Assembly: GCA_965203805.1 (NCBI GenBank)
Contig: OZ241917.1
Coordinates: 2,016,001 to 2,080,000 of the forward strand
DNA length: 64,000 nt
Reading direction: 5' to 3'
From: Candidatus Latescibacterota bacterium
Lineage (GTDB): Bacteria > Latescibacterota > UBA2968 > GCA-2709665
Both the position numbers and the translations under genes were made by a program. A model generated the notes under the pieces. The model was given only the letters and a program-made list of their open reading frames with translations, had not been told where the DNA came from and made no database searches. Position 1 is the first letter of the stretch, and every line of letters begins with the position of its first letter. Shown in pieces: positions 1-64,000 of this stretch.

Positions 1-46
1 TCCGGCGTAGACCGGGCGTCAGACCTTCCAGGTTCTGAAGGACGAG

Positions 47-75
47 GGAACACTCTCAGTCCGTCATCTGTCTAT
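47..75 (+). promoter_or_regulatory. possible ECF (sigmaE-like) promoter for the Spy/CpxP genes
   Basis: GGAAC at 47-51 and GTCTA at 70-74, upstream of envelope-stress chaperone-like genes. Confidence 0.3.
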
Positions 76-189
76 AGCGTAGAGACCCTCGTAACGGACG
101 GACTGCAGCCGGTCACAGCACGTTCCCGTCACCTGCGGGCAACCGCCCGCTGACACCTGACAGCCGGGGAAACCGAAAGGAGAATCATC

Positions 190-705
190 ATGAAACGCGT
201 CGCCATTCTTGCCGCCGTCGTCATTCCCATCCTTGTCATCGCCTGGGTGTTGCCCACAGATGCACATCGGGGCAAACGGGGCTGGAAAGGCCGAAAGGCG
301 CCGATGGCAGCCCTGGAACTGTCAGCCGAACAGCAGGCCAGGTTGGAAAATCTCAAACTGGCGCGGGCCAAACAGATGGCTCAACTGCGTGCCGACCTGA
401 AGGTGGCCAGACTGGACCTCCGGGCAGCGATGCGGAAAGACGAGCCCGACGCTGCAGCCGTCAAGACGAGTGTTGCAGCCGTAAACAGCGCTCGATCGCT
501 GATTCTGGAGAGCCGCATCAACCACCGGCTCAAGGTCAACAGCGTCCTGACGCCGGAGCAGCGGACCAGGCTTCGTGAAATGCGAAGGGATCGACCCGGG
601 AAGGGATGGGGCAAAATGTGGCGCAAGGGACGCTACCATAAGCGTTTTCGAGGAATGGGAGAAAAACGCCCCGACGGCGCCGACAGCCGCCCGTCTTCTA
701 TCTGA
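190..705 (+). CDS. Spy/CpxP family periplasmic protein
   Basis: Signal peptide; LELSAEQ and VLTPEQR (LTxxQ) motifs; SD AAGGAG upstream. Confidence 0.8.
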   Translation: MKRVAILAAVVIPILVIAWVLPTDAHRGKRGWKGRKAPMAALELSAEQQARLENLKLARAKQMAQLRADLKVARLDLRAAMRKDEPDAAAVKTSVAAVNSARSLILESRINHRLKVNSVLTPEQRTRLREMRRDRPGKGWGKMWRKGRYHKRFRGMGEKRPDGADSRPSSI

Positions 706-736
706 CCGGATCTGCCGGGATAGAAAGGTATTGGAG

Positions 737-1789
737 ATGTTGTTTCGCAGATTTGCCTTCACGTCCGTGGTTTTGTCGTTCACGCTCATCGGCTGCGGAA
801 ACAGAATCCCCGTCGAGTCCCCCACCGGGGACGACTCCAATGAAAGCGCATCCCAGGCCTCAAAGGCGTCAACGGACGAGATCAGCGCCAAACTTGAAAA
901 CGGAAGTTCCGGCAATTCCGGGTTCCGCCACCACGGAGGACGGAGATTATCCATTGACGCGCTTAGGGATTCCCTGGGCCTGAGCGACGAACAGGTTTCA
1001 GCACTCGAGGAGTTGAATGAATCCTACGCCGCGGACGTCAAGGCAGCGATCGAAAGTGCCAAAGCATCCGGCGACCGCACGGGGCTTCGGGCGAAGTTGC
1101 GGGAACTGAGAGAGGAACATGAGGACGATTTCAACGATGTCCTGACGGACGAGCAACAGATCCGTCTCGAGGAGATCAAGGCCAATGCGGCCGCCCGAAG
1201 GAAGGACCGGGGGTGGGAAAATTACATCGCCGCACTCACTGACTCCCTGGGCCTGAGCGACGAACAGGTCGCGGACCTCAATGAATTGCACGAAGACTAT
1301 CAGGCCGACGTCAATGCCGCCAGGGAAAACGCCGGGAAGTCGGGCGACCGTTCAGAGTTCCGCACCCGGCTGAAGGAATTGAGACTGGCATTCGAAGACA
1401 ACTTCAACGACGTCCTGACGGACGAGCAACAGATCCGTCTCGAGGAGATCAAGGCCAATGCGGCCGCCCGAAGGAAGGACCGGGGGTGGGAAAATTACAT
1501 CGCCACGCTCACTGACTCCCTGGGCCTGAGCGACGAACAGGTCGCGGACCTCGATGAATTGCACGAAGACTATCAGGCTGACGTCAAGGCCGCGATCGAC
1601 AGCGCTCAGGAATCGGGTGACCGTTCGGATCTCAGGGAGAAGCTGCAAGAACTGAGAAAGGATTTCGGGGAGGACTTCAACGCCGTCCTTACCGATGAAC
1701 AGAAGGAGAAGCTGGACGAGATGAAATCCGAGGGACGGAAACGTAAGGGCAAGGGACGCCGACACCGCCACAAAGGCAGAAAAGGTTAA
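737..1789 (+). CDS. lipoprotein with three tandem Spy/CpxP-like domains and a basic C-terminal tail
   Basis: Start moved to ATG 737; lipobox LIGC; three LGLSDEQ...VLTDEQ units; tail GRKRKGKGRRHRHKGRKG. Confidence 0.75.
   Translation: MLFRRFAFTSVVLSFTLIGCGNRIPVESPTGDDSNESASQASKASTDEISAKLENGSSGNSGFRHHGGRRLSIDALRDSLGLSDEQVSALEELNESYAADVKAAIESAKASGDRTGLRAKLRELREEHEDDFNDVLTDEQQIRLEEIKANAAARRKDRGWENYIAALTDSLGLSDEQVADLNELHEDYQADVNAARENAGKSGDRSEFRTRLKELRLAFEDNFNDVLTDEQQIRLEEIKANAAARRKDRGWENYIATLTDSLGLSDEQVADLDELHEDYQADVKAAIDSAQESGDRSDLREKLQELRKDFGEDFNAVLTDEQKEKLDEMKSEGRKRKGKGRRHRHKGRKG
1130..1587 (+). repeat. near-identical intragenic direct repeat, period 273 bp (91 aa)
   Basis: 1130-1314 matches 1403-1587 with only a handful of substitutions. 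Confidence 0.9.
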
Positions 1790-1803
1790 AGTTCCGATTC
1801 GCC

Positions 1804-1832
1804 TTGACAACTCGGGTGCGGGTGACTAACTT
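1804..1832 (+). promoter_or_regulatory. sigma70-type promoter of the valS leader
   Basis: TTGACA (1804-1809), 17 bp spacer, TAACTT (1827-1832). Confidence 0.65.
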
Positions 1833-1877
1833 TCTATGAATTCAAACCCTGAGATCTCTATCATTCAGACGAAACCC

Positions 1878-2003
1878 ATGATCACCATCGGCCACAGACC
1901 CCAGAATCTCACGTTGCGGGTCAACGTAAATGTCGGCGTACGCCCGGTAGTAAATGTCAATTCGGGCGATAGTCAGGGGACTCCGTGGCGGTGTTTGAAT
2001 TAG
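1878..2003 (+). CDS. putative Val-rich attenuator leader peptide of valS (41 aa; 55 aa if ATG 1836 is used)
   Basis: MITIGHRPQNLTLRVNVNVGVRPVVNVNSGDSQGTPWRCLN*; 7 Val codons in 13 (1920-1958); followed by a terminator; start codon ambiguous and no clear SD. Confidence 0.75.
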   Translation: MITIGHRPQNLTLRVNVNVGVRPVVNVNSGDSQGTPWRCLN

Positions 2004-2025
2004 CAGCTTGGACAAGAACACCAGC

Positions 2026-2063
2026 AACCCGCCATCGAGTCCACTCGGTGGCGGGTTTTTTTT
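2026..2063 (+). terminator. attenuator terminator upstream of valS
   Basis: AACCCGCCATCGAGT / ACTCGGTGGCGGGTT stem ending in a T8 run. Confidence 0.9.
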
Positions 2064-2085
2064 ATATGAATATCGAGGATTCCTG

Positions 2086-2367
2086 ATGTCGCATCGACCA
2101 CACACATCGCGTTGCCTTTCCAGGCTCCCGGGCTATTCTCCGTACAGCGAACGGTCGGCAGCCACTATTGTCGAAAAACGTTCAGGCGCGATGCTGCGGG
2201 GGATTACGGTCGGCGACCAGTGGGTCGCCGGATTTCAGGTTCCCGGACGGGAAGGAAGCGCTCGATTGTGTGACGGAATTACTACCGAAGTTAGCCTCCG
2301 GGAGGACAGACAGGCCGATATCCTGGCCGCCGCAGATGTACAGCAGGATTGGCCGCGGCAGTTATGA
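2086..2367 (+). other. unassigned 93-aa ORF or decayed gene between the attenuator and valS
   Basis: GAGGA SD 6 nt before ATG 2086; no recognisable family. Confidence 0.25.
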
Positions 2368-2487
2368 TTTGCCGGATGTGGGCCGTTACTTCGAGGTCCT
2401 CGAACTCACCGTCTTCGACGATTGGAGATTCCAGGGTACGGAATTTCCGGATTCGCATAATGGACAATACCTCCCGGGAGAATCAAA

Positions 2488-4932
2488 ATGGCATTATCCA
2501 AACAGTATCGTCCACAGGAAACAGAGCCTCGCCTTCAGGCGCGCTGGCGGCTCGCGAGTATCTACAAATTTGAGAGACAGGCCACGGGCCCTGTGTACGC
2601 AATCGACACCCCGCCTGCGACCGTGTCCGGAAAACTCCACATGGGCCACGTCTATTCCTACAGTCATGCTGATTTCATGGCGCGCTTCTGGAGAATGAAC
2701 GGCCAACGGGTGTTTTATCCTATGGGATATGACGACAACGGTTTACCCACCGAACGGTTGGTGGAAAAACTGTTGGGAATCCGCGCAAACGAAATTGGCC
2801 GCGAGGAATTCATAAATCAATGCTTGCGCGTCAGCTTGGCCACAGAAAGAGAATACGAGAGTCTCTGGATTCGGCTGGGGCTGTCGGTCGACTGGTCGCA
2901 TACCTACCGCACTATCGGTCGCGCCGCCCGGCGAATTGCGCAGAAATCATTCATCGACCTTTTCGAAAAAGGGCTCGCGTATCGTAAGAAAGCGCCTGCG
3001 GTCTGGTGCCCGGAATGCCAGACCGCCATCGCCCAAGCCGAACTGGACGAAGCGGATCGGATGGGCGAATTGGTCACAATAGACTTCCGCCTCGCGGACG
3101 GAAATCCAATACCGATCGCCACAACCCGGCCGGAGCTTCTAGCGGCGTGCGTAGCAATCTTCGTCCATCCCAGTGACGACCGCTACAGTTCGTTTATCGG
3201 CCACGACGTTACCGTACCACTTTATGGACGCGAGGTTTCGATATTGCAGGACAAGGGGGCGGATCCCGAAATGGGTACAGGGGCTGTGATGTGCTGCACC
3301 TTCGGCGACGCCGCTGACGTGGCATGGTGGCATTCTCATCACCTGCCGCTTGTCTCCGTTATCGACGGAAACGGCCGGTTGAACCGTGGATCCGGCGATC
3401 TCAACGGCCTTTCCGTACCAGAAGCCAGGCGACATATCGTAAGGACGCTTGATGATCGCGGTCTGATCCGGGATCGACGGCCCTTTCCACAATCAGTTCG
3501 GATCCACGAACGCTGTGACACGCCAGTGGAATTCATCGTCGCCCCTCAGTGGTTCATTAACATCCTCGACTTCAAGGACCGCTGGCTTAGCGCAGGCGAA
3601 GAAATATCGTGGCATCCCCCGCATTTGAAAACCCGCTACATTGAATGGATCGAAAACCTGCATTGGGACTGGTGCATCTCGCGACAGCGCAACTTTGGCG
3701 TACCGTTTCCGATCTGGTACTGCAAAGCTTGCGGAGACGTCAAAGTTGCCCCCGAACAGAAACTGCCCATAGACCCCCTCCAATCGTCCCCAGATGTGAA
3801 TTGCAATTGCGGCGCCGACGATTGGGTCGCGGAAACAGACGTTATGGATACCTGGGCTACGTCGTCGCTCAGTCCTCAAATCGCCGCTCGGTGGCAATCG
3901 AATAATGAGCTTTATGGTAACGTCTACCCAATGTCCATGCGCCCGCAGTCACATGAGATCATCCGGACGTGGGCCTTCTACACGATTGTCAGATCCCACT
4001 ATCATTGCGGTCGAGTACCTTGGAATGACGTATGCGTATCCGGTTGGGGCCTGGCTCCTGACGGTGCGGGGAAAATCAGCAAGAGCAGAGGCGGTGGACC
4101 GACGGCACCCATGGCCGCAATCAGGAAGTACTCGGCAGACGCAGTTCGATATTGGGCGGCCGGAACGGGTTTTGGAAAAGACACAGTCATTAGCGAAGAA
4201 AGAATCCAGGCCGGCGGCAAACTGATCAACAAGCTCTGGAACGTCGCCCGCTTCAGCGAACGCTTCCTTCAGGGATATCGCGATTCAATTGAACCATCAA
4301 CCCTGACCCCAGCGGACCGCTGGATTCTGGCGCGGGCACAACGCGTAATCAAACAGACAACTTGCTCTTTCCGAAACTACCAGTACGCGCAGGCAAGGCA
4401 TGCAGTCGAAATCTTCTTTTGGCGAGACGTGGCTGACAACTACCTGGAAATGGCCAAACAACGCCTTTATGCAGACGCCGAGGGCGCAGCAAGCGGCGCG
4501 AAATATGCACTATGTCACGTGCTTCGAACCTGCGTTCACCTCTTTGCGCCGTTTCTGCCCCACGTAACCGACGAGATCTACGCCGGGCTATTCGCAAAGC
4601 GTGGAGAATCCATCCACACCTCAACCTGGCCCTCGGTGGATGTGCGACTGGTGGACGATGTCGCGGAGGCGCACGGAAACCGACTGGTTGAGATTGCCAC
4701 TGCCGTTCGCAGATTCAAGAGCGAATCCAACCTCCCGCTCAGTGCGCCCGTGCATCTGTTACAGCTTTCAGTCAAGGATCATGCGCTCTCAATGTCGCTG
4801 AAGGAGGCTGAAGCCGATATGACCAGTATTACACGCGCTGACAAGCTTGACGTCCGGCTGAATCACCCTGTCGACGCCGGCCTTCGAGGCGTGCTCGAGA
4901 GCGATGCTGTATACGCGGCGGTTGACGTCTAA
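2488..4932 (+). CDS. valS: valine--tRNA ligase, archaeal-like (type 2) form
   Basis: IDTPPATVSGKLHMGH (HIGH), ATTRPE, GTGAVMCCTFGD, DWCISRQR, KISKS; lacks the bacterial C-terminal coiled coil. Confidence 0.95.
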   Translation: MALSKQYRPQETEPRLQARWRLASIYKFERQATGPVYAIDTPPATVSGKLHMGHVYSYSHADFMARFWRMNGQRVFYPMGYDDNGLPTERLVEKLLGIRANEIGREEFINQCLRVSLATEREYESLWIRLGLSVDWSHTYRTIGRAARRIAQKSFIDLFEKGLAYRKKAPAVWCPECQTAIAQAELDEADRMGELVTIDFRLADGNPIPIATTRPELLAACVAIFVHPSDDRYSSFIGHDVTVPLYGREVSILQDKGADPEMGTGAVMCCTFGDAADVAWWHSHHLPLVSVIDGNGRLNRGSGDLNGLSVPEARRHIVRTLDDRGLIRDRRPFPQSVRIHERCDTPVEFIVAPQWFINILDFKDRWLSAGEEISWHPPHLKTRYIEWIENLHWDWCISRQRNFGVPFPIWYCKACGDVKVAPEQKLPIDPLQSSPDVNCNCGADDWVAETDVMDTWATSSLSPQIAARWQSNNELYGNVYPMSMRPQSHEIIRTWAFYTIVRSHYHCGRVPWNDVCVSGWGLAPDGAGKISKSRGGGPTAPMAAIRKYSADAVRYWAAGTGFGKDTVISEERIQAGGKLINKLWNVARFSERFLQGYRDSIEPSTLTPADRWILARAQRVIKQTTCSFRNYQYAQARHAVEIFFWRDVADNYLEMAKQRLYADAEGAASGAKYALCHVLRTCVHLFAPFLPHVTDEIYAGLFAKRGESIHTSTWPSVDVRLVDDVAEAHGNRLVEIATAVRRFKSESNLPLSAPVHLLQLSVKDHALSMSLKEAEADMTSITRADKLDVRLNHPVDAGLRGVLESDAVYAAVDV

Positions 4933-5038
4933 CGGGATCCTCAGTCGTCATCTATGGTGTGTGCCGATTTGATCTAAAAACCGTTTAAGTATCAGACCCT
5001 TTGGTGATTTTTACAGAGTGAGCCTGGAGACCTGACCA

Positions 5039-5179
5039 ATGACGACGCGTTGTTCCATCTACCACATCAATACCTCACTGAAGTCACCCGGAACAGCCGT
5101 GTGCCTGGACGTCAATCCCTACAACGATAATAACAACCATAACCCTATCCAACGGCGGGCAGGCCCAAATGGCAGCTAA
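5039..5179 (+). CDS. putative Asn/Asp-rich attenuator leader peptide of aspS (46 aa)
   Basis: SD GGAGA 5026-5030; MTTRCSIYHINTSLKSPGTAVCLDVNPYNDNNNHNPIQRRAGPNGS*; 6 Asn + 2 Asp in 12 codons (5108-5143). Confidence 0.8.
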   Translation: MTTRCSIYHINTSLKSPGTAVCLDVNPYNDNNNHNPIQRRAGPNGS

Positions 5180-5196
5180 ATGTTCACCATGAAGAG

Positions 5197-5232
5197 AACC
5201 CGCCGTGGGTCGCACACCAACGGCGGGTTTTT
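5197..5232 (+). terminator. attenuator terminator upstream of aspS
   Basis: AACCCGCCGT / ACGGCGGGTT stem ending in a T5 run, about 40 nt before the aspS start. Confidence 0.85.
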
Positions 5233-5274
5233 CATGATCGAAAACTCAGACCGTCAAAACAGGAGATTTATCCA

Positions 5275-6594
5275 ATGACCTACGTTTCAATACCCCGGCT
5301 CAGTGATCATGTGGGGCAGATCGTCACACTCTGTGGATGGATACACACCCTTCGAGACCAGAAACAAATGCAATTCATCGTTCTCCGCAATCCCACCGGA
5401 ATGGTCCAGGCCGCCGTTGAGAAACAATCGAATCCCGGCCTGGCAAGAATGGTTTCCACCCTCACACGGGAGTCCGCTGTTCGCCTCACCGGCCGTGTCG
5501 TGCCAAACCCGAACGTCCGCCTTGGCGGCATCGAAATCCACCTGGAGGGGCTCCGCATCGAAAACAGGGCGGAATCGCCTCTGCCGATCGAACCATTTGG
5601 CGAAGTGAGACCTGGATTGGAACGGAGGCTTGACTGGCGGCATCTGGACCTGCGACGCCCAGCGAACCATCTGCTTTTCCAGGTACAGACCACCATCGAA
5701 GCCGCAATGCGAAACTTCTGGCGACGCGAGGGATTCATCGAAATTCATACCCCGAAGATTATGGGCAGCGCAAGTGAATCCGGTGCCGAACTCTTTGAAC
5801 TCCCGTATTTCGACGCCACGGCCTACCTCGCTCAGTCGCCCCAGTTCTACAAGCAGATGGCCATGGCAGCAGGCTTCGAACGAGTCTTTGAAATTGGCCC
5901 CGTTTTCAGGGCGAACCCCTCGTTCACTTCGCGTCACGACACCGAGTTCACCAGCGTAGACGTTGAACTCGCATGGATCGAATCGCACGATGACCTCATG
6001 CACTTTGAAGAACTTTGGCTCTGCCATACTCTGCTCGCCGTGCAGGAATCACACGGCGAAGCAATTTTCAAGCGTTTTGGCACTGAAGTTTGCGTTCCTG
6101 ACCGTCCCTTTCCACGCATCACCATGGAAGACGCTGTCGCACGGCTCGCGGAACTGGGGTACACACCCCCACCACAAAAACAGGGCGACCTTTGCCCACA
6201 GGGAGAGCGCCTGCTTGGCGAATACATCCGGGAAACTTACGGCCACGAGTTCGTTTTCCTGACCGATTATCCTGTTTCCGTCCGCCCTTTTTATCACATG
6301 CGGTACCCTGATAACCCGATCGTCACCAAGAGCTTCGACCTTTTATGGAAAGGCCTGGAACTGACCACAGGCGCGCAACGCGAACACCGACCAGCCGTAC
6401 TGACCGACCAGGCGAAAGAAAAGCGGCTCAAGTTAGAACCCCTACGGTTCTACCTGGACTTTTTCAAATACGGGTGTCCACCACACGGCGGCTTCGGTTT
6501 CGGCCTGACCCGAATGCTCATGATTCTACTTGGATGCAAGAACGTACGGGAAGTCACGTTTGTCTATCGCGGCCCAAAGAGAATCTACCCGTAG
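5275..6594 (+). CDS. aspS: aspartate--tRNA(Asp/Asn) ligase, short archaeal-type, probably non-discriminating
   Basis: OB-fold GWIH..RD, YLAQSPQFYKQM, FRA..S.TSRH.TEF, TTGAQR, YGCPPHGGFGFG; 439 aa, no GAD insertion; SD AGGAG. Confidence 0.9.
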   Translation: MTYVSIPRLSDHVGQIVTLCGWIHTLRDQKQMQFIVLRNPTGMVQAAVEKQSNPGLARMVSTLTRESAVRLTGRVVPNPNVRLGGIEIHLEGLRIENRAESPLPIEPFGEVRPGLERRLDWRHLDLRRPANHLLFQVQTTIEAAMRNFWRREGFIEIHTPKIMGSASESGAELFELPYFDATAYLAQSPQFYKQMAMAAGFERVFEIGPVFRANPSFTSRHDTEFTSVDVELAWIESHDDLMHFEELWLCHTLLAVQESHGEAIFKRFGTEVCVPDRPFPRITMEDAVARLAELGYTPPPQKQGDLCPQGERLLGEYIRETYGHEFVFLTDYPVSVRPFYHMRYPDNPIVTKSFDLLWKGLELTTGAQREHRPAVLTDQAKEKRLKLEPLRFYLDFFKYGCPPHGGFGFGLTRMLMILLGCKNVREVTFVYRGPKRIYP

Positions 6595-6630
6595 GGCGCC
6601 AATTACAGAATCCGCAGGACCGACAAACAA

Positions 6631-6659
6631 GCGCCGGAGCGATGTTCCCGCTCCGGCGC
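6631..6659. other. strong hairpin between convergent genes
   Basis: GCGCCGGAGCG-N7-CGCTCCGGCGC; no clear U-tract. Confidence 0.45.
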
Positions 6660-6841
6660 CTGTCTTCGCGGTCCATGGGCAGTATCTCCCGGTCCTTTCT
6701 TTCGAATCCGGATCAGGAAAGCACCTTTCCAACGTACCGCAGATTGTCGTTTGTTCGCGCTTCAGTTATTGTCTGACGCACGTTTTTCACGTAGGCCCGG
6801 TTGTCGACGATCCGAACCCGTGAGTCGCCCGGCTGCGTGGG

Positions 6842-7816
6842 CTAGCGGGCTTCGAAAAAGAACCGGATTGTATCCCCCTCTCTTAAAATAGCATCGAAGA
6901 ACTCCTGATCCTCCTCGTTCAGTTCTCCCGCCGCCTGAAGCACAATCCGCATGTATTGTTCCCTGGAGAGCGTGAGCGTAAATTTGTCGCCGTCCACTTC
7001 GAAGGACGACTCCATGATGAGACCGTCACTCTCCACGATGGTGAGGGTATTGCCGCTGAGCGTCCAGGTCCCCAAATCGGACCAGGCGCCCGAACTGTCC
7101 TGGTCCTCAAACGTACCGTCAGGATGGAAACGCCGGATCGGCGACAAGACGCTGTCGCGTAGACTGGTCTCCAGATCAGCCGTGAATTCCGAGACAATCA
7201 GTGCGGCGGTGGCGCTATCCACCACGCCTTCCTGCAGGATGGCGGCAATCAGATTCCGGCTTATCGTCTCAACCATATCCGTACCAACGTACGCCCACGA
7301 TCCGACAAATGCCGGTGTTGAAAGCGGGGACGAACCGATCACGCGCGCCTTCCCGCCAACGGGAAGTTCTGCCGCCACCTGGTAACCGCCATTTACCGGA
7401 ATGCTCGACCAGGAGCCCAGAACCGATCCATCCTGGATCACGCGCGCGCTGTAGTAGCCGTTCACGTTGCCGGACACGATTTCGATGCGGGCCTCGCCCT
7501 GAGCATCGGTTGTGCCCGACCAGGCAAAACTTGGCGGGCGGCCCGAAATCGAACGCGATAGCTCCACGGTGACGCCACTCATCGGCGCCCCGTCCTTCAG
7601 CACGGCGGCAACGAGAACGGCCTGACTCTTCGTCCCGCCAACCGCCAGTTTACCCAGCGGCTGTCCTGCGTGCAACTGCCGGGTCGCAGTGTCGCCCCCA
7701 TCAGACAGCGGGTCCGGTTCAGGCGCCATGAAAGTAGTTACGCGATCGCCCCCGCAGCCGGATATCACGGCCGCGGCAATCAACAGACATGACACGCTTC
7801 GAATTGCGCCAGGCAT
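6842..7816 (-). CDS. lipoprotein: N-terminal beta-rich module plus lipocalin-like C-terminal domain
   Basis: SD AGGAGG; lipobox ISGC; FVGSW and GTWTLSGNTLT motifs. Confidence 0.65.
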   Translation of the reverse strand: MPGAIRSVSCLLIAAAVISGCGGDRVTTFMAPEPDPLSDGGDTATRQLHAGQPLGKLAVGGTKSQAVLVAAVLKDGAPMSGVTVELSRSISGRPPSFAWSGTTDAQGEARIEIVSGNVNGYYSARVIQDGSVLGSWSSIPVNGGYQVAAELPVGGKARVIGSSPLSTPAFVGSWAYVGTDMVETISRNLIAAILQEGVVDSATAALIVSEFTADLETSLRDSVLSPIRRFHPDGTFEDQDSSGAWSDLGTWTLSGNTLTIVESDGLIMESSFEVDGDKFTLTLSREQYMRIVLQAAGELNEEDQEFFDAILREGDTIRFFFEAR

Positions 7817-8199
7817 CAAAAGCCTCCTTATTTAAATGTCTCACGAGACAACCGCGGGCATGTCCCGCGGCCATGTATCCTCAGGCTGAAAACCGGTATC
7901 CGTGTATGACCCAACGGAAGCCGGAAACCGCTACGGCGGATGCAGCCATGTTCTAAGACTCGCGAGACGGCGGATTGTTTCTGTCCGGGTCCTGTTTCGG
8001 CGAAAACCGCGGCAAAAGACAGATTCGCCAGGCAATATGCGAGCGTTCAACCCGTGACGGCTATGCGTGGAAATCATGAACAAAACACTTGACATATCGA
8101 GAGAATCCTATTATCTAATCGTTTCGGCACCTTTCCGTCGATAAGTTCCAATTAATGGCAACGGAGTGGTCGGACCACAATAAAAAAGGAGATCGGTCG

Positions 8200-8544
8200 A
8201 TGGAGGTTAACACCGAGCGGGACAATGGCACCTTGATCGCGAAGGCTGAGGGTCGCGTCGATGGGTCCAACGCCCGAGAGTTCGAGGAAGCGCTCGATTC
8301 CGCGATCACCCAGCACGAAGATGGTCAGGCCGTGATCGTGGATTTTGAAGGGCTTTCATATATTAGCAGCGCAGGCCTCAGGGTCATCCTGCTGACCGCC
8401 AGAACGCTTCGAAAACAGGACAAGGAGTTCGTAGTCTGCTCTCTCTCTGACCCAATCAGGGAAGTCTTTGAAATCAGCGGATTCGACAAGATAATACCGG
8501 TTTACGCCTCCCGGTCGGAAGCGCTGGCAGCAGTTGGAGGATAG
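8200..8544 (+). CDS. STAS-domain anti-sigma factor antagonist (RsbV/SpoIIAA-like)
   Basis: GRVD, LSYISSAGLRVIL with phospho-acceptor Ser, EVFEISGF; SD AAGGAG before ATG 8200. Confidence 0.9.
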   Translation: MEVNTERDNGTLIAKAEGRVDGSNAREFEEALDSAITQHEDGQAVIVDFEGLSYISSAGLRVILLTARTLRKQDKEFVVCSLSDPIREVFEISGFDKIIPVYASRSEALAAVGG

Positions 8545-8744
8545 CAACGGGTTGGTCCGGGACTTCTTCACCGAAGCACATGGCGTTCGTTGAGGAAGTA
8601 CCGCGGGTGGAAGTGGCATATAAGCCGTATCGGGTTCACGGGGCGATCAGCGGGTCATGGGCAGAATGGCCGGCGCGACCGGCGGGTTGTCCCCCGGCTG
8701 TCGGCGGTTCCACCTGAATCTCCCGCGAATCGGAAAGGCCGACC

Positions 8745-10418
8745 ATGATCGAAGACCTGCTGCCGATCGGTTTGCTCATCGTCGTCGCCAAGCTCCTTGA
8801 GTGCCTCCTCGACCGTGTCGGACTGAGTTCAATTGTCGCCTACACGGCGGCGGGATTAATCCTCGGCCCCATCGCGGGTATTGTTGAGCCATCCAGCAAG
8901 CTGCAGATCTTCCTTGGCATCGGCGTCTTCATCCTTTTTTTCCTCGTCGGCCTCGACGAAATAGACATCCCCGGCTTTGTGGCAACCATCCGGGGGCGTT
9001 TTTTTTGTGCAGCTATTGTTTCAGTTGTGATCTCGATGGTTGCTGCCATGGTGGTCACGTCGGACCTCTTCAACGTGGATTTCGCCCTCGAACTCGATTT
9101 CAGGGACGCGCTTGCGCTCGCCGGAATCCTCTCGATGTCGAGTCTGGGGCTTGTGGCGAAGGTGCTGGCAGACAGGGGATTTCTGAAAGAACCCCTTGGT
9201 CTCGAGATATTCACCACGGTCATCATCGCCGAGATGGTCACACTCCTGGTCGTGGGATTCAGCATCGGAGAACATACCATCGGCGCACACGACCACCTCT
9301 GGGGAGGCGCCGCCAGCGTGGTATTCCTGCTCGCGCAGGTCGCGGCTTTCGCGGTTGTGGCGTGGATTCTGTCCGCCAGAGTGATGCCGCCGACAATTCT
9401 CTTTCTGAAACGACTCTTCAACGTCCCCGAGTTGTCGTTCGGATTGCTGATTGGCGGCCTGTTTCTGATGGTTGTCGTTGCCGAAGAGATGGGGCTTCAC
9501 GGGGCCCTCGGCGCCTTGCTTTTCGGCGCGGCACTGTCGGGGCTGCCGCGTCAGGTGCACAATGACGTTATGCCCGGCATTCGGAGCGCGGCGGAAGGCC
9601 TGTTTGTTCCTCTCTTTTTTGCGTCGGCCGGTTTGCGGCTCGATTTATCGTTCCTCTCGCTGCCGGTGGCAACCATCATCGCGGTGCTGACGGTTCCCGC
9701 GGCGGGAAAGTTCGCCGGCGCATTCATTGGTGCCTATGTGGCTCGACTCGACAAACCGTACGCGCAAGCGGCCGGACTGATGGCGAAAGGTGTGGCCGAG
9801 ATCGCGCTTCTGCTGGTCCTGCTGGAAAACGGCGTGATCGGACAGGACGTGTTCTCGCTGGTTGTGCTCGCGATGTTCGGCTACATCGTGCTGATGCCGC
9901 AGGCAATATCATCCGCGGTCAACAAAGCGCGCCTGACCCACCGCCCGACGCCGCCGGACGTTGTACCGACCTCCTTCGCGCGTCGCGCCCTCGACGACAT
10001 CACGGCCGGTCACGTTCTGGATCCGTCAAGGTCGTATCCCGATGTATCGCTGTCAATCAGAAAATTCGCAGATGACTGGATCGTGCCGGATCAACAGGAC
10101 TACGTCGTCGTCGACAACGGCGCCGTTGCGGGGACCGTTTCGCCGGCACGGCTGACGTCTGTCCCGATGGGATCCTGGGCGGACACACCGCTCCAGCGTG
10201 TGCTCCGACCGGACCCGCCCCATGTCGAACCCGACGAGCCCATTGCAGACGTCCTTCAAAAGCTGTCGCGCCACTCCATGTCGGTGATACCGGTCCGGGA
10301 CAAGGAGTCACACGATTTCCTGGGCACCATTACCAGTCACGACGTTATCGACCTCGTCCTTCTGATGGATGAAATCGCCGACGAGTTGAAGGAGATGGAA
10401 AGCCACACGGCGAATTGA
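8745..10418 (+). CDS. cation:proton antiporter (CPA2-like) with C-terminal CBS pair
   Basis: Multiple TM segments, GLILGP, FVPLFFASAGL; C-terminal CBS-like VIPVRD...GTITSHDV. Confidence 0.85.
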   Translation: MIEDLLPIGLLIVVAKLLECLLDRVGLSSIVAYTAAGLILGPIAGIVEPSSKLQIFLGIGVFILFFLVGLDEIDIPGFVATIRGRFFCAAIVSVVISMVAAMVVTSDLFNVDFALELDFRDALALAGILSMSSLGLVAKVLADRGFLKEPLGLEIFTTVIIAEMVTLLVVGFSIGEHTIGAHDHLWGGAASVVFLLAQVAAFAVVAWILSARVMPPTILFLKRLFNVPELSFGLLIGGLFLMVVVAEEMGLHGALGALLFGAALSGLPRQVHNDVMPGIRSAAEGLFVPLFFASAGLRLDLSFLSLPVATIIAVLTVPAAGKFAGAFIGAYVARLDKPYAQAAGLMAKGVAEIALLLVLLENGVIGQDVFSLVVLAMFGYIVLMPQAISSAVNKARLTHRPTPPDVVPTSFARRALDDITAGHVLDPSRSYPDVSLSIRKFADDWIVPDQQDYVVVDNGAVAGTVSPARLTSVPMGSWADTPLQRVLRPDPPHVEPDEPIADVLQKLSRHSMSVIPVRDKESHDFLGTITSHDVIDLVLLMDEIADELKEMESHTAN

Positions 10419-10542
10419 CTCCGCACGCGACCATCCGTAACACAATGGGCCGCGAACGAAGCGCGATCCGGCTACAAACCGTTAACGCAAATCCGCCGGT
10501 TTTGGAAGTTCAGCAAACCATCCTATCCCTGGGTAATTCGAA

Positions 10543-11712
10543 ATGTCAGTACTCCCGTACAAAATTCTGGTAGTGGACGACGAGCCCGACCTCGAACCGC
10601 TTATGCTGCAGCGAATGCGGCGTCCGATCCGCCGGGGCCGTTACACGTTCGTATTTGCGCGAAACGGGATCGAGGCTCTCGAACGGTTGAACCAGGATGA
10701 CACCATCGATATGGTGCTATCCGACATCAACATGCCCCAGATGGACGGGCTTACGCTGCTCGAGCAGATACCTAAAGTAGACCCGAACATCCGTTCCGTG
10801 ATTATCTCTGCCTATGGCGACATGAAGAACATCCGGATCGCCATGAATCGCGGCGCGTTCGATTTCGTCACCAAGCCTATCGACTTCTCGGACCTCCAGG
10901 TGACCATTGATCGGACGATGCGCCATCTGATCGAGTGGCGGGAAGCGCTCGAGTCCCGGGACAAGCTGATTGCGCTTCAGAACGAACTCGACGTGGCAAG
11001 CAAAATGCAACAGTCGATCCTGCCAACACGGTTTCCAGAGAACCCTGCCTACCAGGCATACGGGAGCATGGAACCCGCTCGAAACGTCGGCGGTGACTTC
11101 TTCGACATTATTCGACTCGAAGACGGTCGTCTCGGCATTGCGATCGCCGATGTTTCGGACAAAGGCGTTCCCGCAGCCCTCTTCATGATGTCGAGTCGTA
11201 CGGTGTTGCGGGGCGCGGCAATCGGAACCTCAAACCCCGGTGAGGTGTTGTTCGAAATGAACAATTCGCTGTTCGAGAACAATGAAGCCGCGATGTTTGT
11301 TACCGTCTTCTACGCGGTGTTCGATCCCGTGAACCGGCAGTTCACATACGCCAACGGCGGCCACAATTCTCCGCTGATCGTCAACTCTGACGGCCAGGCG
11401 ACCATGCTTCCCCTCACGGGTGGAATCGCACTTGCCATGATGCCGGATATCGAATACGGATACAATTCCGTCACGCTTGCACCCGGCGATACGGTCGTTC
11501 TATACACTGACGGCGTGACGGAAGCCATTGACGAGTCGGAGGAAGAATTCGGCGTCCAACGCCTGCAAAGCGTTTTCTCGAGTGCGCCGCCGGGCGACGC
11601 ACGACAGGCAAACGGTGCGGTCTTCGATGCGGTGAATGACTTCGTAGGGGAAACTCCCCAGTTCGACGATATAACCTGCGTTACGTTTCGGTACAGGGGG
11701 GAAGAGACGTGA
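10543..11712 (+). CDS. receiver + PP2C (SpoIIE) phosphatase, RsbU-like
   Basis: ILVVDDE, DINMPQMDG; VGGDFFD, ADVSDKG, YTDGVTEA, DDIT. Confidence 0.92.
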   Translation: MSVLPYKILVVDDEPDLEPLMLQRMRRPIRRGRYTFVFARNGIEALERLNQDDTIDMVLSDINMPQMDGLTLLEQIPKVDPNIRSVIISAYGDMKNIRIAMNRGAFDFVTKPIDFSDLQVTIDRTMRHLIEWREALESRDKLIALQNELDVASKMQQSILPTRFPENPAYQAYGSMEPARNVGGDFFDIIRLEDGRLGIAIADVSDKGVPAALFMMSSRTVLRGAAIGTSNPGEVLFEMNNSLFENNEAAMFVTVFYAVFDPVNRQFTYANGGHNSPLIVNSDGQATMLPLTGGIALAMMPDIEYGYNSVTLAPGDTVVLYTDGVTEAIDESEEEFGVQRLQSVFSSAPPGDARQANGAVFDAVNDFVGETPQFDDITCVTFRYRGEET

Positions 11713-12125
11713 GCGCGAGACAATCCTTTCGTATCGGCGCGGATCTCGACGAATTGCGGCGGGTTGCCGAAGCAGCCGAGGAACTGGGACTGCAGGAAGA
11801 CTGGTCGCCAGCCCTGGTGCACCAGGTAGATCTCGCCATCGAGGAATTTGGGAACAACATTGTCCGACACGGGCTCGCGGGCGGTCCGGGCGAGATAGAG
11901 ATTACGCTGACCTCGGACGCCGAAGCGATCATGATCGAGATTTCGGACGACGGCCAACCCTTCAATCCACTTAAGGACGCGCCGAAACCCGACCTGGAAG
12001 CCGCGCTCGAGGATCGACCCATCGGCGGACTCGGCATTCACCTGGTACTTACGATGATGGATGAGATGCACTACCGGCGAGAGAACGAAAGGAATCATCT
12101 GACACTGGTGAAGCGGAGGGTCTGA
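11709..12125 (+). CDS. anti-sigma factor Ser/Thr kinase (RsbW-like)
   Basis: LAIEE..NIVRHG, DDGQPFNP, GGLGIHLV; GTGA overlap with the upstream gene. Confidence 0.9.
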   Translation: MSARQSFRIGADLDELRRVAEAAEELGLQEDWSPALVHQVDLAIEEFGNNIVRHGLAGGPGEIEITLTSDAEAIMIEISDDGQPFNPLKDAPKPDLEAALEDRPIGGLGIHLVLTMMDEMHYRRENERNHLTLVKRRV

Positions 12126-13306
12126 TGAGATTCGCGTTCCGCGTGTCGACGAGGTTCGTTGTCGCTTTGATCGCGCTGGCGCCCGCCATTGAGGGCGGCG
12201 AGTTGGAAACGGGAGTCTCGGACACAAGCATCGTTTTCGGCCAGTCCGCCGCTTTCACAGGTCCCGCCGCGCAACTCGGCACCGACATGAAACGTGGTAT
12301 CGAAGCGGCATTTCACGAGATCAACCAGCGCGGCGGTGTCCACGGCAGACGGTTGGGGCTCGTTTCTCGCGATGACGCATACGAGCCGGAAGCCGCCATT
12401 GCAAACACGCTCTACCTCATCAACGAGGCACAGGTGTTCGCACTCATCGGCGCCGTGGGCACGCCCACGTCCCGTTCAGCCACACCGGTCGCTGCGGAAG
12501 CCAATATTCCATATATCGCTCCGTTTACGGGTGCGGCGTTTCTCCGTGAAGCCAAATGGAACAACGTGATCAACCTGAGGGCGTCGTACGACCAGGAGAC
12601 GGAAGAAATGGTGGCGCGCCTGACTGGCGACCTGGGTATCAAGCGTATCGCCGTCCTGTACCAGGACGATTCCTTCGGCCGTGCCGGGTACCACGGCGCG
12701 CGTCGCGCACTCGAACGGCGCGGTATGGAGGCTGTGGCCGTGGGTTTGTATCCGCGCAATACAACGGCAGTGAAAACAGCATTGCTCGACTTGCGCATGG
12801 CGACTCCCGAGGCGGTGATTCTGATTGGCGCGTATGGTCCGGTTGCCACGTTTATCGCGTGGGCGCGGCACATCGGTTGGGACCCTGTTTTCATTACGAT
12901 CTCTTTCGTGGGCAGCAATGCGCTCGCCAGGCAGTTGGGCCCCGCGGGAGCGGGAGTCTACGTCACCCAGGTCGTGCCGTTTCCCGACGACGACGTCTTC
13001 CCTGTCGCATCGGCCTATCGACGGGCACTCGCAACGTTCGAGCCCGGTGCAGCTCCAGGGTTCGTCTCCTTCGAAGGGTACCTGGCCGGTCGCCTCGCCA
13101 TCGCCGCCCTCCAGCGTTGCGGCCAGGACGTAAGACGGGCCGCTTTTCTCAACAGCCTTCGCAATACCAGAATTGTCGATATCGACGGATTTGAACTGCG
13201 ATACGGCAGCCAGGACAATCAGGGGTCGGATGCCGTTTTCCTGACCATGATCAATCGTAACGGCCGCTACTATCCAATCGATAAGCTCCAGGACGCGGAG
13301 CCGTGA
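12125..13306 (+). CDS. type I periplasmic ligand-binding protein (LivK-like)
   Basis: GQSAAFTGPAA, GGVHGR, DDAYEP, VGTPTS, LRASY. Confidence 0.85.
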   Translation: MRFAFRVSTRFVVALIALAPAIEGGELETGVSDTSIVFGQSAAFTGPAAQLGTDMKRGIEAAFHEINQRGGVHGRRLGLVSRDDAYEPEAAIANTLYLINEAQVFALIGAVGTPTSRSATPVAAEANIPYIAPFTGAAFLREAKWNNVINLRASYDQETEEMVARLTGDLGIKRIAVLYQDDSFGRAGYHGARRALERRGMEAVAVGLYPRNTTAVKTALLDLRMATPEAVILIGAYGPVATFIAWARHIGWDPVFITISFVGSNALARQLGPAGAGVYVTQVVPFPDDDVFPVASAYRRALATFEPGAAPGFVSFEGYLAGRLAIAALQRCGQDVRRAAFLNSLRNTRIVDIDGFELRYGSQDNQGSDAVFLTMINRNGRYYPIDKLQDAEP

Positions 13307-15504
13307 TCCGTACTCTGAAACAGCTTCTCAAAGGGCGCTTCCGCATCGCCACGCAACTCTATCTGGGAATCGGTGGCGCGGTTGCCATAACCATGGTTGC
13401 GAGTCTGGTCGGATGGTTCTCATTTGACCTCGTCGGCGATATCCAGAACCGCGTGAACGAGGGCAGCGTCCCGGAAATGGCCGCCGCGTTTGGCGTCGCC
13501 CAGCAGAGCGGTACCCTGGTCGCCGCGGCACCCCGTTTGACCTCGGCCGCTACGGTGGCCGACTTCGTTCGAGTCAAGGCGGATATTGCCGCAGAGCGCA
13601 GGGCGTTCGAATCACAGTTGGCAGCCCTGGTGCAAAGGGACACCCGGAAGGAAGACGAGGAGCGTTTCAGCCGAATACACAGCTATGCCGCCGCGCTGAT
13701 GTCCAACATCGACGCGATTGAGCGTGAGGTCGCCGAGCTGTTCGAGGTCAACTCGCGCAGCGAAGAACTGCGTGCGGAACTGTCCAATCTTCGGTCGAAA
13801 TTGTTCGGCATGCTCATTCCGGCCATCGACGACCAGTTGTTCTACGCGATGACAGGCTACCGTACCATCGGCCAGCCGCCCGCGCCCCGCGAGCGGCACT
13901 TTTCGGACGAAGAATTCGATCGGTACCGCCACCTCGCCGATCTAAAGGCCGATGCCACCATCGCGACACAGCTGCTGTCCAGCTCATTCAATCTGTCGGA
14001 CGCACTCCTGCTGGAGCCGTTGCGCGAACGCTTTGAGGCCGCTGCCGGGCGCATCGAGCGCAGCCTGTCGGCACTGGGTACATCACCATGGCGCGACCAG
14101 ATCGCACCGCACCTGAAGTGGCTCTTCGAACTGGGTCTGGGCGAACAGGGCGGGTTCGACCTTATCGTACGTGAGTTCGAGCTGACCGACCGGCAGCGCA
14201 ACCTTCTGCAGGACAACCTGAGTCTTGAAATCAAGCTCGGCGCGGAAGTCGAGGGTCTCGTCAGCGCTGCCCGCGAACGCACACGCGAGGCCACGCTGGC
14301 ATCTACACGGGCCATTGGTACCGGTCGCAGCGTACTGCTGGGACTGAACGTGGTCAGCATCACCGGCGCCCTGCTGATCGCGTGGCTCTTTGTCGGCCGC
14401 GTGCTATTGCGACGGCTCGAACGGCTGTCGAACAGAATGCAGGGGATGGCCGACGGCGACCTGGAAGCCAAAGTCGATATCAGCGGAAACGACGAAGTCG
14501 CGGATATGGCGGCGGCACTGGAGGTATTCAGGCGGCATGCCCTTGAAGTCCAACGCCTGAACCTCGTGGAAAAACTCGCAGAGGAGTTACGGGAGAAGAA
14601 CGAACAGCTGGAAGCCGTGTTGGAAGACCTCCGACGGGCGCAGGACCAGATCGTGATGCGTGAGAAACTGGCGGCGCTCGGCGAACTCACCGCCGGGGTC
14701 GCCCACGAGATCAAAAACCCGCTGAACTTCGTCAAGAACTTCTCCGAGGTCTCCCAGGAACTTCTGGAGGAACTTGGAGAGGAACTCCAGGACACGCTCA
14801 GCGAAGAAGGTGGTGAACTTGACGAAGAGGGGCGCGAACTCGTCCAGGAAATATGCCAGGACCTCAACGACAACCTCGCACGCATCCGGGAACACGGCGA
14901 GCGGGCTAACCGGATCGTCCAGGACATGCTTTCAATGGGCCGGGGCTCGGCTCAGCGACAGGCCACCAACATCAACAACCTGCTCGACGAACACGCCCGG
15001 CTCGCCTACCATAGCGCCAGGGCGAGCGACACCGAATTCCAACTCGATATCAAACAGGATCTGGACCCTTCCGTTGGTGACGTCGAGGTAGTACCTCAGG
15101 ACCTCGGCCGCGTATTCCTGAACATGGTAAGCAACGCCTGCCATGCAACCGACGAGAGACGACGCGCCGTCGAACAGTCGGAAGACAATAAGGGTTCTTA
15201 CATGCCCACATTGTGGTTGACGACCCGACGTGACCCGGAACATCTGGTCGTGAGCATCCGGGACAATGGTACCGGGATGCCACCGCACGTCGTAGAAAAG
15301 ATCTTCAACCCGTTTTTCACCACGAAACCGACAGACGAGGGTACCGGGCTCGGTCTTGCACTTTCCAACGATATCGTACGCGAGCATGGAGGCAGCATCC
15401 GGGTCGAAACCGAGCCCGGTGAATATACCGAGATGATTGTAGAGATTCCCCTGGAAGCGCCCGCGTTTGTGGCGGAGGAGACCAACGATGGGGATGCGCC
15501 CTGA
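13303..15504 (+). CDS. sensor histidine kinase with TorS-like periplasmic domain and HAMP
   Basis: Two TMs around a long helical sensor; HAMP; AHEIKNPLN H-box; DNGTG, FNPFFTTK, GTGLGL. Confidence 0.9.
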   Translation: MIRTLKQLLKGRFRIATQLYLGIGGAVAITMVASLVGWFSFDLVGDIQNRVNEGSVPEMAAAFGVAQQSGTLVAAAPRLTSAATVADFVRVKADIAAERRAFESQLAALVQRDTRKEDEERFSRIHSYAAALMSNIDAIEREVAELFEVNSRSEELRAELSNLRSKLFGMLIPAIDDQLFYAMTGYRTIGQPPAPRERHFSDEEFDRYRHLADLKADATIATQLLSSSFNLSDALLLEPLRERFEAAAGRIERSLSALGTSPWRDQIAPHLKWLFELGLGEQGGFDLIVREFELTDRQRNLLQDNLSLEIKLGAEVEGLVSAARERTREATLASTRAIGTGRSVLLGLNVVSITGALLIAWLFVGRVLLRRLERLSNRMQGMADGDLEAKVDISGNDEVADMAAALEVFRRHALEVQRLNLVEKLAEELREKNEQLEAVLEDLRRAQDQIVMREKLAALGELTAGVAHEIKNPLNFVKNFSEVSQELLEELGEELQDTLSEEGGELDEEGRELVQEICQDLNDNLARIREHGERANRIVQDMLSMGRGSAQRQATNINNLLDEHARLAYHSARASDTEFQLDIKQDLDPSVGDVEVVPQDLGRVFLNMVSNACHATDERRRAVEQSEDNKGSYMPTLWLTTRRDPEHLVVSIRDNGTGMPPHVVEKIFNPFFTTKPTDEGTGLGLALSNDIVREHGGSIRVETEPGEYTEMIVEIPLEAPAFVAEETNDGDAP

Positions 15505-17008
15505 TCTCAGACACTTGCCGGTGTTGATATTCGCCGTATGCCTGCCCTGGGGCTGCAGCGGCGACCGTTCGGTTGCGCCGTCGGCCTCCGGGGTAGAGGA
15601 ACAGACGGTTCAATCGCTTGGCAAACTGGCTGCCGGAGGCGTTACCGCGCGGGCCGTTGTGTTGGCAACCGTGAGGCAGGACGGCGTGCCTTTGGATGGC
15701 GTTGCCGTCGCACTCGCCCGTTCGGTTTCCGGACTGGCGCCGGTTTTCACATGGACAGACACGACGGATGCGTATGGACGAGTGCGCTTGGATATCGCCG
15801 TCGTTCGCGGCAGCTATTTCAGGGCCCGCGCCACTCGCGGCGGTAGCCAGCTGGGTTTCTGGTCGAGCATTCCAGTCAACGGTGGACAAAGAGTGACGGT
15901 CGACCTGCCCGTTGGCGGGACGGCGCGGGTGACCGACACGTCGAACCTCGAGTCGGGGCGCCTTCCGGCGGCGATTCGGGTCGGTGTCGTTCTTCCCCTG
16001 TCGGGTGACGGCTCGTCTGTCGGCCGTTACGTAATAAACGGTATGGAACTTGCGCGAGAAGAGGTCAACCGGTATGAACTTGACGCCTCAACATTGGAAT
16101 TTATCGTCGAAGACAGTGAGAGCAGTGCGAGTGTCACGGCAACGGCTTTCGAAAAGCTGATTCACGAAGATAAAGTTTCGGTCATCCTCGGACCGGGATA
16201 CTCCTCATCAGCCGCGGCGGCATTTCCGATTGCCCAGCAAAACAACGTCGTGGCGTTCAGCCCGACCGCGGCGGCCGCCGGATTGGGAGCGATTGGCGAC
16301 TTCGTGTTCAGGGTCCCCGCGCCTGTAAGTCGGATTGCACAGAGCACGCTTGAGGTTGCAACCGCGAAGCTGAACTTGAAGAGCGTTGCCGTCATCTACG
16401 ACAGCACCGACGTTTTTTCTCGGAGCGGTTACGAGGAAACCGTTAAGGCACTTGATGAATTGGGGGTCGAGAGGCTTGCAGTCGAGGCGTTCGCAACCGG
16501 ACAGACAGATTTTACCGCGGCACTGGCTCGAATAAACGACGTGAGACCTGACATCATTCTGGTCTGGACCCGGCCGATACAAAGGGTCGCAATTCCAGTG
16601 CAGGGCCGCCGGCTTGGCATCCCTTACGAAATTCCATTTCTCGTTTTCGGCTTCGCTTCGAGCCAGATCGAACCGGCGGGCGCCGCGGCAGAAGGGTTGA
16701 TAACGGGGACTGTCTGGTCACCTTCAATCGATACACCGAGAAATCGTGCATTTATCGAGAATTACCGCCATAAATTCGGCGGCGATCCCAATCTGTTCGC
16801 GGCGGAAGGATATGTATGTGTTCGCATTCTTGCGGCCGCAATTGCGGCGACCGGATCCATCGTATCTGAATCCGTCAGGGACGCGCTGGCAGCAATCGAT
16901 ATGCCGACCGTTGTCGGACCATTCGCTTTCGACTCGAATGGAGACCCGACCTATCCTGCGGTCCTGCAGGTGGTCAGGAACGGCAGATTCGAAACACTGG
17001 GGAATTGA
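15488..17008 (+). CDS. lipoprotein: shared N-terminal module fused to a LivK-like binding domain
   Basis: SD GGAGGAG; Cys after the hydrophobic leader (PWGC); VGVVLPLSG, GDFVFR, TDF, TVVGPFAFD. Confidence 0.8.
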   Translation: MGMRPDLRHLPVLIFAVCLPWGCSGDRSVAPSASGVEEQTVQSLGKLAAGGVTARAVVLATVRQDGVPLDGVAVALARSVSGLAPVFTWTDTTDAYGRVRLDIAVVRGSYFRARATRGGSQLGFWSSIPVNGGQRVTVDLPVGGTARVTDTSNLESGRLPAAIRVGVVLPLSGDGSSVGRYVINGMELAREEVNRYELDASTLEFIVEDSESSASVTATAFEKLIHEDKVSVILGPGYSSSAAAAFPIAQQNNVVAFSPTAAAAGLGAIGDFVFRVPAPVSRIAQSTLEVATAKLNLKSVAVIYDSTDVFSRSGYEETVKALDELGVERLAVEAFATGQTDFTAALARINDVRPDIILVWTRPIQRVAIPVQGRRLGIPYEIPFLVFGFASSQIEPAGAAAEGLITGTVWSPSIDTPRNRAFIENYRHKFGGDPNLFAAEGYVCVRILAAAIAATGSIVSESVRDALAAIDMPTVVGPFAFDSNGDPTYPAVLQVVRNGRFETLGN

Positions 17009-17087
17009 TCGCACGTCGCGGCGTCGCCGAAGATGCCCTTCGATACCGACTACATAAACCGCAACCGGAAATATTCAGGCTGTCGCC

Positions 17088-18521
17088 ATGGATTTCGACA
17101 CGTACGCTCTGGATCGGGAGTTTTACGACGAGATGTTTCTTCCGGACGGTAGTCCCAGGGAGCACTGCCGACCGCTTTTCGAAGCACTGAGCGATCTCTC
17201 CAGGGAAGAACTTTCGAGCATCCAGGAACGGGTAACGCGTTCTTTTGCCAACGAGGGGATAACGTTTACCGTATACGGCGACGAGGAAGCCACGGAACGC
17301 ATCATTCCGGTCGACTGCCTGCCGCGGGTCCTATCCGGCGCCGAATGGGGTCAACTCGTCAGCGGACTCACCCAGCGCCTCGCCGCCCTCAATCGATTTC
17401 TCCAGGACATATATAACGAGGCACGCATCATAGAAGACGGCGTGATCCCGGCGGATATGGTTAAGGGTTGCCCGCAGTACCGCGTGGAAATGCGCGGCGT
17501 TTCTCCGCCCCATGGCGCCTGGGTTTCCGTCTGTGGAACCGACCTCCTTCGCACCAACGACGGCTTTCTGGTCCTCGAAGACAACCTGCGCGTCCCCTCG
17601 GGCGTTTCGTATATGGTGGCGAATCGCAAGGCGGTGAAGGCAGGTCTGCGCCGCCTATACAGGCGTTCACGCGTACAGGACGTGGAACATTACGGCAGGT
17701 TGCTGCGCGAGATTCTGGTCGAGCTTGCTCCGGGGGGGCGTTCCGATCCCTGCATCGTGCTGCTGACGCCAGGCGTTTACAATTCGGCTTTTTACGAGCA
17801 CATGTTTCTTGCTCGCGAGATTGGCGCGGCGCTTGTCGAGGGACGGGACCTCCTCGTCTACGACGGCTTTGTCTACATGCGCACCACCACCGGCCTCCGG
17901 CGGGTGGACGTGGTCTATCGGCGCGTCGACGACGACTTTCTCGACCCGCTGGCCTTCCGCGCGGATTCCCTGCTCGGCGTGCCCGGCTTGCTCCACGCCT
18001 ACAAATTGGGCAACGTGACGCTTGTGAACGCGCCAGGCACGGGCGTGGCCGACGACAAGAGCGTCTATGCCTACGTTCCGGATTTCATACGCTACTACCT
18101 GGGAGAAGAGCCCATACTGGCCAGCGTCGAGACTTACCTGTGCCGCCATCCGGAACAGCTTGAATACACGCTGGATAACCTTGAGAACCTTGTTGTAAAG
18201 CGTGTTGGTGAGTCGGGGGGTTACGGCATGCTGGTCGGGCCCCACGCCACGCCCGAGGAACGCGAGGATTACGCCAGGGAGTTGCGTGCCGACCCCGCCG
18301 ACTTCATCTCCCAGCCGGTTCTGTCGTTTTCCCGCTCCCCGTGCCTGGTGGACGGCCGGTTCGAACCGCGGCACGTCGACCTGCGTCCATTTGTACTCCA
18401 CGGCCGGGAGACGCGCATCGTACCCGGCGCATTCTGCCGGGTTGCCCTGCGTCGAGGCAGCATCGTCGTGAACTCCAGTCAGGGGGGAGGCGGGAAGGAT
18501 CTCTGGGTCCTGGAAAACTGA
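17088..18521 (+). CDS. circularly permuted type 2 ATP-grasp protein
   Basis: GITFTVY, VLEDNLRVPSGVSY, YRRVDDDFLDP, HVDLRPF, VVNSSQGGGGKD. Confidence 0.92.
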   Translation: MDFDTYALDREFYDEMFLPDGSPREHCRPLFEALSDLSREELSSIQERVTRSFANEGITFTVYGDEEATERIIPVDCLPRVLSGAEWGQLVSGLTQRLAALNRFLQDIYNEARIIEDGVIPADMVKGCPQYRVEMRGVSPPHGAWVSVCGTDLLRTNDGFLVLEDNLRVPSGVSYMVANRKAVKAGLRRLYRRSRVQDVEHYGRLLREILVELAPGGRSDPCIVLLTPGVYNSAFYEHMFLAREIGAALVEGRDLLVYDGFVYMRTTTGLRRVDVVYRRVDDDFLDPLAFRADSLLGVPGLLHAYKLGNVTLVNAPGTGVADDKSVYAYVPDFIRYYLGEEPILASVETYLCRHPEQLEYTLDNLENLVVKRVGESGGYGMLVGPHATPEEREDYARELRADPADFISQPVLSFSRSPCLVDGRFEPRHVDLRPFVLHGRETRIVPGAFCRVALRRGSIVVNSSQGGGGKDLWVLEN

Positions 18522-18597
18522 AGAGACCGAATCCGAAGACGTTGGATGGTTAAGTCACGTATTTTGCCATTGCGGCGAAACCACGAAAGGAGAGGGT

Positions 18598-19983
18598 ATG
18601 AGAAGTTCCACGAAAGTACCGTTTTACAAACGCGTCGGCGGCTCTGTGGGACGAAACGTCCTGCTGCTGCTTGGCTGTCTGCTGTGCGGGAGCACCGCCG
18701 CATATGCGGCGGTTGACCAGGAGGCCATGTTCGTCTTCAACACCTTCGCGTTTCTGATCTGGGGCGCGCTCATTATGTGGATGTGCGCCGGGTTCACGAT
18801 GCTTGAGTCCGGATCCGTGCGCACCAAGAATGCCTCGATGATCTGTATGAAGAATATCGGCCTGTACTCCATCGCCGGGCTCGCGTATTACTTCCTTGGT
18901 TACAACCTTATGTATACCGACGTAGGGAAGTTCATCGGCTCATTTACACTCCTCTACGGCCCGTCTGCCGCCGATCTCGCACTCGTGGGCGGGCAGGAAT
19001 CGGCAAAGGCCAAAGTGATCGCGAACAAATATTCCACCATGTCCGACTGGTTCTTTCAGATGGTGTTTGTTGCGACGGCCGCATCGATCGTCTCCGGTGC
19101 GTTGGCGGAGCGGGTCAAGATGTGGTCTTTCTTTCTGTTCACGCTGGCCCTGACTGCTGTCATCTATCCCGTAGTGGGCGCCTGGACATGGGGAGGCGGA
19201 TGGCTTAGCGCAATGGGATTCAAGGATTTCGCCGGTTCGACCATCGTCCACAGCACCGGCGGCTGGGCGGCGCTCGCGGGGGCACTTGTTGTTGGTCCCC
19301 GACTGGGGAAATTCAGGAGGGACGGCAGCGTTAAGCAGACGCCGCCGTCAAATATCCTGGCGGTTACACTGGGCGTATTCATCCTGTGGTTCGGCTGGCT
19401 CGGATTTAACGGCGGGTCGCAACTGGCATTGGGCAGCGCCGCCGACGCGGTGGCAATGAGCCATGTGCTGGTCAACACGAACCTCGCGGCGGCCGCCGGC
19501 GTGGTGGTTGCCCTCATCGTCTCAAGACCGATCCTGGGCCGCATGGACCTGTTCGCCAGCCTGAACGGAGCCATTGCCGGCCTGGTCTCGATTACGGCCG
19601 GGCCAGACATCGTCCAGCATTACTGGGCCGTCGTTATCGGCGGCGTGGGCGCCGTCATCTGCACGGCCGGTATCCGGCTGCTGGAGAAGCTGAAAATCGA
19701 CGACGTCGTCGGCGCGGTACCCGCCCACCTGTTCGCGGGCGTCTGGGGCACGCTGGCCGTCTGCATCGCCGGGGGCGGCAACTTCGGCGTTCAACTCCTG
19801 GGCTGCGTGGCCGTTGGCGTGTTCGTATTCTTGATCTCGTGGGTACTGTGGCGACTGCTGGCAGCGACCCTGAGCGTCCGCGTGTCCGACAAAGTCGAGC
19901 GATTGGGCCAGGATGTCGGGGAACTCGGAATGGAAGCGTATCCCGAATTTGTGCTCACGCCGGAAGAAGCAGATGAGGATTGA
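18598..19983 (+). CDS. amt: ammonium transporter
   Basis: AGFTMLESG, FFQMVF, SGALAER, DFAGSTIVH, GWLGFNGGS, IDDVVGAVPAH (twin His). Confidence 0.95.
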   Translation: MRSSTKVPFYKRVGGSVGRNVLLLLGCLLCGSTAAYAAVDQEAMFVFNTFAFLIWGALIMWMCAGFTMLESGSVRTKNASMICMKNIGLYSIAGLAYYFLGYNLMYTDVGKFIGSFTLLYGPSAADLALVGGQESAKAKVIANKYSTMSDWFFQMVFVATAASIVSGALAERVKMWSFFLFTLALTAVIYPVVGAWTWGGGWLSAMGFKDFAGSTIVHSTGGWAALAGALVVGPRLGKFRRDGSVKQTPPSNILAVTLGVFILWFGWLGFNGGSQLALGSAADAVAMSHVLVNTNLAAAAGVVVALIVSRPILGRMDLFASLNGAIAGLVSITAGPDIVQHYWAVVIGGVGAVICTAGIRLLEKLKIDDVVGAVPAHLFAGVWGTLAVCIAGGGNFGVQLLGCVAVGVFVFLISWVLWRLLAATLSVRVSDKVERLGQDVGELGMEAYPEFVLTPEEADED

Positions 19984-20966
19984 TGACGACGAGTCGCGGA
20001 AATCCCAGGCTTCTTTCACGCAGCGCGCAGGGCCTTTACTGGATGGGCCGCTACCTGGAACGCGCGGAACACCTCTGCCGCCTGCTGCGATTTCAGGCCG
20101 AAGCACTGGTGGATCGGCCAATCCGGGAGATCTACTTCGGCTGGAGTCGAATCTACATGAGCCTGAACCGGCGGCCTCCCGGCGGCAGCATCACGATGGT
20201 GGGAAACGACGACTTCACGCTGGCGGATTCCTACACACTGGCCGACGATCTCACGTTCGAACGCACAAATCCCGACTCCGTCTGGAACTGTTTCTCGCTG
20301 GGCCGCGAAAACGCGCGGCAGATGCGTCACTGCATCAGCGGGGAAATGTGGACGTGCCTGAATCTCGCGTATCTGAGACTCAAGGAGCTGAGCATTGCGG
20401 ATATCTGGAAGCCCTCTCCCGAAAGCTTTTATGCTGCAACGGCGGGCGACATCAACACGTTTGCCGGCGTGGCGGAAGCAACGATGTACCGCGACGAGGG
20501 ATGGCATTTCCTGCGGCTGGGGAAACATATCGAGCGCGCCCAGTGTTCGGCTTCGTTGTTTCTTTCCCAACTCTCAGTGGACAAACTGATGGACGAGTCC
20601 TCCGACGCGGACTGGGCGAACCTCTTGCACGTCAGCCAGGCGTCTGATGCGTACAGCCGGAATTACAGTGTCGACGTCCAGCCGCGTCTGGTCCTCGACC
20701 TTCTCGTTACCGACCCTTTGCTGCACGGCTCTCTTTGCTACTCGCTCGACGCTGTGGCCGCGGAACTCGACGCCATCGGCCCGGGTTCCGACGAGCAGTC
20801 CAGTGCAGTCGCCCTTCGCATGGCCAGGCGTATGTGCGCGCTGATCCATAACGACTGGCCCGACCGGGAAGACAGGGAAGCCCTTCTCGGAAACATCATG
20901 GGTTACTGCCGGGAACTGCACGATCTTGTTACCGGCGCCTATATCGATTACGCCGTTGTCGATTGA
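19983..20966 (+). CDS. alpha-E domain protein
   Basis: LSRSA..LYWMGRYLERAE, RENAR..R..IS.EMW, second ER motif GKHIERA. Confidence 0.9.
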   Translation: MTTSRGNPRLLSRSAQGLYWMGRYLERAEHLCRLLRFQAEALVDRPIREIYFGWSRIYMSLNRRPPGGSITMVGNDDFTLADSYTLADDLTFERTNPDSVWNCFSLGRENARQMRHCISGEMWTCLNLAYLRLKELSIADIWKPSPESFYAATAGDINTFAGVAEATMYRDEGWHFLRLGKHIERAQCSASLFLSQLSVDKLMDESSDADWANLLHVSQASDAYSRNYSVDVQPRLVLDLLVTDPLLHGSLCYSLDAVAAELDAIGPGSDEQSSAVALRMARRMCALIHNDWPDREDREALLGNIMGYCRELHDLVTGAYIDYAVVD

Positions 20967-21871
20967 CTTCCGGGTGTGCAGATACCGTGTCCGGATCCGT
21001 CCAGTACGAAATCAGGCATGTCTCAAGCTACCTGTACGCATTCCCCGCGCGTGAGTGCGTCATGATGCTTTGCCTGAAACCGCTCGACATGGGGGGGCAG
21101 CACCTCGTCCGTTTTGAAATCGAAACGAAACCCCGGGGGTCCCTGAGCGCTGAAGAGGATCCCTTCGGCAACACGCGGCACGTTCTCAACGTCCACGCGG
21201 AACACGCAACGCTGGAAATTGCAGCTCGATCCACCGTAAGACCGGCACGCTCCAGACCGCTGCCGCCGGGACTGGGAGCCGATGCGTGGAAGGAGATCGA
21301 CGCGTGGAGGGACTCGTTTCTTCATTGGGACTTTACGCAGCCAAGCGCGATGGCGACGCCGTCCCGCGCGCTCGCCGAATTCACAAATAAAAATGGCATC
21401 GCGCGCGGGAACGACCCGCTCGCGGACCTGACCCGGCTGTCCGAGACGTTGCACAACGCGTTTCAATATACACCGGGAAGCACCTCAGCCGCGTCATCAA
21501 TTGACGAGATTCTAAGCACGGGTAAGGGAGTCTGCCAGGACTACGCCCACGTCATGATCGCGGTTGCACGCTCCTGGGGCGTTCCCGCCCGCTACGTCTC
21601 GGGCTATCTATACGTTTCCGGCTCTCCCGAAGGCCAGGCCTGGAGTAACGCCACGCACGCATGGGTGGAATGCCTGCTGCCGAAACTCGGCTGGGTGGGC
21701 TTCGATCCCACCAACAGGAGCGTCGTCGACGAACGACACGTCCGGATCGCGACGGGGCGCGATTATCAGGATGTCTCTCCCACCCGTGGCGTCCGGCAGG
21801 GCGGCGGCGACACGCGGCTGGAGGTCAACGTCCGGATGCGTCCTCAGACCAACCGTCAATTCCGGCCTTGA
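20963..21871 (+). CDS. transglutaminase-like protein
   Basis: GVCQDYAH, ARYVSGY, HAWVE, GFDPTN, GRDYQDV. Confidence 0.92.
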   Translation: MTSGCADTVSGSVQYEIRHVSSYLYAFPARECVMMLCLKPLDMGGQHLVRFEIETKPRGSLSAEEDPFGNTRHVLNVHAEHATLEIAARSTVRPARSRPLPPGLGADAWKEIDAWRDSFLHWDFTQPSAMATPSRALAEFTNKNGIARGNDPLADLTRLSETLHNAFQYTPGSTSAASSIDEILSTGKGVCQDYAHVMIAVARSWGVPARYVSGYLYVSGSPEGQAWSNATHAWVECLLPKLGWVGFDPTNRSVVDERHVRIATGRDYQDVSPTRGVRQGGGDTRLEVNVRMRPQTNRQFRP

Positions 21872-21896
21872 CAGGCTTCTCTATCCACTTTATCTT
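21868..21896 (+). promoter_or_regulatory. sigma70-type promoter of thiC
   Basis: TTGACA, 17 bp spacer, TATCTT just before the riboswitch. Confidence 0.7.
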
Positions 21897-21904
21897 TTAA
21901 AGTA

Positions 21905-21983
21905 GATCCGCGCGGGGTGCCGAACGGCTGAGATCATACCCTTGGAACCTGATCTGGATTATGCCAGCGTAGGGAAGCGGAAC
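21905..21983 (+). ncRNA. TPP riboswitch
   Basis: GGGGTGC..GCTGAGA..ATACCCT.GAACCTGATCTGGATTATGCCAGCGTAGGGAA; upstream of thiC. Confidence 0.95.
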
Positions 21984-22004
21984 AAAGGTCTTTTAACAAA
22001 TAAA

Positions 22005-22043
22005 AAAGGCCGTTCCTTCCAGGGGGACGGTCCTTTGTTTTTT
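22005..22043 (+). terminator. riboswitch expression-platform terminator
   Basis: AAAGG CCGTTCCT / GGGGACGG CCTTT stem followed by a T-rich tract. Confidence 0.7.
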
Positions 22044-22096
22044 CGCGCACGACCCGCGGTTCTTCGGCATGCTCAGCCTGTGGGGTATCCATCTAA

Positions 22097-23806
<1,710 letters not shown>

Positions 23807-23938
23807 TACACGGTAACCGGGTTGTCATCGAGACGACAGGAGCGCGCAGCTTCCGATTTCACGAAATGCAGACGCAGTATCGGATTACATCCATTCAGGT
23901 TCTTCTCCCCGCCGGCATCGGATTTCGTCCGGAAGTCA

Positions 23939-25303
23939 TCAACTTCGCGCTTCGTCCCCGGACACCCGTCGTTGCCTGGCTTCTCTGGCGTCGGCCGGTT
24001 CGATGTGTGGCGCATCCTCGCCGGCTTCGACCATGCGCCGGATCAAGCGCGTTCTCATGATCTGCGCCACCTCCTGATGGGATGTCATCCCGATCAGGTT
24101 GCACAACTCGTAGGGATCCGCCTCCAGATCGTACAGATATTGCTCCACGTACCGGTCCGACCCCGCGTGTTTCGCCCCGTGACACTCCCGCGCGTCCACA
24201 CCGTATTTCCATCGACGGGTGCGTACGGCCCTTCCCACCTGGGCCTCGCTGATCTGGACAAACGTCTCCTCCGGCCACCCCTCGCTGTTCCCAACCGTCA
24301 GCGGCAGGATCGACCGGCCCTGCATCTCCGCAGGTACCGCGATTCCGGCCGCATCCAGCAGCGTGGGCGTCAGATCGACCGTACACACCAGATCACGCAC
24401 CTGACCCCCGCCGTCAAATCCCGGACCCTGGAACGCGGTTGGCACACGAATCGAGCTCTCGTGGCAGGACCGCTTGTACTCGGCATTCCGGGTTTTGAAG
24501 TGGCAACCGTGGTCTGACGTAAACAACACGACCGTCCGTTCCGTCAGGCCCATACTCTTCAGCGCGTCCATCATCCTGCCAAGCGCCTCATCCAACCGCT
24601 TAACCATTCCGTAATAGCCGCCCAGATGGCGTTGGGCAGACCCGCCCATCGCCGCAAGATCCGGTGGGACCCACCCGCCGGTATACCGTTCACGGTACCC
24701 ATCCGGCGGCGGATAGTCATCGATATGGTTCTGGTGATGAGGCTCGATATATGACACGAACAGAAAAAACGGGTGTTCCCGGTTCCCGTGAATGTACCGG
24801 ATGGCCGCATCCGTTACGGCATCGACCCTGTATCCCGGCAATTCGACAGGTGCACCCTCGTTGTCGTACATCACCGTCCGATATGCCTCGGACGTTGACT
24901 CCAGCGTGTTCGATGCCAACCAGTACCCGTAGCCTCCGCGTCCCTCAGGCGGAACCGGTCCGGTCGATCCGCGTCCGTTCAGATGCCACTTGCCGATGTA
25001 GGCCGTTCGGTAGCCCGCGTCTCCGAAATGGTGCGCCAGGGTCCGGCTGTCCGGCGGCAGGGGAATGCCGTTTCGAAAGCAACCCGTCGTCGTGGCATAC
25101 AACCCTGTCTGAAGGCAGGCCCGCGCGGGACCACAGACGGGCTGGCAGGTGAATGAGTTGAATGCATGGGTGCCCCGTTGCGCCATCCGGTCGAAATTGG
25201 GCGTCAGGTCCATAGGATTTCCATGAACGCCTGTTGTATCCCACCGCTGTTGGTCCGTAAAGAACACAACGACATTCGGCTTCATCGAGATGCTTTCAAC
25301 CAT
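23939..25303 (-). CDS. sulfatase family hydrolase
   Basis: PNVVVFFTDQQR, CGPAR (CxPxR), GKWH, SDHG; start moved to the ATG after GGAGG. Confidence 0.92.
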   Translation of the reverse strand: MVESISMKPNVVVFFTDQQRWDTTGVHGNPMDLTPNFDRMAQRGTHAFNSFTCQPVCGPARACLQTGLYATTTGCFRNGIPLPPDSRTLAHHFGDAGYRTAYIGKWHLNGRGSTGPVPPEGRGGYGYWLASNTLESTSEAYRTVMYDNEGAPVELPGYRVDAVTDAAIRYIHGNREHPFFLFVSYIEPHHQNHIDDYPPPDGYRERYTGGWVPPDLAAMGGSAQRHLGGYYGMVKRLDEALGRMMDALKSMGLTERTVVLFTSDHGCHFKTRNAEYKRSCHESSIRVPTAFQGPGFDGGGQVRDLVCTVDLTPTLLDAAGIAVPAEMQGRSILPLTVGNSEGWPEETFVQISEAQVGRAVRTRRWKYGVDARECHGAKHAGSDRYVEQYLYDLEADPYELCNLIGMTSHQEVAQIMRTRLIRRMVEAGEDAPHIEPADAREARQRRVSGDEARS

Positions 25304-25602
25304 GACGACCTCCATCTCTGTGATTTTTCGGTCCGCCGTGGGCATTATCCCGGTACTTTGCGCGCTGCAGACGTTTTTCAGCAAACCGACCGGCGCCGAC
25401 GTTCTCGCACGCCCTTCACTCCGTCACAAATCCGTCCAATCGCTTCAATTCATCTCACAGGTACCGGTCGGATGCGCGGATTCGATCGCGCCCCTTTCGA
25501 TCGCACTGCAAAAGGGCGTGACAGAATGCGTCGGCGGGGATATCTTATGGCGTCCGTGGATGCCGGTCCGACTCCCATCACACGTTGCACGGAGACGGTT
25601 CG

Positions 25603-26898
25603 ATGAATAATCTGTCGACGCGCGAACTGCTCGTCAAGGCCGACCGGTATCTTGCAGGCGGCTGTCTGGGCAGCTTTCGGATGCCGGATGAAGTCGCAAC
25701 CGTAATCCAGCGGGGAAACGGATGCCGGATCTACGACACCGAAGGCCGTGAATATATAGACTACATCCTCGGCTCCGGCCCGCTTATACTGGGTCACGCC
25801 CATCCCGCTGTGGTGGATGCCGTGCAGCGCCAGGTTGCGCTGGGGTCGACATTCTACGCGCTCAATGAACCCGCCATACGCCTCGCCGAACGCGTTGTCG
25901 AAGCCTCGCCCTGCGGGGAGTCGATCCGCTTCACCTCTTCGGGCACCGAAGGGACTTTTTCCGCCCTCCGAATGGCGCGGGCATACACCGGCCGGGAGAA
26001 AATCCTCAAATTCGAGGGCGGCTGGCACGGCGCGCACGACTATGCCCAGCAGAGTACGACACCAACGCAGCCCACGGACGGACCGCTGCCTGTCCCGGAC
26101 TCCCAGGGCATTCCCAGGGCTGTCGGCCAATCGGTTCTTGTCGCCCCGTTCAATAATGCGCATGTCGCCGAGGAACTCATAGCGTCCTACGCGGAGGACC
26201 TGGCGGCCGTTATCGTCGAACCCTTTCAGCGCGCGCTCCGACCGGCGCCAGGCTTTCTGGAATCCATCCGGAGTGCCGCAAGCGCCTGCGGCGTCGTCCT
26301 CATTTTCGACGAAGTCGTCACCGGCTTTCGCATCGCCTGGGGCGGCGCACAGGAGCGCTACGGCGTCGTGCCCGACGTCGCCGTCTACGGAAAGACGATC
26401 AGCGGCGGGTACCCGATGGCCGCCGTCTGCGGGCGGGCGGATGTTCTGGCGTGCGCGGACCCCCGCCGGAAGGGGACCGCACCGTATACCTTTGTGAGCG
26501 GAACGACAAACGGGAATCCCGTCTCTGCCGCCGCCGGCCTGGCGACGTTGGACGTACTGGAAACCGAAGGCGTCTATAGAAGGCTCTACGATGTCCCTTC
26601 CCGGCTGCGGCGCGGCCTCGAAGCGCTCGGCGTAAAGATGGGTATACCGCTTCAGGTCCTTGGCGAAGGGCCGGTGCTGCAGCCCTATTTCTCGGATGCC
26701 GAAATCCGAAACTACGCAGACACGCTTCAGGCCGACACCGGCGCCGCCAGGCGGTTCGGCATTGAAATGATCAAACGGGGCATTTTTTTCAATCCTGGCG
26801 GTAAGATCTATTTTTCTCTGGCGCACACGGAGCAGGACGTCGACCGGACATTGAAGGTCGCTGAAGCAGCTCTCCAGCGGATTCGCGTAGATTCATGA
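25603..26898 (+). CDS. class III PLP aminotransferase (GSA aminomutase-like)
   Basis: ILGHAHP, SGTE, LIFDEVVTGFR, YGKTISGGYP. Confidence 0.88.
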   Translation: MNNLSTRELLVKADRYLAGGCLGSFRMPDEVATVIQRGNGCRIYDTEGREYIDYILGSGPLILGHAHPAVVDAVQRQVALGSTFYALNEPAIRLAERVVEASPCGESIRFTSSGTEGTFSALRMARAYTGREKILKFEGGWHGAHDYAQQSTTPTQPTDGPLPVPDSQGIPRAVGQSVLVAPFNNAHVAEELIASYAEDLAAVIVEPFQRALRPAPGFLESIRSAASACGVVLIFDEVVTGFRIAWGGAQERYGVVPDVAVYGKTISGGYPMAAVCGRADVLACADPRRKGTAPYTFVSGTTNGNPVSAAAGLATLDVLETEGVYRRLYDVPSRLRRGLEALGVKMGIPLQVLGEGPVLQPYFSDAEIRNYADTLQADTGAARRFGIEMIKRGIFFNPGGKIYFSLAHTEQDVDRTLKVAEAALQRIRVDS

Positions 26899-26992
26899 CT
26901 TGTGGAGGAATAACGCCACAATGCATTTGCCGGTGAATTGCTGAAGCCCTTTCGTGGGAACGCCCGTCTGAATTCAGAGACGAGACCAATAT

Positions 26993-27973
26993 ATGGACCT
27001 TTTCCTGAGCAAGTCCACCGTTGTCGGCGCCGGTCTCATGGGCGGTCAGATCGCCATGGTTCTGGCGCTCGGAAGCAGAGAAACATGGCTGATCAGCCGG
27101 CGGCGGGAAAGCCTGGTCAAGGCGCGCGAAAACCTGGAGCGGTACGCGCAGGATCTGGACAGGCACAACCGGCTTCGGGGTGAATCGCCCGACGACGTGT
27201 TGAAACGCATACACACGACCACAAACCTCGAGACCGCTGTTGGCGGGTCCATCTTTGTCGTGGAGTCCATCACGGAAGACCTGGCGTCCAAGCAGGCGCT
27301 CTTTCAGCGTCTGGACGCTCTCGCGGCTGCCGGCGCTCCTCTTGTCAGCAATACGTCCGGCCTGCCCATCACCAGCCTGGCGGAAAAAGCCCGGGACGGA
27401 GACCGCATAGCCGGCTCCCATTTCGTGCAACCGGCCCACATCGTACCCGTTGCCGAAATCGTCCGCGGGGAGAAGACTTCGAACGAAATCATGGAACGTA
27501 TCGCAGGAATCTGGCAGCGGCTGGGCTACATGCCGCTTCGTGTGAACAAGGACGTACCAGGATTTCTCGTCAACCGGCTTCAGCATGCGCTTATCCGTGA
27601 GGCCGTCGACCTGCTGGCTTCCGGCGTCGCCTCCGCCGAGGACATCGACGCCGCCTTCCGATTGGGACTGGCGCCAAGATTCACCACCGCGGGCCCGCTG
27701 GAGCAGCGCGACATCAACGGATTGACTATGCACGTCCGCGTAGCTTCGCATCTCTGGCAGGCCCTGGGAGGGTGGGAGCAGCCCCTGGCCTACCTCCAGG
27801 CGCTGGTCGGGAAGGGAGCGACGGGGCTGGAATCCGGAAACGGCTACTACAACTGGTCTGGAAGAGACCCGCATACGGTCCGTGCCGTAAAGGACGAGCA
27901 ACTCCTGCGCCGGACCGCCGAGGTGATGGCGGACTGGGAGGCGGAGCAGGCGGCGCGCGGAAAGGGACCCTAA
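26993..27973 (+). CDS. 3-hydroxyacyl-CoA dehydrogenase family protein
   Basis: GAGLMG, ESITEDL, SNTSG, HF, PGFLVNRLQ. Confidence 0.88.
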   Translation: MDLFLSKSTVVGAGLMGGQIAMVLALGSRETWLISRRRESLVKARENLERYAQDLDRHNRLRGESPDDVLKRIHTTTNLETAVGGSIFVVESITEDLASKQALFQRLDALAAAGAPLVSNTSGLPITSLAEKARDGDRIAGSHFVQPAHIVPVAEIVRGEKTSNEIMERIAGIWQRLGYMPLRVNKDVPGFLVNRLQHALIREAVDLLASGVASAEDIDAAFRLGLAPRFTTAGPLEQRDINGLTMHVRVASHLWQALGGWEQPLAYLQALVGKGATGLESGNGYYNWSGRDPHTVRAVKDEQLLRRTAEVMADWEAEQAARGKGP

Positions 27974-28025
27974 CCGGGGATTCACGTTAGATCAAAGGAC
28001 GGTTTTCGTCGTTTCAGGAGGCACG

Positions 28026-28901
28026 ATGGGCGCCAACAGATTTGAAATGTCGGTTGACGAACGGTACTTCTTCGACCTGAGCGGATACCTGGTTGTGCGT
28101 AGTGCGCTCACGTCAGACGAGGTCGCCGAATGCAATGCCGCCATCGATCACTTCTCGGAACTCGTCTCCACCCGTTCGGTCGACACCGGCAGTCTCGCCG
28201 GCGGGTCATCCGTCCTGAAGGGCACACAGGGTCGAAAGGAGCTCACCGGGATGCTGGGCTGGCCCCCGCCTTACAGGGAGCCGTTCCGCCGGCTGCTCAT
28301 CCATCCCGTTGTCGTTTGTCGTTTAAATGAAATGTCGGGCAAGGGTTTCCGACTGGACCACGGCCCCCTGCTCATCGGCGCGGAAGCGGGCGCGGAGGGG
28401 CACCAGTTGCACGGCGCCGGGGAACCCTTCAGCCAGTCCGTGTGGTACCACCAGCAGAACGGCAGGATGTACTGCCGGGGCGTCACCGTAGCCTGGCAAC
28501 TGGCGGACGTCAACAAGGGTGACGGTGGGTTCTGCATCGTACCCGGCAGCCACAAGACGCGCGAACCCTCCCCGCCGGGAATACGCTCCGTCGAAGACCA
28601 TATGGACCTGGTTGAACAGCCGGTGATGACCGCGGGCGACGTCCTGTTTTTTGCCGAGACCGCGACGCATGGCACCCTTCCCTGGAGAGGCGGACACGAA
28701 CGTCGTTCGGTTCTCTACAAATACGCTTCACGAGCCGCCGCCCGTGCGACCGGGCGTCACTTTACGCCTGAAACCCGCTGGGGCGACTGGGTCCGGGACC
28801 TCAACACCGAACAGAGGGCCGTTCTGTACGGACCCGGCGTCCACACAGGCCCGGACTTTCCGAGGCTGGATTCCGACGGCGAGACGACCCGGGTCGTCTG
28901 A
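28026..28901 (+). CDS. PhyH-family Fe(II)/2OG enzyme, HxA motif
   Basis: YFFDLSGYL, LHGA, VPGSHK, AGDVLFF...THG...RR. Confidence 0.85.
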   Translation: MGANRFEMSVDERYFFDLSGYLVVRSALTSDEVAECNAAIDHFSELVSTRSVDTGSLAGGSSVLKGTQGRKELTGMLGWPPPYREPFRRLLIHPVVVCRLNEMSGKGFRLDHGPLLIGAEAGAEGHQLHGAGEPFSQSVWYHQQNGRMYCRGVTVAWQLADVNKGDGGFCIVPGSHKTREPSPPGIRSVEDHMDLVEQPVMTAGDVLFFAETATHGTLPWRGGHERRSVLYKYASRAAARATGRHFTPETRWGDWVRDLNTEQRAVLYGPGVHTGPDFPRLDSDGETTRVV

Positions 28902-28947
28902 GAAAACGTGACAAACGGCGCGACACGGCAAGAAGCTGGAGCAAGCC

Positions 28948-29811
28948 ATGAATGCGAAGGAACGCTATCTGTGGGATCTCACGGGCTACCTGATTGCACG
29001 CCAGGTACTGTCGTCCAGGGAGCTCGCAGCCGCGAACGAAGCCATCAACCGGTACCAGGAACGGATGCAGGTGGGCGATGACAATCTGGGCGCGCGTGAC
29101 TCGCACTCCCTCCGGGGAACCGGCCGACCTACCATGCACGGCCTGCTGCAGTTGGAACGCCCATATTGCGAACCGTTTCGACAGATGCTTGTGCACCCCG
29201 CCGTCGTGCAACGCCTGAACGTCATGTGCGGGACGGGCTTTCGCCTGGATCACGGCCCTTTGCTCATATCCGGCGTCAAAGGCACCGAAGGCCTGACCAT
29301 GCACGGCGCCGGCGAACCGCACAGGCCACACGTGGCTTACCATCACCAGAATGGCGAGACCTACTGCGGCGGCGTCACGGTGAGCTGGCAACTCGCCGAC
29401 GTGAACCAGGGGGACGGAGGCTTCACCTGCGTACCCGGCAGCCACAAATCCGGATTTCCCATGCCGCCGGGCGTACGCACGTGCGACGACGACATGGGTA
29501 CCGTGGTGCAGCCAACCATGCGGGCCGGCGACGTCCTGTTCTTCATGGACGGCGCACAGACCCATGGCACACGCCCCTGGCAGAGCGAACGGCCCCGCCG
29601 TTCGGTACTATACAAATACGCTTCCAGATCTTCCATACGGGGCGGTCCCGCCAGGGATCTGGCACCCCCTGAGATTTACTGGGGCGAAGATCTCGTGGAG
29701 GGCATGACCCCTGAGCAGCGCGCGGTTATGTACGGTCCCTGTTCCAACCACGGGGGCGAGATTCCGTTCCTCGCCGTGGACGCCGACGGGAAGGTCCGGA
29801 TCGAGCGTTGA
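28948..29811 (+). CDS. PhyH-family Fe(II)/2OG enzyme, HxA motif (paralogue of the upstream gene)
   Basis: GFRLDHGPLLI and HGAGEP shared with the neighbour; VPGSHK; THG. Confidence 0.85.
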   Translation: MNAKERYLWDLTGYLIARQVLSSRELAAANEAINRYQERMQVGDDNLGARDSHSLRGTGRPTMHGLLQLERPYCEPFRQMLVHPAVVQRLNVMCGTGFRLDHGPLLISGVKGTEGLTMHGAGEPHRPHVAYHHQNGETYCGGVTVSWQLADVNQGDGGFTCVPGSHKSGFPMPPGVRTCDDDMGTVVQPTMRAGDVLFFMDGAQTHGTRPWQSERPRRSVLYKYASRSSIRGGPARDLAPPEIYWGEDLVEGMTPEQRAVMYGPCSNHGGEIPFLAVDADGKVRIER

Positions 29812-30815
29812 ACAAGGGTCTTATGGACGTTCCCGAAGCGGAAACGGTGGCACGCCTGATTCGAAATGCGTATCCGTCCTTCGCCCTGCTTGCCGGCATG
29901 CAGCTTGGCGTTTTCAATACCCTGGCCGACGGACCGATGGATGCGCAGCAAATCGCGGAAAGAATCAAGGGTTCGTCCGAGCGCCTCTCTCCGCTGCTTT
30001 ATGCACTGGTAGCCACGGGCCTGCTGCGGGTTGAAGACGGTCGGTTTGTCAACGGCAGCGAGGCGCAGCGTTTCCTGGTAGAGACCAGCCCCGATTACGT
30101 CGGCAACCTCCACCACCTGCTGTCCGATCTCTGGTCGGCAACCCTCAAGACCGCGGACTCGATTCGGCGCGACCAACCCCAGGCCGAACTCAGCTTTGCC
30201 GACATGCCCATCGCTCAGCTATATGCCTTTCTTCTGGGACTTCACCACGAAGCGCTGGCGACCGGAAGGGACCTGGCGGCGCGTTTCGATTTTTCCGCCT
30301 TCCGGCGACTTCTTGATGTTGGAGGGGGTTCGGGCGGCCTGGCCATCGCCGCGGCAGAAGCCTGCCCCAACCTGACCGCGACCGTCCTGGATCTGCCCGA
30401 GGTCGTCCCCCTTACGAGGCGCTTCATTCGTCAGGCGAACGCGACCGAACGGGTCCGCACCCTCGCCCTGGATGTCACCCGAGAACCCGTCCCGGAGGAA
30501 TTCGACGCGGCGGTTGCGAAAGCGTTTGTCCAGACCCTTGCTCCGGACCAGGCAGGTCCGGCCCTGTCGCACATCGGCGCCGCACTCCGGCCCGGGGGTA
30601 CCATCTACATCCTGGGCAACGGTATCCTGGACGACAGCCGATGTACGCCGGAAGAAGCGGCCATTTTCAACATTGTCTTCCTCAACATCTATCCCGGCGG
30701 GCGCGCGTACACGGAAACCGAGTACAGAACCTGGCTGGAGTGCGCCGGATTCGGAAACGTCCGGCGGGTCAGGCAACCGAACGGATCGAGTATCCTCACG
30801 GCGACAAAGTCATGA
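29808..30815 (+). CDS. SAM-dependent O-methyltransferase with dimerisation domain
   Basis: LGVF..LADGP N-terminus; LLDVGGGSG; DLPEV. Confidence 0.88.
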   Translation: MNKGLMDVPEAETVARLIRNAYPSFALLAGMQLGVFNTLADGPMDAQQIAERIKGSSERLSPLLYALVATGLLRVEDGRFVNGSEAQRFLVETSPDYVGNLHHLLSDLWSATLKTADSIRRDQPQAELSFADMPIAQLYAFLLGLHHEALATGRDLAARFDFSAFRRLLDVGGGSGGLAIAAAEACPNLTATVLDLPEVVPLTRRFIRQANATERVRTLALDVTREPVPEEFDAAVAKAFVQTLAPDQAGPALSHIGAALRPGGTIYILGNGILDDSRCTPEEAAIFNIVFLNIYPGGRAYTETEYRTWLECAGFGNVRRVRQPNGSSILTATKS

Positions 30816-31014
30816 ACCGGCTGCCGCATCGGGCAGTGGCGCGGAATGCGGATTCCCGTCAGCATCGAGTTGACAAACAGGATTTCCCTGTTTACCTGCA
30901 ATACATCTTTACATAGGGGCGTCTCGGTAGATGTCATCCATCTGAAACGGTGCCGCGCCATATGCGGCGGCGGCGGCCGGTTGCCCGGATTGACGACAGC
31001 CCTCAGGAATATTC

Positions 31015-31863
31015 ATGGATACCGACCTGGCAACGTATCTGTTTGACCTTCGAGGTTATCTGCATCTTGAGAACGCGCTCTCCGGCGATGAAGTCGTGGA
31101 AATCAACGCCTGCCTGGACGAGATTCCGCCGCTCAGGCCGGGGGAGTGGTTCGGCAACGTCCACGCCCACACCTACGGAGACGACACGTCCGGCCTGAAT
31201 CTGCAACAAATCTATGAAGCCGGGGAGCCCTTTGAGAACCTGATCGACCATCCTGCGTGGTTCGAACTGGTCAAGCGCTTCGTGGGAGGCGAGGGCAGCT
31301 TCGACCACCACCACGGCCCCCTGTTCATCGACGAGAATTTCGCGAATTTTCGCGAACCCGGCGAAGCCATCGGGCTGCACTCCGGCGGGTACCCGCCCAT
31401 ATTGCGCAATCAGTTTCGCTACCACGGCGGACGCTTCATGTGCGGGCAGATCAACATCCTGGTCGCGCTTACCGACGTCGGGCCCGGCGACGGCGGCACC
31501 ATGGTCATCCCGGGGAGCCACAAGTCCAACTTCAAACACCCCCACTTCGACAGACACAGGATGTCCAGAAACGCCACGGTCGAAGGCATCAAGGGCGCCG
31601 TCGAAATTCAGATGAATGCAGGGGACGCGCTGTTGTTTGTGGACGGCATCTCGCATGGTTCCGCCCGGCGTTCCAACCCGGGTACGCGGCGCGTGGTCGT
31701 CTACCGTTACGGACCTTCATGGGGAAACTTCCGACACGGCTATCAACCGTCCCCGGAACTCCTGCGGAGGCTCACGCCGGAGCGGCGGCGAATCGTGCAG
31801 CCGCAGCGCCTCATCCCTCGAGGATCGCCGGAAAAAGCCGATTCAACGTCAGGGTCAGAGTAG
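31015..31863 (+). CDS. PhyH-family Fe(II)/2OG enzyme, HxG motif
   Basis: YLFDLRGYL, LHSG, IPGSHK, SHGS..R. Confidence 0.85.
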   Translation: MDTDLATYLFDLRGYLHLENALSGDEVVEINACLDEIPPLRPGEWFGNVHAHTYGDDTSGLNLQQIYEAGEPFENLIDHPAWFELVKRFVGGEGSFDHHHGPLFIDENFANFREPGEAIGLHSGGYPPILRNQFRYHGGRFMCGQINILVALTDVGPGDGGTMVIPGSHKSNFKHPHFDRHRMSRNATVEGIKGAVEIQMNAGDALLFVDGISHGSARRSNPGTRRVVVYRYGPSWGNFRHGYQPSPELLRRLTPERRRIVQPQRLIPRGSPEKADSTSGSE

Positions 31864-31910
31864 GATCGACGCACTCACTTTAATCCCATACAAAGACCGA
31901 GGAGGCTCAC

Positions 31911-32642
31911 ATGGCTAACTCTCAGGACATGCTGGAAGCATTGAAGAACTTCGACACCCCGTCAATCACGAACGTCGTGGCCACGTATCCCGGAAACCCG
32001 CTCTGCCTGAGCCTCTACAATCCCTGGACGGAAAACTGGTACACGGACCAATCGATCAAATGCATGTACCCCGAGTTGGGCCGCACGGTCGGTTACGCGG
32101 TGACGTGCGTCTTCGGACTGCCCGACCCCGACTACACCTCTCTGTCGTTTCTGGACGTGATCGACGCGCTGGACGCGTCTCCCAAACCCACCGTGCTCGT
32201 CTTCCAGCAGAAATTCCCGCCTGAACTCGCTGCCAAGGTCGGACTGGCCGGAGGCAACATGACCTCGGCCATGAAAGCGGTCGGATGCGTGGGCGCCATC
32301 TCCAACGGGCCCTCCCGCGACATCGACGAGATTCGTCCCATGCGATTTCAATATATGCTGAGCGGCGTCACCGCCGGGCACGGCGGCATGGATGTGCACG
32401 CCGTCAATGTGCCGGTCTCGGTAGGCGGAATGGACGTGGCTCCCGGCGAGATCATCCATATGGACGAGAACGGCGCGTGCAAATTTCCCGCCGACAAACT
32501 GGAAGCCGTTCTCAATAACGTCCGTGCGCTGCAGAAGGAAGAGGAGGAACGAATGGGCGCCCTGCTGAACGCCTCGTCAGCCGATGAAGTCCGGGCGATC
32601 CTGGGCGGACATACTTACGCCGGCGAGGACGAAAAAGACTGA
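31911..32642 (+). CDS. RraA / HMG aldolase family protein
   Basis: DTPSI.N, VGYAVT, GPSRD, PGEIIHMDENG. Confidence 0.85.
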   Translation: MANSQDMLEALKNFDTPSITNVVATYPGNPLCLSLYNPWTENWYTDQSIKCMYPELGRTVGYAVTCVFGLPDPDYTSLSFLDVIDALDASPKPTVLVFQQKFPPELAAKVGLAGGNMTSAMKAVGCVGAISNGPSRDIDEIRPMRFQYMLSGVTAGHGGMDVHAVNVPVSVGGMDVAPGEIIHMDENGACKFPADKLEAVLNNVRALQKEEEERMGALLNASSADEVRAILGGHTYAGEDEKD

Positions 32643-32781
32643 CACCGGGAATGCAGTCTGCCCCGGACAAATCAGACCTGCCTCGAGAACCTGTCCCGAT
32701 TGGGGATCGGGAATTGCTCGCGCGGTTGGGGGATGGACGAAACGTGGACGTACATTCCACGTACTTTCGAAATTTCCGAGG

Positions 32782-35700
32782 CTACGCCACGATCCTGACG
32801 CGATCGCCGACAGCCGTTGAATACACTTCGAATGACTCGCCGATAACCTTCGAAAAATCAAATACTTCCTTCACGATGAAGGTCGTTCGTCCTCGCATCT
32901 TGCGAACGGTGAACACGCGATCTCCGATCCGTAGCCGGCATCCGGGATACGCACCGCCTTTCGGATGATCCACGGTGCTTTCGAATCTGGATCGCTTCCC
33001 GGATGCCACGTTGCCCCTGCCCCTCACGAACCTGGGCATGTCTGCCAGGAAGACACGGCTGCCGCCGCTCTCGCGCTCGATTCGCTCCACCCGATACACC
33101 GTTTCCAGCCCCGACGGATGCCGGACGTAGACCACCATTCCGTTAAGCGACCCATCCTCAGGCAATTGACTATCCAGCACCATTTCACTGCGCCCCGGTG
33201 TGCCGGAAATGTCTCCCGCCAGTTCCGTGACGACCCCTTTGTAGTCGGAAATCCTCTGAACTTCCGATTCGCCGACCCTTAACCGCGACCCTTCAATCAC
33301 ATCGAGATCGACGTCTGCAGAGGCTTCGCTCACCACGCCCGCCCGTCCCCTGAGTTCAAATTGCCTGCCATCCGGCAGGGTCGTAACCAACCCCACGCCC
33401 ATGGGATCGATCGCAAGGGTCCGGACCCCGCCGCGTTCCTCCACCTGTATCACAATGCCGGACCCGTCTCGCGCCACCACTCTCGCACCTCGTACGAAGC
33501 CCTCGCCGTTATGGGCTTCGATAACCGTAACGAACGCGCTCGTTTCGTTTCGTTGCCGCAGGCAGACTGTACGCAGCCAGAAATCGTCCAATTTGCCGTC
33601 GTCCTCCCGCGTCCGGCGGATGGAGGGTGCTGCGCTTGCCAGCAATCGGCCCGCCTGCACGCCCAGAAACCTGACGTCCACCTGCGTGCCCTCGCCGTCG
33701 AAACGCACCTTGAAATCTTGGGACACATCTGCCGCGTGGGTGCGTTTCAGATATCCGTAGAGGGCGCCGTCCGTCCCGTCTCCGCGCAGAATCATCTCCG
33801 CTTCGGCGGCTCGCAGTCCCACTTCCGTGGAAATCGTCTGGTCGAAGTCGGCCGATCCGTGCAGCAGATAGTCGTGCACGTCACCGCCCTTCACCTCGAA
33901 CAGGTCCACGACGTACCCGCTATTGGGCCCCGTTGGGACGAGCATCATCGATCGACGATACACGGCCGTATTCTCAAAGGCTCCCGCTGCTTCCGCGCAA
34001 ACGAATCCAACGCGCGTACGGGAAGCCGGGCGATAGCAAAGCAGCCGCCCGCTTTCTCTGGTCTGCTCCTGTCCGTCGACGACCACGGTATTGTGGCTGC
34101 CAACCGTCGTCGCCCACTCCCGGTAACGGGTATGCGTGTATCCGATGTCCGACAGCAGTTCCTGTCCGAACACATCCATGCCCATCGCGAGGGTATCGTA
34201 ATGGTGATGCCCGCCCCATGGACCATAACCCAGCGTCGCGCGTACGGCTTCCTTCGATCGTCCCACGCCCAGGATGACGTCGCCGGCCGCCGGCAACAGA
34301 TAATTCGAGGGCGCGAGCGCGAGCAGGTCCTCGTCCGTGACACGCCCGTCGGCTTCCGACATCCGTCGAAAGAGCGCATACTCGACGTCGGCGACTGGAA
34401 TGCGGGAGCTGCCTCTGATTTCATCCGCTGCTTCCACGAATTTGCCCATAGACGCAATCTGACTGGAAACACGTGCAAAACCGGTACTCAGCGCCCACGA
34501 ATCGTTGGCCATGAACGTGCGTCCGTCCGGCATGAACAACCCCAGCGGCGCCGTATAGACTCGCTCCAGAAACGGCATCTCTCCGAAAACGTCGATTCCG
34601 CCGGGCCCACTGATGACATCAGGCACACGAAGGATCCCGTTTGTAATCATATTGAAGTAGTTGAGCGTATTCTCGTGCCAGTACCCGTCGTAATTGTAGC
34701 AGTTATCGATTAATGTCCGATACAACCCGTACCCACCGGCCACGAAGTCCGGTTCGCCGAGGACCCTCCCCACGAGGGCCAGCCCGTTGATCCTGCCGCC
34801 GTCGTAATTGGTCGAACCATGGGGAATTTCCAGTGTGTGCCGGATGGCCTCGTACAGAAGGTCTTGCTCGATGGCCTTGCGCACATCCCTGCCCTCGACT
34901 TCGGACAGCCTCTCGATGGCGCCGCTGTCGGAAATCAGGTCGTAAACCTGAGCCAGCCGGAACGCGTTGTACGCGTCCGAAAAGGGACTGGCATGAAAAT
35001 TCCCCATTCTGGCGGAAACGAACGGAAAGGGCGGATCCTTGTAGAAGTGGTTCTCGTAGAATCCCTTCCGGTCGGCGTGCAGATAGGACACGCCCAGTCC
35101 GTGCACGGGATAGTTCTTGTAGACTTCCGAAAGCCGATCCAGGATCACCGCCGCTTTCTGCGCATACGCAATTTCGCCGGTAAGCACGTAGGCTATTGAC
35201 AGGGGATCCGCCATTCGGACCACCTGGTATTGCGTGTAGTTCAGCAGCATATTTTCGAAAAAATACCGCATTCCCTCGTCATCTTCCCAATACCGGTATC
35301 GCACCGTCCCGCCGGCAGGACCTACGACCTCGATCTCTCCCACGGGCTGATGTTCCGGGCCCGGGAACACGCTCCCGCATATCTTGCACCGAACGCGTTC
35401 CGGAGCCTCCGGCGACCACTCCCAGAAATGGATCCGCCAGCTTCTCTTTCTCCGGTCCACGGGACAACGCGGGAGAGGAAAGTTAACCTGGTCGGAAATA
35501 CCGGCACGAATCTGCGCGTCCGGCATTTCGAGAATCTCGCGGTTGGCAATCCACCTCAATTGCCCGTCTCTGAACCGTCTGGCCCATTCGTGGGATTCCG
35601 CTCGCCGGCGCGCCCGCTCGATCTGATCCGGAGTATAGAAGAGCGGGTGTTTCACCCCACGCGGAAACGGCCGTTCGCCTTCCCAGTACCGTTTTTCCCT

Positions 35701-35829
35701 TGAACAGTCGATTCGTTCGATTCCCATATCATTCCTCCACAACGCCCGATCGCATCCCGCCGCAAGAACCACGGTGCCCAGACCGGCGTCCCGCAGAAAC
35801 TCCCGTCTCGTGAGTAAATGCTCTGACAT
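32782..35829 (-). CDS. heparinase II/III-like lyase, Tat-exported lipoprotein
   Basis: Start moved to MSEHLLTRREFL (twin Arg), LAAGC; GHHHYD, HNTVVVD. Confidence 0.8.
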   Translation of the reverse strand: MSEHLLTRREFLRDAGLGTVVLAAGCDRALWRNDMGIERIDCSREKRYWEGERPFPRGVKHPLFYTPDQIERARRRAESHEWARRFRDGQLRWIANREILEMPDAQIRAGISDQVNFPLPRCPVDRRKRSWRIHFWEWSPEAPERVRCKICGSVFPGPEHQPVGEIEVVGPAGGTVRYRYWEDDEGMRYFFENMLLNYTQYQVVRMADPLSIAYVLTGEIAYAQKAAVILDRLSEVYKNYPVHGLGVSYLHADRKGFYENHFYKDPPFPFVSARMGNFHASPFSDAYNAFRLAQVYDLISDSGAIERLSEVEGRDVRKAIEQDLLYEAIRHTLEIPHGSTNYDGGRINGLALVGRVLGEPDFVAGGYGLYRTLIDNCYNYDGYWHENTLNYFNMITNGILRVPDVISGPGGIDVFGEMPFLERVYTAPLGLFMPDGRTFMANDSWALSTGFARVSSQIASMGKFVEAADEIRGSSRIPVADVEYALFRRMSEADGRVTDEDLLALAPSNYLLPAAGDVILGVGRSKEAVRATLGYGPWGGHHHYDTLAMGMDVFGQELLSDIGYTHTRYREWATTVGSHNTVVVDGQEQTRESGRLLCYRPASRTRVGFVCAEAAGAFENTAVYRRSMMLVPTGPNSGYVVDLFEVKGGDVHDYLLHGSADFDQTISTEVGLRAAEAEMILRGDGTDGALYGYLKRTHAADVSQDFKVRFDGEGTQVDVRFLGVQAGRLLASAAPSIRRTREDDGKLDDFWLRTVCLRQRNETSAFVTVIEAHNGEGFVRGARVVARDGSGIVIQVEERGGVRTLAIDPMGVGLVTTLPDGRQFELRGRAGVVSEASADVDLDVIEGSRLRVGESEVQRISDYKGVVTELAGDISGTPGRSEMVLDSQLPEDGSLNGMVVYVRHPSGLETVYRVERIERESGGSRVFLADMPRFVRGRGNVASGKRSRFESTVDHPKGGAYPGCRLRIGDRVFTVRKMRGRTTFIVKEVFDFSKVIGESFEVYSTAVGDRVRIVA

Positions 35830-36104
35830 CTGGCGCACCCGTAAACGCACGGCCCTGCAGGCGCCGTAACGGTCATCATCTAACATACGAACTCCATCGG
35901 GCGTTCGACGATGGGCGACGTCCCGAAATAAGACGCCGAAAGCAATTCCCGTGTTTCGGACACCCCCGTGTGGGATCGTGTGTTCCACGGAATACCGCCC
36001 GGCTGCGGAAATATACGCCGGCCACTTATCGAAGTCCAGACACACCGTGAAGCCGATTTGAGTTCGTGCCGTCCATCGCTATCCGAAAAAAACGAACGCA
36101 ACCC

Positions 36105-36153
36105 TTGACATTTCCTAATCAATTCGTCATATTACTAATAATATAGTAATGTG
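36105..36153 (+). promoter_or_regulatory. promoter with overlapping palindromic operator for the BlaI-family repressor
   Basis: TTGACA-17-CATATT; inverted repeat CATATTACTA-N6-TAGTAATGTG (36128-36153). Confidence 0.75.
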
Positions 36154-36277
36154 CAACAAGAAAAATCGCCGGCAACGCCTGGACATCCACCGGCCGCGCG
36201 CTGTTCACCGAACACGCAAGCGAATCCGCCAGATTGCTTGAAATCCGGAAATCAGGCAGAGACGAAAGGAGACTGAC

Positions 36278-36676
36278 ATGGCGAAGAAAAGACGATTGGC
36301 CGAAGCGGAATGGGAGGTGATGGACGGCGTCTGGCAATTCGGTCGCCGGGTTACCGTTCGCGAGGTTGTGGATCACCTCTATCCCAACGGCGAGAAGGCC
36401 TATACGACGGTTCAGACGATCATGAATATTCTGACTGCAAAGGGCGTACTTGACCGGGAAAAGATCGGTCCCGTCAATGTGTACAGATCCGCGCTTTCGC
36501 GGCAGGATGTCGCACAGGCCGAAACGCGCACCCTGGTATCGCGCATGTTCGAGGGTTCCTTCGGCGCCCTGGCGACCTATCTCGTGGATTCGGGCGAACT
36601 CTCGAAGAAGGAGCTCGATGAATTGCGGGCACTGATCGAGGAAAGAGAAAAGGCGAAGGAAGGAGGCCCGACGTGA
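36278..36676 (+). CDS. BlaI/MecI/CopY family repressor
   Basis: LAEAEWEVM..VW, AYTTVQTIM..L..KG, FEGS. Confidence 0.92.
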   Translation: MAKKRRLAEAEWEVMDGVWQFGRRVTVREVVDHLYPNGEKAYTTVQTIMNILTAKGVLDREKIGPVNVYRSALSRQDVAQAETRTLVSRMFEGSFGALATYLVDSGELSKKELDELRALIEEREKAKEGGPT

Positions 36677-39600
36677 ACACGTTAATACATCTGGCGGAAA
36701 CGTGGTGGCCGCTCTATGCCGTGCACATGGTCGAAATCTCGTTCTTCATTGTTCTTGTGTGGTCCGTGGACCGGTGGTTCGCGCTGGATTCACGGTTGAG
36801 ATACGCGCTCTATCTGCTGGCCCTTGCGAAGGTGTTTGTACCGCCGGTACTGGCCATCCCGATACCCGCGTTTCTGGTTTCTCCAGCAGGTGTCGCAGTG
36901 AACGCAACCGCTTATTTCGGAGCGGTATCTGAAGCCGTCGCTGTCGCTCCCGAACCTGCGGCCACGCTTCCGCCGGCGTTCTATTTGTTCTGTCTGTGGA
37001 TTCTCTCGGTCCTTGTCTGGACGGGCGCGGCGCTGTGGAAAAACGCGGCCTTTCGCCGTGCGCTGAAGCCGGCAAGCCCGGTGGACCTGGCAAGCGAGAT
37101 CGCGTCACTGAACGCACCGGAGACCTTGAAAGTGTATTCCAAGCCAACCCTGCCCTCTCCCATTCTGGTGGGCCTGCGGAGGCCGCGGTTGTTCCTGCCC
37201 TCGAAGTGGTCTTCGTGGTCGTCTGAAGAACTGCGAGGCGTCTTGAAGCACGAACTGGCGCACCATGAACGGCGTGACATCTACGTGCTGATTCTGCAGG
37301 CCCTGGCAACGGCGCTGTTTGGCGCAAATCCGTTAATCTGGCTGTTGAACCGAAGGTTGTCATACCTGCGCGAATTGCGCTGTGACGAAGCGGTGCTGCG
37401 CGAGACGAATCTGACACCTGCCGATTACGGGCGCCTGCTGCTGGGCTTTGTCGACACGCGGTCCTCCCCGGGACCGCTGACCGTATTCTTCACCGAGCGA
37501 GGCGCGACGCTGAAGAAACGCCTGGAGCACATCCTCAACTACAAGGCGGGCAATATGAATCGGTCAAAGTGGCAGTTTGTAACGCTAATACTCGTCGGCC
37601 TGATGATAGTGCCGCTCTCGATCCGTGAAGCATATACACAGAATGACGTCTCAAAGTCGGCCACAAACGTCGAGATGGCCGTCCCCGAGAAAGTACAGCG
37701 GACTGCGCCACCCGTTACGGGCAATTCGGACACTGTTACGGTTGGAGTCCCAACCGACGACGAGGCTGAAGTGGAAAAGAAGCCCGTTACGATTTCGCAG
37801 CTCAAGAGTTCAGTTGCTGTTAATGATGCCTTTATGCAATTCGTGAATTCTCGTACCGCACCTGATACAGGGTTCACCGCCACGGTAACCTTGAACGTAA
37901 GGGCCGACGTACACGGCTCAGTGGAAGACGTGAAGCTTGTGAACGTCGAAGGGCCGGCAGGATTCGAAAACGCGGTAAGAGACGCCGTTTCGCGAATGAA
38001 ATTTGAGCCAGCGAAGCACGATAGTGTAAATGCGCCGGTATGGTTTACCCAGCAAATGTCGTATCACTGGCATGGCACATCAAAGCGCTCAAATCCGGCA
38101 AATCTCCTCGCTGCCCCGGACACTGGCCTGGTCGACGTCATTGAAATTGACCAGGTCGAAACGAAACCCCATCCGATACACATTGTCGGCCCGGAATTTC
38201 CCGAAGAGGCATTCAAGATCAAAACAGAGGGAATGGTTACGCTGAGACTTATCGTGAATGTCGACAGTTCGGTTAGCGACGTGACGGTTTTGAGCGGGCC
38301 CGAAATATTCCATAGAGCCGCAGTAGATGCGGTGTTGCAGTGGCGGTTCAGACCGGCGAAGATTGGTGGTCGAGCAGTGCCCGTATCGTTGGTTATGCCG
38401 ATTGGATTTTCCCACAACGCTGAGAATGAGCATGAAATCTTGCCCGCAAAGAGAACCGGCCAAGCTCCCACTGAAAATCCCGATCGAGTTACCGCACCAA
38501 AACCTGGTCAGGGAGATAATGGCGATCAAAAAACTCTCGAATTCTGGTCGGTAGACGAGAAACCAGTCGTCTCGCATGCCGTTGAGCCCATTTATCCCGA
38601 TGCGGCAAGAAAAGCACGTCTGACGGGAAACGTGTTCTTGAAATTCAAGGTGAACGTGGATGGATCAGTAAGCGATGTAAACGTAATCAAAGGCAACGTG
38701 GTCTTTAAAAAATCGGCGATCGACGCCGCGTCGCAATATCGGTTCATTCCCGCGAAACACGACGGTAAGCCCGTCGCGGTGTGGATGACGCACCGAATCA
38801 AGTTTAATCTGCCCAAGCAAGAGGCCGGGCGACCCGAAGACCAAACCGACGTTCAAGCTGAGACGACTTTCGAGATTTGGGACGTGGACATTAAGCCAGT
38901 CGTTACGCATTCCGCTCAACCAATCTATCCAGAATTGGCACGTTTAACCGGGGGAAGGACGGGGTCTGTACACGTCAAGTTCATAGTCAACGAAAATGGA
39001 TCGGTAAGCGACGTACGTCCGCTAAAAGGTCAATCGATATTTATTAAACCTGCGATTGATGCGATATCACAATACAGGTTTAAGCCTGCCGAGTACGAAA
39101 ACGAGCCCGTCGCAGTGTGGATGACCCACCGGATCAACTTTCAACCACCCGAACCAAAGGCCACAATTGACGGCGAAAACGTCTTTGACTTACGAACCGT
39201 AGACAAAACACCGGTTGTCGTGCATGCCGTACAGCCGATTTATCCCGACGTGTCGAAAGAAGCAGGCCTGGTGGGACAGGTTGCTTTGAAATTCAAGGTC
39301 GGCGTGGATGGCACCGTGAGCAACGTCGACGCATTCGTCCTCAAAGGCGGTGAGGATTTTCGCAAGCCCGCGATTGAAGCAATAACACGATTTCTCTACA
39401 AGCCTGCCGAACACGAGGGAAAGCCTGTTGCGGTGTGGATGACACACCATTTTACGTTCACGCCCCCAGAACCTGGAGACGGCACAGATCACCGTACGGG
39501 CGATATCGGTAGGGATAAAGTCTTCGAGATTTCAGAGGTGGACATAGCGCCCGTCCCTCCGAGCCTGCTTGAAGTTCGCCCAAATTATCCGGAGGTGGCG

Positions 39601-39861
39601 CAAAAAGCGGGCTTAACTGGAAGAGTTGTGTTGAAGTTCAAGGTCGATGAGGATGGGTCAGTGAGCGATGTACACGTCCTGAAAGGCGACGAGATATTTC
39701 GCGAGCCTGCAATTGAATCAGTTACCCGACTTCGTTACAAACCAGCTATACGCGCCGGTAAAGCCGTGCCCGTGTGGTTAACAATGTCCGTAACGTTCGC
39801 GCTCCCTGACCATCAGGACGACACAGTTCCCGACACGAGCAATCCTGGCACCGGGAATTAA
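36673..39861 (+). CDS. M56 (BlaR1-type) metallopeptidase fused to six TonB C-terminal domains
   Basis: HELAH, NPLIW, RELRCDE; repeated P.YP..A....G.V..KF.V..DG.V...F.PA...G.PV.VW units. Confidence 0.9.
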   Translation: MNTLIHLAETWWPLYAVHMVEISFFIVLVWSVDRWFALDSRLRYALYLLALAKVFVPPVLAIPIPAFLVSPAGVAVNATAYFGAVSEAVAVAPEPAATLPPAFYLFCLWILSVLVWTGAALWKNAAFRRALKPASPVDLASEIASLNAPETLKVYSKPTLPSPILVGLRRPRLFLPSKWSSWSSEELRGVLKHELAHHERRDIYVLILQALATALFGANPLIWLLNRRLSYLRELRCDEAVLRETNLTPADYGRLLLGFVDTRSSPGPLTVFFTERGATLKKRLEHILNYKAGNMNRSKWQFVTLILVGLMIVPLSIREAYTQNDVSKSATNVEMAVPEKVQRTAPPVTGNSDTVTVGVPTDDEAEVEKKPVTISQLKSSVAVNDAFMQFVNSRTAPDTGFTATVTLNVRADVHGSVEDVKLVNVEGPAGFENAVRDAVSRMKFEPAKHDSVNAPVWFTQQMSYHWHGTSKRSNPANLLAAPDTGLVDVIEIDQVETKPHPIHIVGPEFPEEAFKIKTEGMVTLRLIVNVDSSVSDVTVLSGPEIFHRAAVDAVLQWRFRPAKIGGRAVPVSLVMPIGFSHNAENEHEILPAKRTGQAPTENPDRVTAPKPGQGDNGDQKTLEFWSVDEKPVVSHAVEPIYPDAARKARLTGNVFLKFKVNVDGSVSDVNVIKGNVVFKKSAIDAASQYRFIPAKHDGKPVAVWMTHRIKFNLPKQEAGRPEDQTDVQAETTFEIWDVDIKPVVTHSAQPIYPELARLTGGRTGSVHVKFIVNENGSVSDVRPLKGQSIFIKPAIDAISQYRFKPAEYENEPVAVWMTHRINFQPPEPKATIDGENVFDLRTVDKTPVVVHAVQPIYPDVSKEAGLVGQVALKFKVGVDGTVSNVDAFVLKGGEDFRKPAIEAITRFLYKPAEHEGKPVAVWMTHHFTFTPPEPGDGTDHRTGDIGRDKVFEISEVDIAPVPPSLLEVRPNYPEVAQKAGLTGRVVLKFKVDEDGSVSDVHVLKGDEIFREPAIESVTRLRYKPAIRAGKAVPVWLTMSVTFALPDHQDDTVPDTSNPGTGN

Positions 39862-40100
39862 CGTGCTTCGGCCTGTTTTTATTTCGGAAGCTCACGCTGA
39901 TTCTCGGGGAAGTTCCTGAAATCCAAAAAAACTCGCAGCCTCGGCGTCTTCGTGCCAGCCTGTAAATCAAACAACATTGTCAATTGGTGCTCGCTGTCAC
40001 CTTATATTGTCAGCCGCGATACATGAACGGTGCCTCGAATGTGTCTGGAATCGGTCAAACAACGCCAAGGACAAGGCCACCGATGAATGGCGGACCGACA

Positions 40101-41948
40101 ATGCATCCGGTTATAATGGCAGGGTTGTACTGTATGATCGTCACACTTTCCGGGTGTAATACCGATGTCTCGAGCGACATCCGGAAACTTGGCCATAAAC
40201 GCGTTGGGGTTCGACTTCACGCAATCGAGTCGCTTTCTCGGAACAGAGACAAACGTTCGATTGAGGCGTTGAATCGATCGCTCAATGACTCGGACACCTG
40301 GGTCCGCCTGAAGGCCATCGAAGTCCTGGGAATAATACGAGACTCCAGTTCCGTGGCACCGCTGCTCACCAGGATTGACGATCGTGAGCAGATTATTCGA
40401 CTGGCGGCAATAGAAACACTTGGCCAAATCGAAGACTCGCGGGCTATCGAATCATTGACAGATTTACTCACGAGACCGAATCCAAACGTGCGCGTGACCG
40501 CTATCACTGCGTTGGGAAAAATCGGAAGTGCCTGTTGTATCGAGAAGATTTCGGAATGCCTGAATAACGATGACAGATACATCCAATCGGCCGCCATACT
40601 CGCTCTGAAAGAAATCGGCCACCCGAGCGCGATCAATCCGCTGACAGCGGCTTTTGTTAATGAAGTCGAAGACGATATGTTGAGTTCTTTAATCGTCTAT
40701 GCTTTGGAGAATCTGGACCCGAATTGGGAAAAGAGTAAACAAACGGAACAAGCGCTATCGCATCTGATCTCCGAATTCAAAGACGAGAAACTCACCGAGA
40801 CAAAACGCCGAAGCATTGCCACGACGTTTGAAAAAATCAATCGTCATTGGAAGAGTGAAGATTGGGCAGAATCACTGAAAGAAGAGTTTCTTGAAAACTT
40901 GAACGATAAGAACCCGCTTGTCAGAGAAGCCGCAGCCGAAGGTCTGGGTGAACTGAGTGATGGGAGTATGTTTGGTCCGCTATCCAGGGCGTTAACCGAT
41001 GAACCAGAATGGAGTGTCCGGTGCGATATATTATACGCCTTGGGCGAAGTCAAGGACAAACGGGCGGTGGGAACGCTGTGCCATTCGCTCAAAGACTCCA
41101 TTCCGTCAGTCAAGTTTTCGGCTGCGGCCGCATTGGGTAAGATTGGAGATACGACCGCAGTCAACGCACTCATTGCGGTTCTGGATGACGCCACAGCGCC
41201 CGATGCTGGCCCATTTGCGGAAATCGTCGTTGAGAATCCACGGGATGTCCGCATCGCGGTCGCACAGGCATTGGGAGAACTTGAGGACGCCAGGTCCACA
41301 AATGCCCTCGTAGATCTCATGAGCAGTAGAAGCGATCTTGTTCGACGCGCCGCGACCGCCGCGCTCGGTAAAATCGGTGATCGAGGTTCCATGGAGCCAT
41401 TGATTACCGCCTTGAACGACCCTTCTATTGATGTTCGACGGGAAGCGGCAATGGCACTGGGAAGAATCGGCGATAAACGTGCGTTTCAGGCTATATTGGA
41501 TGCCGTAATGTTCAAACGGCTGAGAGTAACGGACGTATCTTCTTCATTGGATATGCTTGATCCATACTGGAGAGAGACTGAATTGGCAAAGCGTCTGGTC
41601 GAAGCAATCCTACGAGAAATCCGGGACCGGGATCTTGAGACTCGTATCCGGGCCGCAGAAGACCTGGCTGAAATTGCGAATGATCGATCCGCCGAGACAT
41701 TGATCAATGAGTTGAGAAAGCGAAATCTGCCCATCGTTGCTGGCGCCCATCGGTTCTTTCTCGGACAAGAAACAAAGGGCTATGAATCCGTTCTTATCGA
41801 TGCTCTCTCGTTTTATGGCAATACGAGTATGGCTGCAGCCTTCCTGAAGTCGCGTAACGCGCGTCTCGTAACGGCAGCCAGAAATTGGGCACGGAGCAGA
41901 AACCTTACGATATTTTCCTGGCCCATCAAAAAAGATTCGATCCAATGA
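40101..41948 (+). CDS. HEAT/PBS-lyase repeat lipoprotein
   Basis: Lipobox LSGC; many VR..AA.ALG.IGD repeats; start uncertain. Confidence 0.8.
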   Translation: MHPVIMAGLYCMIVTLSGCNTDVSSDIRKLGHKRVGVRLHAIESLSRNRDKRSIEALNRSLNDSDTWVRLKAIEVLGIIRDSSSVAPLLTRIDDREQIIRLAAIETLGQIEDSRAIESLTDLLTRPNPNVRVTAITALGKIGSACCIEKISECLNNDDRYIQSAAILALKEIGHPSAINPLTAAFVNEVEDDMLSSLIVYALENLDPNWEKSKQTEQALSHLISEFKDEKLTETKRRSIATTFEKINRHWKSEDWAESLKEEFLENLNDKNPLVREAAAEGLGELSDGSMFGPLSRALTDEPEWSVRCDILYALGEVKDKRAVGTLCHSLKDSIPSVKFSAAAALGKIGDTTAVNALIAVLDDATAPDAGPFAEIVVENPRDVRIAVAQALGELEDARSTNALVDLMSSRSDLVRRAATAALGKIGDRGSMEPLITALNDPSIDVRREAAMALGRIGDKRAFQAILDAVMFKRLRVTDVSSSLDMLDPYWRETELAKRLVEAILREIRDRDLETRIRAAEDLAEIANDRSAETLINELRKRNLPIVAGAHRFFLGQETKGYESVLIDALSFYGNTSMAAAFLKSRNARLVTAARNWARSRNLTIFSWPIKKDSIQ

Positions 41949-42386
41949 CGGCGGTACTTTTATGGACGATCGCACCTGACCTTCGAGTTCGGATAGACAA
42001 CACAGCTATTTCGCCAATGAAAAACAGCGACGCATGTTCACCAAACCACAGGCCGCCAAAGGTGGAACCGTTTCCTTTCGGCCGAGCGAACCGTCGTGAT
42101 CTTCAGGATTTCTTTTCTTGTTGTACGATTGAAATTTGCCTATTTTTGAGTAATGATGGATATTCTATAAGGAAAAGCGAAACCGAGTTGGTTTTGCTAA
42201 TTGGCGTATTGGCTGTTGGCCGCCCGAAGCAGCCAACCACCAGCATCCGCCAAGCGCCTGCCAGTGGCAATTCGTCGTAAACTATGCCACAAATGGCTTG
42301 GCCGACCTTGACATAATGGACAACAAAGCAACATGTGAGCAATTACCATTCGCAAAGCCTTCAATCCTTCCCAATGTGAGTGGAAC

Positions 42387-43349
42387 GTGAGCGACAAGGG
42401 CCTACAAGCGAGTTCATTCGAAAATCGCCAGCTTGCGCTTTTCGGTCGTTCCGTACAACCGTGGCTAGGCGTCGTGAACGCAACGGAAGAACCCCACGTT
42501 CGAGTTGACACGCTGAACAGAGCGCCATTCGAGGCTATTACTCGCCCAATGGTGATTTGCGGCGATGCCACCCAAGCTCTGAAGCTTCTTCCTGAAAAGT
42601 CCATTCAAACGGTCGTCACGTCACCGCCCTATTGGTCACTGCGCGATTACGGTGTTGAGGAACAGATTGGGCGCGACGAAAGCCTACGAGGCTATGTCAA
42701 GAGCATCGTTTGCACCTTCGAGCAGATAAGGCGCGCCTTGCGCGACGATGGCACTGTTTGGCTGAACGTTGGTGATTCCTATACATCCGGCAACCGAAGA
42801 TATCGGGCGCCAGACCGGAAAAACCGTGCACGCGCCATGGCAGTGCGACCGCCGACGCCAGAAGGACTTAAGCCAAAGGACTTGATAGGTGTACCCTGGA
42901 GATTGGCGTTCGCTCTACAAGAAGCGGGTTGGTGGATTCGGAGTGAAATCATTTGGCACAAACCGAATGCCCATCCTGAGTCCGTTCGAGACCGGCCAAC
43001 CAAAGCTCACGAGACTGTTTTCCTCTTGTCAAAAGACAAGCAATATTACTACGACCACGAAATCGTCAAGGGGCCGCGTGACCGTCGACTGCGAACGGTT
43101 TGGGAGATTCCCACTGAACCGGTGAAGCGCGTAAACGGGAAAGCAGATGACCATCCCGCGATGATGCCTCTCTCGCTCGCTCGCTGCTGTGTAGCCATTA
43201 CCAGCCGCGATGACAGTATCGTACTCGACCCCTACGCGGGTTCGGGAACAACGCTTCTAGCGGCACGTGAACTCGGACGAAGGTGGGTTGGGATTGAAAT
43301 CAAACCCGCTTTCGTGGATCTGATTGAACGGCGGTTGTGCGTGTCATGA
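42387..43349 (+). CDS. DNA methyltransferase, beta class, likely N4-cytosine
   Basis: TSPPYW precedes DPYAGSGTT; HPA motif. Confidence 0.92.
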   Translation: MSDKGLQASSFENRQLALFGRSVQPWLGVVNATEEPHVRVDTLNRAPFEAITRPMVICGDATQALKLLPEKSIQTVVTSPPYWSLRDYGVEEQIGRDESLRGYVKSIVCTFEQIRRALRDDGTVWLNVGDSYTSGNRRYRAPDRKNRARAMAVRPPTPEGLKPKDLIGVPWRLAFALQEAGWWIRSEIIWHKPNAHPESVRDRPTKAHETVFLLSKDKQYYYDHEIVKGPRDRRLRTVWEIPTEPVKRVNGKADDHPAMMPLSLARCCVAITSRDDSIVLDPYAGSGTTLLAARELGRRWVGIEIKPAFVDLIERRLCVS

Positions 43350-44101
43350 CGCTTGATGAACTCAAGGCGACTCTCGATGCATTCTCACCGGTCAAGATCG
43401 AATTCGTTGCAAGGGTTATGGAATCTTTGGCGAATCCTCCGCTTGCCAACATTCGATCTAAAGGAACATGGCTGACGGGCGAACCGGACTGGATTGAATA
43501 CTTCGGGCTTGCTTTATCGGTTCACCATGGCGCAACGACTGAGCCGTTGGGACTATCGTCGTTTGAGACAGTGTTCAGAAACGCCTGTGAACACCTCCGC
43601 TGGTCAATTGATCCTCCGGGCTCCCGAACTCAGCGATTCGTCGATATGGTCGTACGTCCTGAGTCAGGCAACCGTCGGCGATTGTCTCTAAAATCCACTG
43701 CCGCCAAGAGCTTATCCAATACAGCATTGCATATTTCCAAACTGACGGAGGCCGCGTGGATTCAGGACGCACGCACCGCCAGAGATCGACGAGACCGTAC
43801 ACTTGAATTGTTCAGGCAGTATCAAAGGGCCGTTACTCAGATCGTCATGCTCCGAGCGTTTCGGGAAGACACTGGAAAGATCCCGCACAGATATCAGCTT
43901 GTTGAGGTCCCGATCAGCATCTTCGACTCCATTCAGCAGGTGCCTCTAAAGGTCTTCGAACGGGATGCGCCAGTGATCGAATGTACCGTTGGAGATCGCG
44001 TAGCGGCAGTGGTGGCGATCGACCGATCCGATGCGAAGATAACGGTCAGGCGAGTTCAGCTTTCAGCCTGCACTGTTCATGCGGAATGGGATAAGGCGTA
44101 G
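43346..44101 (+). CDS. putative type II restriction endonuclease, SmaI-like
   Basis: ATGA overlap with the MTase; FG..L..HH, D...SLKS.AAK, HISK..E, YQLVEVP, C.VH..WD resemble SmaI as recalled. Confidence 0.7.
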   Translation: MTLDELKATLDAFSPVKIEFVARVMESLANPPLANIRSKGTWLTGEPDWIEYFGLALSVHHGATTEPLGLSSFETVFRNACEHLRWSIDPPGSRTQRFVDMVVRPESGNRRRLSLKSTAAKSLSNTALHISKLTEAAWIQDARTARDRRDRTLELFRQYQRAVTQIVMLRAFREDTGKIPHRYQLVEVPISIFDSIQQVPLKVFERDAPVIECTVGDRVAAVVAIDRSDAKITVRRVQLSACTVHAEWDKA

Positions 44102-44120
44102 ACGCGGATGCAGGATCAGC

Positions 44121-44207
44121 ACTGAACGAGCGACAACAATCCGGATTATCAGCAGCAGGGCGGCAACCCGAAGGGAGCGACGCATTTATGAAGGACGAGA
44201 GCGATAA
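44121..44207 (+). pseudogene. 3' remnant of a BrnT-family toxin
   Basis: Translates TERATTIRIISSRAATRRERRIYE, the BrnT C-terminal IRIISAR.A...ER..Y motif; no N-terminus. Confidence 0.7.
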
Positions 44208-44382
44208 GAAAATGCGATCGGAATATGATTTCTCCGATGGGGTGCGGGGCAGGCATTTTAAGGCTTACCGGGCCGGACACGATGAAGAGGCTGCGGACAG
44301 AACACTGGAACACAGCCGGATGAAGATCCATATCCCTACGAAGAAAACGACTCCACATCCATCGTTGACAGCATCAGGTTGA
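44188..44382 (+). pseudogene. truncated BrnA-like antitoxin
   Basis: MRSEYDFSDGVRGRH N-terminal motif overlapping the toxin remnant; tail runs into the convergent gene. Confidence 0.55.
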
Positions 44383-45523
44383 GGTAGACGTCTGCGCCGG
44401 CATTCAACTGGCTGAGATCGATCCACTCGTCTGCCGTGTGTCCCTGCGCAATGTCACCGGGCCCGAGTACAACCGCCGGGATGCCGGCACGGCTGAAGCT
44501 GCTGGCATCCGTACCATAGCCGACGCCGGTCAGGCCGTCCGGAAGTCCCATCGATCCAAGCACGGAGGCCACGAATGCGCCGAACGCTTCCCCACCGGCC
44601 GGGTCCAGCGGGCTATCCACCATATCGGGCGTCTCCTGAACGACCTTCAGCTGCGGGTTGCTCGCGCGGATTGCCTCCAGAATGCGTTCGACCGACGGGA
44701 TCACCGTGTCCGGATCCTCACCCGGAACCACGCGGCGGTCCACGTGAATCTCGCAATGTTCTGGAATGATGTTGACCTGCGTACCGCCTCTGATCATATT
44801 AATGCTGCACTGCGCCCGGCCCGTTAGAGGATGTTCTGAGGTCAACCGGGGGATATATCGCTCTTCGAGCGCTGCGATCACCTCCGTCATCATGCGGATG
44901 GCGGATCGGCCACGGCCGGGGTCCGAAGAGTGTACGGCTACGCCCTCGGTCCGAATCCGCCAGCGCACCACGCCGTTGTGCGCAACCACGGCCCGAAGCC
45001 GTGTGGGTTCTCCGACAATCACACCCGCCGGCCGCCAGCCCAGACCCGGCAGTTGTGACGCCGCAAACGTGCGGACACCCGTCTTCCCGATCTCCTCGTC
45101 CAGGGTAAACAGGATTGCCACGTTGTTCGGGCCGCCTCGCTTGCGGTATCGCGACAGCGCCCAGAGCATCGCCGCGCCGGTTCCTTTCGTATCGCACGCG
45201 CCCCGGCCGTACATCCTCCCGCCCAGGATCCGCCCTGCGAACGGATCCACCGTCATCTTGTCCACGCTTACCGTATCCAGGTGGCTCTCAAACAGAAGCC
45301 ACGGCGCCTGCCCGTCCACCTGGTGAGTGACCAGCAGATTGAACCCTTCGCCGGTCACCGGCAGCCTGCGCGTGTCCAGTCCCATCGACTTCGCCCGGTC
45401 CTCCAGATACACCGACAGCGCCAGTTCAGCATCCGGCTTCCCGGAAATCGCCGAATTGACGGTATCGAACCCAACCATCGCCCGAAGCAGGGATTCACAC
45501 GTATCGTGGGTCACCGCTACCAT
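44336..45523 (-). CDS. M20 family ArgE-like deacylase
   Basis: ESHLDTV, YGRGACDTKG, DEE, GEPT, HSS, HTADE. Confidence 0.9.
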   Translation of the reverse strand: MVAVTHDTCESLLRAMVGFDTVNSAISGKPDAELALSVYLEDRAKSMGLDTRRLPVTGEGFNLLVTHQVDGQAPWLLFESHLDTVSVDKMTVDPFAGRILGGRMYGRGACDTKGTGAAMLWALSRYRKRGGPNNVAILFTLDEEIGKTGVRTFAASQLPGLGWRPAGVIVGEPTRLRAVVAHNGVVRWRIRTEGVAVHSSDPGRGRSAIRMMTEVIAALEERYIPRLTSEHPLTGRAQCSINMIRGGTQVNIIPEHCEIHVDRRVVPGEDPDTVIPSVERILEAIRASNPQLKVVQETPDMVDSPLDPAGGEAFGAFVASVLGSMGLPDGLTGVGYGTDASSFSRAGIPAVVLGPGDIAQGHTADEWIDLSQLNAGADVYLNLMLSTMDVESFSS

Positions 45524-45533
45524 GTCTCCTTGT

Positions 45534-46568
45534 CTAACGCCAGCGTTCCTCGAATACCGATATCGCTGTCCGTGCCGCCAGCATGGACGTCTCCACGCGT
45601 TCCTGGTAGCCGCCCTTCATCGCCATACCCGTCTCAATCGTGAATGAGGGTCCGTACCTGTCCGCACCGTAATCGGCCAGGTTCAACCCTTCGCCGCGTT
45701 CCGCGGCGATCAGCCAGAGCACGCCGGGTTCGCCGGTCTCGAAGAACGGACCCGGTGCGTACCCCTGAGGCGCAAGCTGCGCACCCGAATCGGCAACGGC
45801 CCGAATCATCGAATCGGCCATTCGCTTTTCCCACAACTCGTCGTCTCTGTTTCGCTGGTGCCGCGCCGAGAACCAGAAGCCGTCGCCGCCATACTCGTGT
45901 AGATCCAGCGTCAGACCTGGATCTATCCTTGCCATCAGGTCTCGCGCGCAGCGGGATTCCACCGGCGCCCACGGCGAATCGTGAAACCGGTTGATGTGTA
46001 ACACCTCGCCGTCCGGGCTCACGATCAGCGTATAGGCCCTCTGGCAGGGCGCCGTGCCTTCGCCCTCATCGCTGGATGGATAGAATATCCGTCGTCCGAA
46101 CAGAGGCTCCAGGAATTCGGCGCCAACCTCGAATCGGCCGAGAAGACCCGTCGTCGAATACCCGTACTCACCTATGATAGCAAGGACCGTCTCGTCCTTT
46201 TCATAAAGCACCTCGCCCCTCGCCTTCAGAAGTGCCCGAACATCCTCGACCGACCCTGCGTCAGGCTCCTCGCCCAGACTCAGGCTCAACGCGTACCCGT
46301 AACCATTCATCCCCATGGGATCGCGACTGGGAATCACGTAGACCTCGTGTTCGGTGTCCAATTCCTCCACAAGCCCGAGGGCTGACCCTACGCCCGCCTG
46401 TTCGGTCGAATGACTGCCGGCACTGATGAATATCGCCGGCGGTTTTTCACCTCCTGTCTTGAGACACACCACCGGCGCCCCGTCAGGCGCGCACCCGAGC
46501 ACTTCCCGCTGAAAGCCCTTTCTCTCGACCCATTCAAGGAGATCCGCGTATCGATCGAAAATCCGCAT
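45534..46568 (-). CDS. M14/AstE-like zinc hydrolase
   Basis: HSTE (HxxE), NR, DLHE, late Glu (TIET); start moved to MRIFD after GGAGGA. Confidence 0.7.
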   Translation of the reverse strand: MRIFDRYADLLEWVERKGFQREVLGCAPDGAPVVCLKTGGEKPPAIFISAGSHSTEQAGVGSALGLVEELDTEHEVYVIPSRDPMGMNGYGYALSLSLGEEPDAGSVEDVRALLKARGEVLYEKDETVLAIIGEYGYSTTGLLGRFEVGAEFLEPLFGRRIFYPSSDEGEGTAPCQRAYTLIVSPDGEVLHINRFHDSPWAPVESRCARDLMARIDPGLTLDLHEYGGDGFWFSARHQRNRDDELWEKRMADSMIRAVADSGAQLAPQGYAPGPFFETGEPGVLWLIAAERGEGLNLADYGADRYGPSFTIETGMAMKGGYQERVETSMLAARTAISVFEERWR

Positions 46569-46647
46569 GAAATTCCTCCCGCAATTTGTATAGAAAAAAC
46601 CGATCTCCCGCAAACAACCGACGGTTTTGCACAGGCACTCTCACGGC

Positions 46648-49635
46648 TCAGTTTTTCGCCTCGAACCAACCGGAGTTCAATATCGTTACCGTCTCGGTTG
46701 GAATCGCTGGATAGTCTCTGACGGTAACGGCGTTTTCCGTGGCCGATTCAATCTCGAAACCCGTACGAGGCGCCTCGCCGGCCAACAGATACGACCCCGC
46801 GACGCGCGCGGGATCGGGCAACGGTTCCGAAAGATGGTACGTCCGGTCTTCTACAGACCGGACGCGCAACCTCGTATTGGCTTCGGGCAGCGAAACATTC
46901 AGATCGCCGCACGTCAATTCCGTACCGTTCAACAAATAGCCCTGGACGGCGCCACCGTGCTCATTCACCGACACAAATCCAAATCGACCCGCCAGACGAA
47001 CGGGACCATATTGACGTTGCTCCTGGTCCGTCGAGGAAATGATATAGTCGGTGCGGCCGGCCAACTGAACTTCAATCGCCACAACACCGGTTTCCGGATT
47101 GTCTTCGATCAATCGCGCACCGGCAACCGGCGAATTTCCCGATATATACGGCACAATCAGTGCGGTATACTGGCTTGAGAGCGCGGTACGGTCGTCGCCG
47201 GCGCGGTCTTCCGCAAGTAGTTGCCCGATGGATGGCTGTTTCAACTCTTCGGTATCGAATACCCGCCAACCCGGAGCGTCGGCGACGACCAACCTCTGCG
47301 GCGTATTCAGCAGCATGAGATCCAGATTCACGCCCCGATATTTCCACGTAAATGACGTTGATTTATCCGGCAGAGTCGCCCTCGGATTCTCAAGCCATTC
47401 AGCCCAGACATCCGGAAGTTCCATTGCATCGTACTCGGCGAAATCGGGCGACCCCCCAATGAGAGATCCGTTGCAGTGAAATCCGTATTGATGGGTTCTT
47501 CCACCTCTGACGCGGAAAATGTCGACGACGTAACGCTGATTCTCAGGCGCGTCCACCAGAACGCAAACTCGCTGGTAGACGTCGCACTGCGGGTACACGT
47601 TGACACCCGAAGCCTGCACGACCTCAATTCCCGGAGCCAACCCGAAAAGCTCCAGGTTGGAGCCACACTCGCTTCGCTCCTGCTCCTGTTCGTCGACGAC
47701 CACCAGATTGTGCGAAAGGGTACTCCGCATCCACCTCTGCCCGCTCCGACCGTCCGGCAGGCGCTGGTCGCTGCCGGAAAAATACCCCCGGTCCGACGCC
47801 AATTCCTCGCCGAAGGCATACAGACTAAAGCTCAGCACATCCTGGTGCCGATGCCCGGTTTCCACCGTCCACTGGTGCTCGTTGCCGTTCAGATAGAGCG
47901 CCGTATCGTTTGTCTTTCCATCGCCTCGCAAAACAGCCACATGCCATCCTGGAAACCACTCGGAGCGAAGCGGCAGCTCCGCCGCGACGGACGTCAGACC
48001 GGAGGGCCGATACCACAACGCATACTCGCTCCCCTTCCGTGACAATTCCTCACCCTGTACAAGCTCCAGCATTCGACCATATTGCCCGCCGAGGCGTGCC
48101 GCCAGGATTTCGAAGGACAGATGGTCCGCGTACGTATCATAACGCGTATCTCCAATTACCGGCATGCGGTTTCCCGGTGTAAGCAGGCGAACATGTGACT
48201 CGATGGACTCACGAAAGCGGCCCCTCGAAAACATGTCCAACGTCTGGATCCGTTCGCCTTCCTCGGGCACGTATCCCGGCGGGTCGCTGTAACCATGCAG
48301 CAGATCGGCCAGTTCGCGCACGTTCGAAAGGTTGTGGGCCGAATAGGACGGCGTTTCCGCGTAGAACCCATCGTGGTGGTAGCGTGCGTCCAGCATGCGG
48401 TGGAAACCGTCCAGCGCGCGCCGGACCCGGTCCGGCTGCCTGAATAGCATCCCCGCTCCTGCGCTCAACACGAAGACGGCGGTGCCTTTATTCGAAAGAG
48501 AATTCCAATGTTCCATGTCCGTGCAACCGGCCAGCAACAGGTCATCGACGATCCGGCGATCGGTAGCCTCATCCAGCACGCGGCGACCGTCGGGAAATGA
48601 TGCATCTCGAACCAGATCATACGCGACCATCAACGAAAACAGCGGGCCTGCATCGCTTCCCTTCCCGTGTACGTTCATTCGCCCCGCCCCCCAGAATCCG
48701 TTGTTCAGCGTGGACCAGGTCTCAAACTGGTGCAGGCCGTAGGCGTGTCGTATCGCGCCCGGCGGAAAGCGGCCGCCATGGGGGCCACCCGCCGATTCCT
48801 CCCTGCCCATATTGGCGGCCACCTCCGCGGGCGGCAGGTCCGCGATGCTGCCGTCGTACGAATGGTAGAGATAATTCGGATAAACACGGGCGAACCGATC
48901 CAGTATCCAGACGACCCTCTCGGCGTATTTCACCTCGACTGTAACGGCGTACAGCTTTGCCAACGTCAACGCCTGGCCCGTGGCCCAACCCACCCTGCGA
49001 TCTCGAATATGACCCGTGAAACTGGTCATCGTTGGACGTTCCCCGAGCCACTTGAGCGCGTGTTTCGCCCGGTTTTCTGGATCAGCCACTTCCTCGGGGG
49101 TCTGGTAGTAGGTAAACTGCTGTCCCATCCTGGGGCATTCGAGCACGCCGGTTTCCGGATACCGTGCGTTCGGATACACCGTCCCACAGGCGCTGCAGGC
49201 TATCTCGTCGGGACGCGCAATATTCCATCTGAACCGCCCGCCGCCCATCAGCGACTGTGTCCCCACGCAGTGGGGGCAATTCTGACCATAGTGGGTCCCG
49301 GGCGTCAACTCCGGTATCAGCGCATCGAAGAACGCCCGGTCCTTCTGCATCGCCAGCGCAACGCTCCTTTTCCATCCCGCCACGATTTCATTCGCCCAAC
49401 CGTAGCGCGTCACGTTTCGGCGGGCATTTTCGATATCCCCGGGTTTGTACATCGTCCGCGGTTGAGCGTGCGCCGTCTTACACGCCAACAGCAGTGCGCT
49501 CGCAGCCAACAGGAGCGCCGGCGCGGGGACACTCCTCAACATCCACACGGCGAGCACCGAAAGGGCAACTCCGGGGATGGCCAGAGCGACGATACCGACC
49601 ACCCGGCCGATGGCTTTCGCGGTTGTCCTTCTCAT
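46648..49635 (-). CDS. heparinase II/III-like lyase
   Basis: DGFYAETPSY, GHRHQD, HNLVVVD; hydrophobic N-terminus. Confidence 0.8.
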   Translation of the reverse strand: MRRTTAKAIGRVVGIVALAIPGVALSVLAVWMLRSVPAPALLLAASALLLACKTAHAQPRTMYKPGDIENARRNVTRYGWANEIVAGWKRSVALAMQKDRAFFDALIPELTPGTHYGQNCPHCVGTQSLMGGGRFRWNIARPDEIACSACGTVYPNARYPETGVLECPRMGQQFTYYQTPEEVADPENRAKHALKWLGERPTMTSFTGHIRDRRVGWATGQALTLAKLYAVTVEVKYAERVVWILDRFARVYPNYLYHSYDGSIADLPPAEVAANMGREESAGGPHGGRFPPGAIRHAYGLHQFETWSTLNNGFWGAGRMNVHGKGSDAGPLFSLMVAYDLVRDASFPDGRRVLDEATDRRIVDDLLLAGCTDMEHWNSLSNKGTAVFVLSAGAGMLFRQPDRVRRALDGFHRMLDARYHHDGFYAETPSYSAHNLSNVRELADLLHGYSDPPGYVPEEGERIQTLDMFSRGRFRESIESHVRLLTPGNRMPVIGDTRYDTYADHLSFEILAARLGGQYGRMLELVQGEELSRKGSEYALWYRPSGLTSVAAELPLRSEWFPGWHVAVLRGDGKTNDTALYLNGNEHQWTVETGHRHQDVLSFSLYAFGEELASDRGYFSGSDQRLPDGRSGQRWMRSTLSHNLVVVDEQEQERSECGSNLELFGLAPGIEVVQASGVNVYPQCDVYQRVCVLVDAPENQRYVVDIFRVRGGRTHQYGFHCNGSLIGGSPDFAEYDAMELPDVWAEWLENPRATLPDKSTSFTWKYRGVNLDLMLLNTPQRLVVADAPGWRVFDTEELKQPSIGQLLAEDRAGDDRTALSSQYTALIVPYISGNSPVAGARLIEDNPETGVVAIEVQLAGRTDYIISSTDQEQRQYGPVRLAGRFGFVSVNEHGGAVQGYLLNGTELTCGDLNVSLPEANTRLRVRSVEDRTYHLSEPLPDPARVAGSYLLAGEAPRTGFEIESATENAVTVRDYPAIPTETVTILNSGWFEAKN

Positions 49636-49652
49636 GTCAGCCCCTCCTTGGC

Positions 49653-50474
49653 TTACGAAGCATACAGGGAATCCGCTGTTTTGCCCAAAATCCAGGCCTT
49701 GTCTTCGTCAGAAAGAAAATCCATCGCTTCTTCAATCACACGGAAGCCGACGGCCTCGCCACGCTGAGGGTCTTCGGGAAAGCCCGTACATCCCAGCATC
49801 CGATGAGACCCGAACGCCTCGTAAACGGCTCTGACGTAGGGATGAACGTCTTCGTGCGGCCATGGCTTCGTGGAAATCCCGTCAATCCTCGTGGCCTTCA
49901 CGTAGAGATTGGGGTATTTCGCCGCCTCCAGGAGGATCCGGAAACTGCCATCCAGGCCCTCCGCAAGAAAGGGCTCTCCCAGATGGTCCACAATCACATT
50001 CACCTCGGGGAATCGTCGCAACATCGGTTCCATCAATGGAATCTGATGGCAGCGGCCGAACCAGGTGAACGGAACGCCGAGCTTTCGAGCCGTATCCCAG
50101 AGCGCTGTCTGATCATCGCGTGACAACCACGATGCATCCTTATCCTTTACGGGATATAACCGCATCCCCTGTACCCCATGTTCGCGGTGAAGCCGCGCCA
50201 TCACTTCAGCAGCGTCAGGCTTCAAGGGATCGATCAACGCCACCCCGTGCAGACGACCGGGAAATCGGCGCATGCAGTCACACATATAGCTGTTGTCATA
50301 TCCATGATACATGCACTGAATGAGTACGGTCCGGTCGATGCCGTTCAGGTCCATAAACCTGATGAGATCCTCGACAAGACCCGGATACACCGGCCTGTTT
50401 GTCGACATTTCGTCGTTGTGGGTGAACGGCGGCTCCCCCATGGTCCACACGTGCACGTGAGAATCGATTCGCAT
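49653..50474 (-). CDS. amidohydrolase 2 family protein
   Basis: IDSHVHVW, DHLG, PNLYVK, FG..R. Confidence 0.88.
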   Translation of the reverse strand: MRIDSHVHVWTMGEPPFTHNDEMSTNRPVYPGLVEDLIRFMDLNGIDRTVLIQCMYHGYDNSYMCDCMRRFPGRLHGVALIDPLKPDAAEVMARLHREHGVQGMRLYPVKDKDASWLSRDDQTALWDTARKLGVPFTWFGRCHQIPLMEPMLRRFPEVNVIVDHLGEPFLAEGLDGSFRILLEAAKYPNLYVKATRIDGISTKPWPHEDVHPYVRAVYEAFGSHRMLGCTGFPEDPQRGEAVGFRVIEEAMDFLSDEDKAWILGKTADSLYAS

Positions 50475-50512
50475 CGTTTCCTCCTATCTGACAAAAAGTT
50501 CGAGCTTTTCGG

Positions 50513-51421
50513 TCACGGCGCGCTCTTGCGTACAAGCTTACACAATGCATCCAGTGTAATGCCCTCCGGACGCATCCCCATCCGCCGGCAAGCGTCCGGT
50601 ATTGTCTCGAGGATCAGTTCGAGGTTCATCCGTGCCGGATGACCGGGATCGGAATAGTCGCGGTCGTTGTGACTGTCCGTCACAATGACCGGAAACCGGG
50701 GCTCGTCGCGCAGGAACCGGTCCAGCAGGTCCCTGATAACGGCCACATGATCATACCGATGAGGAACATAGAGCCATTCATAGCCCCGTTCGCCCGCGTG
50801 TCCGCACCGAACCGGACGCCCGAACGCCACCGACACCGGCACATTGATGAAATTGCCTTCTCCGGCAATCAAACGACATGCATGATGCGTCCGGTGGGGA
50901 TAGGGCTCCGACCCCGCCCACACACTATGATGGCCCGGAAGGACCCGGCCGGGATTGGACAGGCTGCCCCCGGCGAAGCCCAGGTCGCCGAGGACGCTAA
51001 ACGTGGCGTCGCTGGCCGAAAAGTATCCCGCTCTGAAGTAACTCGGCGGGCCGCCCAGCGCGGATTCCCACGCCTGCATCGCCTCGCCGATTATTCCCGC
51101 CTGTTCTCCGGCCGTATACGCCCCAAGGTCATGTTTGTATTTCCCGCCCTTGAGCTTGTACGGATGTAGATGCAGCCCCAGACACGCGCCGCGCTCCCGC
51201 AGGTCGAGAAGCAGGTCCGCATTCCCGGACGCGACTTCCGGATGCGTGAACAGCGTTACCGGAAAGTCGTACGAGGCCGCCGTTTCGACATAGGCACGGA
51301 TCGACCGTTCGCTTTCCCGATAGTCTGAAGGTCCGCTGCCAGACATCCGGATCGCGTGTTGCATCAGGTCTGACCTGGCGGTCTCGCAGTCCATCGTCAG
51401 CAGGACGTAGACCGTCTTCAA
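50513..51421 (-). CDS. polysaccharide deacetylase-like protein
   Basis: TMDCE, GLHLHP, FRAG. Confidence 0.7.
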   Translation of the reverse strand: MKTVYVLLTMDCETARSDLMQHAIRMSGSGPSDYRESERSIRAYVETAASYDFPVTLFTHPEVASGNADLLLDLRERGACLGLHLHPYKLKGGKYKHDLGAYTAGEQAGIIGEAMQAWESALGGPPSYFRAGYFSASDATFSVLGDLGFAGGSLSNPGRVLPGHHSVWAGSEPYPHRTHHACRLIAGEGNFINVPVSVAFGRPVRCGHAGERGYEWLYVPHRYDHVAVIRDLLDRFLRDEPRFPVIVTDSHNDRDYSDPGHPARMNLELILETIPDACRRMGMRPEGITLDALCKLVRKSAP

Positions 51422-51472
51422 GTCATGCCTCCGCCCGACGTGGCATTCTTGCGCAACAGAACCGGTTCCCCG

Positions 51473-52342
51473 TTATCCGCGCCAATCCGTGTCGATGCTC
51501 GTATAGCCATGGGTATATATCTTCAAGTGGTCCGGCAGATTCTCCAGAAACCATCGACCCGACTGCGGAATCTTCCACGGAACATCGATTCGGTGCCCGC
51601 GGTCTCTGAACCCGATGGCGCACGACAGTCTCGTCTCCCCTGTCCGGTTGGGAAACGCGCCGTGGTACGTCCGGTGCGCAAATACGATCATATCGCCACC
51701 CTGCGTAAACAACGGCACAAGCCCGGGAATGTCAAACCCGGCGTAGGGTCGCTCTTCCCCGCCTTCGGGGTAAAACGACCGCCTGTCCGCCGTCATACTG
51801 AACCCCTCCGGCCCTTCCCAACCGTCCACGTGGGAGTCCTCAATGACACACAATCCGCCATGTACCGGGCGGGATCCGGTCAGGTAGAACCATTTGCCCG
51901 ACGGCCAGAGACCGCGGTTCAAAACATCGCCGGAATTCCTGATCTCCGTAGAAAACCCGCCCCAGTCCGTATGCCAAGCCACAGGTTGAGACCCCGGCAT
52001 CCTGATGATTGCGGCCGACCGATGTACGGTCAACTCGTCGGTACCGATCAGATGGCGATGAATGGCCATGAACGGTTCGTAATCAAGCAGCGACCAGGCT
52101 CCGGACCCGGATTCAATCCACGCGTGGCGTGTTCGGCTCTGACCCGGCGCCAACGTGCCCTCCGGATCGGCGCCGTCATACACGGCCTGCTTCAGCCGCT
52201 CAACCCTGTCAGGGGGCAGCACGTCCTTGATGACCGCAAACCCGTGCGCCTCCAGACATTCGCTCATGGCATTCAGGTTCTCAATCTCAAACTCATACTG
52301 ATATCCGACATCGGGCTTCTGCACATGCGAATAATCATCCAT
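51473..52342 (-). CDS. PhyH-family dioxygenase, canonical HxD
   Basis: HGFAVIKDVL, WHTD, SH, TYHGA...R. Confidence 0.82.
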   Translation of the reverse strand: MDDYSHVQKPDVGYQYEFEIENLNAMSECLEAHGFAVIKDVLPPDRVERLKQAVYDGADPEGTLAPGQSRTRHAWIESGSGAWSLLDYEPFMAIHRHLIGTDELTVHRSAAIIRMPGSQPVAWHTDWGGFSTEIRNSGDVLNRGLWPSGKWFYLTGSRPVHGGLCVIEDSHVDGWEGPEGFSMTADRRSFYPEGGEERPYAGFDIPGLVPLFTQGGDMIVFAHRTYHGAFPNRTGETRLSCAIGFRDRGHRIDVPWKIPQSGRWFLENLPDHLKIYTHGYTSIDTDWRG

Positions 52343-52487
52343 CGCGCTCCCTCTCTGCTTCAACGTCCATTCTTCCGGTCACGTTCAAACGGCCCTTCCT
52401 TCAAGCTCTCGGATGCTTTGGCGCAACTCGTAGGCTCCGGTCGGCAGCGCAGACTTCGCGCGTCCGGCGGCGGGACATGACGTCCAC

Positions 52488-53297
52488 TCAATCCCCGACG
52501 GCCGTGCGCATCGTTGGATCCGACGAACTCAGGTAGTGGTCCAACGTATTCCGGGTTGCCGGCCGGGTACGAAAATCGGCAATCCATGGCTCGCGAAACC
52601 AGGCTTGTTTTTCTCGTGGCAGACCGTTCAGTACTTCGGGAGGCACGTTCAGCCGGTGCCAGTGCGTTGCCAGGTGCGAATAGGCGTGCAACACGGCAAT
52701 ACGCGGCGTATCGCGGGTCCACTCGGGGCCGACGTGGCACACGTTCTCGGTGAAAAACACGGCGCTTCCGGCGGGGCAGGCATATCCCATCAGGAACGGG
52801 CTCCGCTTTCCCGGTGCCATGGAAAGGTGATCGGGATGCATGTCAAAATTCGCCTTATGGCTGCCGACGATGAAATGCGTGCCTCCATCTTCCGGCTGCA
52901 CTTCCGTCAGCTCGAAAACCACGCGAACCATCCCCGCGTGAATCCGCCGGTTCTGGCAACGGTATCCGAATATGGGATCGATCTGGCTCGGACCGCCTCC
53001 GTGAAGCCCTCCGCCGTGAGACTCCCCCTTTTTTCTGACTACGCAGTAGCACCCTTCCATCCGGATCTCGGGCCCGATAATTTCGTGCAATACCTCCACG
53101 ACTTTCGGGTGATCGATCAGAACACTGGACGGCCCCCCGGGAACGGTACGGTGCTCGGGCGGCAGCGAGTCCGGATCGTGGACGATGCGATCGATCTGCT
53201 CGACGATGGATGCGATCTCATCCTGATTCAGAATAGCGGGACGCACCAGAAAACCCGTCAGGTCGAACCGAAACTTCTCTTCATCGGTCATTCCCAT
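52488..53297 (-). CDS. PhyH-family Fe(II)/2OG enzyme, HxG motif
   Basis: FDLTGFL, LHGGG, GSHK, FTENVCH...R. Confidence 0.82.
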   Translation of the reverse strand: MGMTDEEKFRFDLTGFLVRPAILNQDEIASIVEQIDRIVHDPDSLPPEHRTVPGGPSSVLIDHPKVVEVLHEIIGPEIRMEGCYCVVRKKGESHGGGLHGGGPSQIDPIFGYRCQNRRIHAGMVRVVFELTEVQPEDGGTHFIVGSHKANFDMHPDHLSMAPGKRSPFLMGYACPAGSAVFFTENVCHVGPEWTRDTPRIAVLHAYSHLATHWHRLNVPPEVLNGLPREKQAWFREPWIADFRTRPATRNTLDHYLSSSDPTMRTAVGD

Positions 53298-53490
53298 CTC
53301 GATTCCTCCAAAGCAGAGTTTGCTAATGACAGAAACTACCGCAATATATCCAAACCGCCTTCGCTTGCAAACTCCCTTCAGGGGGTCCTTATACGGGACC
53401 GAAAACAGCTTTCAACCGGGCGCCAGGATATTATCTTGTCTGAGTACAGCACAACCGCAAAGGATGTTGGAAAGCAGGGGAGACGAACGG

Positions 53491-56007
53491 ATGGGCGACG
53501 ACAAACATCAATGGGTACACCCCGCAGGATTCGTGGACGTGGCGACCCTGGAAGCGATCAGGCGAAAAATCCGGACCCATGACTGGGCAAAGAAGGCGCT
53601 GGATGAACTGAGGGAGAGTGTCCAACCCTGGCTGGCGCAGCCGCTCGAACGCATCGAGTCGCTGATGCCGAAACGGAAGATGCAGGTGTACTGGCTGCTG
53701 ATGTGCCCGCGATGTCTCGAGAGAATGAGGTTTTATCCGTTCAACGACCGTGAAGTCACCTGCCTGAATTGCGACGAAACCTATCCGCTGAGCCGGCAGT
53801 CGACGGCGGTGCATCTGACCGGCAAGTATTACGGCACGTTGTACGAAGGCTGGGGCTGCTCCTTCATCCAGGCCATGGCAAACACGGCACAGCAACTTGC
53901 ATTCCTGTACGCTCTGGGCGCGGAACGCAGTTACGCGGAAAAGAGCGCCGGGATCCTGAAACTATTCGCGAAAAATATCCAATCCCTGCCCGTTCAGGGA
54001 AGCGGAACCCAACATGTCATCTGGACCTATAATATGGAAGGCGACTGCGTCATCGTGCTCGCGCTGGCGGAAGCCTACGAACTTCTGAGGTCGTCGGCCG
54101 GCCTGTTCACCGCGCAGGAACACCGTCAGATCCGGGAAGACCTGCTCCGGCACTGGGCCGATGCCGTTTTTCGCGTCGAAACGGACAGCAGCCCGCGCCA
54201 CAACGGCATGTTCGCCTATCTGAGTTCCGTGGCGATGGTGGGCTGCGCTATCGAAAGCACGGATTACGTCGACTGGGCGTTCGGTCATCGAGAATACGCC
54301 ATTGAACGGCGCCCGCACCACCGGGGTATCCGCTGGCTCACCCGGAACAACTATCTGGCAGACGGGGCGTTCTGGGGTCTGTGCAGCGCCTACCACCTGT
54401 ATGCCCTGGGTCCGAACTGCCGTGCGCTCGTTCTCGGTCACAGGCTATCACGCCAGATGCCGGACCTGTTCCCGCCTGACGTCTACGATGAACTGGACCC
54501 GGGCAACGACAGCTACCGATCGGTGCGCGGCGCCATCAAGTGGTTCACCGTCCAGGCATTTCCCGACCTGACTGTTGCACCGACGGGAGACATGGGCGGA
54601 CGCGCCAGTCTAGCCAGCTATCCGCTCACGGCGGAAATCGGATATCGCTACCTGGACATCGAAGAAACGGGTTCGTGCCGCGACCTTCGAGACGGTGACA
54701 GAGGACTGACCGGACTCCTGTTCGGAGCGGACTCCATCGATCAGAAACCCGTACCCTATCGGAGCGCCAACCTTTCCAGCGGGTACGTGGTACTGAAGCG
54801 GGAGGCCGGCGGCAACCGTCTGTATGCCGGTCTGAACGCGCTCCAGCCGGGATCCGGTCACGCGCACGGGGATCGACTGAATCTCATCACCTACTCGCAC
54901 GACCGGATGCTGACCGGCGAGAAGCGCACCCGGTACGAAGACCCCGATCAGCGCATATACAGCGGGGCGTCGTACGCCCACAACACGGTCACCGTCGACG
55001 AAACGTCGCAGGTTCACGGCGACGCGCTAACGGGAGAACAGGTCCCGCACATCCGTTCCTTCGTCGACCTTCCCGCAGGCCAGGTGGCCGAGGCCCACGG
55101 TGACCGGGTGTATGGACAGACGGATATCTACCGCCGCATACTGATCCAGCTGGACGCATACCTGCTGGATATCTTCCGGGTGGCGGGCGGGGGGACACAC
55201 GACTGGTTCTATCACGGCATCGGAGAGGAACCTGAGATCGGTCTGTCGATGAAGGAAGGAAGCGGATTCGAACCGGCCCTCTACGTCATGAGGGGCGAAC
55301 CGCGATACATGGAAGGGTCGGCGGAGGAATCGTTCGCGGCAACCTGGCGCGTGCCGGCCGACCCTGAAACGGGCAACGGCGCTACCAGAATCGACGTGTT
55401 TAACCGGGTGACGGTATCCGGTTCGCCGGGACAGGCTGCCTACCTGCTGAACACCTATCCGGATCCGGGAAGACACAGCCTGATGGTCCGCCATCGAGAG
55501 ACTGCCGCGCCTTTTGTGGCCGTCCACGAGGCCTACGTTGAGAGACCCGTTGCCACGGACGTTCGGATGCTGCCGGGTAATGCGGCCGCGGTGGTCCACG
55601 TCGAACACGCCGACGGCGGAAGCAGGCAGGCGATTTACGAGACCGGATCGGGACCGGGAGGGCTCCGGCTGGACGGGCGTTTCGCATCGATTTGCCGCGA
55701 CGCCGCGGGCCGGGCGTTGAGCATCATCCTTGTGCACGCGACCGAATTCAGTTCCGGCCGAATCCGAATACGGTCGCGCAGACCCGTCACACTCTCGGCC
55801 GCCTTCAAGAACGACTCGATCCAACTGGTGTCCTGTCCGGCCGTGGCCTATGAAACGCTGGAGGGCCGTCCCGTGTACGACACCGGCCACCATGCGGACG
55901 TCTGTATCGAACTCCCGCCGGAGGGGGCGCGAGCGGGGAGAAAGATAGATGCCCGGCTGCCGGCGCAGACCGCGAGTGGGCCGGTCAGCATCGGCGTGTC
56001 GAGATAA
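53491..56007 (+). CDS. heparinase II/III-like lyase, no obvious signal peptide
   Basis: HN, DG.W, YH.Y, GHAHGD, HNTVTVD. Confidence 0.78.
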   Translation: MGDDKHQWVHPAGFVDVATLEAIRRKIRTHDWAKKALDELRESVQPWLAQPLERIESLMPKRKMQVYWLLMCPRCLERMRFYPFNDREVTCLNCDETYPLSRQSTAVHLTGKYYGTLYEGWGCSFIQAMANTAQQLAFLYALGAERSYAEKSAGILKLFAKNIQSLPVQGSGTQHVIWTYNMEGDCVIVLALAEAYELLRSSAGLFTAQEHRQIREDLLRHWADAVFRVETDSSPRHNGMFAYLSSVAMVGCAIESTDYVDWAFGHREYAIERRPHHRGIRWLTRNNYLADGAFWGLCSAYHLYALGPNCRALVLGHRLSRQMPDLFPPDVYDELDPGNDSYRSVRGAIKWFTVQAFPDLTVAPTGDMGGRASLASYPLTAEIGYRYLDIEETGSCRDLRDGDRGLTGLLFGADSIDQKPVPYRSANLSSGYVVLKREAGGNRLYAGLNALQPGSGHAHGDRLNLITYSHDRMLTGEKRTRYEDPDQRIYSGASYAHNTVTVDETSQVHGDALTGEQVPHIRSFVDLPAGQVAEAHGDRVYGQTDIYRRILIQLDAYLLDIFRVAGGGTHDWFYHGIGEEPEIGLSMKEGSGFEPALYVMRGEPRYMEGSAEESFAATWRVPADPETGNGATRIDVFNRVTVSGSPGQAAYLLNTYPDPGRHSLMVRHRETAAPFVAVHEAYVERPVATDVRMLPGNAAAVVHVEHADGGSRQAIYETGSGPGGLRLDGRFASICRDAAGRALSIILVHATEFSSGRIRIRSRRPVTLSAAFKNDSIQLVSCPAVAYETLEGRPVYDTGHHADVCIELPPEGARAGRKIDARLPAQTASGPVSIGVSR

Positions 56008-56077
56008 CGCCGGTCCGGCAGGCTCAGAATCCTCGTCAGGTGTCCGTTCAGGCGACGTCCGGCTTCGCCTGGCGCGT

Positions 56078-57046
56078 TCACTTCCGACTGCCGCTGGCGT
56101 CCTGAATTTTCGGACTGCCCGGACCCACGGTATTTCGAACCGCGAAACAGTCTTCGCGTGACAGGCGCTTCCCCGCCGCCCCCACGGCCTCGGCGATCTG
56201 GTCGGGCGTCTTGATCCCGCAGACGGCCACGTGAATCGCCGGATGCATCAGCGTGGCGGACAGCGCCAACTGGTAGATGGTGAGGTTGTTGCGCTCCGCG
56301 ATCGGTTTCAGGCTTTGCACCTTCGCGCATAACTCCCTGAACCGGTCTCCCTGGAAATCAGGATGATTCATCCTGAAATCGTCAAACGTCTCGTCTCCAG
56401 AGTACTTTCCGCTGAGCAGTCCCTTGTGCATGGGTGAATAGATCATCACCCCGATATTTTCCGATTGGCAAAAGGGTAACAGGTCGTTCTCCCCGGCAGG
56501 TTCTATCAGGCTGTACGGAGGCTGAACAACGTCGTACGCGCCGAAGCGGCGCTGGGCCCGACACTGCTCGACGGAATGGTTGCTCACCCCGTATGACCGG
56601 ATCTTTCCCTGATCGCGAAGTCTCTCCAGGGTTCCCGCGATATCGGCGAGCGGCGTCATCGGATCGTACATGTGAAGCAGATAGAGATCGATAGTCTCGA
56701 TTCCCATCCGTCCAAGCGAAACGTCGCAGCGCGCCCTGATGTGTTCGGGTGAAAGATCCGGATACCGGGAACCGTCCGGTTTGAAGTGGTTGAACACTTT
56801 GGTGGCCAGCACGAGTTCGTCCCTCGGCAGATCACTCACGACCTCGCCCAGCACGGTCTCGGCATACCCATCGCCGTAGGCCTCCGCCGTATCGAAAAAG
56901 TTGATTCCGCGATCGAACGCGAACTTCATCGCGGCCATCGCGTCGTCCTTCGACTGCGGCCCCCAGAACCGGGGACTGAGTTGCCACGTGCCGACGGCGA
57001 TCGGGGATACCGAAAGGCCGCTTTCGCCAAGCACGACACGGTCCAT
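56078..57046 (-). CDS. aldo/keto reductase
   Basis: GINFFDTAEAYG, ATK, IDLYLLH, GVSN, QPPY. Confidence 0.92.
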   Translation of the reverse strand: MDRVVLGESGLSVSPIAVGTWQLSPRFWGPQSKDDAMAAMKFAFDRGINFFDTAEAYGDGYAETVLGEVVSDLPRDELVLATKVFNHFKPDGSRYPDLSPEHIRARCDVSLGRMGIETIDLYLLHMYDPMTPLADIAGTLERLRDQGKIRSYGVSNHSVEQCRAQRRFGAYDVVQPPYSLIEPAGENDLLPFCQSENIGVMIYSPMHKGLLSGKYSGDETFDDFRMNHPDFQGDRFRELCAKVQSLKPIAERNNLTIYQLALSATLMHPAIHVAVCGIKTPDQIAEAVGAAGKRLSREDCFAVRNTVGPGSPKIQDASGSRK

Positions 57047-57117
57047 TGTCGTTCCTCCCATCATCGACCGATGTTCTGATTCTCTCTCGTCAAACCCGTA
57101 CAGTGCGGGCACCATCG

Positions 57118-58200
57118 CTAATCGGCTGCGCGGACGCCTGCTTCTTCCATCGTACCGAGGCCCAGCCCCCTCAGGTCAGCCACCGTGTCCGTTTCCTCCG
57201 CCTCGTACAGTTTCCAGATCACCTTAAGCCCTTCGAGGCTGGATACAGGGTCGGTCAACGGCTTCCGACCGGTCTCGATACAATCAATAAAGTGCGCCAT
57301 CTCCACTTCCGTCGGTTTGGCGTGTTTTTCTTCCATCAACACGATCTCGCGCTGACCGGGGTCGTGCTCGCCGGGCACGTGTTTCTCGACATCGCCCAGG
57401 TACACAACACGACCCGTGCGCAGATGCAGTTCCACCATGCCCTTCTCGCAGTGCGCGTGAAAGGAATATCCGAGCCGGGTGCCGCGGGCCCCCCAGGTGC
57501 CGAAGTGATATCCAAGGATGCCGCCCTCGAATTCTATGCTGACGTTACTGGTTCCCTCTCTCTCCATCCACGGCGTTCCTCGATTGGTACCCAGGTGCAC
57601 ACCCTTGACCGGCCTGCCAAGCATCCACAACAGCAGATCGATATAGTGGCAGCCGTGGCTGAAGAATTGCCCGCCGCCAAGCGTACCCGCCCTGCAGTGC
57701 CAGCTCTCGGGCTCGCGCCGGGTGTGTTGTTCGGTCCAGATCGATATCTGAAACACGTCGCCGAACGTCTTGTTGTCCACCACTTCCTTGAATTTCAGAA
57801 CCAGCGGATGAAACCGCATACAGTACGCAACCATCAGGACACGGTCGTTCCTTTGCGCGGCTTCAATCATCTCCAGGCATTCCCGTTCGCTGTTGGCCAT
57901 CGGCTTTTCCACCAGCACGTGTTTGCCCGCATCCAGGCAGCGAACCGTTACCGGATGGTGAAGATGGTGCGGCAGCACCACAAGGACGGCGTCTACGTGG
58001 TCCAGAACTTCCTCGAAATCGGCGGCAACCACCGGGTCATTCGGAAAGTGTTCGGCCACCGCGCGGGCCCGCTCGAGGTCTATATCCACCACCGCCGTAA
58101 TCTCGACCCTGTGGAGCACCTCGCTCATGCGGCTGGCGTGGGACCGGGCCATGCCGCCGCACCCTATGATTCCAACTCTTGTTCTCGCTGCCATTTCCAT
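57118..58200 (-). CDS. Gfo/Idh/MocA oxidoreductase
   Basis: GIIGCGGMA, GKHVLVEKPMA, GGG....GCHYID. Confidence 0.9.
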   Translation of the reverse strand: MEMAARTRVGIIGCGGMARSHASRMSEVLHRVEITAVVDIDLERARAVAEHFPNDPVVAADFEEVLDHVDAVLVVLPHHLHHPVTVRCLDAGKHVLVEKPMANSERECLEMIEAAQRNDRVLMVAYCMRFHPLVLKFKEVVDNKTFGDVFQISIWTEQHTRREPESWHCRAGTLGGGQFFSHGCHYIDLLLWMLGRPVKGVHLGTNRGTPWMEREGTSNVSIEFEGGILGYHFGTWGARGTRLGYSFHAHCEKGMVELHLRTGRVVYLGDVEKHVPGEHDPGQREIVLMEEKHAKPTEVEMAHFIDCIETGRKPLTDPVSSLEGLKVIWKLYEAEETDTVADLRGLGLGTMEEAGVRAAD

Positions 58201-58225
58201 TGCCTCCGTTTTTTCCCGTTCAAAT

Positions 58226-59263
58226 TCAGATCCCGTCGCCGTCTTCCCAAGCAAATATCACTTTACCCGTCTCCCCGCGATCGAAAACTGCGAATGCCTC
58301 ACTTGCATGTTCTATATGAAAGCGATGGGTCACGATTTCGTCCAGAGGCACCCGGTGCGCCTGCAGAAAAGCGACGGCATCGTAATAGGCCCCCATCGAA
58401 TACACGGAATTGCCCCTGAGCGTCAGTTCCTTTCCAAGGATATCCGCAAAGTCGATCTCGAGAGACGCGGCGCCCGCGCCCACGTAGACCACCGACCCGT
58501 GCAACCCCGCGACCGCCGCCGCCTGGGTCCGCGCAGCGCCGCTTCCCGAGCACTCCACAACGCCGGCCGCTCCGCGTCCGCCTGTCATCGCCTCAATCGT
58601 TTCAACCGGGTCGTTCTCCTTCGCGTTGATGACAACCCCGCTTCCGATGCGGCGTGCGAGATCAACCCTGTAGGGGCTGATATCCACGCCGAACGTCCTG
58701 TATCCCATCGCCTCACCCATCAAAAGCGTCGTCAATCCCACCGGACCCAGTCCAAACACCGCGAGTGGATCGCCATGACGTTTCGAGACCTTGTTCACGG
58801 CGGAAAAGGCCGTCCCCGCGGTACACGCCAGTTGCGTCCCGACTGCAAATGAGACGTTGTCCGGCAGCGGCATGCAGTACCGTGCGTCGGTGAGCATGTA
58901 ATCCGCGTGGGATCCGTCACGGGTCCTGCCGAACGCGCCCTGGTTCGAACAGAATACCGGCGTTCCCGAGACACAGACCGCACAATGACCGCACCCGACC
59001 GTGTGATAGACACAGACCCTGTCGCCCTCGGACACGTTCTCCACGTCCCTGCCGACATCGGCCACAACGCCCGCCGGTTCGTGTCCGGAAATCATGCCGT
59101 TCCGTTCTCTCGCCCACTCCCGGCTGCTATGGTATTTGTGCAGATCGCTCCCACACAGTCCGGCGACCCTCATTTCGATGACCACCTGTCCCGGCCCCGG
59201 TACCGGGCAATCGAAATCCCTGACTTCCACCTCGCTGTCGCCGAGGTAGACAACGCCCCTCAT
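58226..59263 (-). CDS. zinc-dependent medium-chain dehydrogenase
   Basis: CGSDLH, GHE, CGHCAVC, GLGPVG. Confidence 0.92.
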   Translation of the reverse strand: MRGVVYLGDSEVEVRDFDCPVPGPGQVVIEMRVAGLCGSDLHKYHSSREWARERNGMISGHEPAGVVADVGRDVENVSEGDRVCVYHTVGCGHCAVCVSGTPVFCSNQGAFGRTRDGSHADYMLTDARYCMPLPDNVSFAVGTQLACTAGTAFSAVNKVSKRHGDPLAVFGLGPVGLTTLLMGEAMGYRTFGVDISPYRVDLARRIGSGVVINAKENDPVETIEAMTGGRGAAGVVECSGSGAARTQAAAVAGLHGSVVYVGAGAASLEIDFADILGKELTLRGNSVYSMGAYYDAVAFLQAHRVPLDEIVTHRFHIEHASEAFAVFDRGETGKVIFAWEDGDGI

Positions 59264-59536
59264 ACCCTCATCTCCCGAGAATTGAATTCCCCGGTTTGAT
59301 TGCCTATCTTTGTACCCCGTCGTCCGGGGTCATATCCGAACCGCCACTTCCGATTTCGGCCGCCATACATTGCATCGCCTTCCTCGCAGAAACGGGACCG
59401 GGGATTGAAGCGGGACCCCCGCCACAGCAGCGTAGCTATGATACTGCGAACCCCGATCGTTCGCAAGGAGACATTGCAAGGGAATACGCGCAGGGCGAAC
59501 GAGGAAGTCGGATCCTTTCCAACCCCATCGGGACAC

Positions 59537-60703
59537 ATGACGCAACCAATCCCTCTGGCAGCCACCCTCTCAAACGTCGCGCCATCGCGCATACGGGAAC
59601 TGGCCGACGTCGCTTTCGGCATGGAAGGCGTCTACAAACTGCATTTCGGCGAATCCGACATGCCCACGCCCCGCTACATCAAGGACGCGGCAGTTCAGGC
59701 TCTGGACGAAGGATATACGTTCTACACCGAAAACGCCGGCCTGCCCGGCCTCCGGGAAGCCCTGGCCGCGAGATATGCCGACGTTCACGGCGTATCCCTC
59801 GCCCCGGGCGAAATCCTCATTACCGCTTCGGGCGTCCAGGCCCTCAACGTTTCGATCCGCTGCGTGATCGATCCCGGTGACGAAGCCATCGTTCTCACGC
59901 CGAATTGGCCCAACGCGGCGGCTATTGTCAACCTCTTCGGCGGCAACTCGGTTGAGATTCCGTTTGTCAGGGCGAGGGATCGATACAGGATCGACTTCAA
60001 CGCCCTGGAATCCGCGCGGAACGGGAAAACAAAGCTGCTCGCTTATACGTCGCCGTCCAACCCGCTTGGCTGGGTCGCCTCGACAGACGAACAGCGGAAG
60101 CTTCTGGACTTCTGCCGCCGCAACGACCTCTGGCTCCTCGCAGACGAAGTTTACGAGCATATATGCTACAGCGGATCCGTCGCGCCTTCCATTCTGCGGT
60201 TGTGCGACCGAAACGACGCCGTAATCGTCGCCCAGTCCTTCTCAAAGACCTATCGAATGACCGGATGGCGTCTGGGCTGGGTGGTCTCGCGCCAGGACCT
60301 GGTTGTCAGGGCTGCTCAGCTCAATGAATTTATCGTATCGCACGCCCCCGCGATGGTTCAGCGAGCCGGTGAGATTGCACTTCGCCATGGGGATTCGAAT
60401 CTACACGGGATGGTCGAAACCTGTCGCGAGAGGATCTCTTTTTGTTACGATGCCCTGAATTCGACAAACGGCGTGTCGATCAGACGTCCGGGGGGAGCCT
60501 TTTATCTTTTTCCCCGCATTGAAGGCGTCAGCGATTCGTTCGCTTTCGCGCTTGAACTGCTCAACCGGCGAAGCGTTTCGGTGGCCCCGGGCGTCGCTTT
60601 CGGCGCGGGCGGCGAAGGATCGGTACGGCTTTGTTGCGCGTCAGACCTCTCTGTACTGGAGCCCGCCATGGAACGCTTCTGTCGATTTGTAGAACAACGA
60701 TGA
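59537..60703 (+). CDS. class I/II PLP aminotransferase (AspAT-like)
   Basis: SPSNPLG, DEVY, SFSKTYRMTGWRLG; start moved to MTQPIP. Confidence 0.9.
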   Translation: MTQPIPLAATLSNVAPSRIRELADVAFGMEGVYKLHFGESDMPTPRYIKDAAVQALDEGYTFYTENAGLPGLREALAARYADVHGVSLAPGEILITASGVQALNVSIRCVIDPGDEAIVLTPNWPNAAAIVNLFGGNSVEIPFVRARDRYRIDFNALESARNGKTKLLAYTSPSNPLGWVASTDEQRKLLDFCRRNDLWLLADEVYEHICYSGSVAPSILRLCDRNDAVIVAQSFSKTYRMTGWRLGWVVSRQDLVVRAAQLNEFIVSHAPAMVQRAGEIALRHGDSNLHGMVETCRERISFCYDALNSTNGVSIRRPGGAFYLFPRIEGVSDSFAFALELLNRRSVSVAPGVAFGAGGEGSVRLCCASDLSVLEPAMERFCRFVEQR

Positions 60704-60826
60704 CAAAACGGTACTCTGATAGCGGGCGTCAGGGGCTGTTGAAGGATGTTGCCTGCGTATCAAACGACGAGCGGGGGTTCCATCGGATCGGAACGCAGTG
60801 AAACACGCAAAGAACAGGAGAATCCC

Positions 60827-62557
60827 ATGCCGGAAACGGTGCTGTCCGAACCACGACATACAGTGTGCGTAGAACGCAATATCCCTGTGAAGATGCGAGA
60901 CGGCGTTGTCCTTCGAGCCGACGTCTACCGCCCTGAAGCCGAGGGCCGGTATCCAGTCATCCTGGAACGGGTTGCCTACGAACTGGTCGGCCGGTGCACG
61001 TCGAACGGCGAGTTCTTCGCGAGCCGCGGATATGTCTTTGTGGGACAGAACGTACGGGGCACCTTCGCGTCGGAGGGGGACTGGAGACCCTTCCGGGACG
61101 ACGGCTGGGGCGCCAACCGCGACGGATACGATACCATCGAATGGGCGGGCGTCCAGCCCTGGTCCAACGGCAACGTGGGGATGGCCGACGGTTCCTACTC
61201 CGGATTCTCACAGTACATGGTTGCCCCGACCCGGCCGCCGCACCTTAAAGCGCTTTACGTGCGGCAGGGCGGCCCTGACTATTACAGCGGCTTCTGGTAC
61301 CGTTACGGCGCCTACTCGCTGCCTTTCCAGAAATGGGCGATGCAGACCCTTCTGGCGCAGTTGGAACATGAAAGCGCGCCGCCGGGTCTGGAGGCCCAAA
61401 CGGCGCGCCTTGCAGCTGCTTACGACGAATACGAAGACTGGGAGCGGCACCTCCCGCTCAAGTCCTTTCCGCCGTTGGACGGACTTCTGGACTGGTACTT
61501 CGAAGACCTGCGCCACCCCGAGGACGGCCCCTACTGGTGGCCCACCAACATCACGTCGAAATTCGGCGATATCGAAACACCCATGCTTCACTTCGGCGCC
61601 TGGTTCGACGTCTTCCTGGACGGAACGCTGCAATGCTTCCAGGGCATTCGAAAAAACGGGCGTACGCGGGCCTGCCGGGAAGGGCAGCGCCTGCTCATCG
61701 GACCCTGGATCCACGGTCCGGGAAACGCCGCCAAACGCGTCGTCGGCGAACTGGACTTCGGACCGGAGGCGGCGTTCGACATGAACGCGCACCGTCTGCA
61801 ATGGTACGATTACTGGCTGAAGGGAATGGACAACGGAACGATGGACGGCCCGCCGGTACGCATCTTCCTGATGGGAAAGAACGAGTGGATGGGCCTGGAC
61901 GACTGGCCGCCGCCCGGCGTCACGTACCGGTCTGCATTCTTCAGGGAGGGTCCCGGGAAGAATGAGAACTCGCTCAACAACGGCGGCCTGGCTTTCGACG
62001 CTCCGGAGACCGCCGAACATCCGGACAGCTTTTCGTACGATCCGAACGACCCCATGCCCGGGCTGCGTTTCTATCCCACGCTGGGGCCGGTGGACCATCG
62101 GGGACTCGAAAGCCGCATGCTTACCTATACGTCTGCCGTGCTGAAGCGCGACCTGACCGTCATCGGGCCCGTCAGGGCAATCGTACACGGCCTGTCGTCG
62201 GCCCCGGATACGGACTGGGTGGTCAGACTTTGCGACGTCTGGCCGGATGGCCGGTCCATGCCCGTCTGCGACGGAATCCTGAGGGCGCGATTCCGCAATT
62301 CGCTGCATCGCCCCGAACTCCTGACGCCGGGCAGGATCTACCGGTTCGAAGTCGACATGTCCGCCACGGCGCAGGTGTTCCAGTCCGGGCACCGCCTGCG
62401 GGTGGAAATCACAAGCAGCGATTTCCCCCGGTACGATCGAAACCTGAACACGGGCGGTCCATTCGGCGAAGAAGCCACCGGACAGGTCGCCGTCAATACG
62501 GTCTTTCACGACGCAGACCGACCGTCATACGTCGTCCTGCCCGTTGTGGAAGACTGA
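60827..62557 (+). CDS. CocE/NonD family serine hydrolase
   Basis: MRDGVVLRADVYRP, GSYSG, GPWIH, SSDFPRYDRNLNTG; SD AGGAG. Confidence 0.92.
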   Translation: MPETVLSEPRHTVCVERNIPVKMRDGVVLRADVYRPEAEGRYPVILERVAYELVGRCTSNGEFFASRGYVFVGQNVRGTFASEGDWRPFRDDGWGANRDGYDTIEWAGVQPWSNGNVGMADGSYSGFSQYMVAPTRPPHLKALYVRQGGPDYYSGFWYRYGAYSLPFQKWAMQTLLAQLEHESAPPGLEAQTARLAAAYDEYEDWERHLPLKSFPPLDGLLDWYFEDLRHPEDGPYWWPTNITSKFGDIETPMLHFGAWFDVFLDGTLQCFQGIRKNGRTRACREGQRLLIGPWIHGPGNAAKRVVGELDFGPEAAFDMNAHRLQWYDYWLKGMDNGTMDGPPVRIFLMGKNEWMGLDDWPPPGVTYRSAFFREGPGKNENSLNNGGLAFDAPETAEHPDSFSYDPNDPMPGLRFYPTLGPVDHRGLESRMLTYTSAVLKRDLTVIGPVRAIVHGLSSAPDTDWVVRLCDVWPDGRSMPVCDGILRARFRNSLHRPELLTPGRIYRFEVDMSATAQVFQSGHRLRVEITSSDFPRYDRNLNTGGPFGEEATGQVAVNTVFHDADRPSYVVLPVVED

Positions 62558-62713
62558 CAGGTCGATTCCGGAACCGGGCCGGTGAACGCGGCAGTCACCG
62601 GCACGACAAACCATCAGAAAATCGCCCTGTCCGGGTACGCTGTATTCCATCGAAACAGCCTCCGGGCAGGGCCCGCACAACCAACCGAAATTCAGGCACA
62701 AACCGCCGGCGGT

Positions 62714-64000
62714 CTATTCTTCCGGAAAAACGTTGCACGCCGCGGGCGCCCTCCAGAAATCCGCGACGTCGTGTTTCACGGCGCCGGCCCACCGGCGCAG
62801 CACACGCCTCCCCCCGGCCCGTCGTTGCAGCTTTGGCCCGATCGCACTCCCGTCCCAGCCCTCCCTGACCCTGGCCAGGAGCGCCTCCCTTACCCCCGCG
62901 CAATCCGGATCGCCCGCACGATCCTCGAACTCTCCAGGGTCTTCGGCGAGATTGAACAACTGCGGTTCATCGTACCCGTGATAGCTGTTCAGTTTCCATG
63001 GACCCTGCCGGACCATCCTTCCGGGCGGCTCGTCGGCGCCGCTGTAATTCTCCGAAAATACCTCGTCCGACCAGCCCGGCGACCGTCCACCGCCCTCGAG
63101 GAAACACCTGAGGCTCCGGCCCGCGGCATCGGGCAGCGGATCGCCGCCGGCCAGGTCGATCAGCGTGGGACCGACGTCCAGCAGACTTGCCAGGGCATCC
63201 ACGCGCCGCCCTTCATTGAATCGCCCCGGAAACGACGCGATCATCGGCACGCCGGAAGACCCCTCGTAAAAGCTGCTTTTCCACCACATCCCGTGCTCGC
63301 CGGCCATCTCCCCGTGGTCCGAAAGATAGATCACCGCCGTGTTGTCCGCGAAGGACGTCGAGGCCAGCGCCTCGAGAAGCCGGCCGATCAGACCGTCCAT
63401 AAATGTGACCAGGCCGTAGTAGGCCGCGCGGGCCCGGCGCACCGCGTCATCGCCCAGTCCGTTCACGCCGCGCTTCTCGCGCCAGAGCCGGATCGCCGGA
63501 TGGAGCCGGTCCAGGTAGCCCTCCGGCACGGCCGGGACCTCCACGCGATGGTAGTACTCGTCGTATAGGTCTCTGGGACAGATGAAAGGGCAATGCGGGA
63601 GCACATACCCCATGACCAGGCAAAACGGTCTATCATGCCCAGTCTGGTCGCGGCGTGCGATAAACTCGCGACACGCCTCCGTGACCGCCACGTCGTACGC
63701 CTGGTATGCTGTGCGCCCGGGACCGGAGATTTCGACCGAGTTGCGGGATTGGCCCGTTGTCCCCGTGGGGATATGCCCCAGATCGGGACCGGGGCCGCCC
63801 GGAAACGGACCGGAAACATCTCCTATAATACGCGCTTCGAAACCGTGTCGCTGGTCGGGCCCCACGAAATGCATCCTGCCGCCCAGCACCGTTTCGTATC
63901 CCGCCAGCCCCAGACCATGCGCGAAGGTAGGGATGTCGGACCGAAGAAAACAGGCATTGGACCACACTTCGATGTCTGAGGAATGACGGCCGGTGAGAAA
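62714..64000 (-). CDS. sulfatase (choline-sulfatase-like), 5' end outside the window
   Basis: LTGR, GRMHFVGPDQRHGF, PH.P, SDHGEMAGEHGMWWK; frame open to the window edge. Confidence 0.88.
   Translation of the reverse strand, partial: FLTGRHSSDIEVWSNACFLRSDIPTFAHGLGLAGYETVLGGRMHFVGPDQRHGFEARIIGDVSGPFPGGPGPDLGHIPTGTTGQSRNSVEISGPGRTAYQAYDVAVTEACREFIARRDQTGHDRPFCLVMGYVLPHCPFICPRDLYDEYYHRVEVPAVPEGYLDRLHPAIRLWREKRGVNGLGDDAVRRARAAYYGLVTFMDGLIGRLLEALASTSFADNTAVIYLSDHGEMAGEHGMWWKSSFYEGSSGVPMIASFPGRFNEGRRVDALASLLDVGPTLIDLAGGDPLPDAAGRSLRCFLEGGGRSPGWSDEVFSENYSGADEPPGRMVRQGPWKLNSYHGYDEPQLFNLAEDPGEFEDRAGDPDCAGVREALLARVREGWDGSAIGPKLQRRAGGRRVLRRWAGAVKHDVADFWRAPAACNVFPEE

Follow-up and report, generated by a model that had tools for sequence, protein, structure and literature searches.

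At this locus a short, valine-rich reading frame is followed by a terminator, and a gene for valine--tRNA ligase lies downstream. The question is whether the first two control the third. The window is a 64,000-nt stretch of a Candidatus Latescibacterota genome (GCA_965203805.1 OZ241917.1:2016001-2080000; here G000), and positions are counted from its first letter. The initial annotation read 1804-2063 as a valine-sensing leader-peptide attenuator upstream of valS. Our analysis supports an attenuator: the open reading frame (ORF) and both RNA helices are conserved, and most of the related leaders examined match the genes downstream of them. The region is likely to be a classical ribosome-mediated (leader-peptide) transcription attenuator that controls an accessory operon. 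The operon would contain a methyltransferase remnant, valS2, a second attenuator, and aspS2. The in silico evidence consists of the ORF, two mutually exclusive helices, conservation, covariation, geometry, and the match in composition. The features are listed in Table 1.

Table 1. Features of the two leaders and of the genes downstream of them, in window coordinates.
Feature	Position	Strand	Details
-35 hexamer	1804-1809	+	TTGACA, read from sequence
-10 hexamer	1827-1832	+	TAACTT, 17 nt 3' of the -35 hexamer
Leader 1 ORF	1878-2003	+	41 codons + TAG, MITIGHRPQNLTLRVNVNVGVRPVVNVNSGDSQGTPWRCLN; conserved start, frame, and stop
Putative sensing block of leader 1	1920-1961	+	V N V N V G V R P V V N V N (7 Val and 4 Asn codons)
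Candidate segment 1	1941-1944	+	CGCC, in invariant GTACGCCC (1938-1945); pairs with GGCG 1987-1990
Segment 2, antiterminator 5' strand	1976-1991	+	GGGGACTCCGTGGCGG; pairs with 2029-2042
Intrinsic terminator of leader 1	2026-2063	+	14-bp stem 2026-2039/2044-2057, T8 2056-2063
93-codon ORF	2086-2367	+	GAGGA ribosome-binding site; C-terminal half is a SAM-dependent methyltransferase remnant
valS2	2488-4932	+	accessory valine--tRNA ligase, PRK13208 type, 814 aa
Leader 2 ORF	5039-5179	+	46 codons, MTTRCSIYHINTSLKSPGTAVCLDVNPYNDNNNHNPIQRRAGPNGS, Asn/Asp-rich; GGAG site 5026-5029
Leader 2 antiterminator strand	5150-5163	+	CAACGGCGGGCAGG; encodes Q-R-R-A-G
Leader 2 terminator and T tract	5197-5234	+	-23.0 kcal/mol
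aspS2	5275-6594	+	non-discriminating aspartate--tRNA(Asn) ligase, 439 aa

Leader 1 is conserved in eight other genomes, which are Candidatus Latescibacterota by their record titles. The DNA at 1790-2100 was 69 to 77% identical in 7 of 60 relatives, five from the same genus and two from a sister genus. A more distant orthologue, L097, lies beside a valS2 with 61% identity and scored 123.8 bits on the leader model. Together with G000 these make nine aligned sequences.

A sigma-70-type promoter is proposed in front of the leader, and its hexamers are conserved. CTTG is invariant at -35, and all nine sequences align TTGACA, or a variant one base off, at this position. The -10 columns of the relatives read TATCTT, TATCTC, TATATT, or TTACTT. 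The -10 hexamer of G000 is weaker than the TATCTT or TATATT of relatives. It shares only three of the six bases of TATAAT, and for this reason a consensus promoter scan did not report the promoter. The position of the -10 hexamer predicts a transcript start near 1839. The promoter of the initial annotation was retained, but the ATG at 1836 that went with it lies at or before this predicted start. That ATG is in frame and unconserved; the relatives have GTG, TTG, or GCG there. The terminator is not that of the upstream LTXXQ gene. This assignment was ruled out because the conserved promoter lies between the two and the conserved block begins at that promoter.

The frame is open from 1836 to 2003 (55 aa). 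The start at 1878 is kept in all nine sequences, as ATG in eight and as GTG in L097, the most distant. All nine also keep the frame and the TAG stop at 2001-2003, which is where the stop had been placed initially. The ORF is 41 to 43 codons long, and the sole indel in its alignment (6 nt, two genomes) preserves the frame. At the first, second, and third codon positions, 24/43, 23/43, and 18/43 columns are variable. The absence of a third-position excess indicates that the peptide is not evolving like a conserved protein under ordinary purifying selection. Judged from the alignment, a leader peptide behaves in this way, keeping its frame without protein-like evolution, and a functional microprotein does not. 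There is no clear Shine-Dalgarno sequence before the ATG at 1878, only a purine-rich stretch.

These counts bear on another reading, that the unit is an independent small gene for a 41-aa protein or a trans-acting sRNA and that valS2 is expressed from elsewhere. We consider this very unlikely. The unit is complete, with promoter, ORF, and terminator, but the codon positions lack the excess expected of a protein, no protein family matched, and the conserved repeat of the terminator arm described below would serve no role. A gap of 425 nt separates the unit from valS2, and the unit persists in G015, which lost valS2; against this, the leader lies directly upstream of valS2-type genes in 10/10 genomes. 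Two reports on Sinorhizobium describe released attenuator RNAs and leader peptides that act in trans (PMC6614838, PMC7298713). Such a trans role could coexist with attenuation.

The middle of the leader holds the candidate regulatory codons. The codon string of the initial annotation is exact (GTC-AAC-GTA-AAT-GTC-GGC-GTA-CGC-CCG-GTA-GTA-AAT-GTC at 1920-1958, 7 Val), and the peptide has no further Val elsewhere. A six-frame scan of the 5.87-Mb genome gave 99 places where 13 stop-free codons include 7 or more Val. This locus alone among them has a terminator-like hairpin in the next 200 nt (-15 kcal/mol or better, followed by T6). The combination of a Val run and a terminator is more than chance.

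Candidate regulatory codons are found where an attenuator has them, with 7 Val in 13 codons beside a terminator, and Asn/Asp is enriched too. The compositions were V7 N6 D1 in G000, V7 N4 D3 in G013, and V3 N5 D4 in L097. The proposal that valine is sensed is favoured by the run of 7 Val and by the 6 to 7 Val of the eight close orthologues. It is weakened by Asn/Asp, which are equally rich, and by the 3 Val of L097, and these two points make a valine-only specificity uncertain. The leader of G153 has 5 Val. On balance we lean towards valine as the main signal rather than a mixture of Val and Asn/Asp.

The terminator stands between the leader ORF and the structural gene. It is as strong as first described. 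Its stem contains 9 G-C pairs and includes a G-U pair, and it folds alone at -25.8 kcal/mol. Across the nine sequences 95% of its cells were paired, with 2 compensatory pairs; register-shift controls gave 26 to 48%. Compared with shuffled sequence, 1960-2068 has a folding z-score of -4.65.

A second helix would compete with the terminator. As had been noted, ACTCCGTGGCGG (1980-1991) matches ACTCGGTGGCGG (2043-2054) in the 3' arm at 11/12 positions and can sequester the 5' arm of the terminator. The pairing of segment 2 with 2029-2042 is kept in the relatives. The isolated 2:3 antiterminator hairpin folds at -25.6 kcal/mol. It was paired in 88% of 126 cells (9 sequences) and has one systematic mismatch only, a C-C that is G-C in L097. 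L097 also has an A-to-G change at column 251, in the strand shared by the two helices, and it is met by T-to-C in both partners (columns 267 and 201). This double compensation is exactly what two mutually exclusive helices predict. The covariation of leader 1 comes from this single divergent sequence and is suggestive, not statistically strong.

The geometry fits as well. Segment 2 lies 17 nt downstream of the end of the last Val codon and 10 nt upstream of the stop codon. We folded the RNA with and without a masked ribosome footprint, for which a size was assumed. A footprint on the Val codons lets the nascent RNA, ending at 2042, fold into the complete 2:3 helix, and one at the stop codon leaves only 5 bp of it. 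In these folds the helices switch as predicted by the initial annotation, in which a ribosome stalled on Val frees the antiterminator strand and one at the stop covers it.

At equilibrium the terminator always wins in the full transcript. The nascent RNA of G000 without a ribosome already favours the antiterminator, so the untranslated default may be read-through and termination without translation is unassured. The trp/his/pheST-type logic invoked at first fits this locus, which may depart from trp in its untranslated default.

Two pairings are candidates for a 1:2 (anti-antiterminator) helix, and both are uncertain. CGCC/GGCG was taken from the RNAalifold consensus (pairs 153-156/202-205). 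It is 4 bp long, kept in 9/9 sequences, invariant, and without covariation. The other RNAalifold helix is an outer one of 6 bp, also invariant, which pairs CGTTGC 1912-1917 with GCAGCT 2003-2008.

The attenuator would work as follows. Transcription would begin at about 1839, and a ribosome would translate the 41-codon leader from the ATG at 1878. When charged tRNA is ample, the ribosome would reach the TAG and cover the core of segment 2. The terminator would then form, and the transcript would end. When Val-tRNA(Val) is scarce, and probably also when Asn- or Asp-tRNA is, the ribosome would stall in the V/N-rich block. A ribosome stalled there would open the upstream pairing of segment 2 and leave segment 2 uncovered. 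Segment 2 would pair with 2029-2042, the terminator would be blocked, and the polymerase would read into valS2. We infer from the features above that the leader is translated, that the ribosome stalls, that the polymerase reads through the 425-nt spacer, and which amino acid is sensed. A search for RNA records over 1790-2600 gave 11 entries, all of them DNA or of unknown type and stored as contigs. An internal promoter may possibly lie within the spacer.

Leader 2 (5039-5235) belongs to the same family and would gate aspS2 separately. Leader 1 may sense for the whole valS2-aspS2 operon. Its mixture of Val and Asn/Asp would fit a leader that has to open on behalf of either synthetase gene.

Conservation at the nucleotide level suggests a different mechanism as well. 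The element could be a ribosome-independent cis RNA switch (a riboswitch, or a protein- or tRNA-bound leader) in which the ORF is incidental. GTACGCCC and TGGCGG are invariant, third codon positions included, and a clear ribosome-binding site is missing before 1878. All nine sequences nevertheless keep the start, frame, and stop, and the one indel preserves the frame. The nearest valS relatives, in the Chloroflexota, use the tRNA-sensing T-box (4/16 loci scanned have one just upstream at the Rfam gathering score), but no T-box (RF00230) matched in 1-6000 at E up to 1, and the same library detects the Chloroflexota valS T-boxes. No other Rfam family matched in that range and at that threshold either. 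In the wider family described below, the coding middle of the leader shifts its composition with the downstream gene and the scaffold stays constant; this is not how an RNA that binds a ligand or a protein would behave. We regard an RNA switch as improbable and continue with the ribosome-mediated attenuator.

The downstream gene is a valine--tRNA ligase gene, as the initial annotation had it, but it is an accessory second copy that begins 425 nt beyond the terminator, with the methyltransferase remnant between them. valS2 scored 1017 bits against NF009687 (cut-off, 738). G000 carries two valS genes. The canonical one lies at 326.8 kb of the genome in a 906-aa frame, is 33% identical to valS2, and has no leader or terminator upstream. 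Genus members without the leader have the canonical valS only, and all five close relatives with the leader have both genes. The nearest relatives of valS2 outside the phylum are Chloroflexota valS genes (53 to 61% identity). valS2 looks horizontally acquired. After transfer it seems to have come under the control type of the recipient phylum.

A valS2-type gene was present in 9/151 phylum genomes and in G017, and each of these 10 genomes has a leader ORF and a terminator upstream of it. The leader of G153 is modestly Val-rich (5 Val in 32 residues). Outside the phylum, no upstream ORF (uORF) before the relatives of valS2 matched this leader in the 75 of 80 loci scanned; the other five were left out because their upstream sequence was too short. 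Six uORFs among the 75 loci have at least 5 Val in 15 codons, and only one of them, L035, is this leader. L035 is the Latescibacterota genome G013.

Canonical valS genes of the phylum were also considered. One of 30 loci (G054) has a Val-rich uORF and a T run, and this leader is homologous, carrying 7 Val and the VVRPV core of leader 1. A Val-rich frame before the canonical valS of L159 was rejected; it resembles the terminal part of a gene for a membrane protein.

The cassette is flanked by conserved LTXXQ and STAS/antiporter genes, and its content varies. The methyltransferase is intact directly after the leader in two sister-genus genomes. Its matches are to generic class I methyltransferases only, all far below cut-offs; the intact 246-aa copy in G015 matched Methyltransf_25 at 2e-18. 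The product of the 93-codon ORF itself (P0002) matched no family. The leader precedes an intact methyltransferase without an intact valS2 in 2/9 genomes (a fragment in G019, none in G015), and G015 keeps the leader and methyltransferase only. In G011, G008, and G144 the valS2 coding sequence is broken up among two or three frames. The split copies reflect either a cassette decaying in places or assembly errors. G013 and G011 lack aspS2, and in G007 it is split. In G000, aspS2 scored 474.6 bits against NF003483 (cut-off, 353); elsewhere in the genome lie an aspS of the bacterial type and a probable asnS. GGAG-type ribosome-binding sites precede leader 2, the methyltransferase remnant, and aspS2.

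The state of the cassette raises the possibility that leader 1 is a relic, an attenuator of the methyltransferase-valS2-aspS2 cassette that no longer works in this genome's decaying copy. The methyltransferase is a remnant in all g1 genomes, several relatives have valS2 or aspS2 split or lost, and the -10 hexamer of G000 is the weaker one. Yet the leader ORF, both helices, valS2, and aspS2 are intact in G000. The leader is also 69 to 77% identical over about 270 nt and contains invariant blocks, which is above the neutral intergenic expectation. There is thus only a slim chance of a relic, and a working attenuator is the preferred reading.

Leader 2 repeats the design of leader 1. Its antiterminator strand lies inside the ORF and repeats the 3' arm of its terminator. 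The element was conserved in seven sequences. Its terminator was paired in 94% of cells with 3 compensatory pairs, and its antiterminator was paired in 97% with 2 compensatory pairs. A three-way compensation links column 168 with columns 188 and 117. The putative sensing block (Asn, Asp, and His) fits aspS2. The leader 1 model matches leader 2 of L097 at 53.8 bits, which identifies leaders 1 and 2 as paralogues.

The end of leader 2 has a feature of its own. The peptide ends in R-R-A-G-P followed by three codons (one in G049). This motif is kept 7/7 through synonymous changes (Ala GCA/GCC/GCG/GCT, Gly GGC/GGG/GGA/GGT, and Pro CCA/CCG). RAGP forms the core at the C-terminal end of the SecM arrest motif; it can support arrest in other settings and is under-represented in proteomes (PMC12992588). 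Leader 2 shares RAGP with SecM, but it belongs to an amino-acid attenuator and does not precede a secretion gene. Its R-R is partly forced by the RNA strand CGGCGGG, and arrest here is only hypothetical. As a hypothesis only, the RAGP end may hold the ribosome in place over the antiterminator strand of leader 2. The RAGP end of Asn/Asp leaders would be a testable link between arrest peptides and attenuation.

Attenuation of synthetase genes has precedents. One paper gives classical candidate attenuators before Streptomyces leuS and trpS2, with pheST as the gamma-proteobacterial precedent, and states that Firmicutes use T-boxes for these synthetase genes (PMC1262725). The E. coli pheST (pheM leader) and Streptomyces leuS/trpS2 systems share with this one a cognate-rich ORF, an antiterminator/terminator pair, and a synthetase target. 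The target here differs in being valS, as an accessory and horizontally acquired copy, and the host belongs to an uncultivated phylum. At 41 codons the leader here is long, and Asn/Asp codons alternate with its regulatory codons, which do not form a pure run. The T-box valS leaders of Firmicutes and Chloroflexota respond to the same signal, a shortage of charged tRNA-Val, and have the same antitermination output. They sense it by direct contact between tRNA and RNA, whereas the sensor here would be a translating ribosome. The transferred gene would be a clean example of one placed under the recipient's style of control with the sensed signal unchanged.

Leader-peptide attenuation is textbook knowledge for biosynthetic operons of Proteobacteria. 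The enterobacterial ilvBN and ilvGMEDA operons have Val-rich or mixed branched-chain leader peptides, and several amino acids act through one attenuator. Those operons are biosynthetic; at this locus a mixture of Val and Asn/Asp fits two synthetase genes in one operon. A full-text literature search found no valS leader-peptide attenuator and nothing on attenuators in Latescibacteria. The work of Lopatovskaya et al. 2010 (Mol Biol 44:128; cited in PMC4833913), which is said to survey attenuators of aaRS operons, may list one for valS. The attenuation logic is not new for synthetase genes, and its valS target is unreported in the literature searched. Synthetase attenuators are known or predicted for few genes (pheST, leuS, and trpS2). 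In this phylum leader-peptide attenuation would act on valS and the nearby aspS, and on thrS, asd, and ilvB in relatives. An accessory ValRS/AspRS pair under such control would be induced by charging stress and could possibly serve as back-up enzymes or in tolerance of synthetase inhibitors.

The genes in relatives were found with a covariance model of leader 1 that was searched in 151 phylum genomes. It gave matches at E up to 0.01 in 47 genomes, many of them weak or terminator-only. We examined 22 loci. The enriched residues of the leader fit the downstream gene, named by NCBIfam or by clear similarity, in 15 of them. V/L-rich tandem leaders precede ilvB (L123 and L124; more weakly L131). 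K/T/N-rich leaders precede asd (L126-L130 and L136). T-rich leaders (ETTTPGTTTPVTGT) precede thrS (L140 and L143), and N/D-rich leaders precede aspS (L141 and L144). V-rich tandem leaders precede valS2-type genes of another family (L138, with VVVV and 13 Val of 34, and L142). The amino-acid logic was absent or the downstream gene was unnamed in the other 7 of the 22. These include L125 (MFS transporter), L132 (WWW leader), L134, L135, L137 (ABC ATPase), and L139. L133, before mraZ, is probably a false match of the model.

The scaffold of these leaders would be shared. It would comprise a peptide start of the form M-T-x-I-x-R, an end of the form R-R-R-[A/D]-G-[P], which is encoded by the antiterminator strand, and a common terminator shape. 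The middle codon block would be the part exchanged, with Val, Val/Leu, Thr, Lys/Thr, and Asn/Asp for valS, ilvB, thrS, asd, and aspS. We propose, tentatively and with some doubt, a modular family with one scaffold and swapped sensing codons, in which the Asn/Asp branch joins RAGP arrest to codon sensing. Such a family would offer natural codon swaps on one scaffold for probing the specificity of attenuators. The thrS, asd, aspS, and probable asnS genes of G000 have no obvious cognate-rich leader upstream; G000 does not place all genes of these kinds under the family. A family leader also precedes the ilvB gene of G000, which lies 4 kb upstream of the window.

The source genome carries the accessory genes valS2 (valine--tRNA ligase) and aspS2 (non-discriminating aspartate--tRNA(Asn) ligase) in addition to a canonical valS, a bacterial-type aspS and a probable asnS located elsewhere. 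The nearest relatives of valS2 are Chloroflexota genes, some of which are under T-box control. We infer that valS2 and aspS2 encode a charging-stress-inducible ValRS/AspRS pair. The peptide of leader 2, the second attenuator, is rich in Asn, Asp and His and ends in R-R-A-G-P, which contains the SecM-type arrest core (RAGP). Its A-G-P codons showed only synonymous variation across the seven sequences compared.

Features at the valS2-aspS2 locus and related loci
Feature	Location	Strand	Remarks
LTXXQ-type repeat protein gene	window 575-1789		upstream of leader 1, the Val-rich attenuator before valS2; PF07813 at 1.9e-18
SAM-dependent methyltransferase remnant	window 2086-2367		between leader 1 and valS2
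valS2	window 2488-4932		accessory copy
Leader 2 (leader-peptide attenuator)	window 5039-5235		between valS2 and aspS2
aspS2	window 5275-6594		accessory copy
Intact methyltransferase gene	L014 9479-10219	-	sister genus; 246 aa
Leader ORF MVPNLCDLPVAVMVDRSASRIGGLPVSVSRWRRGA with terminator	source genome 2011910-2012043		~4 kb upstream of window start; before acetolactate synthase gene

Only the sister genus has an intact copy of the methyltransferase gene, which directly follows the leader there. Its profile matches are all of a generic class I methyltransferase kind, among them a weak, sub-threshold one to CmoA (37 bits; cut-off 193). In an 8.1-Mb relative (locus L097), leader 1 is parted from valS2 because a transposase-like ORF of 326 aa (L097 1936-2916) has been inserted between them. 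The same locus contains a TPP riboswitch directly 3' of aspS2 (7299-7389; 66.2 bits, gathering score 54.3).

The protein encoded upstream of leader 1 contains an LTXXQ-type segment in three near-identical internal copies. The repeat number differs among relatives, as seen from multiple tblastn segments.

The leader before the acetolactate synthase gene is a weak match (14 bits) to the covariance model of leader 1. A site resembling a promoter and a long leader that looks structured lie approximately 330 nt upstream of asd (source genome 993127). No cognate-rich uORF was found in this upstream region, which may be similar to the first part of a lysine riboswitch. Five loci from relatives (L123, L124, L138, L142 and L144) contain two tandem attenuators of the same specificity before a single gene (ilvB, valS2 or aspS). 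At another locus (L132, genome G045), a 127-aa gene that belongs to no known family is preceded by a terminator and a leader-like ORF encoding W-W-W; this leader may act as a tryptophan attenuator.

Follow-up and report, generated by a model that had tools for sequence, protein, structure and literature searches.

How are valS and aspS, two aminoacyl-tRNA synthetase genes lying side by side on the same strand in a Latescibacterota bacterium, switched on and off? We analysed a stretch of 64 kb (the window), in which valS occupies 2488-4932 and aspS 5275-6594, both on the forward strand as the initial annotation had described. That annotation placed a cognate-codon leader-peptide attenuator before each gene, and two such leaders do stand in this presumably co-transcribed module, both conserved in relatives. 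They have the common architecture claimed for them, which is an upstream open reading frame (uORF), a terminator, and an antiterminator formed by a near-copy of the terminator 3′ arm. The locus combines conserved frames, codon enrichment, terminators and mutually exclusive pairings with enzymes of assignable identity, and we consider it probable that it is one operon (promoter, leader 1, spacer, valS, leader 2, aspS) controlled by two serial ribosome-mediated transcription attenuators. This reading includes three steps that we infer: the uORFs would be translated, their translation would be coupled to transcription, and the outcome would respond to charged tRNA. A ribosome reaching the end of the frame would cover the copy of the terminator 3′ arm, upon which the terminator would form and polymerase would stop. 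A ribosome stalled earlier on hungry codons would leave that strand free to pair with the terminator 5′ arm, giving read-through.

Leader-peptide attenuation is a textbook mechanism, but to our knowledge nearly all documented cases come from proteobacteria or from a few actinobacteria, and they concern only a small number of amino acids. The mechanism proposed here would be classic and the genes new, with attenuation of two synthetase genes in an uncultured phylum. Terminators 1 and 2 were the two strongest hairpin-plus-T-run elements of the window in our own scan, and the pattern CCCGCC..GGCGGGTTTT occurred twice in the 64 kb compared with no occurrence in 100 shuffles. A reusable attenuator family in which only the sensing codons are swapped, as had been suggested, is poorly supported by two elements in 64 kb, and a search of the window found no third attenuator of the same design. 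Outside the GC-rich stem the two leaders cannot be aligned, and leader 2 of one relative (L016) has another stem sequence.

The two enzymes and the operon layout

The valS product (814 aa) is a short form of valine-tRNA ligase. It scored 1017 bits against model NF009687 (cutoff 738) and 554 bits, below the cutoff of 704, against the bacterial model NF004349, and the nearest relatives found were all bacterial (53-76% identical, from Latescibacterota and Chloroflexota). The aspS product, with 439 aa, is assigned as an archaeal-type aspartate-tRNA(Asn) ligase and scored 474.6 bits with NF003483 (cutoff 353) and 384 bits with TIGR00458 (cutoff 368.4). Pfam identified only tRNA-synt_2 and an OB fold, with no GAD domain. 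Among solved structures the closest were archaeal AspRS (357 and 352 bits), followed by T. thermophilus AspRS2 (1n9w, 282 bits); bacterial-type AspRS matched at 140 bits over the N-terminus only. Judged from its sequence, the aspS product is an archaeal-type AspRS, probably of the non-discriminating class. Both enzymes had been called archaeal-type, a description that stands for aspS and that for valS reduces to a short, non-canonical form with bacterial nearest relatives.

Two anticodon-domain residues are taken here as marks of a non-discriminating AspRS: where the Thermococcus enzyme has Trp26 and Lys85, it would have His and Pro. Aligned to 1b8a_A, the aspS product has His24 opposite Trp26 and Arg, not Pro, opposite Lys85; a literature search on these two specificity residues returned no description of them. 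The Thermus/Deinococcus AspRS2 enzymes have the architecture seen here, with about 430 aa and no GAD domain. Archaeal-type AspRS2 supplies Asp-tRNA(Asn) for GatCAB according to PMC4206432, and by analogy the aspS product would do likewise. Regulation of Thermus/Deinococcus AspRS2 by an Asn-codon leader was not found in the literature searched.

Ahead of leader 1 is a likely promoter (1804-1832, forward strand), composed of TTGACA (1804-1809), a 17-nt spacer and TAACTT (1827-1832). Both hexamers and their spacing are kept in the window and in three relatives (L001, L009 and L002; alignment A1). A consensus scan missed this site because the −10 box of the window matches at three of six positions only. 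The gene upstream of the promoter is an LTXXQ gene (575-1789). The earlier claim that neither a promoter nor a terminator divides valS from leader 2 agrees with two scans (one for promoters and terminators and a separate one for hairpins), which found no such site in that interval. Our own scan found no terminator-like site across 2063-5183, and terminator 2 was the only one found downstream of valS; from its position inside the operon, leader 2 may double as the valS terminator.

The order valS, leader 2, aspS is present in the window and in two relatives (L002 and L016), and in L016 a gap of 13 nt separates the end of valS, at its stop codon, from the start codon of uORF 2. In L002 aspS is broken and the leader 2 ahead of it is intact. 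At two further loci, L001 and L009, no aspS was found within 5 kb downstream of valS. A GC-rich hairpin after aspS (6631-6660, forward strand), read directly from the sequence, may mark the end of the operon; it has no T run and was called by neither scan.

The valine leader and the spacer before valS

The first leader frame, uORF 1 (1878-2003, forward strand), has 41 codons and a TAG stop, and its length, start and stop are identical, with no indels, in all four DNA sequences (window, L001, L009, L002). The start had been annotated at 1836 and is corrected here to the conserved one at 1878 (41 codons, stop at 2001). We rejected the 1836 start on three grounds: it is out of frame in L001, it is GTG in L001 and L002, and transcription probably begins at it or downstream of it. 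One related peptide, P0006, has an upstream start that does stand in frame. Used as a single query of the protein library, the window peptide gave no match, and a profile of the four sequences retrieved three more family peptides from that library (two of 43 residues and one of 55), which are known as peptide sequences alone.

The sensing segment of uORF 1 (codons 15-32, 1920-1973) holds 7 Val, 4 Asn and 1 Asp in the window, and includes at codons 15-18 and 25-28 the alternating V-N-V-N pattern that had been pointed out before. All seven family members have Val at 4-7 of the 18 codons and Val, Asn or Asp together at 9-12 of them (P 1e-3 to 4e-6). Val codons 17, 21 and 24 are invariantly GTA, the rarest Val codon (12%), and Asn or Asp stands at conserved positions 18, 26, 28 and 31. 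Leader 1 would read mainly Val codons, with the three invariant rare GTA codons set among Asn/Asp, and would gate the whole operon. The suggestion that it reads Asn as well as Val has some support from the conserved Asn/Asp positions, but L001 and L009 keep these codons despite lacking a nearby aspS. Overall, the Asn/Asp codons are compatible with joint gating of valS and aspS.

Terminator 1 (2026-2065, forward strand) is a 14-bp stem (2026-2057) with a 4-nt loop followed by T8 (z -7.8), and the stem is paired in 54 of 56 cells over four sequences. The antiterminator 5′ strand (1978-1995, forward strand), a near-copy of the terminator 3′ arm within uORF 1 codons 34-39, pairs with 2026-2042 over 16 bp, a pairing that holds in 54 of 64 cells over the four sequences with no covariation. 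A modelled ribosome footprint at the uORF 1 stop codon left only 6 bp of this antiterminator, and with footprints modelled on the Val codons it stayed intact. Terminator and antiterminator have similar dG values in each leader (-25.8 versus -23.1 in leader 1, -24.9 versus -22.8 in leader 2).

Several observations count against attenuation. The leader 1 Val codons are dispersed with no run, and three of the seven are present in the window only. No Shine-Dalgarno sequence is visible before uORF 1, and the leader shows essentially no covariation across the four DNA sequences. The upstream '1:2' pairing, which would be expected to lock the off state, is weak in both leaders (leader 1, 38 of 44 cells; leader 2, 22 of 27; one compensatory pair in each) and no better than in shuffles. 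Partial transcripts modelled free of ribosomes fold into the antiterminator.

Between terminator 1 and valS lies a spacer (2066-2487, forward strand) that is conserved, structured and non-coding (alignments A1 and A5). The initial annotation did not mention this 420-nt gap. Spacer length ranges from about 270 to 420 nt across relatives, the 420 nt of the window including an insertion of ~150 nt (about 2066-2230) found in the window only. Beside the valS Shine-Dalgarno sequence, CCGGGAGG and CCTCCCGG form an 8-bp helix that pairs in 31 of 32 cells. Substitutions in the spacer have no codon periodicity, and Rfam searched up to E 10 gave only chance hairpin matches. An open reading frame at 2086-2367 (and its longer form, 2008-2367) was rejected as a gene, having no family match, stops that differ in relatives and no codon periodicity. 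The spacer plays no part in the attenuation model, and its conservation also counts against that model.

The asparagine leader and its RAGP motif

Leader 2 lies between valS and aspS. Its frame, uORF 2 (5039-5179, forward strand), has 46 codons and a TAA stop, and is preceded by a Shine-Dalgarno sequence (GGAG, 5026-5029, forward strand) that is invariant in all three aligned sequences (alignment A2). The length of 46 codons is kept in the window, L002 and L016 at identities down to 57%, and the ATG is invariant. A leader-2 profile compared with a library of 1.84 billion proteins gave five matches (E up to 0.001); one of these, P0003, was dropped as a leader peptide, being a protein of 1187 aa that covers profile positions 12-29 only. 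In all seven leader-2 peptides the 12 codons that precede the PI motif include 4-8 for Asn (binomial P 4e-4 to 4e-10 each), and the Asn run of the window spans codons 26-35 (5114-5143). This leader had been called cognate to aspS, but the enriched codons are those for Asn, not Asp. Asp does occur in all seven 12-codon segments. In P0001, the closest leader-2 relative, it lies outside the Asn run itself, and both Tyr28 and Asp30 are replaced by Asn.

Leader 2 would read the Asn run plus one or two Asp codons, and on that basis either end transcripts after valS or let them continue into aspS. The Asp-tRNA(Asn) that the aspS product would make is the precursor of Asn-tRNA(Asn), so that a leader reading Asn codons at this position would put the indirect asparagine pathway under closed feedback. 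Regulation would in this way be linked to the indirect, tRNA-dependent route to Asn-tRNA, for which we found no attenuator described in the literature searched; an attenuator of Asn(+Asp) specificity was likewise not found there.

Terminator 2 (5197-5232, forward strand; stem 5197-5229, then a T5 run; z -5.0) is paired in 29 of 30 cells with two compensatory pairs. The antiterminator 5′ strand (5149-5159, forward strand), a copy of the terminator 3′ arm, and its partner (5199-5209) form a 10-bp core that pairs in 30 of 30 cells, also with two compensatory pairs. Column 169 of the alignment covaries with both of its partners, the one in the terminator and the one in the antiterminator, in L016. 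In slid controls for these pairings 17-63% of cells were paired. Of 500 shuffle controls for leader 2, 47-54 reached the observed values, which is not significant because the DNA sequences are few (n=4 for leader 1 and n=3 for leader 2).

The position of the stop codon counts against the model in this leader. In all three sequences the footprint of a ribosome modelled at the uORF 2 stop codon leaves the antiterminator strand uncovered, so that the classical geometry needs either steric exclusion or a stall at RAGP. The modelled footprint removes the antiterminator only with Gly42 in the P site, when it extends over about 5150-5179 and the strand lies at 5149-5159. Also counting against the model, a modelled stall on Asn32 in L002 favours a different pairing.

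All seven leader-2 peptides end in an invariant PI[QR]RRAGP, with RAGP 3-4 residues before the stop (codons 40-43 of uORF 2, 5156-5167). Codons 36-43 have six synonymous-only changes and one amino-acid change, compared with 4 and 29, respectively, across the remaining 38, and a segment changing almost only synonymously points to translation. Going by this pattern, the motif, a candidate SecM-type arrest core, is apparently under selection at the peptide level, and the R-A-G-P core is common to leader 2 and the end of the SecM arrest motif. Arrest cores of the RAGP type are avoided in bacterial proteomes, as stated in PMC12992588. In the known SecM / RAPP-like members the peptide is encoded ahead of Sec/YidC genes and acts on translation of the gene that follows, whereas leader 2 has its candidate arrest motif in an attenuator peptide that would sense amino acids and precedes aspS. 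Known arrest peptides need N-terminal context as well.

We hold it possible, though doubtful, that leader 2 is an arrest-assisted attenuator that forms a nested two-gate circuit with leader 1. RAGP would park ribosomes past the Asn/Asp codons, right on the antiterminator strand. The OFF state would be set by programmed nascent-peptide arrest and not by the stop codon, which is too far downstream to cover the strand, and the ON state by a hungry-codon stall a few codons before RAGP. Within such a circuit, leader 1 would open whenever any product of either enzyme runs short, and it would then fall to leader 2 to decide on aspS alone. If RAGP stalls ribosomes, nascent-peptide arrest and amino-acid attenuation, which are studied as separate fields, would become linked in a compact and testable design of a 46-codon peptide and about 60 nt of RNA.

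Related sensors and rival explanations

Like the classical attenuators (trp, his, ilv, pheST), both leaders combine a short cognate-codon frame and an intrinsic terminator with an antiterminator that excludes the terminator and draws its 5′ strand from the end of the frame; as with pheST, leuS and trpS2, the target is a synthetase gene. Among such synthetase attenuators, that of pheST is described and those of Streptomyces leuS and trpS2 are predicted in PMC1262725. The leaders described here differ from the classical cases in their targets (valS and a predicted non-discriminating aspS), in their phylum (Latescibacterota) and in standing as two in series in one operon, the first mixing codons for the products of both enzymes. 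Strand 1 does not contain their sensing codons, which are placed between it and strand 2, and leader 2 bears the invariant RAGP motif.

T-box leaders (RF00230) do the same job, tuning synthetase transcription to tRNA charging through a terminator and an antiterminator; they sense uncharged tRNA by direct RNA-RNA contact, without a reading frame. Among 80 related valS loci, 77 had enough upstream sequence to be scored with our own regular expression, which is cruder than a model, and 63 of these 77 had the T-box core motif upstream of valS, mainly in Chloroflexota. The motif was found in none of the five Latescibacterota loci. At L008 the T-box scored 91.5 bits (E 1.3e-20), which is 1.5 bits under the Rfam gathering threshold, and at that threshold no T-box was reported in 12 related loci. 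A T-box in the window was rejected, with no motif and no RF00230 match, whether at the gathering threshold or with E relaxed to 10. The attenuators appear to take the place that T-box motifs have upstream of most related valS genes, one sensor of tRNA charging standing in for another.

The earlier proposal was an inducible back-up cassette: housekeeping valS and aspS/asnS would lie elsewhere, and this pair would come on only when tRNA charging breaks down under starvation or synthetase inhibitors. This agrees with the non-canonical form of both enzymes for bacteria and with PMC4206432, in which the archaeal-type ND-AspRS of Deinococcus-Thermus is described as an extra copy beside a bacterial AspRS. 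The broken aspS behind an intact leader 2 in L002 means that the gene can be lost there, and its absence from the L001 and L009 sites fits the same reading. On the other hand, valS is of the same type across the 80 related loci, and the T-box core motif seen at most of those scored marks tRNA-sensing control, which in T-boxes serves routine synthetase feedback. Cognate-codon attenuation is likewise the normal control of pheST, a gamma-proteobacterial synthetase operon, and the Asp codons in every leader-2 sensing segment would suit an enzyme with tRNA(Asp) as a further substrate. We therefore consider a back-up role unlikely.

A reading in which the leaders are RNA-only switches that bind tRNA, protein or a metabolite, the frames being incidental, is less probable again. 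It would explain why conservation of the leader-1 peptide extends past its Val codons and why uORF 1 has no visible Shine-Dalgarno sequence, and related valS genes do use an RNA-only tRNA sensor, as at L008. It sits poorly with frames whose length, start and stop are kept with no indels, with the enrichment of exactly the cognate codons and with the almost exclusively synonymous variation of uORF 2 codons 36-43. Both leaders gave only chance hairpin matches in Rfam, even at E up to 10, and the T-box core motif is missing from the Latescibacterota loci.

That the hairpins are ordinary gene-end terminators of the LTXXQ gene and valS, with frames and alternative pairings arising by chance, is scarcely credible: terminator 2 is the sole terminator-like site after valS and terminator 1 lies about 270 nt past the upstream gene, but a conserved promoter-like site separates that gene from leader 1, fixed-length frames with cognate-codon runs occur in all seven members of each family, and the leader-2 antiterminator pairs in every cell with compensatory changes. 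At the gathering threshold, the sole Rfam match in the whole 64-kb window was a TPP riboswitch.

Architecture of the valS-aspS module

valS and aspS form a single co-oriented module. A promoter-like site (1804-1832), a short frame (uORF 1, 1878-2003), a strong terminator (terminator 1, 2026-2065) and a 420-nt spacer (2066-2487) precede valS (2488-4932), which is followed by a second short frame (uORF 2, 5039-5179), terminator 2 (5197-5232) and aspS (5275-6594). We refer to the frame, antiterminator and terminator before valS as leader 1 and to the equivalent set before aspS as leader 2. Both terminators are real and unusual (dG -25.8, z -7.8 for terminator 1; dG -24.9, z -5.0 for terminator 2), and they were the two strongest hairpin-plus-T-run elements in our own scan of the 64 kb. 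The terminator core that the initial annotation had described as common to both leaders held up: the 64 kb contain two copies of CCCGCC..GGCGGGTTTT, and none of 100 shuffles contains any. The next cleanest hairpin-plus-T-run element is the terminator belonging to a TPP riboswitch upstream of thiC (21903-22043). None of these three cleanest terminators in 64 kb marks a gene end; each belongs to a 5' leader, namely those of the two attenuators and of the riboswitch. Gene-end termination in the window may rely on other signals.

A search of the genome collection for valS loci returned 147 matched stretches, 126 of them confirmed, and the best 80 of the 126 were used. The closest relatives among these 80 were Candidatus Latescibacterota loci (L009, 76% identity; L001, 74%; L002, 70%; L015, 63%; L016, 61%), and the remaining 75 carried nearly all Chloroflexota-lineage names at 53-63% identity. 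valS is a short-form enzyme, scoring 1017 bits against NF009687 and 554 bits against the standard bacterial model NF004349, below its cutoff of 704. Both enzymes had been called archaeal-type; for valS this label is without support because every relative found was bacterial. For aspS the label stood on sequence grounds: the enzyme lacks a GAD domain and scores best against archaeal AspRS structures (357 and 352 bits), followed by T. thermophilus AspRS2 (282 bits), and it matches bacterial-type enzymes over the N-terminus only (140 bits). It also exceeds the cutoff in both curated aspartate-tRNA(Asn) ligase models. AspRS specificity residues include Trp26 and Lys85 in the Thermococcus enzyme, and the non-discriminating form has His and Pro, respectively, at these positions. 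By these criteria, aspS is non-discriminating-like at His24, opposite Trp26, and has Arg rather than Pro opposite Lys85; a literature search on the two residues returned nothing.

Leader 1 and the spacer before valS

Leader 1 was compared across four DNA sequences (window, L001, L009 and L002). uORF 1 had initially been placed with its start at 1836; the conserved start is at 1878, and the upstream start in L001 is a GTG out of frame. The frame is 41 codons long with an identical stop position in all four sequences, and no Shine-Dalgarno sequence is visible before it. The transcript likely starts at ~1839, ~7 nt past a conserved -10 box. Three additional leader-1 peptides were found by protein search (P0006-P0008). 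In the seven members, an 18-codon sensing segment contains 4-7 Val and 4-7 Asn plus Asp codons, and the three amino acids together account for 9-12 of the 18 codons (7/7 members; ~3 expected). The dispersal of the Val codons, like the lack of a Shine-Dalgarno sequence, counts against leader 1. Val codons 17, 21 and 24 are GTA, the rarest Val codon of the window genes (12%), in all four DNA sequences.

The leader-1 antiterminator pairs 1978-1995 with 2026-2042 (16 bp, dG -23.1), its 5' strand being a near-copy of the 3' arm of terminator 1. Across the four sequences, pairing was retained in 54/64 antiterminator and 54/56 terminator cells; no covariation is visible because the four sequences are too similar. 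In constrained folds, which for both leaders ignore ribosome sterics and kinetics, a footprint at the uORF 1 stop codon left 6 bp of the antiterminator, and footprints on the Val codons left it intact.

The spacer before valS carries a core (~2231-2487, 270 nt) conserved in 4/4 sequences and a ~150-nt insertion (~2066-2230) present in the window only. The core has no codon periodicity, gave no match to Rfam and folds as a multi-branch structure closed by an 8-bp helix (CCGGGAGG with CCTCCCGG; 31/32 cells paired) beside the valS Shine-Dalgarno sequence. The spacer may serve as a second control element, acting at the level of translation. It also contains a conserved 7-bp hairpin (2331-2363) with a GTAC loop invariant in 4/4 sequences; UAC within this loop is the anticodon for GUA, and a tRNA(Val) anticodon-arm mimic would be pure speculation.

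Upstream of leader 1, an LTXXQ-family (CpxP/Spy-like) gene (575-1789) contains long near-identical internal DNA repeats (e.g. ~1140-1260 versus ~1410-1530), and a gene of this family also precedes leader 1 in L002 and L009.

Leader 2 and its RAGP motif

Leader 2 was compared in three DNA sequences (window, L002 and L016). uORF 2 is 46 codons long in each, with no indels at a DNA identity of only 57-72%, and its GGAG and ATG are invariant. Protein searches added four leader-2 peptides (P0001, P0002, P0004 and P0005); P0003 was dropped, being a protein of 1187 aa that matches only in part. The 12 residues preceding a conserved Pro-Ile contain 4-8 Asn and 1-2 Asp in 7/7 peptides. The closest relative, P0001, has its Asp outside the Asn run, and within the run Asn has replaced two other residues.

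The leader-2 helices are maintained by compensatory change. Pairing was retained in 29/30 cells of terminator 2 and 30/30 cells of the antiterminator, with two compensatory pairs in each, and in L016 one position of the terminator-2 5' arm changed jointly with both its terminator and its antiterminator partner. Slid controls paired in 17-63% of cells. A shuffle control with these three sequences only was not significant (47-54 of 500 shuffles matched the observed).

All seven leader-2 peptides contain PI[QR]RRAGP followed by 3-4 residues to the end. Among the three DNA sequences, codons 36-43 of uORF 2 show six synonymous-only changes and one amino-acid change, versus four and 29 in the other 38 codons (Fisher P = 3e-4 for a block picked post hoc). 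Of the six synonymous changes, two are also compensated in the antiterminator helix and four lie outside it, a pattern suggesting that both the peptide and the RNA are under selection. The SecM arrest motif has RAGP as its C-terminal core, which is described as grouping with RAPP-like stalling cores and as under-represented across bacterial proteomes (PMC12992588, consulted in part).

In our boldest reading, ribosomes would arrest at RAGP and thereby set the OFF state of leader 2. Ribosomes were modelled with a footprint reaching from ~12 nt before to ~15 nt after the P site. Placed at the leader-2 stop codon, the modelled ribosome left the antiterminator strand uncovered in 3/3 sequences; with its P site on Gly42 it covered the strand and abolished the helix. 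This modelled difference is the basis of the proposal.

Operon logic and related control systems

The order valS-leader 2-aspS is found in the window and in two of the best 80 of 126 loci (L002 and L016); no aspS lies within 5 kb of valS in L001, L009 or L015. Given this order, the 13 nt between the valS stop codon and the uORF 2 start codon in L016, and the absence of promoter-like or terminator-like sites between valS and leader 2 in our window scans, leader 2 is most simply an internal attenuator. valS transcripts would end there when Asn-tRNA is plentiful and run into aspS when it is scarce. Leader 2 would be reached only by transcripts already past leader 1, and Asn/Asp codons in leader 1 would therefore be needed for aspS to be induced when valine is plentiful. 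This provides a rationale for the initial proposal that leader 1 senses both Val and Asn, which the Asn/Asp enrichment fits; against it, L001 and L009 keep these codons with no downstream aspS.

Immediately before the L015 valS lies a good promoter-like site, TTGACA-17-TATATT (930-1010), with neither a leader frame nor a terminator, so the attenuator is confined to part of the phylum. The L016 valS also lacks leader 1; a 326-aa ORF, transposase-like by eye (3936-4916), ends 85 nt upstream of this valS (5001), and a TPP riboswitch (9299-9389) and a thiC-sized ORF directly follow its aspS.

We found nothing in support of the earlier suggestion that the module is an inducible spare cassette beside housekeeping synthetases. 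Room for a dispensable or duplicated aspS is left by its absence at the valS site of L001 and L009 and by L002, where aspS (7849-8960) is broken behind an intact leader 2: an internal deletion joins two IEIH-coding repeats, with a frameshift near 8391, either as a pseudogene or as a MAG assembly error. Thermus and Deinococcus offer a precedent for a second AspRS, an extra archaeal-type ND-AspRS that with GatCAB makes asparagine on tRNA(Asn) in Deinococcus-Thermus (PMC4206432, consulted in part). As for valS, the T-box motifs on most of its relatives suggest a feedback-regulated enzyme of the ordinary housekeeping kind. Among the related loci, which are mostly Chloroflexota, 77 offered 320 nt or more of upstream sequence (three were too short); by our own regular expression, the T-box core motif precedes valS in 63 of these 77 and in 0/5 Latescibacterota loci. 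L008 carries a full T-box (91.5 bits, E 1.3e-20); a gathering-threshold Rfam scan of 12 loci gave none because L008 lies 1.5 bits below the gathering score.

Unlike the T-box, a different sensor, the valS and aspS leaders share the design of classical ribosome-mediated attenuation. Among synthetase genes, pheST has a described attenuator of this type, and others have been predicted before leuS and trpS2 of Streptomyces (PMC1262725, in the part available). An aspS '5' UTR motif' appears, with no mechanism given, in the accessible part of a survey of Shewanella (PMC2659441). In open-access text, our literature search turned up neither an Asn-codon leader nor leader peptides for valS or aspS.

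Elsewhere in the window, the gene after that for a BlaI-like repressor encodes a 1062-aa BlaR1-type M56 peptidase with five TonB C-terminal repeats (36278-39861), and an N4/N6 DNA methylase adjoins a SmaI-like endonuclease ORF (42387-44101), likely a type II restriction-modification pair.

Follow-up and report, generated by a model that had tools for sequence, protein, structure and literature searches.

A putative leader-peptide transcription attenuator with an Asn/Asp codon run and an RAGP block upstream of an accessory aspartate–tRNA(Asn) ligase gene in Latescibacterota

RESULTS AND DISCUSSION

An Asn/Asp-rich leader precedes aspS2

In a 64-kb stretch of DNA from a member of the Latescibacterota (hereafter the window), the gene for an accessory, non-discriminating-type aspartyl-tRNA synthetase (aspS2) is preceded by an element that is probably a ribosome-mediated leader-peptide transcription attenuator controlling this gene. 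The parts of the element and their conservation, the maintained base pairing, the selection on the leader peptide and the family of the enzyme are established at the level of sequence. We infer that the leader senses Asn (and Asp) tRNA and that ribosomes would stall at its Asn/Asp codons and arrest at an R-A-G-P motif; the direction of regulation set out below is deduced in the same way. The features of the locus are as follows, with the coordinates of the window.

2488–4932, + strand: valS, valine–tRNA ligase, the gene upstream of the leader (NF009687, 1017 bits, cut-off 738)
5026–5029, + strand: leader Shine–Dalgarno sequence GGAG, 9 nt 5′ of the ATG, read directly
5039–5179, + strand: leader ORF, from ATG at 5039 to TAA at 5177–5179, 46 aa (coordinates include the stop codon)
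5096–5113, + strand: candidate protector strand (segment 1), which pairs with 5154–5173 in the ribosome-free MFE structure of 5000–5290
5114–5143, + strand: regulatory codon run N-P-Y-N-D-N-N-N-H-N, the proposed stall zone
5144–5167, + strand: peptide block P-I-Q-R-R-A-G-P, with RAGP as the proposed pause or arrest site
5149–5159, + strand: 5′ strand of the antiterminator (segment 2), able to pair with the 5′ arm of the terminator
5197–5232, + strand: intrinsic terminator (segments 3 and 4), stem 5197–5210/5216–5229, T-run 5228–5232
5261–5265, + strand: aspS2 Shine–Dalgarno sequence AGGAG, outside the terminator hairpin
5275–6594, + strand: aspS2, accessory archaeal-type aspartate–tRNA(Asn) ligase, 439 aa, the putatively regulated gene

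The initial annotation of this DNA had described a Shine–Dalgarno sequence with a 46-aa upstream ORF, a run of Asn and Asp codons, a terminator and, between the codons and the stop, a copy of the terminator 3′ arm. Each of these was recovered: the GGAG and the ORF from ATG to TAA could be read directly, codons 5108–5143 encode D V N P Y N D N N N H N as claimed, and the terminator and the exact copy are described in the next section. No terminator was found between valS and the leader, and the leader may therefore be co-transcribed with valS; at locus L005 the stop codon of valS is overlapped by the leader Shine–Dalgarno sequence. The promoter scan of 4000–7500, which included the valS–leader gap, gave no sigma-70-like promoter. 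In the repeat search, the ribosome-binding site and start of the leader appeared as a 78% copy of those of aspS2. The ORF that follows aspS2 (6842–7819) lies on the opposite strand.

Terminator and antiterminator pairing is maintained

The two arms of the terminator (5197–5210/5216–5229) were 93% complementary in the repeat search, and the hairpin with its T-run had a folding energy of −25.5 kcal/mol (z = −4.36), a value matched by none of 200 shuffles. The hairpin 5197–5232 was not listed by a simple terminator scanner, because the loop and stem rules of the scanner exclude it. The 11-nt sequence CCAACGGCGGG was present at exactly two sites in the 64-kb window, one within the leader ORF (5149–5159) and one in the terminator 3′ arm (5217–5227), which is beyond chance (expectation of 0.06; two or more matches in 0 of 100 shuffles). 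The alternative pairing of 5149–5159 with 5199–5209 was 91% complementary in the repeat search, and this helix was part of the MFE structure when the transcript was cut before the 3′ arm. The antiterminator duplex of the window had an energy of −21.5 kcal/mol, which was reached in 3 of 500 shuffles. Among 18 sequences compared, the duplex energy lay between −18.2 and −21.7 kcal/mol in 17, and in 16 it was reached by at most 3 of 500 shuffles.

Both pairings were retained across the same 18 sequences. For the terminator, 97.0% of 198 cells were paired, compared with 30–57% in slid controls; for the antiterminator, the corresponding values were 90.3% of 216 cells and 28–54%. Changes on both sides of a pair were seen in five of the 11 terminator pairs and in three of the 12 antiterminator pairs, and the observed value of this measure was reached by shuffles in 78 of 500 and 217 of 500 cases respectively. 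Because the sequences come from few related lineages, such compensatory changes represent few independent events. With regard to the candidate protector pairing, folding of pre-terminator transcripts gave an antiterminator core with at least seven of 13 positions paired in the MFE structure for 24 of 25 distinct leaders. When a ribosome footprint was forced on to the second Asn codon, the number of leaders with the antiterminator in the MFE structure increased from 12 to 20 of 25, and it was still missing in the other five. The protector hairpin of family f2 was 93.5% paired, with none of its 22 pairs covarying and no difference from shuffles.

A T-box or riboswitch was considered as a candidate and rejected, as cmscan of 4800–5400 with E-values up to 10 matched no T-box or leader family; the sole Rfam match in this region was P9, which at 14.7 bits fell below its gathering score of 43. 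A TPP riboswitch located elsewhere was the sole match of the Rfam gathering scan of the whole window.

The leader peptide is under coding constraint

In the window, the ten codons of the run at 5114–5143 comprise six Asn, one Asp, one His and one Tyr codon, and the wider 14-codon span preceding the PI motif also takes in Asp24 (5108–5110), which makes two Asp codons. All 26 distinct leaders had three to eight Asn and one to three Asp codons in these 14 positions. A near-identical relative carried an even purer run, NPNNNNNNHN, and outside genus g1 the run was almost exclusively Asn and Asp. Within g1, His accounted for one to four of the 14 codons, and some leaders had as many His as Asn codons; these His codons are unexplained by the Asn/Asp model. 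Aligned leaders from different lineages had kept the composition of the run and not the positions of its residues. The initial annotation also held that the composition of the leader predicts the dual specificity of the enzyme, which we would only infer. The leader may also report on Gln/nitrogen status, as the same annotation proposed.

Other properties, among them a conserved Shine–Dalgarno sequence and start, point to a translated and selected peptide. Six leaders of family f1, from four genera, were exactly 46 aa long, and all six listed f1 leaders had a GGAG-type Shine–Dalgarno sequence 8–10 nt upstream. Over the last eight codons, positions 1 and 2 were invariant and position 3 was variable; the Ala and Gly codons used all four third bases, with no replacement of either residue in intact loci. 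This pattern of invariant first and second positions with variable third positions indicates that the peptide is translated and under selection. No obvious signal or transmembrane segment was seen in the leader peptide.

The RAGP block coincides with the antiterminator strand

Every intact leader ended in the C-terminal block N-P-I-(Q/R)-R-R-A-G-P, which the initial annotation had overlooked. In the aligned set, I-x-R-R-A-G-P was invariant in 12 of 12 leaders and the preceding Asn and Pro were present in at least 90%. The PI(Q/R)RRAGP block overlaps the antiterminator strand. In all 26 distinct leaders this strand lay −16 to −2 nt from the Gly codon, with the core of the terminator 34–41 nt past the Pro codon. 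The stop codon lay one to four codons past Pro in 25 of these leaders and 57 codons past it in L016. With the stop so close, a ribosome that reached it would uncover much of the antiterminator strand.

According to the passages of PMC10987492 and PMC12992588 on which we draw here, SecM has RAGP as its arrest core, and in Bacillus subtilis YwcI this motif stalls ribosomes with Gly in the P site. The same passages state that arrest peptides require an 'adjacent region' (PMC12992588) and that RAPP-like motifs mostly cause no arrest when out of context (PMC10987492). By analogy, the predicted arrest site of the present leader, which we propose, would have Gly (5162–5164) in the P site and Pro (5165–5167) in the A site. 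Depletion of the motif from the proteome would be an indirect sign of arrest; in a crude set of ORFs from the same genome RAGP was not depleted (41 observed against 57.4 expected, a ratio of 0.71), compared with ratios of 0.28 for RAPP and 0.34 for RGPP, both depleted. Arrest at RAGP thus depends on context, and for this leader it is only predicted, from the likeness to known arrest peptides.

The element accompanies aspS2

Among 41 relatives examined, leader and terminator were located upstream of all 16 full-length aspS2 orthologue loci. In the 168 genomes of the phylum used for comparison (Latescibacterota, as labelled in public titles), an aspS2 orthologue was detected in 29, and leader and terminator were present at 27 of the 29 loci. 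Leader, terminator and antiterminator were conserved over at least three families. The gene upstream of the leader was valS in family f1 and a methyltransferase-like ORF in genus g6; as it varies by lineage, the element travels with aspS2 and not with valS. Locus L119 carried an orphan copy of the element where aspS2 had been lost, and the RAGP motif had decayed only where aspS2 was broken (L018 and L158). Five loci (L015, L016, L156, L158 and L018) had two tandem units upstream of aspS2, each an N/D-rich leader with a terminator, and the distal leaders of these tandems were N/D-rich and kept the same antiterminator nucleotides with no AGP.

These comparisons bear out the central claim of the initial annotation, that of an Asn/Asp-codon leader attenuator before a non-discriminating-type aspS, through the 27 of 29 loci, the kept pairing, the coding pattern and the enzyme family. 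It had also suggested a comparative search for N/D-rich upstream ORFs with compensatory stem changes, and both were found, the former at 27 of 29 orthologues and the latter in five of 11 terminator and three of 12 antiterminator pairs. Within its own 5.87-Mb genome, the leader was the only Asn-rich short ORF with a terminator in an ad hoc scan; the scan gave no further Asn-rich leaders, for example before gatCAB or asnS.

AspS2 is a putative non-discriminating enzyme

AspS2 passed the cut-offs of two curated aspartate–tRNA(Asn) ligase equivalogs, NF003483 (474.6 bits, cut-off 353) and TIGR00458 (384 bits, cut-off 368.4). With a class IIb core, an N-terminal OB fold and no GAD insertion, the 439-aa protein has the build of an archaeal-type enzyme; it contains the Pfam domains tRNA-synt_2 (PF00152) and OB anticodon domain (PF01336), and the bacterial-type AspRS model gave only a partial match. 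Its best solved relatives were archaeal AspRS enzymes and AspRS2 of Thermus thermophilus (1n9w, E = 5e-83), the closest being the Thermococcus kodakarensis enzyme. His24 of AspS2 aligned with Trp26 of the T. kodakarensis structures (1b8a/3nel), a position at which 1wyd and 1n9w also have His. In place of T. kodakarensis Lys85, AspS2 has Arg (NVRLGG) and 1n9w and 1wyd have Pro. His at the former position and Pro at the latter are what we take to be markers of a non-discriminating AspRS (ND-AspRS). Either change alone has been reported to be sufficient, so the Arg leaves non-discriminating activity possible. The assignment of the enzyme as non-discriminating in type was upheld, by both equivalog cut-offs and by the His at the Trp26-equivalent position. 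Its earlier designation as aspS holds as to the AspRS family and needs correction in that the gene is an accessory paralogue, aspS2, and not the sole aspS of the cell.

The genome (one contig, 99.8% complete) also encodes a bacterial-type AspRS, AsnRS, GlnRS and GatB. AsnA was absent from it, no AsnB was found above cut-off, and its single tRNA-Asn has a U1-A72 pair; together with GatB, these features favour the predicted charging of tRNA(Asn) with Asp. In Deinococcus radiodurans and T. thermophilus a second, archaeal-type AspRS together with GatCAB makes Asn in this layout, as described in the part of PMC4206432 drawn on here. An anticorrelation of aspS2 with AsnB was not seen among the relatives, AsnB being present in six of 16 genomes with intact aspS2 compared with nine of the 25 that lack an intact copy. 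Many relatives had neither aspS2 nor AsnB, so routes other than aspS2 are possible, and non-discriminating activity may also reside in the bacterial-type AspRS.

Proposed mechanism and alternative explanations

In the proposed mechanism, transcription from valS or from an unmapped promoter would yield the 46-codon leader. With Asn-tRNA(Asn), and secondarily Asp-tRNA(Asp), plentiful, the ribosome would pass the Asn/Asp run and pause or arrest at R-A-G-P; with Gly in its P site it would mask 5149–5159, the terminator 5197–5232 would form and aspS2 would be off. With charged tRNA(Asn) scarce, the ribosome would stall earlier, at codons 5114–5143, keeping the protector pairing open and leaving 5149–5159 free for 5199–5209; the antiterminator would then form, and RNA polymerase would read through so that aspS2 is expressed. 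More ND-AspRS would place Asp on tRNA(Asn) for amidation by GatCAB, by which Asn-tRNA(Asn), and hence asparagine, would be restored. By analogy with known arrest peptides, a stall at RAGP that locks the OFF state appears probable. The complete scheme, an 'arrest-locked' attenuator that joins two principles hitherto described apart, starvation stalling at Asn/Asp codons and an intrinsic RAGP arrest that would serve only to park the ribosome on the antiterminator strand, is put forward tentatively, with confidence a little short of even.

A doubtful, if serious, alternative has the same Asn/Asp attenuator operate with no arrest at RAGP: the ribosome would reach the stop codon, the protector pairing (1:2) would reform and the terminator would form, and the peptide would be kept for another reason, such as a trans-acting role or the constraints of overlapping RNA strands and codon choice. 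The distal tandem leaders, with their antiterminator nucleotides and no AGP, show that a design without the motif is possible, and the lack of RAGP depletion in ORFs of the same genome, the mostly silent RAPP-like motifs out of context (in the passages of PMC10987492 cited above) and the existence of trans-acting leader peptides, such as peTrpL, all agree with it. However, the 3-nt periodicity, with Ala, Gly and Pro invariant over variable third bases, is more than RNA pairing alone can produce; when Gly is in the P site, the trailing half of the ribosome would sit exactly over the antiterminator strand, which would be largely exposed with the ribosome at the stop codon; L016 retains RAGP and yet has no stop for 57 codons; and decay of the motif is confined to the two broken-aspS2 loci. 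We also weighed, as unlikely, a nascent-peptide sensor of the TnaC, SpeFL or SecM kind, in which the N/D(H) stretch and PI(Q/R)RRAGP would act in the exit tunnel, and a ligand (such as free Asn or Asp) or the identity of the residue inserted at the Asn codons would modulate arrest in place of starvation stalls at codon level. The conserved nine-residue C-terminal block adjoining a polar, composition-constrained stretch would suit such a sensor, as would the 'adjacent region' requirement (in the text of PMC12992588 cited above), and the free replacement of Asn by His in g1 fits peptide-level polarity better than a codon-level need. Against this, the run is conserved between lineages in composition only and not by position, Asn-codon runs followed by a terminator and antiterminator are the classic sign that charged tRNA is sensed, the distal leaders of the tandems are N/D-rich with no arrest core, and we found no precedent for ligand binding by such a peptide.

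The tRNAs for Asn, Asp, His and Tyr share the queuosine modification. Since 38 of 40 codons between 'NP' and 'PI' in the g1 leaders are NAY, including His and one Tyr, the leader could in principle read NAY codons in general and report the state of the G34/queuosine-type tRNAs that decode them, and not asparagine specifically. We consider this very unlikely: outside g1 the run is nearly all Asn and Asp, the regulated gene encodes an AspRS for tRNA(Asp)/tRNA(Asn) and no modification enzyme, and drift is the simpler explanation, as His, Asp and Tyr codons are each one first-base change from Asn codons. An ordinary valS terminator with a chance ORF in the spacer, or an element of RNA alone (a T-box or a riboswitch, for instance), deserves next to no credence. 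The position of the hairpin downstream of valS in family f1 and the lack of a sigma-70-like promoter between valS and the leader in the promoter scan would fit it, but the element accompanies aspS2 whichever gene lies upstream, the leader has a coding-type conservation pattern, an orphan copy of the element persists at L119 where aspS2 was lost, and neither a T-box nor another Rfam family was matched. This explanation is already contradicted by the comparative data.

Comparison with known systems

Attenuation by leader peptides is a textbook mechanism, but no more than a few amino acids are known to be sensed in this way. The classical examples are the trp, his, phe, leu, thr and ilv operons, pheST of gamma-proteobacteria and trpS2/leuS of Streptomyces. 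The present element shares with these a short ORF that is translated and contains a run of cognate codons, mutually exclusive antiterminator and terminator and a candidate protector, and it is upstream of a gene that would restore the sensed aminoacyl-tRNA. Unlike these, the amino acid proposed to be sensed is Asn (with Asp), the target enzyme belongs to tRNA-dependent amino-acid synthesis, and a conserved nine-residue C-terminal block with an RAGP core doubles as the antiterminator strand. Aminoacyl-tRNA synthetase genes with upstream attenuators are described in the part of PMC1262725 used here, and our literature searches found no Asn- or Asp-responsive attenuator. If the proposed mechanism is correct, this would be the first attenuator reading Asn-tRNA(Asn), which ND-AspRS and GatCAB build on the tRNA itself; the regulated enzyme being the entry step of tRNA-dependent asparagine synthesis, feedback on this pathway would close with no free-amino-acid sensor. 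A parallel in function is an Asn-specific T-box on the tRNA-dependent amidation genes of Clostridium acetobutylicum (Saad et al. 2012, as cited in PMC4206432). There, as proposed here, the organism has redundant routes and its indirect Asn-tRNA(Asn) pathway is governed by the charging of tRNA(Asn); in that citation uncharged tRNA is bound directly by the sensor, an RNA, whereas here the sensor would be a translating ribosome.

The leader resembles the RAPP-like arrest peptides SecM, YwcI and ApdA/ApdP in that a small upstream ORF carries an R-A-G-P core close to its C-terminal end, next to a conserved region on the N-terminal side, and in that a stall would be expected when Gly occupies the P site and Pro the A site (PMC10987492 and PMC12992588, in the passages noted above). 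In those systems, as these passages present them, the stall affects downstream translation through opening of mRNA structure, whereas here it would favour termination (OFF); and many SecM-class peptides are secreted or membrane 'monitoring substrates' freed by pulling force, whereas relief here would come from earlier starvation stalls. The RAGP block suggests a role for arrest peptides in the control of transcription termination, outside secretion monitoring, and if confirmed this would be the first arrest peptide that enforces termination.

As in D. radiodurans and T. thermophilus, an archaeal-type AspRS2 of about 430 aa exists beside a bacterial-type AspRS, AsnRS and GlnRS, and the GatCAB route (GatB was found here) exists with no AsnA or AsnB, to go by the part of PMC4206432 drawn on here. 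Unlike the Deinococcus/Thermus AspRS2, the present enzyme belongs to another phylum, has a patchy presence (29 of 168 genomes) and a specificity that is predicted. We know of no leader-peptide control of the Deinococcus/Thermus AspRS2 genes, and how a bacterium with both AsnRS and ND-AspRS/GatCAB decides when to use the indirect route is what the element would show. In the Salmonella mgtA/mgtCBR leaders, as is proposed here, slow decoding at particular codons (there for proline) picks between alternative RNA structures, and leader units occur in tandem. Those leaders respond to Mg2+, proline or ATP, and the genes under their control serve virulence and transport; in the present case some lineages have two N/D-rich leader–terminator units in series before aspS2.

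At 46 codons and some 200 nt, the proposed model is compact and open to testing, and as an element of an uncultured phylum it exemplifies RNA and peptide regulators that are invisible to family-based annotation (Rfam, Pfam). Pattern scanning of genome contigs gave at least 11 leader-like sequences among the 119 matches listed, the other 108 of those listed being chance matches in GC-rich ORFs. A stricter pattern applied to metagenome contigs gave two stretches, of which one was real. In a profile search of 5.8 billion proteins, eight of 787 candidates had E-values up to 0.01, and all eight were of the same leader type.

Anatomy of the aspS2 leader

The initial annotation had placed a leader ORF with an Asn/Asp codon run, a terminator and an 11-nt copy of the terminator 3′ arm upstream of aspS2, the accessory aspartyl-tRNA synthetase gene (5275-6594, + strand), and all of them read as described.

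Leader features in the window
5026-5029, +: leader Shine–Dalgarno sequence GGAG (sequence inspection)
ATG 5039 to TAA 5177-5179, +: leader ORF, 46 codons (sequence and ORF listing)
5108-5143, +: Asn/Asp-rich codons, D V N P Y N D N N N H N (sequence)
5197-5210/5216-5229, +: terminator arms (repeat search)
5149-5159 with 5199-5209, +: alternative pairing, the antiterminator (repeat search)

By this anatomy, the element is a member of the classical leader-peptide attenuators. The 11-nt element CCAACGGCGGG was present twice in the window (5149-5159 and 5217-5227) against a chance expectation of 0.06, and two matches were reached in none of 100 shuffles. RNA folding gave -25.5 kcal/mol for the terminator hairpin with its T-run (z = -4.36), and the alternative helix appeared in the MFE (minimum free energy) structure of a transcript truncated before the terminator 3′ arm. 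Rfam showed no T-box or other family at the leader region; the sole family above threshold within the window was a TPP riboswitch aptamer (RF00059; 21903-21992, + strand; 72.8 bits, gathering score 54.3).

The leader ribosome-binding site and start (5026-5043), made up of GGAG, nine spacer nucleotides of which the last are CCA, and ATG AC, are a 78% copy of those of aspS2 (5262-5279), and both ORFs open with Met-Thr. Judging from this resemblance, the leader may have originated by duplication of the aspS2 5′ end.

Distribution of the leader

An orthologue of aspS2 was found in 19 of 41 relatives (16 full-length, one split, one a fragment and one with stop codons), and an N/D-rich leader and terminator lay upstream of the gene at all 16 full-length loci. 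Of 168 genomes from the whole phylum, 29 carried an orthologue; by family, the counts were 7/21 in f1 (the window's own genome excluded), 18/31 in f2, 2/3 in f3 and 1/1 in f11. The comparative search proposed in the initial annotation came out in its favour, as 27 of the 29 loci had an N/D-rich leader and stem pairs had changed on both sides. The exceptions were L155, where aspS2 abuts the upstream ORF, and L159, a 43%-identical gene behind another ORF in a 2.4-Mb genome. Which gene precedes the leader depends on the lineage (valS in f1; in genus g6, a methyltransferase-like ORF), so the element belongs to aspS2.

The gene itself was split, interrupted by stop codons or fragmentary at L017 (G007), L019 (G036), L158 (G084) and L018 (G037). 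At L119, an orphan leader and terminator (L119:3835-3972, − strand) remain with aspS2 missing, and the 368-aa TnpB/OrfB-like ORF close by (L119:1633-2739, − strand) suggests that the gene was lost by rearrangement. Two N/D-rich leader and terminator units stand in series upstream of aspS2 at L015, L016, L156, L158 and L018; the distal leaders keep the antiterminator nucleotides (…CAA(C/T)GGCGGG…) and read …Q(R/W)RD…, without AGP.

Beyond this set, broader searches added few leaders: a pattern scan of public genome contigs yielded at least 11 leader-like sequences (among the 119 stretches listed), a stricter scan of metagenome contigs gave two stretches, one of them a real leader, and eight matches came from searching 5.8 billion proteins with a profile, every one of the same leader type. 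Among the matches listed, leader-bearing public genome records other than L102 were assigned to Latescibacteria/Latescibacterota. The leader of L102 is identical with that of L003, which groups with the window's genus, and its record is labelled Gemmatimonadota, probably a labelling difference between submitters.

Conservation and folding of the RNA switch

Pairing was analysed in an alignment (A1) of 18 leader sequences. For the 11 terminator pairs, 97.0% of 198 cells were paired (slid controls 30-57%) and five pairs had changed on both sides; for the 12 antiterminator pairs (columns 51-62 with 107-118), 90.3% of 216 cells were paired (slid controls 28-54%) and three had changed on both sides. 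None of 500 shuffles reached the observed percentage paired for either helix, and the number of covarying pairs was reached by 78/500 for the terminator and 217/500 for the antiterminator; because the sequences are related, these changes represent few independent events. The terminator stem varies by lineage (…CGCCG…, …CGTCG… and …CGTTG…), and the facing Arg codons track it by synonymous change from CGG to CGA or by G-U pairs. Apart from L016 (-14.4 kcal/mol), all of the 18 sequences had antiterminator duplex energies between -18.2 and -21.7 kcal/mol; at most 3 of 500 shuffles reached the observed energy in 16 of the 18. We conclude that the regulatory element is real and conserved.

Three-state folding of 25 distinct leaders, a thermodynamic sketch only, indicated that before the terminator 5′ arm is transcribed the antiterminator core is paired at 7 or more of 13 positions in the MFE structure of 24 leaders. 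With the 5′ arm present and no ribosome, the antiterminator was in the MFE structure of 12/25, and with a footprint on the second Asn codon, of 20/25. In f2, the candidate upstream pairing that covers the antiterminator strand (the protector) takes the form of a long hairpin, with folding energies between -25 and -33 kcal/mol and with the Asn/Asp codons and a segment 3′ of the stop at its base; no covariation was detected in this protector, though it was 93.5% paired.

The leader peptide and its RAGP block

The leader C-terminus reads P-I-(Q/R)-R-R-A-G-P (the RAGP block). The invariant columns of A1 fell on the first two bases of the P-I-x-R-R-A-G-P codons, with third positions varying, so that GCA, GCC, GCG and GCT were all used for Ala and GGC, GGG, GGA and GGT for Gly; no amino-acid change at this Ala or Gly was found in loci with intact aspS2. 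An alignment of 12 leaders showed no variation at M1, I, R, R, A, G and P, and six f1 leaders, from four genera, were each 46 aa long with GGAG-type Shine–Dalgarno sequences. The block had decayed in L158 (RRRRHP) and L018 (RRWRPP), where aspS2 is broken or fragmentary, and was retained in L017 and L019 despite the damaged gene. This pattern of substitution indicates that the leader is translated and its peptide selected.

The SecM arrest sequence has RAGP as its C-terminal core. According to PMC10987492 and PMC12992588, ribosomes stall on the RAGP of Bacillus subtilis YwcI with Gly in the P site and with Pro required, most RAPP-like motifs from ordinary proteins do not arrest, and the adjacent N-terminal region contributes to arrest. 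In the window's genome, RAGP occurred 41 times against 57.4 expected in a crude ORF set, which argues against strong context-free arrest.

In all 26 distinct leaders, the antiterminator strand lay between -16 and -2 nt, counted from the Gly codon's first base; a ribosome arrested at RAGP would thus cover it with its trailing half. The terminator core, 34-41 nt past the Pro codon, is outside such a ribosome. Since the leader stop codon follows 1-4 codons after RAGP, a ribosome at the stop would expose much of the antiterminator strand, especially in f1. In L016 (L016:2560-3016, − strand) the leader frame stays open for 57 codons beyond RAGP and continues through the terminator into aspS2, out of frame with it.

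The enzyme and the gene set of the genome

That aspS2 is of the non-discriminating type, as the initial annotation had it, agrees with the sequence of its 439-aa product, which passed both NCBIfam equivalogs with curated cut-offs for aspartate–tRNA(Asn) ligase (NF003483, 474.6 against 353; TIGR00458, 384 against 368.4) and stayed under the cut-offs of the AsnRS and bacterial AspRS models. A class IIb core and an OB anticodon domain were found, and the nearest solved structures were archaeal AspRS and Thermus thermophilus AspRS2. His24 aligned with Trp26 of the Thermococcus kodakarensis enzyme, where T. thermophilus AspRS2 and the S. tokodaii chain also have His, and the equivalent of Lys85 was Arg, not Pro; these two positions are markers of non-discriminating AspRS.

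The gene is an accessory paralogue. The same genome (G000:C1, one contig, 99.8% complete) also has a LysRS-like gene and encodes both an AsnRS (488 bits, cut-off 342.6) and an AspRS of the bacterial type.

Related genes in the window's own genome
829264-830517, −: AsnRS
2360701-2362278, +: GlnRS
1147031-1148473, +: GatB
near 714048-714803, −: bacterial-type AspRS
1232693-1232768: single tRNA-Asn(GTT), U1-A72

In this contig, no AsnA was found and no AsnB above cut-off (best 83.6 bits against 267.1). With AsnRS, GlnRS, GatB and two AspRS, and without AsnA or AsnB, the set is of the Deinococcus/Thermus type; in D. radiodurans and T. thermophilus, an extra archaeal-type AspRS and GatCAB make asparagine on tRNA(Asn) (PMC4206432). 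Among the relatives, aspS2 and AsnB were not anticorrelated: 6 of the 16 genomes with an intact aspS2 had AsnB, as did 9 of the 25 without one. Many relatives had neither, and their bacterial-type AspRS may therefore be non-discriminating; aspS2 may then boost asparagine formation without being the sole route to it.

Proposed mechanism

The model builds on what has been demonstrated, namely the conserved anatomy of the leader, the selection acting on its peptide and the family to which the enzyme belongs. From these, we infer that ribosomes stall in two ways and what this does to aspS2 expression. When Asn-tRNA(Asn) and Asp-tRNA(Asp) are ample, the ribosome would reach RAGP and dwell there, masking 5149-5159, so that the terminator can form and aspS2 stays off. 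When charged tRNA(Asn) is scarce, it would stall within 5114-5143, the protector would stay open, and the free 5149-5159 would form the antiterminator, allowing aspS2 to be transcribed; the extra enzyme would then supply Asp-tRNA(Asn) to GatCAB. We consider it probable that the element is an Asn/Asp-codon attenuator of aspS2, and give about an even chance to the RAGP block locking the OFF state by pausing or arresting the ribosome. Leaders of genus g1 (L001-L004 and L017) have 1-4 His codons in the run (4/14 codons in L002), and the eight codons before P-I-Q-R-R-A-G-P (window 5120-5143) are nearly all NAY (Asn, His, Asp or Tyr), a feature that the Asn/Asp model does not explain.

Relation to known systems

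Attenuators upstream of aminoacyl-tRNA synthetase genes are known for pheST, and for trpS2 and leuS in Streptomyces (PMC1262725). The initial annotation knew of no described Asn/Asp attenuator, and none turned up in our full-text literature searches on leader-peptide attenuation and aminoacyl-tRNA synthetases, nor did term searches inside PMC12992588, PMC4833913 and PMC1262725 find a mention of one; the one aspS match, PMC2659441, concerns a generic prediction of structures in Shewanella. Going by these searches of main texts, an attenuator with an arrest-type motif coinciding with the antiterminator strand is new. [quoted passage not shown]
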